From the IMG/VR virus record IMGVR_UViG_3300029318_000065, positions 1-30,498 of that record: DNA of 30,498 bases. The stretch is one strand, 5' to 3'. A program made the position numbers and the translations under genes. Below, piece by piece: positions 1 to 30,498 of this stretch; the stretch's first letter is position 1, and every line of letters starts with the position of its first letter. The notes below the pieces were generated by a model. It saw only the letters and a list, made by a program, of their open reading frames with translations, ran no database searches and was not told where the DNA came from. This DNA comes from a virus. Its lineage: Duplodnaviria; Caudoviricetes.

Positions 1-1290
1 GCAGGAAAACCCTGTGCCAAACAACCAGGACAAACAACAAAACCCAAGTGCGGTTCTTCAAAGATGAAGAGAAATTTAGATAAGGGTGAGGAAGAGGCAG
101 CATTCCGCCGTAAGCAGAAAGAAGATCCAAATCCCAATCGTAAAGGTAAGGCAATTAACGTGAGAACAGAAGCAACTATCAACGAAAGAGGTGATTACTG
201 GCATCCCGATCCTGACAAAGATCGTAAGTTAGGTGGTCCTGGTGCTAACCAGCGTGCTCGTGAAGATCGTGCTGCAGCATCTAAACCCAAGGAAGATCCT
301 AAGAAACTGCGTAAGGGTGAGTCCTACATGGACTATGCCAAGCGTCAAGGTAAAAAATCTGCACCCGTATCTAAACCCAAAGAGCGTAAGCGTGACAAGA
401 TTGGTAAAGCATTAGGTCGTGCTATTGATAGGATTGGTGGTATCAAGAAAGAAGAGGTTGAAGTTCAAGAGGGTATGGGCGATGTCGCTATCAAGGCAAT
501 TCGTGCTACACAAGGTAAAGAACCTAAATATTTAAGCAAGCGTTCTGAAATGATTCGCCGTATCAAAATGAAACAACTCAATACGTATCTGAAAAAAAGA
601 GACGATAAGAAAAAAGAGCGTGTTACCAATGTGGGTGTGGGTGAAGAAGTTCAAATGGAAGGTAAGAAAGACGCTTGTTATCATAAGGTAAAATCTCGTT
701 ATTCTGTTTGGCCAAGTGCGTATGCCAGCGGAGCACTAGTCAAATGCCGAAAAGTAGGTGCAAAGAATTGGGGAAATAAATCCAAAAAAGAAGAATTTGA
801 AGGTAACTTAGGTTTCCAAGACTTCCAAGAGAAAGCAAAAGCTTGTTGGGATACTCACAAAAAAGTGGGTATGAAAATGAAGGGTGGCAAGTTGGTAAAT
901 GATTGCCGTCCTAAGAATGAAGAAACAACCAACGAAGCAAAGAAGTGTTGGCCTGGTTACGAGAAGAAAGGAACTCAAAAACTATTCGGCAAAACGTACA
1001 ACCGCTGCGTCAAAAAGGAAGACGTAGACAATGTTAAAGAAGCAGCAGCTGCTTGGACAAGAAAAGCAGGTAAGAACAAGTCAGGTGGACTCAACGAAAA
1101 AGGACGAAAGTCTTACGAAAGAGAAAATCCTGGCAGCGACCTTAAAGCACCTTCAAAGAAGGTTGGAAATCCCAGACGGGCATCCTTCTGCGCTAGAATG
1201 AAAGGAATGAAAGCAAAATTAACTTCTAAGAAGACTGCATCAGATCCTGATTCTAGAATCAACAAATCTTTACGAGCGTGGAACTGTTGA
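1..1290 (+). CDS. 5'-truncated basic, modular hypothetical protein (probable virion internal protein; DUF5872-like and DUF6321-like modules)
   Basis: Frame is open from base 1 (AGKPCAKQPGQTTKPKCGSSK-M), so the true start is upstream of the window. Lys/Arg-rich modules (KKDACYHKVKSRYSVWPSAYASGALVKCRK; two CW-x-C modules; AAWTRKAGKNKSGGLNEKGRKSY...RRASFCARM...SLRAWNC) are separated by acidic linkers. DUF labels are from recall. Confidence 0.7.
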   Translation, partial: AGKPCAKQPGQTTKPKCGSSKMKRNLDKGEEEAAFRRKQKEDPNPNRKGKAINVRTEATINERGDYWHPDPDKDRKLGGPGANQRAREDRAAASKPKEDPKKLRKGESYMDYAKRQGKKSAPVSKPKERKRDKIGKALGRAIDRIGGIKKEEVEVQEGMGDVAIKAIRATQGKEPKYLSKRSEMIRRIKMKQLNTYLKKRDDKKKERVTNVGVGEEVQMEGKKDACYHKVKSRYSVWPSAYASGALVKCRKVGAKNWGNKSKKEEFEGNLGFQDFQEKAKACWDTHKKVGMKMKGGKLVNDCRPKNEETTNEAKKCWPGYEKKGTQKLFGKTYNRCVKKEDVDNVKEAAAAWTRKAGKNKSGGLNEKGRKSYERENPGSDLKAPSKKVGNPRRASFCARMKGMKAKLTSKKTASDPDSRINKSLRAWNC

Positions 1291-1319
1291 CAAACTGTGT
1301 CAACATGCTACAATAAATA
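1285..1319 (+). promoter_or_regulatory. sigma70-type promoter overlapping a T4-type late promoter
   Basis: TTGACA (1287-1292), 16-nt spacer, TG-n-TACAAT (1309-1314); ATAAATA at 1313-1319. The -35 lies in the inverted repeat TGTTGACA-N5-TGTCAACA. Confidence 0.65.
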
Positions 1320-1350
1320 GGTAAAACTATACCACGAGGATACTGCAGAA

Positions 1351-1641
1351 ATGACTGATCCAAAAGAAGTATCGTCTTTTTCCATGGAACGGAAAGAGTG
1401 CGAGAAGTGTGGTGCCGTTTGGTTAAACGGTCAACATATGTGGACAGGAACTGGTCAGAAAGGTAACGAATTAGATCTGGCTGGACTTGTTTGCAACAAT
1501 ATTTCAAAAGAAGATCCCGATTACAACAAATGTATTAATGCTAGTCGTGGTCAAACAGGTGGTGACACTTGGGAGTACCGAAGAGGGTACGTCGATGGAC
1601 AACTTGATGCACTGATGACTAATGCCAAAAATAATTCGTAA
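1351..1641 (+). CDS. hypothetical protein with CxxC motif
   Basis: 96-aa ORF with upstream GAGG; CEKC...W...H.W and further Cys residues; downstream of a promoter. Confidence 0.7.
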   Translation: MTDPKEVSSFSMERKECEKCGAVWLNGQHMWTGTGQKGNELDLAGLVCNNISKEDPDYNKCINASRGQTGGDTWEYRRGYVDGQLDALMTNAKNNS

Positions 1642-2137
1642 TGTAGTTCCCTTATCTGTATTAGAATACATTCATAAAACATCTGCAGAAAGAGAATCAT
1701 GGCATTGGAGGTTTCCTATGGGAGCATCTTTCAATGACAAACATGCAAAACTTGATATTGTAGAAGATGGTAAGATCAAAGATGCTTTTCTAGCAGGTCT
1801 TACATCTTCTGTTTTATTGCATGTATGGGAAGCAACTAATCGACAATTGTTCATACCCGAAGTTTTCTATACAGGTGTATCAATTAAAGATAGGCATAGA
1901 AAAGATAATATCCATGTTGATGATCCTGATCGTACAGATACTATCAAGATCATGGGTATTTTGAATAATGATTGGAATCCAGAAACAGATGGTGGAGCAT
2001 TTCATCATGGAGGAATTGATCATAAATTATGGCCAGGTGATTTCTGTATCTTTGATCCTAGAGTCCCTCATGCAGCACAAGATATTTCTAGTCATAACAA
2101 GAGATTTGCCCTAGATTTTTCTGTCAAGAAAACCTGA
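1622..2137 (+). CDS. 2OG-Fe(II) oxygenase family protein
   Basis: HxD (IHVD), W...GG, FD...PH and distal R (KRFAL): double-stranded beta-helix oxygenase pattern. Confidence 0.75.
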   Translation: MPKIIRNVVPLSVLEYIHKTSAERESWHWRFPMGASFNDKHAKLDIVEDGKIKDAFLAGLTSSVLLHVWEATNRQLFIPEVFYTGVSIKDRHRKDNIHVDDPDRTDTIKIMGILNNDWNPETDGGAFHHGGIDHKLWPGDFCIFDPRVPHAAQDISSHNKRFALDFSVKKT

Positions 2138-2195
2138 CAAACAAAACATAACATAATACAAATACCTACTAGATAGTGTAGTTACATAAGGTTTT

Positions 2196-2519
2196 ATGAA
2201 GTTTATTTTTTCCTTATTCGCTGCACTATTTTTTGCCATGCCTGCTTATGCAGTAGATGTTCAAATGGGTTCTAATGGAAACCTAGTTTTTGAACCATCG
2301 GAGGTTACTATTTCTGCTGGTGAATCAGTTCACTTCGTAAACAACATGCTTCCACCTCACAACGTTATTGTTGAGGGTCGTCCTGACTTAGGTCATGAAT
2401 CCCTTGCAATGTTACCAGGTGAAGAGTTTGATGTTGTTTTTTCTGAAGCAGGCGACTATACTTATTGGTGTGCTCCTCACAAAGGAGCTGGTATGATCGG
2501 AACGGTACATGTAGAATGA
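2196..2519 (+). CDS. petE: plastocyanin
   Basis: Signal peptide ending PAYA; copper ligands in PPHNV and YWCAPHKGAGM; LVFEPS motif. Confidence 0.97.
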   Translation: MKFIFSLFAALFFAMPAYAVDVQMGSNGNLVFEPSEVTISAGESVHFVNNMLPPHNVIVEGRPDLGHESLAMLPGEEFDVVFSEAGDYTYWCAPHKGAGMIGTVHVE

Positions 2520-3019
2520 AGACATTCAACACTGTTGTTTTAAACATCACTGTTGCCATAATCGACTTTCTATACGAAGGTCGAGACTTTCAACGTTTTT
2601 GGGTGCTTGAAGAGATTGCTCGGGCACCCTATTTTGCGTTTCTCAGTGTGTTACATTTTAGAGAGTCCATGGGTTTAAGAGGAGAAACACACCTACATCT
2701 TATGGAGGAACATTTTTCACAGACTCTAAATGAAACAGAGCATCTTGAATACATGGAGAAGCGGGGCGGTGCTGATTATTTTATTGATCGCGCTTTTGCC
2801 AGATCTCTCGTCCTTATCTACTATTGGATTATGGTGGTTTATTACGGGTTATTTCCTGTTTCTGCTTATGATCTAAATGAAAAAGTAGAGTGGCACGCCG
2901 CGCATACATATGAAAAATACCTGACAAAACATCCAGATGATTCTGATATCGCTAAGATAAAAGATGATGAGATTAAACATGCTCAGGAACTATCACAAGC
3001 AATGGAGCTTATTAAATGA
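2516..3019 (+). CDS. ptox: plastoquinol terminal oxidase (PTOX)
   Basis: Di-iron motifs LEEIARAPYF, NETEHL, VEWHA..TY, DDEIKH. Start placed at the ATGA overlap with the petE stop rather than 2465. Confidence 0.93.
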   Translation: MKTFNTVVLNITVAIIDFLYEGRDFQRFWVLEEIARAPYFAFLSVLHFRESMGLRGETHLHLMEEHFSQTLNETEHLEYMEKRGGADYFIDRAFARSLVLIYYWIMVVYYGLFPVSAYDLNEKVEWHAAHTYEKYLTKHPDDSDIAKIKDDEIKHAQELSQAMELIK

Positions 3020-3189
3020 GTACTGAATTTATGCCTGACTTTTCAAAACAAGACTATAAACTTATTATAGATGCATTGAAGAAAAGACAGACATCCTACA
3101 TTGCTGGTGACAGAATGTATAAAGAGTACGGCAAACTCATTAATGAAATGGATCGCCGTCAAGAATCTGCTGTACCTTGGAGGGTATGA
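3016..3189 (+). CDS. small hypothetical protein (57 aa, not in ORF track)
   Basis: MSTEFMPDFSKQDYKLIIDALKKRQTSYIAGDRMYKEYGKLINEMDRRQESAVPWRV; ATGA-coupled to both PTOX and gnd, exactly filling the gap. Confidence 0.75.
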   Translation: MSTEFMPDFSKQDYKLIIDALKKRQTSYIAGDRMYKEYGKLINEMDRRQESAVPWRV

Positions 3190-4226
3190 TGAAAGTTGGA
3201 ATGATTGGTCTTGGTCGTATGGGCGAGGGTATGGCTCGCCGTATGATGAAAGCAGACATTGAAGTATGGGGTTACAGGAGGAATTATGCTAAAGCTCAAG
3301 AATCGTATGAAAAGGGTTATGTCAGTGGAGTTACCACTGATTTGGAAAGCCTTGTTCAAGTAGTTCACAACCAAGATGGTTTGGTTGGTAAAGCAGCAGG
3401 TATTTTTCAACTTGTTATTCCTGCAGAATTAGTAGAGGAAACACTGAATGAGTTACTACCATTACTTAGCGACGGGGATATTGTTATTGATCATGGCAAT
3501 AGCAACTTTAAAGATTCTCGCAGGAGAGCAGAAAGGCTTTCTAAACTTGGCATCCAATATATTGATTGTGGTACTAGTGGTGGAGTTTACGGTCTGGAGC
3601 GTGGATACTGTCTCATGGTTGGTGGTGCAACTGGCGCAGTATCTGTCTGTGCCCCCATTTTCAGAGCACTCGCACCTGGCTTATCCGCTGCGCCCCGCAC
3701 AGATCCATACAGCAGCTCAACATCTGCTGAGTATGGGTGGTTACATTGTGGAGGACCTGGCGCAGGTCATTTCGTAAAAATGGTTCATAACGGAGTAGAA
3801 TATGGCATCATGCAAGCATACGCCGAGGGCTTTAATATCTTGCATCATGGTAATCTTGGTTCCAATTACACCAAGGAGGGTGATGCTGAGGTGGCTCCGA
3901 TGGAAAATCCGAAAGATTATGAATACGATATTGACTGTGCTGAAGTAGCAGAACTTTGGCGTCGTGGTAGTGTTGTTGGTAGTTGGTTACTTGACCTTAC
4001 TGCTGACGTATTCCGACATGATCATGATCTTAGCAAGTTCGATGGGGGAGTATCAGACTCTGGTGAGGGTCGTTGGACTCTACACGCTGCTGTAGATCTT
4101 GGTGTTCCTACACCTGTTATCTCTGCTGCACTATTTGAGCGATTCAACTCAAGACACTTGGGTGAATTTGGAAACCGTATCCTAAACGGAATGCGTTATA
4201 TGTTTGGAGGACACAACGTACGATGA
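3186..4226 (+). CDS. gnd: 6-phosphogluconate dehydrogenase (short, YqeC/GntZ-like form)
   Basis: Rossmann IGLGRMG, IDHGNS, DCGTSGG, GHFVKMVHNGVEYG, DSGEGRWT, MRYMFGGH. Start could be 3186 or 3189. Confidence 0.96.
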   Translation: MMKVGMIGLGRMGEGMARRMMKADIEVWGYRRNYAKAQESYEKGYVSGVTTDLESLVQVVHNQDGLVGKAAGIFQLVIPAELVEETLNELLPLLSDGDIVIDHGNSNFKDSRRRAERLSKLGIQYIDCGTSGGVYGLERGYCLMVGGATGAVSVCAPIFRALAPGLSAAPRTDPYSSSTSAEYGWLHCGGPGAGHFVKMVHNGVEYGIMQAYAEGFNILHHGNLGSNYTKEGDAEVAPMENPKDYEYDIDCAEVAELWRRGSVVGSWLLDLTADVFRHDHDLSKFDGGVSDSGEGRWTLHAAVDLGVPTPVISAALFERFNSRHLGEFGNRILNGMRYMFGGHNVR

Positions 4227-4450
4227 AAACAACTGAGAGTAATAAACAACTATTACAAAGATTTGAAAAAAGAATCATGCAATTGCATGAAGAACAAAGT
4301 AAACTCGATCAAGCATACGAGAGGTGGTTAGAATTAGATAAACAATTAACTAGACTGGAAGGATCTAAACAGGCAATTGAATACCTAGAGTATGGTAGAC
4401 TTCCTAGTGATGGTAATCATACGGGTATGGAGAACCATGAACCTCGGTGA
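4223..4450 (+). CDS. hypothetical coiled-coil protein
   Basis: 75-aa ORF with ATGA overlap with gnd; heptad-like Leu/Glu/Gln pattern. Confidence 0.65.
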   Translation: MKTTESNKQLLQRFEKRIMQLHEEQSKLDQAYERWLELDKQLTRLEGSKQAIEYLEYGRLPSDGNHTGMENHEPR

Positions 4451-4568
4451 CTTCTTACTATGGATTGCAGCGCCCTTTATTTGTGCCACCCTCACATTTG
4501 GACGACTTAAAGGTGAAAATGACTATTACGACTCGGAGGACTATGACGGAAACGGAACCGCTCACTAG
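4437..4568 (+). CDS. ndhP: NdhP-like small subunit of NDH-1 (43 aa, not in ORF track)
   Basis: MNLGDFLLWIAAPFICATLTFGRLKGENDYYDSEDYDGNGTAH: one TM helix ending in FG, then YDSxDYxGNGxAH, matching the cyanobacterial NdhP C-terminus as recalled. GGAG upstream. Confidence 0.8.
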   Translation: MNLGDFLLWIAAPFICATLTFGRLKGENDYYDSEDYDGNGTAH

Positions 4569-5889
4569 AGGTATCGTTATCTTTGGTGCTACTGGTGATC
4601 TTTGTAGACGGAAATTAATTCCGTCATTGTATAAACTTTGGGACAAAGGTCTTTTACCAGACAATTATTTAATTACTGGCGCTGCTCGTAGGGAGAGAAC
4701 TCCTGAACAATGGCGTCAAGAAATTGGTGGAGAAAACTATCCTGAAGAGTTTCTTCATCTATTAGATTATGTCTCTTGTGATTTGAGTGATATTGATTCA
4801 CTTAGAAGACTACCTGTCTTAGAAGATGCAACATACTTTTTATCTGTGCCACCAAGCACATATGATGTTGCAGTGAAAAATTTAAAAGAATTTGGATTGA
4901 TGGATGATCCAGATCGATCTAGAGTTATTATTGAAAAACCTTTTGGTACAGATTTAAAGTCAGCTGAGAATCTACAAAGGAGTATCTCCACACATATTAG
5001 AGAGAAACAAATCTATCGTATTGATCACTATCTTGGTAAAGATACTGTCAGTAATATTCTTGCAACTCGCTTTTCCAATACAATCCTTGAACCTCTCTGG
5101 AATAGAGATTATATTGAAGAAGTGCAGATATACGCAACCGAAACTATTGGATGCGAAGGTAGATCTCAGTATTATGATGGATCGGGTGTTGTTCGTGATA
5201 TGTTACAGAACCATATGCTTCAGGTTCTTGCACTTACTACTATGGAAGCACCCTGCCGCTTGACTGCTACCGAAGTTCGTAGAGAGAAAACTAAAGTATT
5301 AGCAGCAACTAGATTAGGTGGTAAGTTTCTTGCAGGTCAATACATTGGATATAGGGATGAAGAAGGAGTAGATGCTAATAGTCAAACTCCTACTTTTGTT
5401 GCTGGTGATTTATATGTTGATAACTGGAGGTGGAAAGACGTACCTTTCTATTATATGATTGGTAAAAAACTACCATATCAATGTGTTGAAGTTGTTGTCA
5501 AACTGAAAGCACCTCCTATTGGTTTATTTGAGGGACACGAGTTTAATGATCGTATCGTGATTAGACTGCAACCAGATCCTCACCTTGATATTCGTATGGA
5601 TATGAAGACACCAGGATTACAAAATAAGGTTGAAACAGCGACCTTGACACATAAATATCCTCATGGAGCAGTTGATGGATATGAAAAACTTCTCTATGAT
5701 GCAATTCATCAAGATCAATCTAACTTTGTACATTCAGAGGAAGTATTAGAATCGTGGAGAATTGTAGACGATCTTCTTTGCACTGGTGAGAAATGCACTG
5801 TGAGAACTGCTCCTTATCTTTATCATGAAAATAATTGGGGACCTTCACACAAAACCGATTTTATCACGAAATGGGATTATCCAGCCTAG
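4543..5889 (+). CDS. zwf: glucose-6-phosphate 1-dehydrogenase
   Basis: IFGATGDL, EKPFG, YRIDHYLGK, RDMLQNH, YEKLL motifs. Start 4543 chosen for its GGAGGA RBS (4519 is an alternative). Confidence 0.96.
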   Translation: MTETEPLTRGIVIFGATGDLCRRKLIPSLYKLWDKGLLPDNYLITGAARRERTPEQWRQEIGGENYPEEFLHLLDYVSCDLSDIDSLRRLPVLEDATYFLSVPPSTYDVAVKNLKEFGLMDDPDRSRVIIEKPFGTDLKSAENLQRSISTHIREKQIYRIDHYLGKDTVSNILATRFSNTILEPLWNRDYIEEVQIYATETIGCEGRSQYYDGSGVVRDMLQNHMLQVLALTTMEAPCRLTATEVRREKTKVLAATRLGGKFLAGQYIGYRDEEGVDANSQTPTFVAGDLYVDNWRWKDVPFYYMIGKKLPYQCVEVVVKLKAPPIGLFEGHEFNDRIVIRLQPDPHLDIRMDMKTPGLQNKVETATLTHKYPHGAVDGYEKLLYDAIHQDQSNFVHSEEVLESWRIVDDLLCTGEKCTVRTAPYLYHENNWGPSHKTDFITKWDYPA

Positions 5890-6050
5890 CACACAAAGCA
5901 GCACACTTTGCTGCTTCTACACTTAACAATCCATTTGGAATAGGAACATTAGGTATGTTATTAGTGTTTGTTCCTATTATTGGAATGCATTTGGTGCATA
6001 AGTATGGATGGGAACATTGGCAACCCTTCACACATGAACCTCATACTTAG
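5871..6050 (+). CDS. small single-TM membrane protein
   Basis: MGLSSLAHKAAHFAASTLNNPFGIGTLGMLLVFVPIIGMHLVHKYGWEHWQPF...; hydrophobic helix; overlaps the zwf end. Confidence 0.65.
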   Translation: MGLSSLAHKAAHFAASTLNNPFGIGTLGMLLVFVPIIGMHLVHKYGWEHWQPFTHEPHT

Positions 6051-6240
6051 ACCTCTTGACGACGTAAACGATGTCACTTGGAGTATTGTTATCTCTTTGA
6101 TAATACTCCTTGTGGGAGTTTTTTACGTTATCGTCTATATACTAGGCATAGATGAGAGGGAATCCCATGGGAGCAATGACACCCCCAAACAGGAAGAGTT
6201 GTTACAACTTCCGAGTGACGGAGATCAATCGTGTTCTTGA
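6034..6240 (+). CDS. small single-TM membrane protein
   Basis: MNLILRPLDDVNDVTWSIVISLIILLVGVFYVIVYILGID...; one strongly hydrophobic helix; overlaps both neighbours. Confidence 0.6.
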   Translation: MNLILRPLDDVNDVTWSIVISLIILLVGVFYVIVYILGIDERESHGSNDTPKQEELLQLPSDGDQSCS

Positions 6241-6628
6241 CGGCGATACTATTGATGTCACCATTGATCTTGGGTTTGACTTATACAAGAAAGAAAGAGT
6301 TAGAGTTGCAGGCGTTGATACGCCAGAGAAAAGAACGAGAGATCTTGAGGAAAAGGCACTGGGAATAGATGCAACGAATTGGCTCAAAGCGAAGTTGGAT
6401 GGTGCCATTGATGGGGATGACGATCTTGTTATCCGCACTGAGCTTGTTGGTGGTATGGGCAAGTATGGTCGTCTCCTCGGTTGGTTGTACATAGGAGATG
6501 CAGCAGTTTCGCTCAATGAAATGATGATTGAAGAAGGTTATGCTTGGGAGTATGACGGAGGAACCAAGCAGAAAAACTTTGAAGAACTCCGTGAAATCCG
6601 TAAATCAAAAGGGACTTTAGTAGAATGA
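6167..6628 (+). CDS. thermonuclease (SNase)-like nuclease
   Basis: RVLDGDTI, RVRVAGVDTPE, GKYGRLLG, LNEMMIEEGYA: staphylococcal nuclease fold motifs. Confidence 0.88.
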   Translation: MGAMTPPNRKSCYNFRVTEINRVLDGDTIDVTIDLGFDLYKKERVRVAGVDTPEKRTRDLEEKALGIDATNWLKAKLDGAIDGDDDLVIRTELVGGMGKYGRLLGWLYIGDAAVSLNEMMIEEGYAWEYDGGTKQKNFEELREIRKSKGTLVE

Positions 6629-6831
6629 GAAGAGAAATGTTAGACGCTCTCAAGGCACTTGCTATTGGGAATATCAAGAAAGCAAAGATGAATGTAGAAG
6701 TTTATCTTGCAAATCCTGTAGGTATTGGTGAGCATCCAGATGTGCTAGGTGCAATTCAAGAACAGATTGATTTGATTGCTAAAGAAGAGGAACGCATCGA
6801 AGTAATTGAGAAGTATTTTGAGGAACAATGA
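6625..6831 (+). CDS. hypothetical protein
   Basis: 68-aa ORF coupled by ATGA overlaps to the nuclease and g17; NPVGIGEHPD motif. Confidence 0.75.
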   Translation: MRREMLDALKALAIGNIKKAKMNVEVYLANPVGIGEHPDVLGAIQEQIDLIAKEEERIEVIEKYFEEQ

Positions 6832-8477
6832 GTAACAACGATCAATATCTAGGCAACCCCAATCTAAAGAAAGCAAATACTGCAATTGATTTTACACCAG
6901 ATGAGGTTGCTGAGGTATTACGTTGTTCAGAAGATCCTGTATATTTTATCAAAAACTATATCAAGATTGTTTCTCTTGATAAGGGTTTGATTCCCTTTGA
7001 CATGTATCATTTCCAAGAGGAGATGGTATCTAAATTTCATGATCACAGATTTAATATTGCAAAACTACCACGACAGAGTGGTAAGTCCACTATTGTTACT
7101 TCATACTTACTTTGGTATGTACTATTCAATCCAAATGTTAACGTAGCAATCTTGGCAAACAAAGCAGCAACTGCAAGAGAGATGCTGCAAAGATTACAAC
7201 TATCATATGAAAACCTCCCCAAGTGGCTCCAGCAAGGTATCCTCCAGTGGAACAGAGGTAGTCTGGAATTGGAGAATGGAAGTAAAATCATGGCTGCTTC
7301 TACTTCCGCTAGTGCTGTCAGGGGTATGTCTTTTAACGTCATATTTCTGGACGAATTCGCGTTCATTCCGAATCACATTGCTGACCAGTTCTTTAGTTCT
7401 GTTTATCCTACTATTTCTTCTGGTAAGTCCACAAAAGTCATTATCATTTCTACCCCTCACGGGATGAATATGTTCTACAAACTCTGGCATGATGCAGAGC
7501 GTGGAACGAATGAATATGTCCCTACTGAAGTTCACTGGTCAGAAGTGCCAGGTAGAGACGAGGTATGGAAAGAACAGACGATCAAAAACACATCAGAACA
7601 ACAATTCCGAGTTGAGTTTGAATGTGAGTTCTTAGGATCTGTTGATACATTGATCTCTCCTAGTAAGTTGAGGATCATGCCATATCATGAACCTATGAAT
7701 CAGAATCGCGGACTAGCGGTATTTGAGCAGGCAATTCCAGAACATAATTATATTCTAACTGTTGACGTATCGCGTGGAGTTGGAAATGATTATTCTGCAT
7801 TTACCGTGATGGATACCACAACCATTCCATATAAGATGGTTGCTAGATATAAAAACAATGAGATAAAACCAATTGTTCTACCTAATATCATTGTTGATGT
7901 TGCGAAAGCATATAACAATGCATACATTTTATGCGAGGTAAATGATATTGGCGGACAGGTTGCAGATATTATTCAGTTTGATTTGGAGTATGAGAATCTG
8001 TTGATGGCGGCAATGCGCGGACGTGCAGGACAGCAGTTGGGTCAGGGATTCTCTGGTAAGAAGACTCAACTGGGTGTGAAGATGTCTACTGCAGTAAAGC
8101 AAGTTGGGTGTTCTAACCTCAAAGCATTGATTGAGGATGACAAACTCATTATAAATGATTACGACACTATTGCAGAACTAACAACTTTTATCGCAAAGGG
8201 GCAAACGTTCCAAGCGGAAGAGGGATGTAATGATGACTTGGCAATGTGCTTAGTTATTTTTGCTTGGATGGCAATGCAACCGTACTTCAAAGAGATGCAT
8301 GACAATGATGTTCGTCAACGCATTTACGATGATCAAAGAGAATCTATTGAGCAAGACATGGCACCGTTTGGATTTGTATCTGACGGAATGGATGATGAGT
8401 ATTTTGCAGACGCACAAGGTGATGTGTGGAAGGTCGCGGAATACGGAGATAAATCATATATGTGGGAGTTTAGGTAA
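6828..8477 (+). CDS. g17: terminase large subunit (gp17)
   Basis: YLGNPNLK N-terminus, Walker A PRQSGKST, Walker B IFLDEFAF, ISTPHG, nuclease DVSRG...DYSA, NDDLAM. Confidence 0.97.
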   Translation: MSNNDQYLGNPNLKKANTAIDFTPDEVAEVLRCSEDPVYFIKNYIKIVSLDKGLIPFDMYHFQEEMVSKFHDHRFNIAKLPRQSGKSTIVTSYLLWYVLFNPNVNVAILANKAATAREMLQRLQLSYENLPKWLQQGILQWNRGSLELENGSKIMAASTSASAVRGMSFNVIFLDEFAFIPNHIADQFFSSVYPTISSGKSTKVIIISTPHGMNMFYKLWHDAERGTNEYVPTEVHWSEVPGRDEVWKEQTIKNTSEQQFRVEFECEFLGSVDTLISPSKLRIMPYHEPMNQNRGLAVFEQAIPEHNYILTVDVSRGVGNDYSAFTVMDTTTIPYKMVARYKNNEIKPIVLPNIIVDVAKAYNNAYILCEVNDIGGQVADIIQFDLEYENLLMAAMRGRAGQQLGQGFSGKKTQLGVKMSTAVKQVGCSNLKALIEDDKLIINDYDTIAELTTFIAKGQTFQAEEGCNDDLAMCLVIFAWMAMQPYFKEMHDNDVRQRIYDDQRESIEQDMAPFGFVSDGMDDEYFADAQGDVWKVAEYGDKSYMWEFR

Positions 8478-8488
8478 GGTTTCAAAAA

Positions 8489-8496
8489 TATAAATA
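8489..8496 (+). promoter_or_regulatory. T4-type late promoter
   Basis: TATAAATA upstream of g18. Confidence 0.8.
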
Positions 8497-8540
8497 ATCC
8501 TAGACATCTGATGTTGGAATCACCCTAGGAGAATTTAAAC

Positions 8541-10793
8541 ATGGCAGCCAATCAATTATCGCCAGGTGTAGTTGTACAGGAAAGAGACCTGACAACTATT
8601 ACCACATTATCGACCGCTAACGTTGGTGTGCTTGCTGCACCATTTGAGTCTGGTCCTGTTGAAGAAATCGTAGAAGTCTCCAGTGAGAGGGATCTTGTAG
8701 ATCAATTTGGTAAACCTAATGACTATAACTATGAGTTTTGGTATACTGCTGCTCAGTTTCTCTCCTATGGCGGTCTTTTAAAAACAATTCGCGTAGACTC
8801 TTCAGCACTTAAGAACGCAGTTAGTAATGGCACTGCGGTTAAAGTAAAAAACTCTAGTGAGTATGAAACCACCTATGAAGGTGCTACAAATACATGGAAG
8901 TATGCTGCAAGAACTTCTGGAACCAAAGGTAATTCTATCGGTATTTTCGTAACAGACGCTGGCGCTGATCAGATCGCTGTTGTTCCTGCTCCTGGTTCTG
9001 GTAACGATCATGAATTCGTTGCTGATGAAGCACTCTCCGCAACTTCAGGCGCTGCTGGTAAAGTATTTAAGTATAGTATTGTCCTGACTGTTGATACAGT
9101 AGTCGGTGACTTTGCAGTCGGCACTACTACAACTGTTTCAATCTCTGGTTCTAACCAGACAGTTAACGTTCTTGCTTGGGATCCTGCTAATAAGAAACTT
9201 GAAATTGGTCTTCCTTCTGGTGGTATCACTGGTATCCTTGCTGATGGACAGACTGTAACTCAAGGATCTAACACTTGCGTTATCGCTACTAGCGGTATTG
9301 AGCGTAGAGTGTACATTGCTCTGAACAAGTCTAGCATTGAATTTGCTGCTGCTGATAGTATCGCTGATACTAACTCAACTGCTGTTGCAATCACTTCAGT
9401 TCGTTCTGAGTATGCTGAGCGTGAGTATCTGCCTGGTTCTAAGTGGGTCAACGTTGCTCCTCGTCCTGCTACTTCTTTGTTTGCAAACAATGCAGGTGGA
9501 TTTAGAGACGAACTTCACATCCTTGTAATTGACGTTGATGGTGGTATCACTGGCACAACTGGTGCTGTTCTTGAGCGTTTCGTTGGTGTTTCTAAAGCAT
9601 CTGACGCCAAGACATCTGTTGGAGAAACAAATTACTATAAGGAAGTAATTAAGCAAAAGTCTGAGTATATCTATTGGGGTCTGCACGAGACAGGCGTATT
9701 TAACGCAACTGCTTCTGCTTCCGCAGGAAACTGGGGTGCTGCTGCTAGTGCTCGTCAGTTCAATCTTCTTCGTTCTGCTGATGGATCTACTGATTATCCT
9801 GCAGGAAGAACAACTGTAGGTTCTAAGAACAACGCTACTTTCTACTATCGTCTTTCTGGTGGTGTAGATTACTCAATCTCTGGTGGTTTGTATTCTGTTA
9901 CTAACACTTCTCTTGCTACTGCATATGAGTTAGCAGAAGATCCTGAATCTCAAACTGTAGACTTCATCCTTACTGGTCCTGCTGGTGCTGATGACGCTGC
10001 TGCAATCGCTAAAGTAACTTCTTTGGTTAACATCGCTGAAGAGCGTAGAGATTGTATGGTATTTGTTTCACCTCGTCGTGCAAACGTAATTGGTGTTACT
10101 AACACTACTACCGCTACAACAAATATTGTTAACTTCTTCAAGCAACTGCCTAGTTCTTCTTACATGGCATTTGACTCTGGTTATAAGTACATCTATGATA
10201 AGTATAACGATGTTTATCGTTATGTTCCTTGTAACGGTGACGTTGCAGGTCTTTGCTTACAAACCTCTGAAGTCTCTGAACCTTGGTTCTCACCTGCTGG
10301 TTTCCAGCGTGGTGTTCTGAGAAATGCAATTAAACTTGCATACACTCCAACCAAAACACAAAGAGATCGTCTGTATGCAAACAGAATCAATCCAATCGTA
10401 TCGTTCCCTGGTCAAGGCGTCGTCCTCTTTGGCGACAAGACTGCCCTCGGTTTCGCTTCCGCATTCGACAGAATCAACGTCCGTCGTCTGTTCCTCTCTA
10501 TCGAGCGTGTCATCAGTGGTGCTGCTAAGGCACAACTCTTTGAGCAAAACGATGAGGCACAACGTTCACTCTTCCTGAATATCATCGAACCTTTCCTTCG
10601 CGATGTTCAAGGTCGTCGTGGTGTGACTGACTTCTTCGTCAAGTGTGACTCTGACAACAACCCTCCTGAGGCAGTTGATCGTGGCGAGTTCTACGCAGAA
10701 GTATTTGTGAAACCCACAAGAACAATCAACTTCATTACTTTGACATTCGTTGCTACACGTTCTGGCGTTTCTTTCAGCGAAGTCGCATCCTGA
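8541..10793 (+). CDS. g18: contractile tail sheath protein (gp18)
   Basis: LSPGVVVQERDLT N-terminus, FGKP, WFSPAG..RG, RINVRRLF, KPTRTINFITLTF. Confidence 0.97.
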   Translation: MAANQLSPGVVVQERDLTTITTLSTANVGVLAAPFESGPVEEIVEVSSERDLVDQFGKPNDYNYEFWYTAAQFLSYGGLLKTIRVDSSALKNAVSNGTAVKVKNSSEYETTYEGATNTWKYAARTSGTKGNSIGIFVTDAGADQIAVVPAPGSGNDHEFVADEALSATSGAAGKVFKYSIVLTVDTVVGDFAVGTTTTVSISGSNQTVNVLAWDPANKKLEIGLPSGGITGILADGQTVTQGSNTCVIATSGIERRVYIALNKSSIEFAAADSIADTNSTAVAITSVRSEYAEREYLPGSKWVNVAPRPATSLFANNAGGFRDELHILVIDVDGGITGTTGAVLERFVGVSKASDAKTSVGETNYYKEVIKQKSEYIYWGLHETGVFNATASASAGNWGAAASARQFNLLRSADGSTDYPAGRTTVGSKNNATFYYRLSGGVDYSISGGLYSVTNTSLATAYELAEDPESQTVDFILTGPAGADDAAAIAKVTSLVNIAEERRDCMVFVSPRRANVIGVTNTTTATTNIVNFFKQLPSSSYMAFDSGYKYIYDKYNDVYRYVPCNGDVAGLCLQTSEVSEPWFSPAGFQRGVLRNAIKLAYTPTKTQRDRLYANRINPIVSFPGQGVVLFGDKTALGFASAFDRINVRRLFLSIERVISGAAKAQLFEQNDEAQRSLFLNIIEPFLRDVQGRRGVTDFFVKCDSDNNPPEAVDRGEFYAEVFVKPTRTINFITLTFVATRSGVSFSEVAS

Positions 10794-10810
10794 TAAACAC
10801 ACACATAATC

Positions 10811-10837
10811 AAGAGACCCTACGGGGTCTCTTTTTTT
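10811..10837 (+). terminator. rho-independent terminator
   Basis: AAGAGACCC-TACG-GGGTCTCTT followed by a T tract. Confidence 0.9.
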
Positions 10838-10857
10838 GTCTGAAAATACACTTTTGT

Positions 10858-10864
10858 CTAAATA
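10858..10864 (+). promoter_or_regulatory. late promoter
   Basis: CTAAATA between the terminator and the g19 RBS (GGAG). Confidence 0.7.
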
Positions 10865-10890
10865 TTAAAGACGGAGACACCTAAAATAAA

Positions 10891-11475
10891 ATGGCAAAAA
10901 GAGGAACGATTGACGACTTTAAGGCAAATGTAGCTGCCGATTTTGCTCGTCCTAACCTATTCCAAGTTGATCTAGCATTTCCCTCAGGAATTATTCAAAA
11001 CAGCGACCTTGTAAATCTTGGTAAGTTCACTGTGCGTGCAGCGAATCTTCCCTCGTCACAGATCGGTGTCATTGAAGTTCCTTTTAGAGGTCGTACGCTG
11101 AAGATTGCTGGAGACAGAACGTTTGAACCTTGGACAATTACTGTTATGAACGACAGTGGTTTCGTCCTTAGATCCGCATTTGAATTGTGGGCATCTAGCA
11201 TTCAAGCATATAACGAGAACTTTACTTCCGCTGCAGGTCTTGGTGATGCTGACGACGCAACTGGATACTTTGCTGACATGAGCGTTCATCAATTGGCAAG
11301 AGATGTCAAAGATGGTCAGAAACCTAAGGTCCTTAAGTCTTATAAATTCTATAACATCTTCCCCAGTGCAATTGCTGCAATTGATCTGGACTATGGTAAC
11401 AACGATGCTATCGAAGAGTTTACTGTAGAGATGCAGGTTCAGTATTGGACTCCTCTGAATGCGTCCAACGACTAA
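10891..11475 (+). CDS. g19: tail tube protein (gp19)
   Basis: ARPNLF, LP.S.IG.IEVPFRGR.LKIAGDRTFEPWTIT..ND, IEEFTV...YW. Confidence 0.96.
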   Translation: MAKRGTIDDFKANVAADFARPNLFQVDLAFPSGIIQNSDLVNLGKFTVRAANLPSSQIGVIEVPFRGRTLKIAGDRTFEPWTITVMNDSGFVLRSAFELWASSIQAYNENFTSAAGLGDADDATGYFADMSVHQLARDVKDGQKPKVLKSYKFYNIFPSAIAAIDLDYGNNDAIEEFTVEMQVQYWTPLNASND

Positions 11476-11479
11476 CCCG

Positions 11480-11486
11480 CTAAATA
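11480..11486 (+). promoter_or_regulatory. late promoter
   Basis: CTAAATA upstream of g20. Confidence 0.7.
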
Positions 11487-11514
11487 GTAACGGACCAGTA
11501 ATTTTAGTATTATA

Positions 11515-13119
11515 ATGTCGAATCAGCTCTTCGGTTTTTCACTTGAAAGAGCAAAGAAGGTCCCTAAGGGGCCTTCTTTTGTTCAAAAAGACAACATGGA
11601 TGGTTCGCAACCTATTGTAGGTGGCGGATACTACGGATATTCTGTCGATTTCGATGGCACAGTCCGCAATGAATATGAACTGATTACCCGTTACAGGGAG
11701 ATGGTTCTACAACCAGAGTGTGATAGTGCGGTTGACGATATTGTCAATGAGACTATTTGTGGAAACTTCGATGATGTGCCTGTCGAAGTTGAATTGTCCA
11801 ACTTAAAGGCATCAGAAAAAATTAAAAAATTAATCAGAGAAGAGTTCTCGGAGATTCTCCGTTTGCTTGACTTTGACAATCGTGCTTATGAAATCTTCCG
11901 TCGCTGGTATGTTGATGGAAGATTATTTTATCATAAGGTGATTGATCCCAATAACCCTCGTGGTGGTCTTGCAGAACTTCGTTATATCGATCCTCGCAAG
12001 ATTCGCAAGGTAACTGAGTACGAACAGAAACGTCCAGAGCAATTGCGTGGACTTGATCTCAATACTCAACTAACACAAAAAGCGGCAGAATATTTTCTGT
12101 ACAATCCAAAGGGTTTAAAGAATTCTGGATCACAGCAAGGAATCAAAATTGCTTCTGATTCTGTCACTTATTGTCATTCTGGTATTCAGGATCTCAATAA
12201 GAATATGACTCTTAGTCACCTACATAAGGCAATCAAAGCAGTTAACCAATTGCGAATGATTGAAGATTCTCTGGTGATTTATCGTCTATCCAGAGCACCT
12301 GAACGTCGTATCTTCTATATCGACGTTGGTAATCTTCCTAAGAACAAAGCGGAACAATATCTCCGTGAAGTTATGGGTAGATATCGCAACAAACTTGTAT
12401 ATGATGCGAACACGGGTGAGATCAAAGATGACAAGAAGTTCATGTCCATGTTGGAGGACTTCTGGTTACCTCGCCGCGAGGGAGGGCGTGGCACTGAAAT
12501 TTCTACCCTTCCTGGCGGGCAAAACCTCGGTGAATTGGAAGATGTAAAATACTTCCAGAAGAAGCTCTACAAAGCTTTGAACGTGCCCTCATCGAGACTC
12601 GAAACTGAGACCACATTCAATATCGGTCGTGCTGCAGAAATTACTAGGGACGAAGTAAAGTTCCAGAAATTTATTGCACGTCTCCGTAAGAGATTCTCAG
12701 AATTGTTCATGGATCTCCTCAAAACTCAACTCGTTCTCAAAGGCGTTATGTCTATTGAAGAATGGGAAGACATGAAGGAGCATATTCAGTTTGACTTTAT
12801 TGCGGACAACTACTTCACTGAACTGAAGGAAATTGAAATCCGTAATGAGCGTATGAATCAAGTGAACGTCATGGATCCTTACGTTGGTAAGTACTTCTCC
12901 GTTGACTATATGCGTCGTCAGGTTCTTAAGCAAACTGAGCAAGAGATCAAAGAAATTGACAAACAAATCGACTCTGAACGCGAAGCAGGTATTATTGTTG
13001 ATCCAATGGCAGAGATGGATCCCTCTATGGATCCTAGCAATGCCCCACCTGCAGATGACATGTCCGCTCAAGAAGCACCCGCAGTAGACGCGGGAGATGC
13101 TAAGAGGGGAGAATTCTAA
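11515..13119 (+). CDS. g20: portal vertex protein (gp20)
   Basis: WYVDGR, IYRLSRAPERRIFYIDVGNLPK, EDFWLPRREGGRGTEISTLPGGQNLG, ITRDEVKF. Confidence 0.98.
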   Translation: MSNQLFGFSLERAKKVPKGPSFVQKDNMDGSQPIVGGGYYGYSVDFDGTVRNEYELITRYREMVLQPECDSAVDDIVNETICGNFDDVPVEVELSNLKASEKIKKLIREEFSEILRLLDFDNRAYEIFRRWYVDGRLFYHKVIDPNNPRGGLAELRYIDPRKIRKVTEYEQKRPEQLRGLDLNTQLTQKAAEYFLYNPKGLKNSGSQQGIKIASDSVTYCHSGIQDLNKNMTLSHLHKAIKAVNQLRMIEDSLVIYRLSRAPERRIFYIDVGNLPKNKAEQYLREVMGRYRNKLVYDANTGEIKDDKKFMSMLEDFWLPRREGGRGTEISTLPGGQNLGELEDVKYFQKKLYKALNVPSSRLETETTFNIGRAAEITRDEVKFQKFIARLRKRFSELFMDLLKTQLVLKGVMSIEEWEDMKEHIQFDFIADNYFTELKEIEIRNERMNQVNVMDPYVGKYFSVDYMRRQVLKQTEQEIKEIDKQIDSEREAGIIVDPMAEMDPSMDPSNAPPADDMSAQEAPAVDAGDAKRGEF

Positions 13120-13129
13120 ATAATAAATA
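13116..13129 (+). promoter_or_regulatory. tandem late promoter motifs
   Basis: CTAAATA followed directly by ATAAATA at the g20 stop. Confidence 0.65.
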
Positions 13130-13148
13130 ACAATGTGAGAGGAACATT

Positions 13149-13496
13149 ATGCCTAGCGAAATTGCAAAACAAATTGTACAACAAATCTTTGGAGACGATA
13201 AAGCGAAAGCAATCGACTCCGTGAATGATGCACTAGCTGCGTCTGCATATGATGCAATTCAACAGCAAAAAATTAATTTTGCTAAGAGTATGGGGTTTGA
13301 ATTAGATGATACCGCACAGGATGTTGCCGATGAAATTGCGGACACTGCTACTGACGGTACAGATATCGAACCAGAGAATGTGGATGTTGATGGTCGCAAA
13401 CCTGAAGATCCTCCCACTGACGAAGTGGAGCAACCCACTGCTGAATTAGAAACCGAAGAACAACCTGAGGAACAAACAGATGAGACTGATAGCTGA
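13149..13496 (+). CDS. acidic prohead core protein (position of T4 gp67/gp68)
   Basis: Very acidic 115-aa ORF between g20 and g21 with a GAGG RBS; assignment is by synteny. Confidence 0.65.
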   Translation: MPSEIAKQIVQQIFGDDKAKAIDSVNDALAASAYDAIQQQKINFAKSMGFELDDTAQDVADEIADTATDGTDIEPENVDVDGRKPEDPPTDEVEQPTAELETEEQPEEQTDETDS

Positions 13497-14124
13497 AGAA
13501 ATCAATAAGGTCGATTTTCTCTGTGAAGAGAATGAAGGCAAGAAAAATTACTTCATTGAAGGTGTCTTCCTGCAATCGGAAATCAAAAACCGTAACAACA
13601 GGATGTATCCTCAGAAAACTTTGGCACGCGAAGTTGCTAAATACGATGAGAACTACATTCAAAAAGGGCGTGCCCTTGGAGAATTAGGTCATCCTGATGG
13701 ACCTTCCATCAATCTTGACCGCGTTTCTCATAAAATTCTTTCTCTAAAGGAAGATGGAAACAACTTCATCGGTAAGGCAAAACTTCTCGACACACCTATG
13801 GGTAAAGTCGCTAAGTCATTGCTTGACGAAGGAGTAAAACTAGGTGTCTCTTCTAGAGGCATGGGTTCTATTCGTAAAGAAGAGAACTGTAATGTTGTTA
13901 TGGACGACTTTATGCTTGCAACTGCTGCTGATATCGTCGCTGATCCTTCCGCACCTGATGCTTTCGTTGATGGAATCATGGAAGGTAAGGAGTGGGTTTG
14001 GGATAATGGTATCCTAAAAGAGTCTGCAGTAGCAGAAATTAAACAAGAAATTGATCAAGCAACTCTTATTAATCTTCAAGAACGTAAGGTTTCCGCGTTT
14101 GAGACGTTTTTAAAGAGTTTGTGA
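13480..14124 (+). CDS. g21: prohead core protease (gp21)
   Basis: MRLIAE, NRNNRMYP, ALGELGHP, GVSSRGMGS, DIVADPSAPDAFV. Confidence 0.97.
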   Translation: MRLIAEEINKVDFLCEENEGKKNYFIEGVFLQSEIKNRNNRMYPQKTLAREVAKYDENYIQKGRALGELGHPDGPSINLDRVSHKILSLKEDGNNFIGKAKLLDTPMGKVAKSLLDEGVKLGVSSRGMGSIRKEENCNVVMDDFMLATAADIVADPSAPDAFVDGIMEGKEWVWDNGILKESAVAEIKQEIDQATLINLQERKVSAFETFLKSL

Positions 14125-14126
14125 TT

Positions 14127-14134
14127 TATAAATA
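14127..14134 (+). promoter_or_regulatory. T4-type late promoter
   Basis: TATAAATA upstream of g22. Confidence 0.8.
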
Positions 14135-14172
14135 AATACAGACAACGCTAATGCATATCGGAGTTTTTACAA

Positions 14173-15210
14173 ATGGCTGAGACCCTCTCGAAAGAGTTAG
14201 ATAACATGGAGCAAGTGGACGAAGGCTCTAACCCTGTCACCAAGAACGCAAAACCTGGTGAAAAAATGGACGCTTCCAAATCTGGAAGTCCTAAGAAAGT
14301 CGTCGATGTAGAAGGACCTGTAGGTGCTTCCGCTGAAGGCGCAAAAGGTACTAAGAATGCTGGTGCTTCTGCTGCTGGTGCAGTAAAGCATGAAGGTTCT
14401 AAGTCCCTGAGCACGAAACCTAGTGCTGCATCCGCTAAGATGGAGGAGACTGAGGATGGCGAACAAGAAGAAATCGCTGAAACCAAGTACGACTTTACTC
14501 AGGATGTTGACGCTCTTGTCGCTGGTGAAGAATTATCAGAAGAATTCAGAGAGCGAGCTGCAACAATCTTTGAAGCAGCAGTAACAGCCAAGGTAAATAC
14601 CGAAGTTGCAGCGTTGCAAGAAGCGTTTGAAACTACGCTGACTGAAGAAGTCGAAAAAGTTCAAACAGAATTGGCCGAGAAGGTAGACGACTATCTCACT
14701 TATGCCGCCGAGCAGTGGATGAAGGAAAACGCACTTCAGATCGAGCATGGCATTAAGACTGAGATGGCAGAGTCGTTCTTCAACGGTCTTAAAGGTCTCT
14801 TCTTAGAGCACAACTTTACAGTGCCTGAGGAGAAGTTCAACCTGCTAGATGGTATGGCAGGTGAGCTTGATGATATGGAAGCTAAACTCAACGAGCAAAT
14901 CGACACCAACGTATCTTTGAACAAGAGAATTGGTGAGTTTGTAAAAATGGAAATTGTGAACGAATGTGCCGCAGGTCTCGCAGAGACTCAGAAAGAGAAG
15001 CTCGCTTCTCTGGCAGAGGGTGTTGAGTTTGAAACTGAAGAAGATTTTCGTAAGAAGATCGATACTATCAAGGAATCCTACTTCACTAGAAAGGCTGAAG
15101 TTGCTGCTGCAACCGAACCCACCGAAGAAGTTTCGGAACCCCTTGTAGAAGATACCACGAGCAGCACAATGTCGAAATACGTTGATGCTCTTGCCCGTTG
15201 GTCCAAATAA
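14173..15210 (+). CDS. g22: prohead core scaffolding protein (gp22)
   Basis: ELSEEF..AATIFEAAV, VDDYL.Y....WMKEN, LKGLF.EH, IKESYF; between g21 and g23. Confidence 0.93.
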   Translation: MAETLSKELDNMEQVDEGSNPVTKNAKPGEKMDASKSGSPKKVVDVEGPVGASAEGAKGTKNAGASAAGAVKHEGSKSLSTKPSAASAKMEETEDGEQEEIAETKYDFTQDVDALVAGEELSEEFRERAATIFEAAVTAKVNTEVAALQEAFETTLTEEVEKVQTELAEKVDDYLTYAAEQWMKENALQIEHGIKTEMAESFFNGLKGLFLEHNFTVPEEKFNLLDGMAGELDDMEAKLNEQIDTNVSLNKRIGEFVKMEIVNECAAGLAETQKEKLASLAEGVEFETEEDFRKKIDTIKESYFTRKAEVAAATEPTEEVSEPLVEDTTSSTMSKYVDALARWSK

Positions 15211-15241
15211 TTAACTACTTAATCCTAGAGGAAATTTAAAA

Positions 15242-16636
15242 ATGTCTTTAAATCAACTTCAGGAGAAGTGGGCACCCGTTCTGAATCACGACAGTCTCCC
15301 CGAGATCGAAGATTCCCATAAGCGCGGCGTCGTTGCACAACTCCTCGAAAACCAAGAAAAAGCACTTGTCGAAGAAGGTCAAATCCTTTCTGAGACTCTT
15401 CAAACCGCTGGTACAGGTGGTTTCGGTGGTTCCGCTACCGCAACTGGTCCTGTTGCTGGTTTTGACCCTGTTCTGATTTCTCTGATCAGACGCTCTATGC
15501 CTCAGCTTATCGCTTATGATATTGCTGGCGTACAACCGATGACTGGTCCTACTGGACTGATCTTCGCGATGAGAACACAATACGGTACTGAGAGAGATCC
15601 TTCCAGTTCCGATTACAGAGAAGCATTCTTCAACGAGCCTAACGCAGGTTTCTCTGGTGCTGATGGTAACCGTCTTGCTGACTACGATCCGACTGCATCC
15701 AGTTCTGCTGTTAACGACGCTGAAGGCGCTAACCCTGGTCTTCTTAATGATTCCCCTGCTGGAACATATGAGTTGACAGGTGATGCTCAAGGAATGAACA
15801 CCACTGCTCTTGAAGCAATTACAGATGCTGCTGCAGCAACTGCTTTCAGAGAAATGGGCTTCTCGATCGAGAAGGTTACTGTTACTGCCAAGGCTCGCGC
15901 TTTGAAAGCAGAATACAGTATTGAACTTGCTCAAGACCTGAAGGCAATTCATGGTTTAGATGCTGAGCAGGAACTCGCTAACATCCTTAGCACTGAGATC
16001 CTTGCTGAGATCAACCGTGAAGTTGTTAGAACCATCTACACAAACGCTGTTGCTGGTGCTCAAAACAACACTGCTAACGCTGGTATCTTCGACCTCGACG
16101 TTGACTCCAACGGTCGCTGGTCTGTTGAGAAGTTCAAAGGTCTTCTGTTCCAGATCGAAAGAGACGCTAACGCAATCGGTCATCAGACTCGTCGCGGGAA
16201 GGGCAACATCCTGATCGCTTCTGCTGATGTTGTATCTGCCCTCGGCATGGCTGGCGTTCTTGACTACGCTCCTGCTCTCCAAGGTAACAACGGTCTTGTC
16301 CCTGATGACAACTCCTCTACTCTGGTTGGTACACTGAACGGTCGCATCAAGGTCTACGTTGATCCTTATTCTGCTAACGTTGCTGACAAGCACTACTACG
16401 TTGCTGGTTATAAGGGTACTTCTCCTTATGACGCTGGTCTGTTCTATTGCCCTTACGTTCCTCTTCAGCAGGTTCGTGCAATCAACCCTGACACCTTCCA
16501 GCCCAAGATTGGCTTCAAGACTCGCTACGGCATGGTCTCGAACCCCTTCGCTCAAGGTCTGACTCAAGGTTCTGGTGCTCTGACTGCTAATACTAACAAG
16601 TATTACAGAAGAGTTCAGGTTGCTAACCTTATGTGA
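15242..16636 (+). CDS. g23: major capsid protein (gp23)
   Basis: LLENQE, LIRRSMPQLIAYDIAGVQPMTGPTGLIFAMR, RALKAEYSIELAQDLKAIHGLDAE, FYCPYVPL, FKTRYG. Confidence 0.98.
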   Translation: MSLNQLQEKWAPVLNHDSLPEIEDSHKRGVVAQLLENQEKALVEEGQILSETLQTAGTGGFGGSATATGPVAGFDPVLISLIRRSMPQLIAYDIAGVQPMTGPTGLIFAMRTQYGTERDPSSSDYREAFFNEPNAGFSGADGNRLADYDPTASSSAVNDAEGANPGLLNDSPAGTYELTGDAQGMNTTALEAITDAAAATAFREMGFSIEKVTVTAKARALKAEYSIELAQDLKAIHGLDAEQELANILSTEILAEINREVVRTIYTNAVAGAQNNTANAGIFDLDVDSNGRWSVEKFKGLLFQIERDANAIGHQTRRGKGNILIASADVVSALGMAGVLDYAPALQGNNGLVPDDNSSTLVGTLNGRIKVYVDPYSANVADKHYYVAGYKGTSPYDAGLFYCPYVPLQQVRAINPDTFQPKIGFKTRYGMVSNPFAQGLTQGSGALTANTNKYYRRVQVANLM

Positions 16637-16655
16637 TCTAATCACAACTAATTTT

Positions 16656-16684
16656 AAGAGGGTGCTTGACACCCTCTTTTTTTA
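16656..16684 (+). terminator. rho-independent terminator of g23
   Basis: AAGAGGGTG-CTTGA-CACCCTCTT followed by a T tract. Confidence 0.88.
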
Positions 16685-16693
16685 TGCTATAAT
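16666..16693 (+). promoter_or_regulatory. sigma70-type promoter embedded in the g23 terminator
   Basis: Exact TTGACA (16666-16671), 16-nt spacer, TG-n-TATAAT (16688-16693); predicted start near 16700. Confidence 0.8.
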
Positions 16694-16699
16694 TTATTT

Positions 16700-16892
16700 G
16701 TAAGGAAGGGACGCCTGACTTACGGGAGTGACTGAATAAACTTACTGGCAACTGCTGGTTAAGGTGATGAGACAGGGGTGGTGCCCGCTACTGGGAACAG
16801 TAGAATCGAAAACCAATCGGGTCTCAGGCAACAACGTTTTTACTTCTGTAGTAATGCCCGTTGTTTGTTGGTATACAGGAACCCAACCTCCC
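16700..16892 (+). ncRNA. structured non-coding RNA, manA RNA motif-like
   Basis: No credible ORF. Helices: GUAAG/CUUAC 5' hairpin; closing GGGAG(16724)/CUCCC(16888); UGAGAC(16768)/GUCUCA(16821); CUACUG-GGAA-CAGUAG GNRA hairpin; ACAACG/CGUUGU; GUUGG/CCAAC; complementary loops UGGU(16779)/ACCA(16812). The structure is seen in the sequence; the manA name is from recall. Confidence 0.72.
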
Positions 16893-16908
16893 ACACACAC
16901 CACACAAG

Positions 16909-16972
16909 ATAAATAGACGTGTATCGTCGCCCTGAGGGAAGTCTGGTCAGAATCAGACACTCCCTCTTTTTT
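16909..16972 (+). ncRNA. candidate small late RNA / extended terminator hairpin
   Basis: ATAAATA (16909-16915), short leader GACGTGTATCGTCGCCCT, hairpin GAGGGA-A-GTCTGGT-CAGA-ATCAGAC-AC-TCCCTC, then T6. Confidence 0.45.
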
Positions 16973-17052
16973 ATTGTAATGTATCTTAGTATACTAAAAA
17001 TAAGAGTTGTTTCTAGGAATAAAGTACCTATCGATTTTGTTAGGGTTTCCTG

Positions 17053-17059
17053 TTAAATA
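17053..17059 (+). promoter_or_regulatory. late promoter
   Basis: TTAAATA upstream of the GAGGTG RBS at about 17075 and of the 17136 ORF. Confidence 0.55.
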
Positions 17060-17135
17060 GTAGTAGAATTAAGAGAGGTGGAAAAATGAACCCTAACCAT
17101 ACTTTTGTTATGGCAAAAAGTTCAAAGGTGAGACC

Positions 17136-17312
17136 ATGCACAACATTACAAGCCGCAATCAGTTAGACGAGTGGAGACACTTTGAAGACACCATCGATCA
17201 CATCTCAGTCGAAGAACAAAAGTTGAGTGACTACTACGAGTGTATAATTGAGTGCGAAATCACACATGACAAGTCATGTAAGTCCATTTGCAAAGAGATA
17301 CTTATGACCTAA
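17136..17312 (+). CDS. small twin-CxxxC protein (58 aa, not in ORF track)
   Basis: MHNITSRNQLDEWRHFEDTIDHISVEEQKLSDYYECIIECEITHDKSCKSICKEILMT; AGGTG RBS; followed by a terminator. Confidence 0.8.
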   Translation: MHNITSRNQLDEWRHFEDTIDHISVEEQKLSDYYECIIECEITHDKSCKSICKEILMT

Positions 17313-17338
17313 ATAGATATTCCGTGTGAAGGAAGTGG

Positions 17339-17364
17339 AGGAGAGCAGAAATGCTCTCCTTTTT
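17339..17364 (+). terminator. rho-independent terminator
   Basis: AGGAGAGCA-GAAA-TGCTCTCCT-TTTT. Confidence 0.88.
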
Positions 17365-17368
17365 AATG

Positions 17369-17375
17369 CTAAATA
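17369..17375 (+). promoter_or_regulatory. late promoter
   Basis: CTAAATA just after the terminator, upstream of the run of genes containing g3. Confidence 0.65.
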
Positions 17376-17400
17376 ATTTTATAACTCTGACATCTATATC

Positions 17401-17595
17401 ATGGATTATAAACCATATTCTCCAGAGTGGCATCGAAAAAGGTATCTAGAAGAAGCAATCTTTAAATACCTTGACGACTATGTTGCGAACGATATCATTA
17501 TAAATGATATTAAAGATATTCTTCACAGTAGATCTGATGAGGCATATCAAGAGTATATCAAACTCAACGATTTAGAATCCAAACTCACTTCTTGA
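17401..17595 (+). CDS. hypothetical protein
   Basis: 64-aa ORF (YKPYSPEWHRKRYL) after a late promoter. Confidence 0.7.
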   Translation: MDYKPYSPEWHRKRYLEEAIFKYLDDYVANDIIINDIKDILHSRSDEAYQEYIKLNDLESKLTS

Positions 17596-17601
17596 TCACA
17601 C

Positions 17602-17913
17602 ATGCTATCAACGCAATACCGCCTTCGTCTGGAGGGCATATGTCAACGTATCGCCAACAATGAAGAAGTACCTCTCTCAGATATGATCTGGGCAGAGAAA
17701 CTAGCGAAATCATACACCACTGCCCGTGAATGGTTAAAACAAGCAAGACGCCAATCTAAAGGGATTGAGGAGGGCAGTGTAGATGATTTTATGAATAGGA
17801 TGGGTTTGGGAGATCCTGATCCATCCAACCATAAAACAAGATTTGAAGGTGCCGATGAAATTGTAGATTGGTTCCAAAGAGACAAACCTGACGACTGGAG
17901 ACAGCGCGACTAA
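17602..17913 (+). CDS. conserved hypothetical protein
   Basis: 103-aa ORF MLSTQYRLRLEGIC...DMIWAEKLAK...MGLGDPDPSNH...DWRQRD; stop abuts the g3 start. Confidence 0.8.
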   Translation: MLSTQYRLRLEGICQRIANNEEVPLSDMIWAEKLAKSYTTAREWLKQARRQSKGIEEGSVDDFMNRMGLGDPDPSNHKTRFEGADEIVDWFQRDKPDDWRQRD

Positions 17914-18461
17914 TGGCAAACTGGTATCAAGACCAACTAACAAACAGAAACTTTCTTTCTCCTATTGGATATTTGTTCCTATTAGATAAAGCAAAGAAAG
18001 TATCGTTTTTATGTCAACGGGCAGAGATTCCCTCACTGGAATTAGGAGAAGTCAATATTCCTACAGCAGGTTTGGTTCCGTTACCTAGAGAAGGTAATAT
18101 CAGATATGGTGATCTCAACGTTGAGTTTATCGTAGATGAAGATCTAAGGAACTACATGGAAATCCATAACTGGATGCGTGCCTTAGGAACTCCTCAATAC
18201 TATGACGAGCGTTCGGATTGGCACACCAAGTTTAGAGACTCTCCCTCAGAAGATGTACGTTTTTCAGATGCTACTCTGCAAGTTCTGAATAACAATAACA
18301 ACGCAAACTTTGATGTTGTATTCAAAGATTTATTTCCTGTATCATTATCAACTATTGGATTCGATGTATCAAGATCGGATAACGAATTCTTAGTTGCAAC
18401 TGCATCATTTAAATATACTTTATACGAAATCAGAAACGTTAACACTAGAACTAGACGATAG
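17913..18461 (+). CDS. g3: tail completion / sheath stabiliser protein (gp3-like)
   Basis: NRNFLSP..., F.CQ.AEIP.L.LG, L.VEFIVDEDL.NY.EIHNW, SDATL, FKDLFPVSLS; tube-like fold; position between g23 and uvsY. Confidence 0.85.
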   Translation: MANWYQDQLTNRNFLSPIGYLFLLDKAKKVSFLCQRAEIPSLELGEVNIPTAGLVPLPREGNIRYGDLNVEFIVDEDLRNYMEIHNWMRALGTPQYYDERSDWHTKFRDSPSEDVRFSDATLQVLNNNNNANFDVVFKDLFPVSLSTIGFDVSRSDNEFLVATASFKYTLYEIRNVNTRTRR

Positions 18462-18464
18462 GGG

Positions 18465-18493
18465 TTGACTTTTTCTGCATCTTGTGGTATTAT
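18465..18493 (+). promoter_or_regulatory. sigma70-type promoter
   Basis: TTGACT, 17-nt spacer, TG-n-TATTAT; upstream of the uvsY-uvsW genes. Confidence 0.7.
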
Positions 18494-18517
18494 AACTTTG
18501 CCAATGGCAGACCAAAC

Positions 18518-18754
18518 ATGAACGACAATATTGACACCTCATGGAGGCAAGAGTATTTGGGGATCAAAAGTGGTCTATCCAAATCTGAAATTGAACTGCT
18601 AGAGGAAGGACCTCATAGTCTTTCTCAATCTTGGCATCTTCAAGCAATGTACAATGATTGGAAAGTATTGAAAGGGTATAAGGATACCCCTCCTCCAGAT
18701 TGTCAATCCTCCCTAAAGGAATTTTTTGCTAAGCACAAAGAACAAGGCATTTGA
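18518..18754 (+). CDS. hypothetical protein
   Basis: ORF from the ATG at 18518, downstream of the promoter; GPHSLSQSW and PDCQSSLKEF motifs. Confidence 0.7.
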   Translation: MNDNIDTSWRQEYLGIKSGLSKSEIELLEEGPHSLSQSWHLQAMYNDWKVLKGYKDTPPPDCQSSLKEFFAKHKEQGI

Positions 18755-18765
18755 TTATTAGCATT

Positions 18766-19194
18766 ATGAATCTTGAAAAATTTCAGGATATGTGGAGAGT
18801 AGATAGCGTAATAGATGGTGATCTATACTGCGAAGAATCTACAAAAATTCCACAACTTCATATGAAATATATGGAGTATCACAACACCTTCTCTCTTATG
18901 AAGAAGGAAAGAGAACTAGAAATGAAACGTCTAGTTAAAGAAAAATGGTTATACTACAAGGGTAAAGCACCTACTGCAGTATACAAAGAAATGCCATTTG
19001 ATTTCAAACTTACTACTAAGGAAGAAATCTCTATGTTCATTGAAGCGGATGAAGACATCTGCAAACTACAGTATAAAATAGACTACATAGAGCAAGTTCT
19101 ACTGTACCTTGATAGTATTTTACGGATGATCAATAACCGTAATTTCCAAATCAAGAATGCAATTGAATGGGAGAAATTTAAGAATGGATTCTAA
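18766..19194 (+). CDS. uvsY: recombination mediator UvsY
   Basis: W..DS.ID, S.KIPQLH.KY, KWLYYKGK, AD.D, I.NRNFQIKNAIEW.KF. Confidence 0.9.
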   Translation: MNLEKFQDMWRVDSVIDGDLYCEESTKIPQLHMKYMEYHNTFSLMKKERELEMKRLVKEKWLYYKGKAPTAVYKEMPFDFKLTTKEEISMFIEADEDICKLQYKIDYIEQVLLYLDSILRMINNRNFQIKNAIEWEKFKNGF

Positions 19195-19739
19195 TGAACT
19201 ACGGTCTCTGCTACAAAGAAATCTCTTTTAATCATAGGGCAATGAGTATTGTCAATAGAGTAATTGATGATAATCATAAGTGGTCCAGAGGACATGTTCA
19301 TAACGGTTTACAAGACAATAGAAGTTCAGAAATAGCATGGGTAGGAGACAGAGAACTCTTATCCATGCTTTTGCGTATAGTGGGAACAATTAATAAGCAA
19401 GCACGTTGGAACTTGAATATTACTGGTATGGAAGCAGTTCAATATGGTAAGTATGGTAAGGGTGATTTCTATGATTGGCATGTAGATCAACATACTCAAC
19501 CAGTCCGAGGATTGATAAGAAAGGTTAGTATGACTCTGTTTTTAAATGATTGCTACGAGGGAGGGGAGTTTGATTTGGAGATATATAAACCAGAGACAGA
19601 TCCAAGATACAAAACTTTTAAGTTGAAGTCTGGGTCTGCTATTTTTTTCCAAAGTGATCAATGGCATAGAGTCCGTCCGATTATTTCTGGAACCCGTGAA
19701 TCTTTAGTAGCATGGTTTTATGGACCTCCTTATTCGTAA
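19194..19739 (+). CDS. 2OG-Fe(II) oxygenase (prolyl-hydroxylase/PKHD-like)
   Basis: Q...Y..G.FYDWHVD, RKVSMTLFLND.YEGGE, HRVRPI.SG.R.SLVAW..GP. Confidence 0.9.
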   Translation: MNYGLCYKEISFNHRAMSIVNRVIDDNHKWSRGHVHNGLQDNRSSEIAWVGDRELLSMLLRIVGTINKQARWNLNITGMEAVQYGKYGKGDFYDWHVDQHTQPVRGLIRKVSMTLFLNDCYEGGEFDLEIYKPETDPRYKTFKLKSGSAIFFQSDQWHRVRPIISGTRESLVAWFYGPPYS

Positions 19740-21192
19740 AAAGAATGAAGTTTATCTCAAGGTTGAAGCACAACCTCACATAAATTATGAGTTATCAGAC
19801 TTCTTTACGTTTGAGGTTGAGTCTGCTAAGTTCATGCAGAAGACTAGAAGGTATAAGGGTTGGGACGGTAAAATCCGACTGTTTTCGCCAGCAACAGGAG
19901 AGATCTATTGTGGTCTTGTAGACTACTTATTGGATTGGGCGGAAGAGAAAGGATATCAATATCAGATGGAAGATTGTGAATACTTCGGGCATCCACTGTC
20001 AGAAAACCCTATGATCACTCCCAAGTCGGTTGTAGGGTTTGTAAAATCACTGCATCTACCCCCGAGTCTGAAGGTACGGGATTATCAATATAAGGCAATT
20101 TACGAAGCGTTAAAATACAACAGACGATTGTTGCTGTCCCCCACAGCATCAGGAAAGTCTTTGATGATCTATGCATTGGTGCGATACCATACTAATGTTG
20201 GTAGAAATGTTTTAATTGTAGTTCCTACTACTTCTCTGGTCGAGCAGATGTACAAAGACTTTGAGGAATATGGATGGATGGCGACCAAAGATTGCCACAA
20301 AATATATGCGGGGCAAGAAAAATACACGGATCATAGCGTAGTAATCACCACTTGGCAGTCGATCTATAAAGAACCTAGAAAGTGGTTTGATAGGTTTGAC
20401 GTTGTGATCGGTGATGAGGCGCACCAATTCAAAGCTAAGTCTTTGACTACGTTGATGTCTAAGTTGCATGAATGTAAGTATCGTATTGGATTTACTGGAA
20501 CTTTAGACGGAACGAATGTCAACCAGTTGGTGTTAGAAGGTTTGTTTGGTAGATGCTCTCAAGTAACCAGAACAAATCAATTAATGAAAGCAGGTCATGT
20601 TGCCAAACTAAAAGTCAAGATAGTTCTTTTAAAACATGACGAACAATTATTTGAAGGGTATCAAGATGAAATTGAATACCTAATTGAACATGAAGGACGG
20701 AATAAATTTATTCGTAATCTTGCATGTGATGTCAAGGGAAATACACTTGTCCTTTTCAACTATGTAGAGCGACATGGAGAACCTCTTTACAACTTGATAA
20801 ATAGTCATACAGACAGACCCGTGTTTTTCGTTCACGGGGGTGTGGATGTTGATGATCGCGAAGAGATTCGCAGGTTAACGGAGGTGTCGGACAACGCAAT
20901 CATAGTTGCGTCTTATGGTACATTCTCTACAGGCATCAACATAAAAAGATTACATAACGTTATTTTTGCTTCTCCTTCAAAGTCCAGAGTTCGCAACCTA
21001 CAATCTATCGGTCGTGTTCTAAGGAAAGGTGAAAATAAATCACAAGCAACATTGTATGACATTGCGGATGACATTTCCACAGACAGAGGAAACAATTACA
21101 CGTTGAATCATCTAATGGAAAGAGTCAAAATATATAACGAAGAAAAATTTCAGTATGAGCTCATAGATGTAAAACTAAAAGCTTATGATTAA
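19720..21192 (+). CDS. uvsW: SF2 DNA/RNA helicase UvsW
   Basis: WDGKIRLF, RDYQ, SPTASGKS, GDEAH, GFTGT, FSTGINI, QSIGRVLR. Confidence 0.96.
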   Translation: MDLLIRKKNEVYLKVEAQPHINYELSDFFTFEVESAKFMQKTRRYKGWDGKIRLFSPATGEIYCGLVDYLLDWAEEKGYQYQMEDCEYFGHPLSENPMITPKSVVGFVKSLHLPPSLKVRDYQYKAIYEALKYNRRLLLSPTASGKSLMIYALVRYHTNVGRNVLIVVPTTSLVEQMYKDFEEYGWMATKDCHKIYAGQEKYTDHSVVITTWQSIYKEPRKWFDRFDVVIGDEAHQFKAKSLTTLMSKLHECKYRIGFTGTLDGTNVNQLVLEGLFGRCSQVTRTNQLMKAGHVAKLKVKIVLLKHDEQLFEGYQDEIEYLIEHEGRNKFIRNLACDVKGNTLVLFNYVERHGEPLYNLINSHTDRPVFFVHGGVDVDDREEIRRLTEVSDNAIIVASYGTFSTGINIKRLHNVIFASPSKSRVRNLQSIGRVLRKGENKSQATLYDIADDISTDRGNNYTLNHLMERVKIYNEEKFQYELIDVKLKAYD

Positions 21193-21616
21193 TTACGCAA
21201 AACACGACGAAGAATTTCACGGTATATTCAAACTGGTTAGTGGTGAGGAGATCCTTGCCAAAGCAGTTTTGACTGAAGATAAAGGTGAGTCTTTAATTTT
21301 TATTTCTGATCCTGTTAGCGTACAAGCGATCACAAAAGAGATTGGAAATGAAAAGGTAGTAAGGGGTATGGGATTTACAAAGTGGATCCCTATGTCTGAA
21401 GAAGACTTTTATATTCTTAGAGAAAAGGATATCGTGACTATTGCTACAATGAGTAAACCAATAGTCTTGATGTACGAGGCATACATCATTGGTGAAGATG
21501 CCGCAGGTGCGAAATTGAAAGAACGAAAAGTTTCGCCTAGCACCAATGAGGGTTATCTGGGTAATACCGACGACGTTCGTGCCCTCTTAGAAAAAATATA
21601 TAAGATGAATAAGTAA
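21185..21616 (+). CDS. hypothetical protein (possible Sm-like fold)
   Basis: IFKLVSGEEILA...P...KWIP pattern; position between uvsW and g55. Confidence 0.7.
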   Translation: MINYAKHDEEFHGIFKLVSGEEILAKAVLTEDKGESLIFISDPVSVQAITKEIGNEKVVRGMGFTKWIPMSEEDFYILREKDIVTIATMSKPIVLMYEAYIIGEDAAGAKLKERKVSPSTNEGYLGNTDDVRALLEKIYKMNK

Positions 21617-21658
21617 AGCTATTATTCTTCTGAACCCTTACAGTGTTATTTTACTCAA

Positions 21659-21688
21659 ACTTGACAGTGTTGTCAAGTGTGTTATAAT
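21659..21688 (+). promoter_or_regulatory. sigma70-type promoter for g55
   Basis: TTGACA (21661-21666), 16-nt spacer, TATAAT (21683-21688); -35 inside the inverted repeat ACTTGACA-GTGT-TGTCAAGT. Confidence 0.78.
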
Positions 21689-21708
21689 GTACACAAAGCA
21701 AAATTCAT

Positions 21709-22179
21709 ATGAAAGTGACTCCAAAAAAGCGACAGCACTATGTAGATAACCAAGAATTTCTTGCTGCTATCATCAAATACAAAGAGAAAGTTGATTATGC
21801 GAAAGAACATGATCTGCCGAAACCTCGTGTCAATAATTACATTGGTGGTTGCTTTTTGAAGATCGCTACACATTTATCATACAGACCAAACTTCATCAAC
21901 TACATGTATAAAGATGATATGGTTTGTGATGGTATTGAGAATTGTATTCAATATATTGATAACTTCGATCCTGCCAAGAGTAGAAATCCCTTTGCATATT
22001 TTACTCAGATTGTATACTACGCATTCTTGAGAAGGATCGCAAAAGAAAAGAGACAGATGGATATCAAAGATAAAATTTTAGAGAAGTCAGGCTACGATCA
22101 TGTGTTTAGTGTTGACGGAGACGCCAGTTCAGAGTATAATCAAATTAAGTCCCGTGTCGAAATGAATTCTAAACGATGA
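21709..22179 (+). CDS. g55: late transcription sigma factor (gp55)
   Basis: HYVDN.EF, YIG.CFLKIA.HLS.RPNFINY, DGIENC..Y..NFDP.KS.NPFAYFTQI.YYAFLRRI.KEK. Confidence 0.96.
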   Translation: MKVTPKKRQHYVDNQEFLAAIIKYKEKVDYAKEHDLPKPRVNNYIGGCFLKIATHLSYRPNFINYMYKDDMVCDGIENCIQYIDNFDPAKSRNPFAYFTQIVYYAFLRRIAKEKRQMDIKDKILEKSGYDHVFSVDGDASSEYNQIKSRVEMNSKR

Positions 22180-23210
22180 AGATCCTGCTGATTACTGATC
22201 AACACTTCGGAGTTCGCAACGACAATCAACATTTCATCAATCATTATAAAAAGTTTTACAATAATATTGTAATTCCTTTCATCAAAGCGTCTGGTATTAA
22301 ACAGATTATTTGTTTGGGTGATACTTTTGATCGTCGTAGAGCAATTAACTTTATGTCTCTTAATGAGGCAAAGGAAATGTGGTTTGATCCATTGAGAGAT
22401 ATGGGCATTCCAATGACTATGCTTGTAGGTAACCATGACATCTACTACAAAAACACTCTACGAGTTAATGCCCCAAATGAACTCCTTCGGGGGTACGACA
22501 ACATCGATATCATTGATGACTGCGCTACCGTTGATTTTGACGGTCTTTCTGTTCTTCTTTTGTCTTGGATATGTGATGACAACCGAGAGCGATTCCTCAA
22601 GGTTATTCAGGAAACTGATGCTGATGTTTGTATGGGTCACCTTGAGCTTAACGGTTTTGAAGCACATCCTGGTCATGTAATGGAAGGTGGGATGGATCCG
22701 AACATATTCAAAAAATTCAAACGAGTATTTTCGGGACACTATCACCAGAAATCTACTAAAGGAAATATTAGATATCTGGGTAACCCTTATCAACTTTATT
22801 GGAATGACTATGCCTCGAAGAGGGGATTTCACGTCTTTGATACAGATACTCTTAAGACTACTTTTTATCGGAATCCCTTTGATGTTTTCTATAAACTTTA
22901 TTATAATGCTGGAGTTACTATCCCAGACGAATCCGAAGTCAGAGGATCCTTCGTCAAACTAATCGTAGAGGATAAAGGTGATTATTCTAAGTTTGATTAC
23001 ACTGTAAAAGTCTTGCAAGACATGGGTTGTGCAGACTTAAAAATTGTAGAAGATCTTAGTGTAGCACTAGAAAACGGTACTGAAGTAGTGGAGACCGAAG
23101 ATACAATGACATTGCTTGACAAATATATAGATGATATAGAGATGAAAGTCAACAAATCTAATATCAAATCTGTCATGCGGTCGTTGTATACAGAGGCATC
23201 TGCACTATAA
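22176..23210 (+). CDS. g47: recombination endonuclease subunit gp47 (Mre11/SbcD-like)
   Basis: Metallophosphoesterase motifs TDQHFG, LGDTFD, GNHD, GHLE, SGHYH. Confidence 0.95.
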   Translation: MKILLITDQHFGVRNDNQHFINHYKKFYNNIVIPFIKASGIKQIICLGDTFDRRRAINFMSLNEAKEMWFDPLRDMGIPMTMLVGNHDIYYKNTLRVNAPNELLRGYDNIDIIDDCATVDFDGLSVLLLSWICDDNRERFLKVIQETDADVCMGHLELNGFEAHPGHVMEGGMDPNIFKKFKRVFSGHYHQKSTKGNIRYLGNPYQLYWNDYASKRGFHVFDTDTLKTTFYRNPFDVFYKLYYNAGVTIPDESEVRGSFVKLIVEDKGDYSKFDYTVKVLQDMGCADLKIVEDLSVALENGTEVVETEDTMTLLDKYIDDIEMKVNKSNIKSVMRSLYTEASAL

Positions 23211-23464
23211 TGTTTATTCTTACCGATAAAAAAACTGGTGGTGTCTATGCCACCAAAAACAAAACTGGTAAAGTCGTACAAGTTTTTGAAGACGAAGACG
23301 ATGCTACTAGATATATGATTCTTCTGGAAGCAGAAGAGTATTCAGAAGAATTAGAAATTATGGAAGTGGATACAGAACTTGTCGCTATGAATTGTGACAG
23401 TTATGGGTATTCTTATGCTATAGTAGAACCAACTGACTTGCTTATCCCTAGACTTGATACATGA
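23210..23464 (+). CDS. DUF3110-like hypothetical protein
   Basis: GVYA...V..FEDEDDATRY..LLEA...C...GY resembles cyanobacterial DUF3110 (recall). Confidence 0.65.
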   Translation: MFILTDKKTGGVYATKNKTGKVVQVFEDEDDATRYMILLEAEEYSEELEIMEVDTELVAMNCDSYGYSYAIVEPTDLLIPRLDT

Positions 23465-25182
23465 TTGTTTTTGAAAATATCAAGTGGAAGAACTTTCTCT
23501 CCACTGGTGACCAATGGACAGAGATTAATCTCAGTGAGAGTCCATCGACTCTTATTGTTGGTGCTAATGGTGCAGGCAAGTCTACACTCCTAGATGCTTT
23601 GTGCTTTGCTCTCTTTAACAAACCATTTAGAAAAATTAGTAGAGGGCAACTAGTAAACAGTATTAATGAAAAAGGACTCAAGGTTGAAGTATGCTTTAGT
23701 ATTGGGCGGGATGAGTATCGTGTCTTTCGCGGAGCGAAGCCTAATATCTTTGAGGTATACAAAAACAATAAAATGGTTGACCAAGATGCTGCTGCCAGAG
23801 ACACGCAGAAGTATCTCGAACAATCAGTTCTCAAACTCAATTACAAATCATTCACACAAGTTGTCATCTTGGGTTCATCCACATTTGTCCCCTTCATGCA
23901 ACTTACCGCACCTCACCGACGAGAAGTTATTGAAGATCTACTTGACATCAACATCTTCTCGCACATGAATACAATCCTGAAGGATCGTGTTCGCAATGCT
24001 ATGACTCAAAGTCGTGATTGTGATCATCTCCTTCATATTGCAGAGGAGCGTGTAAATAATCAAGAAAGAATTATCAATACTCTTACTGAAGTAAATCAAA
24101 ATCGTCAAGAAGAAAAGAAAAATACTCTGACGAATAATAAGAAAAAAATTGAAACAGAACAGAAAGCACACGAGAAACTAAAAGAAGAAGTTGATAGTCT
24201 TAACGTACAGTTTGATGGTGTAGAGGAACATAAAGAAGTATTGGATAGTCTTCGACAAAAACAATCTGATTGTAATTCGGAACTTAAATCTACTGCGAAA
24301 GAATTGAAATTCTTTAAGACGCATGATGAGTGTCCTACTTGCTCTCAGCAAATTGAGAAAGCATTTCAAAATGCAATGATCGGTAATCTTGAAACTAGGG
24401 GTAAGAATCTCACTAAAGAATTTAAAGGACTCACTAATCAGATTGCTGATGCAGTTGGTATTATTGAGAAGATGGAAGATATTTCAAGGAAGGCAGTTGA
24501 AACTCGTAGTAGAATCTCTGCATCTGAAAGAGAGATTGTACGTCTTGAGATGGAAAATTTGCAGATCAATAAAGAGTTGATTGAGTTGCAAACAAATACT
24601 CCTAACATTACAAGTGAAAAAGAATCGCTAGTCAAATTTCAAAAAGAACTGGAGGTAACTCAAAAAGATTGTGGCAAGATTAGTCAATCTCTTGATGAGT
24701 TTAAAGTTGTTAGTAGTCTTCTGAAAGACTCTGGTATCAAAAGTCAAATTATCAAAAAATATGTCCCTATCTTTAATAATCTAATCAATAAATATCTGCA
24801 CAGTATGGACTTCTTTGTCAACTTCACACTTGATGAAGAATTCAAAGAAGTTATCAAGAGCAGATTCCGAGATGAATTTTCATACTCATCTTTCTCTGAA
24901 GGTGAAAAGCAAAAGATTGACCTTGCTCTACTGTTCACATGGCGTGAAGTTGCTCGTATGAAGAATAGTGTTGCAACTAATCTTCTAATCCTTGATGAAG
25001 TTTTTGATAGTTCTTTGGATACTGAAGGTACAAATGAACTCTTGAAGATTCTTCGTTCACTGGGTAATACAACCAACGTATTTGTGATATCTCATAAAGG
25101 TGAAATTCTCGTAGATAAGTTTCTGCGAACGGTAAAATTTGAAAAGATAAATGATTTCTCGAAAATGTCAGACGATTCGTAA
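23461..25182 (+). CDS. g46: recombination endonuclease subunit gp46 (Rad50/SbcC-like)
   Basis: KNFLS, Walker A GANGAGKST, zinc hook CPTC, signature FSEGEK, Walker B LILDEVFD, ISH. Confidence 0.97.
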   Translation: MIVFENIKWKNFLSTGDQWTEINLSESPSTLIVGANGAGKSTLLDALCFALFNKPFRKISRGQLVNSINEKGLKVEVCFSIGRDEYRVFRGAKPNIFEVYKNNKMVDQDAAARDTQKYLEQSVLKLNYKSFTQVVILGSSTFVPFMQLTAPHRREVIEDLLDINIFSHMNTILKDRVRNAMTQSRDCDHLLHIAEERVNNQERIINTLTEVNQNRQEEKKNTLTNNKKKIETEQKAHEKLKEEVDSLNVQFDGVEEHKEVLDSLRQKQSDCNSELKSTAKELKFFKTHDECPTCSQQIEKAFQNAMIGNLETRGKNLTKEFKGLTNQIADAVGIIEKMEDISRKAVETRSRISASEREIVRLEMENLQINKELIELQTNTPNITSEKESLVKFQKELEVTQKDCGKISQSLDEFKVVSSLLKDSGIKSQIIKKYVPIFNNLINKYLHSMDFFVNFTLDEEFKEVIKSRFRDEFSYSSFSEGEKQKIDLALLFTWREVARMKNSVATNLLILDEVFDSSLDTEGTNELLKILRSLGNTTNVFVISHKGEILVDKFLRTVKFEKINDFSKMSDDS

Positions 25183-25384
25183 TGCATGGAGAGTCTGGGC
25201 AAAAGCATTAGGTGCGAAGGATGGACGAACAAACAGAGAAGCTGATACTATTGCTGGCATACGCACCCTTATTTTTATCGCTTACATGGTTACCAATGTG
25301 GCTATCGTTGCCAATGCGGTGAGGCACTGGGACAGTAATAAAAGTGTCCACCCCATTGACCACTGTCGATCTGATGTGCTATGA
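25151..25384 (+). CDS. small membrane hypothetical protein
   Basis: WRVWAKALG.K...EAD.IA.IRT followed by a hydrophobic helix; start uncertain. Confidence 0.6.
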   Translation: MISRKCQTIRNAWRVWAKALGAKDGRTNREADTIAGIRTLIFIAYMVTNVAIVANAVRHWDSNKSVHPIDHCRSDVL

Positions 25385-25385
25385 T
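25341..25385 (+). promoter_or_regulatory. early-type promoter with upstream TGTCCAC box
   Basis: AAGTGTCCAC-N4-TTGACC-N18-TATGAT with an extended -10 (TGC); same geometry as 27732-27775. Confidence 0.7.
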
Positions 25386-25405
25386 GTATACATCTAAAGA
25401 AAACC

Positions 25406-27589
25406 ATGATCAATCAGGAAGTTAAAGGCACTCTTGCCAAACTACTCGCAACCGAAAACCTTACGGTTGAGCATCGTCAAGTTACTACTGCATACTTCGA
25501 CGTAGAGAAGCGGATCCTTTGCCTGCCGATCTGGAAGACTGCTTCTAACACTGTGTATGACCTTCTAGTGGGTCATGAAGTGGGTCATGCTCTCTATACC
25601 CCTCAGAGTGGATGGGGCGATGCTCCTAAGGCATTTGTCAACGTCCTAGAGGATGCTCGTATCGAGAAGATGATGAAGCGTACCTATCCTGGTCTTCGTA
25701 AATCTTTCTTTGATGGATACAAGGAACTTTGGGATGCAGATTTCTTCGGAGTGAAGCATGATGATATGACTAAACTTTCCCTGATTGATCGTATCAATCT
25801 CTATTACAAAGGTAATGTCAATATTCCCTTCAATGAAGGTGAAGAAGTATGGGTAGATCGTGCAGGTAAGACTGAAACATTTGAAGAAGTAAGAACCCTT
25901 GCAGAAGAACTATACAAGTGGGCACAGGATCAGCAAGAAGAAAATGATCAAGAGTCTGATCTTGATGTTCCTTCTCCTAAGGTAGAACAAGGTGGAGAAT
26001 CTAATGCAGATAAAGAAGTTGAGGTTACTACATCTGATAAAGAAGGTGATGATGAACAGAGTGGTGACGGATCTGACCAACGTGAGAAAGAAGTCACCCC
26101 TGCAAATGACGATGCTCAACTAGATGTCCCTAGTTTTGGTGGTCAAGGTCTTGATGAATGGGAGGAAGATGATTCTCCTGTAGATGAAACTGAAAGTGTC
26201 ACTGACAGCGCATTGCGTGAGGCACTGGAAGATATGGTAGATGACAATGCTAAAGAGTGGGTGTACATCAATCTTCCTAAGATCAAAATTGAAGAATTGA
26301 TGATTCCTTACACTGAAGTTCAAAACGATCTTCAAGAATTCTTCGATACAGAAGAAGAGGATGTTGATAGGGAAAAATACAAGAGAGATAATATTGATTA
26401 CTGTGATCGTCATTACGAATCTTTCAAGAAAGATGCACAGAAGTCTGTCAACTATCTTGTCAAGCAGTTTGAAATGAAGAAATCTGCAGACGAATATCGT
26501 CGTGCAGCAGTATCTAAGACTGGTGTGATCAACACTAATCAACTTTTCAAATACAAACTAACTGACGATATCTTCAAAAAAGTTACAACTGTTCCTGAAG
26601 GTAAGAACCATGGATTGATCATGCACCTTGACTGGTCTGGATCTATGCAGCATCAGTTGCTTGATACTCTTAAGCAAACTATGAATCTTGTTTGGTTCTG
26701 CCGTAAAGCAGGTATTCCATTCCGTGTGTATGCATTCCAGAGTGCATTCAATTATCAATATGATGACAATGGTAACAAGATGCGTAATCCAGGCATTGAA
26801 CCTACCATGAATGATGTTGGTATCTGCAATGATTTCAAACTAATCGAATTGTTTTCTTCTAAGCAGAATGCCAAATCACTTGAGAAGTCATTCAAACTTG
26901 TCTATCGTCAAGTGTTTGCTATGGGCGGATATCGGATGTATGCTCTTACTAAGTATACTCTTGGCGGAACTCCTCTTGCTGAAGCAGTCATGTGTACACG
27001 TCAATTGGTGAAGTCTCTTAAGAGAACTGAGAACGTTACCAAGGTCAATGTTATTTGTTTGACTGATGGTGAATCTAATCCTATGAGTCACTGGACTGAA
27101 GCAAGGTATGAGTATTGTGAAGATGAACTTCGTCTTGCTATGATCTGCCACAATCGTAATAAGGTGTACATTCTTCGCGATCCTGAAACAGGTTATCAGC
27201 GTAAAATTAGCAGCAGTCCATATGAAACCACCACCGAGATTGTAAGTTTTCATAGAGAAATTACTGACTACAATTGGATTGGTGTTCGTATCTGTAGCAA
27301 GGGTGAATTGACTCGTCTGGTTCGTATGATGTGTAGTGATGCAGATCTTGTTGCAGTAGACAAACAGTGGAAGAAAGAAAGATTTGCTTCTATCAAAAAC
27401 AGTGTTGGATTTTCTGAGTCTTTCTATATGCCAGATAAAGGTATTGGTCAATCTACTCAAGATCTTGAAGTCAAGCAAAAAGGTCAAGTTGCTACCAGAG
27501 CAGAACTACAACGTGCATTCAAAAAGCACATGGGTTCTAAGACTACAAACAAAACTCTCCTCAATGCATTCATTGAGCAAATCGCATGA
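25406..27589 (+). CDS. HEXXH metallopeptidase-like / vWA (MIDAS) domain protein, CobT-like partner
   Basis: N-terminal GHEVGH..YT and NVLEDARIE; acidic linker; vWA MIDAS LDWSGSM, GGTPL, LTDGES. Confidence 0.85.
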   Translation: MINQEVKGTLAKLLATENLTVEHRQVTTAYFDVEKRILCLPIWKTASNTVYDLLVGHEVGHALYTPQSGWGDAPKAFVNVLEDARIEKMMKRTYPGLRKSFFDGYKELWDADFFGVKHDDMTKLSLIDRINLYYKGNVNIPFNEGEEVWVDRAGKTETFEEVRTLAEELYKWAQDQQEENDQESDLDVPSPKVEQGGESNADKEVEVTTSDKEGDDEQSGDGSDQREKEVTPANDDAQLDVPSFGGQGLDEWEEDDSPVDETESVTDSALREALEDMVDDNAKEWVYINLPKIKIEELMIPYTEVQNDLQEFFDTEEEDVDREKYKRDNIDYCDRHYESFKKDAQKSVNYLVKQFEMKKSADEYRRAAVSKTGVINTNQLFKYKLTDDIFKKVTTVPEGKNHGLIMHLDWSGSMQHQLLDTLKQTMNLVWFCRKAGIPFRVYAFQSAFNYQYDDNGNKMRNPGIEPTMNDVGICNDFKLIELFSSKQNAKSLEKSFKLVYRQVFAMGGYRMYALTKYTLGGTPLAEAVMCTRQLVKSLKRTENVTKVNVICLTDGESNPMSHWTEARYEYCEDELRLAMICHNRNKVYILRDPETGYQRKISSSPYETTTEIVSFHREITDYNWIGVRICSKGELTRLVRMMCSDADLVAVDKQWKKERFASIKNSVGFSESFYMPDKGIGQSTQDLEVKQKGQVATRAELQRAFKKHMGSKTTNKTLLNAFIEQIA

Positions 27590-27729
27590 AGTGTAAAGTA
27601 ACTCTATTCATCGCTGGCACCGTTTTTGATGAGATCGTGGTCGCGAGAGACTATGAACATGCTAAGAAGATTGCGCTTGCCCGCAATCCCGAAGCAACAG
27701 TTATGGGTGTGACAGCAGTGTTCGGATAA
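27586..27729 (+). CDS. small hypothetical protein (47 aa, not in ORF track)
   Basis: MKCKVTLFIAGTVFDEIVVARDYEHAKKIALARNPEATVMGVTAVFG; ATGA overlap with the upstream gene. Confidence 0.75.
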   Translation: MKCKVTLFIAGTVFDEIVVARDYEHAKKIALARNPEATVMGVTAVFG

Positions 27730-27731
27730 AT

Positions 27732-27775
27732 AACTGTCCACTGTCTTGTCACACAGCAGATCCATCTGCTATAAT
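27732..27775 (+). promoter_or_regulatory. early-type promoter with upstream TGTCCAC box
   Basis: AACTGTCCAC-N4-TTGTCA-N18-TATAAT with an extended -10 (TGC). Confidence 0.72.
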
Positions 27776-27800
27776 ATCTGTATAGACAACAAAAAAACCA

Positions 27801-28874
27801 ATGCCTTTTGAACCCAATCCTGTGACAACCGAACAACTCGTTCAATACCTTAATGATAATGTAGGTTCTGAGGTTGGATGTAAGAACATCCGTGAAGCAG
27901 CAGATACTCTGAAAGTATCTTACGCTACTGCTTGCAAACGCCTGAAGTCTTATAAATCAGGTGTAGGAAAGTGGAATCTGAGTGTTCAAGAGATTGAACG
28001 TGCTTATGATGCACCTTCCTCAAAGAAAAAAACCAATTATGTTCCCGAAAAAGATGGTTCCTACGTCCCTTTTGGTAACTTCAGCAATGTTCGCAAAGTT
28101 ATCACGTCTCGTAAATTCTACCCTCTCTTCATTACAGGTCTTTCTGGAAACGGCAAGACTCTATCTGTTGAGCAAGCTTGTGCGGCGACTAATCGAGAAC
28201 TGATTCGTGTCAACATCACAATCGAAACTGACGAAGACGATCTTATTGGTGGGTTTCGTCTTGTTAATGGCGACACTGTTTGGCACAACGGACCTGTGGT
28301 TGAGGCTTTGGAAAGGGGAGCTGTACTTCTTCTAGATGAGATTGATCTCGCATCTAACAAGATCCTCTGCCTGCAATCTGTTCTTGAAGGGAAAGGTGTA
28401 TTCCTCAAGAAAATTGGTCGCTATGTAAAACCTGCTCTAGGGTTCACAGTGGTCGCTACCGCTAACACCAAAGGTAAGGGTTCTGACGATGGTCGTTTCG
28501 TTGGCACCAATATTCTCAATGAAGCATTCCTTGAGCGTTTCCCCATTACCTTTGAGCAAGAATATCCAACTGCTACTATCGAAACTAAGATCCTTCGCAA
28601 CGTTGGTTGTGATGAAGAGTTTGCAGATAACCTTGTCAAGTGGGCAGGTGTAATCCGTAAGACTTTCTTCGATGGTGGAGTTGATGAAGTTATTACTACT
28701 CGTCGTCTAGTTCATATCGTACATGCACATCAAATCTTTGGTGATCGCTTGCAGGCAATCACTAATTGTGTAGCACGTTTCGATGATGATACTAAGCAAT
28801 CTTTCCTCGACCTCTACACTAAGGTTGACGCAGGAGAAGATTCGGAGTATACTAATAACGACGAGACTCTCTAA
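27801..28874 (+). CDS. cobS: CobS-like MoxR-family AAA+ ATPase
   Basis: Walker A GLSGNGKT, DEDDLIGG, Walker B LLLDEID, ATANTKG, NEAFLERF, TRRL; HTH-like N-terminus. Confidence 0.9.
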   Translation: MPFEPNPVTTEQLVQYLNDNVGSEVGCKNIREAADTLKVSYATACKRLKSYKSGVGKWNLSVQEIERAYDAPSSKKKTNYVPEKDGSYVPFGNFSNVRKVITSRKFYPLFITGLSGNGKTLSVEQACAATNRELIRVNITIETDEDDLIGGFRLVNGDTVWHNGPVVEALERGAVLLLDEIDLASNKILCLQSVLEGKGVFLKKIGRYVKPALGFTVVATANTKGKGSDDGRFVGTNILNEAFLERFPITFEQEYPTATIETKILRNVGCDEEFADNLVKWAGVIRKTFFDGGVDEVITTRRLVHIVHAHQIFGDRLQAITNCVARFDDDTKQSFLDLYTKVDAGEDSEYTNNDETL

Positions 28875-28876
28875 TT

Positions 28877-29155
28877 ATGAAATACAATGAAGAGGAGCTC
28901 CTCTCGGAGCTCCGAGACTATATCATTGGCACATACAGTCAGCACTATGCGACTGATAAAATTCAGACGCTAGATCTGATTGATGCCTGTGGCGATGCTG
29001 AAGCATTCTGTCGGAGTAATATTCTGAAGTATGCATCTCGCTACGATAAGAAAGGCACTGCCCGTCGTGACATTATTAAGATCCTTCACTACGGTCTGCT
29101 TCTTCTTCACTTTTCTGACCAATCTACAAACCGTGAGGAGTATCCTAATCGATGA
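28877..29155 (+). CDS. DUF3310-like protein
   Basis: HY....IQTLDLI......FC..NILKY..RY.KK....D..K..HY pattern (DUF3310 / T7 gp1.7-like, recall). Confidence 0.7.
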   Translation: MKYNEEELLSELRDYIIGTYSQHYATDKIQTLDLIDACGDAEAFCRSNILKYASRYDKKGTARRDIIKILHYGLLLLHFSDQSTNREEYPNR

Positions 29156-29811
29156 CCGTTATTTCCCGTCCAACAATTGAAGTCCTTAAGAATTTCTGTT
29201 CTATTAACAAATCTATTGTCATCAAACCTGGCAATAAAATTTCAACTCTTAGTATTAACAAGAACATTCTTGCTATCGCTGAAGTCGAAGAACAGTTTGA
29301 TTCGCAGATTTCTATTTACGATCTGGGTGTATTCCTTGGCGGTCTGTCTCTCTTCGATTCGCCAAAGATCGATACTACCCAGTCCAATTACGTCACTGTA
29401 AGTGACCTAACTGGTAAGTCAAAGACTCGTTATTTTTACGCTGATCCCGATATCATTACTCAGGCACCTGAGCGTGAAATCAATCTGCCATCTGAAGATG
29501 TTCAGTTCAAACTTGAATCTAATATCTTGGTGCAGTTGCAACGTGCAGCACTTGTATATCAACTTCCAGATCTATGTTTGTATGGTGATGGTGAAACTAT
29601 GCAACTCTGTGTTACTGATAAAAAGAACGAAACGTCAAATAGTTATTCGGTAGAAGTTGGAACTACTACAGAGGAGTTCTGTTTCTGTTTCAAGGTTGAA
29701 AACCTTAAACTTCTTACTGGTGATTATGATGTTGTATTGAGCAAAACTAATGTTGCTCTATTCAAAGGTGATGGAATCAAATATTATATTGCTCTAGAAC
29801 CTAACACCTAA
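29152..29811 (+). CDS. g45: DNA polymerase sliding clamp (gp45)
   Basis: T...LKNF.SIN.SI, IYDL..FL, FKVENLKLL.GDY.V, YYIALE. Confidence 0.95.
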   Translation: MTVISRPTIEVLKNFCSINKSIVIKPGNKISTLSINKNILAIAEVEEQFDSQISIYDLGVFLGGLSLFDSPKIDTTQSNYVTVSDLTGKSKTRYFYADPDIITQAPEREINLPSEDVQFKLESNILVQLQRAALVYQLPDLCLYGDGETMQLCVTDKKNETSNSYSVEVGTTTEEFCFCFKVENLKLLTGDYDVVLSKTNVALFKGDGIKYYIALEPNT

Positions 29812-29812
29812 A

Positions 29813-30154
29813 ATGAAACACATCTTGTTTACACTGAAGGGATGTCCCTTCTCTTTGTGTGATGACGAGTCCCATATTCGCAACATGCTAGTCAATGCTG
29901 CTACAATGGGTAGGTGTACATTATTAGATGTGTCATCTCATAAGTTTGATCCTTATGGGGTAACTGCTATTGCACTTCTTGCCGAATCACACATTAGTAT
30001 TCATACTTGGCCAGAAAAGTGTATGGCAGTCTGTGATGTTTTCACATGTGGTGAAAACAATCTTCCTGATTCTGCAGCACACTACATGTTTGAACGCATG
30101 GAAGCAACAGATTGGGAAGGAACTGAAATTAGTAGGAAACTAGATGATGAATGA
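29813..30154 (+). CDS. speD: S-adenosylmethionine decarboxylase proenzyme (pyruvoyl-dependent)
   Basis: HKF.P.GVT...LLAESHISIHTWPE...DVFTCG; autocleavage E|SH site. Confidence 0.92.
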   Translation: MKHILFTLKGCPFSLCDDESHIRNMLVNAATMGRCTLLDVSSHKFDPYGVTAIALLAESHISIHTWPEKCMAVCDVFTCGENNLPDSAAHYMFERMEATDWEGTEISRKLDDE

Positions 30155-30498
30155 TTTTTTGTGGGTTGAAAAGTATCGTCCTCAAACTGTGGATGAATGC
30201 ATTCTACCCGAATCTGTGAAGACCACCTTTAAAAGTTTTATCGAACAGGGTGAGATTCCTAATCTTCTCCTGTCTGGAACTGCAGGTGTTGGTAAAACTA
30301 CCATTGCTAAAGCACTCTGTAATGAACTAGGAGCAGATTACTATGTTATCAATGGATCTGATGAAGGTCGATTCTTGGACACTGTACGCAATCAGGCAAA
30401 GAACTTTGCTGCTACTGTGTCTCTCACTGCTTCTGCTCGTCACAAAGTTCTTATCATTGATGAGGCAGACAACACAACACCAGATGTCCAACTACTCC
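30147..30498 (+). CDS. g44: clamp loader large subunit (gp44), 3'-truncated by the window end
   Basis: Translates to MNDFLWVEKYRPQTVDECILP...LLLSGTAGVGKTT...INGSDEG...IIDEADN (RFC-like); open to the end of the window; not in ORF track. Confidence 0.95.
   Translation, partial: MNDFLWVEKYRPQTVDECILPESVKTTFKSFIEQGEIPNLLLSGTAGVGKTTIAKALCNELGADYYVINGSDEGRFLDTVRNQAKNFAATVSLTASARHKVLIIDEADNTTPDVQLL

Follow-up and report, generated by a model that had tools for sequence, protein, structure and literature searches.

The region between the major capsid gene g23 and a small open reading frame (ORF) of a marine cyanobacterial virus holds the structured RNA manA, and raises the question of whether this RNA is a leader acting on the gene downstream or a separate RNA with a role of its own. 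manA has been without an assigned function since 2010. Weinberg et al. 2010 (PMC2864571) described it as a 5′ UTR element, proposed that it sits ahead of a metabolic gene, and graded it as cis-regulatory and a probable switch. The window referred to here is the whole stretch of DNA analyzed, 30,498 nt in length; coordinates are those of the window, and all features described are on the + strand. Sequence comparison places the source among marine cyanobacterial viruses and, at this locus, identifies an S-SSM5-like phage: positions 16640-17320 show 98.8% identity to Synechococcus phage S-SSM5.

The 5′ neighbor of manA is g23 (15242-16636; Pfam Gp23, E 4e-146), which is followed by an intrinsic terminator consisting of a 9-bp hairpin and a U-run (16656-16684). 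The 3′ neighbor is an ORF of 58 aa (17136-17312) that falls in phrog_665; it has no convincing match in Pfam, and no support was found for CP12 as a candidate. This ORF lies in a conserved leader segment (17020-17312) with its own promoter-like motifs, TAAATA at 17054-17059 and TAGAAT at 17064-17069. Within the leader, 17064-17135 contains a GAGGTGGAAAAATGA stretch that is strongly kept across four named phages, where GAGGTGGAAAAATGA constitutes a Shine-Dalgarno-like motif 5′ of a short upstream ORF (17086-17166). A GTA-N8-TAC sequence, which we take to be an NtcA box consensus, is found at 16981-16994, directly 3′ of the terminator that closes the manA unit; it is retained in Syn30, and no well-spaced -10 box was found near it. 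In phages Syn30, S-SM1 and Syn9, g23 is followed by a plain terminator and then by the same leader and ORF, without the manA cassette, and manA is absent anywhere in these three genomes. It is present in only one of five phage genomes tested, and a genome-wide check of Sf-FS3 also found none.

The earlier note on this DNA had proposed a manA-like structured RNA from the nucleotide sequence. Rfam identifies manA (RF01745) at 16704-16897, covering model positions 1-192 with 171.4 bits and an E value of 3e-46 (gathering cut-off 55.2), and this is the sole Rfam match within the window. The RNA (16700-16897) consists of a P1 hairpin (16700-16723), a closing stem formed by GGGAG 16724-16728 and CUCCC 16888-16892, and a multi-helix core; the closing stem is found where it had been proposed, as is the GNRA hairpin, which is the GGAA tetraloop (16794-16797) of P6 (16788-16803). 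The fold of 16700-16975 is steadier than chance (z -2.6).

Homologues were collected by means of an exact 18-nt core, with 119 viral loci listed of an estimated 760. All 20 of the viral core-matching loci scanned are manA. Ninety-six full-length distinct copies were obtained, the window included, and 52 were kept at less than 93% identity. In these 52 sequences, 96.1% of the cells pair and substitutions affect both partners in 24 of 54 pairs, with P1 uncounted and P5 partly misaligned; none of 500 shuffles reaches the observed values, and a slid control is far off as well. Covariation thus bears out the fold. Even between the window and S-SSM5, which differ by five substitutions in manA, two of the five form a single C-G to G-C swap (16832/16863), one converts A-U to G-U with the pair kept, and two are in unpaired positions. 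The unpaired segment 16733-16743 is conserved; conservation in the homologues is circular, since the set was chosen by the exact 18-nt core, and the segment is also conserved in the Rfam consensus. In cellular genomes, 14 of 32 loci with the core were scanned and three are real manA, probably from phage contigs present in bins. Glutamine riboswitch aptamers and tRNAs were also often observed close to manA, in a cluster with it (loci L016, L034, L057 and L346).

A promoter specific to manA had been postulated, and a sigma-70-type host promoter that matches the consensus at 12 of 12 positions is found at 16666-16693. It has the form TTGACA-N16-(TG)TATAAT, with TTGACA at 16666-16671, a 16-nt spacer and TG-TATAAT with its hexamer at 16688-16693, and a predicted start at about 16700; it overlaps the g23 terminator hairpin. 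Promoters matching at least 10 of 12 positions are found upstream of 85 of the 96 manA homologues, vs. 61 of 2362 background windows, and eight of the 96 display a TTGACA..TATAAATA hybrid promoter. Terminator of g23 and promoter of manA thus make up one overlapping element (16656-16693) whose -35 box is inside the hairpin. Many other manA copies have this design upstream of them, and it is also seen in the late module described below, in its 3′ arm.

Downstream of manA are a CA-rich spacer (16893-16908), unpaired in the constrained fold, and then a terminator made up of a hairpin (16934-16966) and a run of six U (16967-16972), with no credible ORF in between, as had been noted. The segment 16918-16972 folds at -19.2 kcal/mol; a simple terminator scan missed the hairpin, probably because of its internal loop. 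The proposed terminator does close the unit, but it belongs to a separate module with a late promoter motif and not to manA. It lies 78 nt after manA, and the first credible ORF, which has its own conserved leader, 244 nt after it. The placement ahead of a metabolic gene, within its 5′ UTR, is a proposed role outside the Rfam model and is not seen here. Since manA is preceded by a promoter of its own and followed by a terminator ahead of any ORF, and since relatives without manA keep the downstream leader and ORF, the anatomy supports a stand-alone unit at this locus.

The earlier inference that no ORF shares the manA transcript is supported at this locus and does not extend to the whole family. 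In 52 of 103 manA loci an ORF begins within 80 nt downstream, with no terminator or tRNA detected. A terminator was detected in 33 of the 103 (in 29 of them before the first ORF) by a detector that misses some, e.g., at L008, and a tRNA is found within 140 nt downstream in 12; at L346 a tRNA is directly 5′ of manA. As judged from these arrangements, free-standing manA is not the family rule. The neighbors are diverse: in 69 loci, 64 upstream ORFs represent 29 families and 67 downstream ORFs represent 23, some singletons of which may be spurious. The commonest downstream groups comprise 16 and 8 loci; from their N-termini we presume the former to be gp32-like and the latter transaldolase-like. 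A hairpin starting with GACCUAAGAUGCAAC, often with a U-run after it, is found 3′ of manA in 26 of the 103 loci, approximately 10-55 nt past manA (L011, L019, L041 and others), and had no Rfam match in the loci scanned.

Searches of the literature, largely outside subscription journals, turned up no account of manA being transcribed on its own. Assembled contigs from three RNA-library runs and one run of unrecorded type cover 16300-17700, and the three RNA-library runs display the same five manA alleles as the S-SSM5 record. The RNA-library contigs span the terminator, and contig-level data of this kind reveal neither ends, strand nor level. Depth is about 21,800-25,000 (25,000 may be a ceiling) in short contigs within manA, and averages 3,809 and 1,846 in downstream contigs of 21 kb and 11 kb, respectively; a short g23 contig has a depth of 24,133, and one RNA run is a single flat contig. 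Because each contig has a single flat depth value, and because DNA may be present, these values were not counted as evidence of expression.

The terminator of the manA unit is part of a second module (16923-16972) that consists of the conserved segment AUCGUCGCC at 16923-16931 followed by the hairpin and the U6 run. It is preceded by TAAATA (16910-16915), which we take to be a T4-type late promoter motif. The window hairpin is a diverged copy of a module whose tip reads CUGG-CAAAAU-CCAG, and it resembles elements in Sf-FS3 and Sf-CH11 that are located after other genes. A pattern built from the terminator was used to collect further copies, with 120 viral loci listed of an estimated 640; the manA core is in none of these 120, within flanks of up to 600 nt, some less. 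The module is supported by features that the pattern did not include. Of 93 distinct module copies, 81 have TAAATA no more than 25 nt upstream, mostly at a spacing of 6, 7 or 9 nt, vs. 76 of 3308 background windows, and a U5 run follows in 73 of 79 copies. Module hairpins fold at -19.8 kcal/mol with their own arms vs. -14.5 kcal/mol with swapped arms. Cells changed on both sides number 51 vs. 23 in shuffles, with a rough alignment of the basal stem, and pairs changed on both sides number 7 vs. 7.2, i.e., not above the shuffles.

By BLAST, the late module is found in 292 phage records, many of them near-identical isolates, at one site each; the window copy corresponds to the sole match in S-SSM5. 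It is near manA in just 3 of 92 sources, with the window copy itself part of the model, and S-SM1, Syn9 and Sf-FS3 carry it without manA. Most commonly it follows a gene that is presumably hsp20-like and is annotated hsp20 in Sf-FS3. There TAAATA overlaps the stop codon, and the TAAATA count may be inflated on account of this overlap; the motif nevertheless persists after other genes and in the window, where no credible gene ends. In Rfam, 16880-17140 of the window gave three sub-threshold snoRNA matches only at E up to 10, and 14 loci with canonical module copies gave none at E up to 0.5. No description of the module was found in Rfam 15 or in the literature searched, which lay largely outside subscription journals. 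In cellular genomes the pattern has 46 scattered matches, none from Synechococcus or Prochlorococcus by title, which are read as chance.

The simplest reading of the late module, and a likely one, is that it encodes a late RNA, predicted at about 50-55 nt, whose 5′ segment is exposed; a protein-binding terminator in 3′ UTRs is the rival reading. For AUCGUCGCC, no complement of at least 7 nt was found in three 16S rRNA copies taken from two picocyanobacterial assemblies, and no sense-strand target is shared across five phage genomes. Pairing of AUCGUCGCC with the manA P1 loop was considered and is unlikely as a general role, as S-SM1, Syn9 and Sf-FS3 have the module in genomes devoid of manA. 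The sequence GACG..CGUC at 16916-16928 can cover part of AUCGUCGCC in a read-through RNA but not in one started at the late promoter, and occurs in few copies. In addition, the motif ACUGGCA-N3-5-CYRGUU is common to manA P3 (16744-16760) and the late-module hairpin tip, being present in 35 of 52 manA and 46 of 79 module copies and partly fixed by the search pattern; this may be a common protein-binding hairpin, from which the module copy in the window has diverged.

What the manA RNA itself might do is suggested by its loops. The one kissing pair noted previously is present at its proposed positions: UGGU of L5 (16779-16782) is complementary to ACCA of L7 (16812-16815), within 16778-16816 and with P6 in between. 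It is invariant in all 52 homologues, so it yields no covariation signal. A second pair, additional to that one, is seen in the alignment of the 52 homologues within 16844-16882, where CUGUA of L8 (16846-16850) is complementary to UACAG of L9 (16874-16878). This pair is CUGU/ACAG in 43 homologues, AUGU/ACAU in eight and other in one; it is thus altered on both sides in eight of 52, and these eight rows may represent one inherited change. Both kissing pairs occur together in 0.065% of loop shuffles.

In a recent preprint (bioRxiv 10.64898/2026.07.01.735769), manA RNAs are shown by cryo-EM to assemble into rings of five, eight or ten molecules (pentamers, octamers and decamers) and into an icosahedral cage of 60 subunits. 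For the RNA that forms the 60-mer, kissing loops between molecules, L5-L7′ and L8-L9′, join the pentamer, and another variant uses L5-L7′ and L3-L8′ together with a contact of the L6 GNRA loop, L6-P6′. Here helices were counted from the 5′ end of the Rfam structure, and we infer the mapping to the preprint from its main text: UGGU/ACCA would be L5-L7′, CUGUA/UACAG would be L8-L9′ and the GGAA loop would be L6, and all three fit. The pseudoknot within one molecule that had been proposed is therefore, by analogy with these contacts, probably a contact between molecules.

The reading we favor, to which we give about an even chance, is that manA here is an early RNA of approximately 16700-16972 that assembles via the two loop pairs and acts as a multivalent protein scaffold. 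Host polymerase would start near 16700 early in infection, a timing inferred from the promoter consensus, and would stop near 16972, which would give a transcript of about 270 nt that may then be shortened to about 195 nt. The L5-L7′ and L8-L9′ contacts would join five molecules into a pentamer, and pentamers into decamers or a 60-mer. Such an assembly would present many copies of the unpaired segment 16733-16743 and thereby bind a host or phage protein; a trans-acting or protein-binding role is plausible. Its terminator would be borrowed from the independent late module, from which a separate RNA of about 55 nt is likely transcribed. Against the scaffold stand the 52 of 103 homologues that lead into an ORF, the use of L3-L8′ and L6-P6′ contacts by some manA variants, and the conditions under which cages are known: they were assembled in vitro with RNA at approximately 3 mg/mL and 10 mM Mg, and the main text of the preprint shows no assembly in cells (bioRxiv 10.64898/2026.07.01.735769).

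A less likely role for manA is that of a portable, promoter-proximal leader that stabilizes or localizes a transcript or is processed from it, and that at this locus heads a short non-coding RNA; the oligomers would then be a property of the test tube, or the contacts would form inside one molecule. The position directly behind a promoter in 85 of 96 copies, the varied neighbors, tRNAs included, and the fact that half of the copies form the 5′ portion of a longer transcript agree with a leader. However, the structure is under selection here although no ORF follows manA, and in the published structures the corresponding loops join separate molecules (bioRxiv 10.64898/2026.07.01.735769).

An unlikely explanation is the cis riboswitch or attenuator, in which 16724-16735 pairs with the 3′ arm of the terminator (16953-16964) and allows read-through into the ORF at 17136. 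The minimum-energy fold does contain this pairing, and the two folds lie within 1 kcal/mol of each other (-88 vs. -87); Weinberg et al. 2010 score manA in the same sense, and in 52 of 103 loci manA is directly 5′ of an ORF. Yet of 96 manA loci just three, all with the same module, can form a duplex of -14 kcal/mol or better, and on this lack of conservation the switch suggested by the fold was rejected. The same pairing is available where manA is not nearby, to 17 of 80 such module copies, including that of Sf-FS3 (-18.2 kcal/mol), the leader of the 17136 ORF is retained in relatives without manA, and the genes downstream of manA span 23 families. Moreover, the 3′ arm of a terminator emerges from the polymerase too late to block termination efficiently.

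That manA is a mobile, nearly neutral module, spreading with its promoter among intergenic sites of phages with little effect on infection, is very unlikely: it would explain the patchy distribution (one of five genomes tested) and the many insertion sites, but the covariation is strong, with a compensatory swap even between genomes 98.8% alike, and there is no linked mobility gene. Least probable, and rejected, is that the stretch encodes small proteins, as RefSeq has it with two hypothetical CDS in S-SSM5 and as a 49-aa ORF in the window might suggest, given that one S-SSM5-annotated frame is interrupted in the window by a stop at its fourth codon, the same ATG yields unconserved lengths of 7-100 aa in 93 homologues (24 of these at least 40 aa), and the 49-aa ORF across manA has no PHROG match; the CDS pair over manA and the late module in the S-SSM5 record (L120:2089-2416) is probably spurious.

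If the scaffold reading and that of the late module are both correct, a cyanophage would build protein-free RNA rings or capsid-like cages in its host from an early gene devoted to that RNA, and would also make, from the module directly behind it, a late RNA of about 55 nt acting via a 9-nt seed, single-copy in many T4-like cyanophages; this combined proposal is tentative. manA itself and its oligomers are already known, the cage, so far seen in vitro, being the first icosahedral one made by a natural RNA without protein (bioRxiv 10.64898/2026.07.01.735769). New are the late module, a widespread single-copy cyanophage element that is missing from Rfam and from the literature searched, and a clean natural test case: in S-SSM5, which is cultured on Synechococcus WH8102, manA is uncoupled from the downstream gene. 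With manA uncoupled, the phage in culture and relatives that lack the cassette at the same site, both the choice between regulator and free assembly and the presence of cages in cells become testable.

Bacterial trans-acting sRNAs, which begin with a seed and end at an intrinsic terminator, provide, along with T4 late promoters, a comparison for the late module, which similarly displays a promoter motif, a short conserved unpaired 5′ segment and a hairpin with a U-run. It differs from these sRNAs in that it has no Rfam family, a late phage promoter motif and a conserved hairpin tip, and no target was found for it. The manA copy shares with RF01745 the full-length match, all helices, the UGGU/ACCA pair and a T4-like cyanophage as host, and departs from manA as described in PMC2864571 by its terminator before any ORF and its location between g23 and an independent gene. 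Like ROOL and GOLLD, orphan RNAs that self-assemble without protein (PMC12286853), it may form protein-free assemblies; those RNAs, without an Rfam match in the window, differ by a length of several hundred nucleotides and by dihedral cages (bioRxiv 10.64898/2026.07.01.735769). A further likeness is to the manA oligomers and the 60-mer cage: the preprint structures are of other variants in vitro whereas this copy is known from its sequence, and, under the helix numbering adopted, both loop pairs and the L6 GNRA loop would be intact here.
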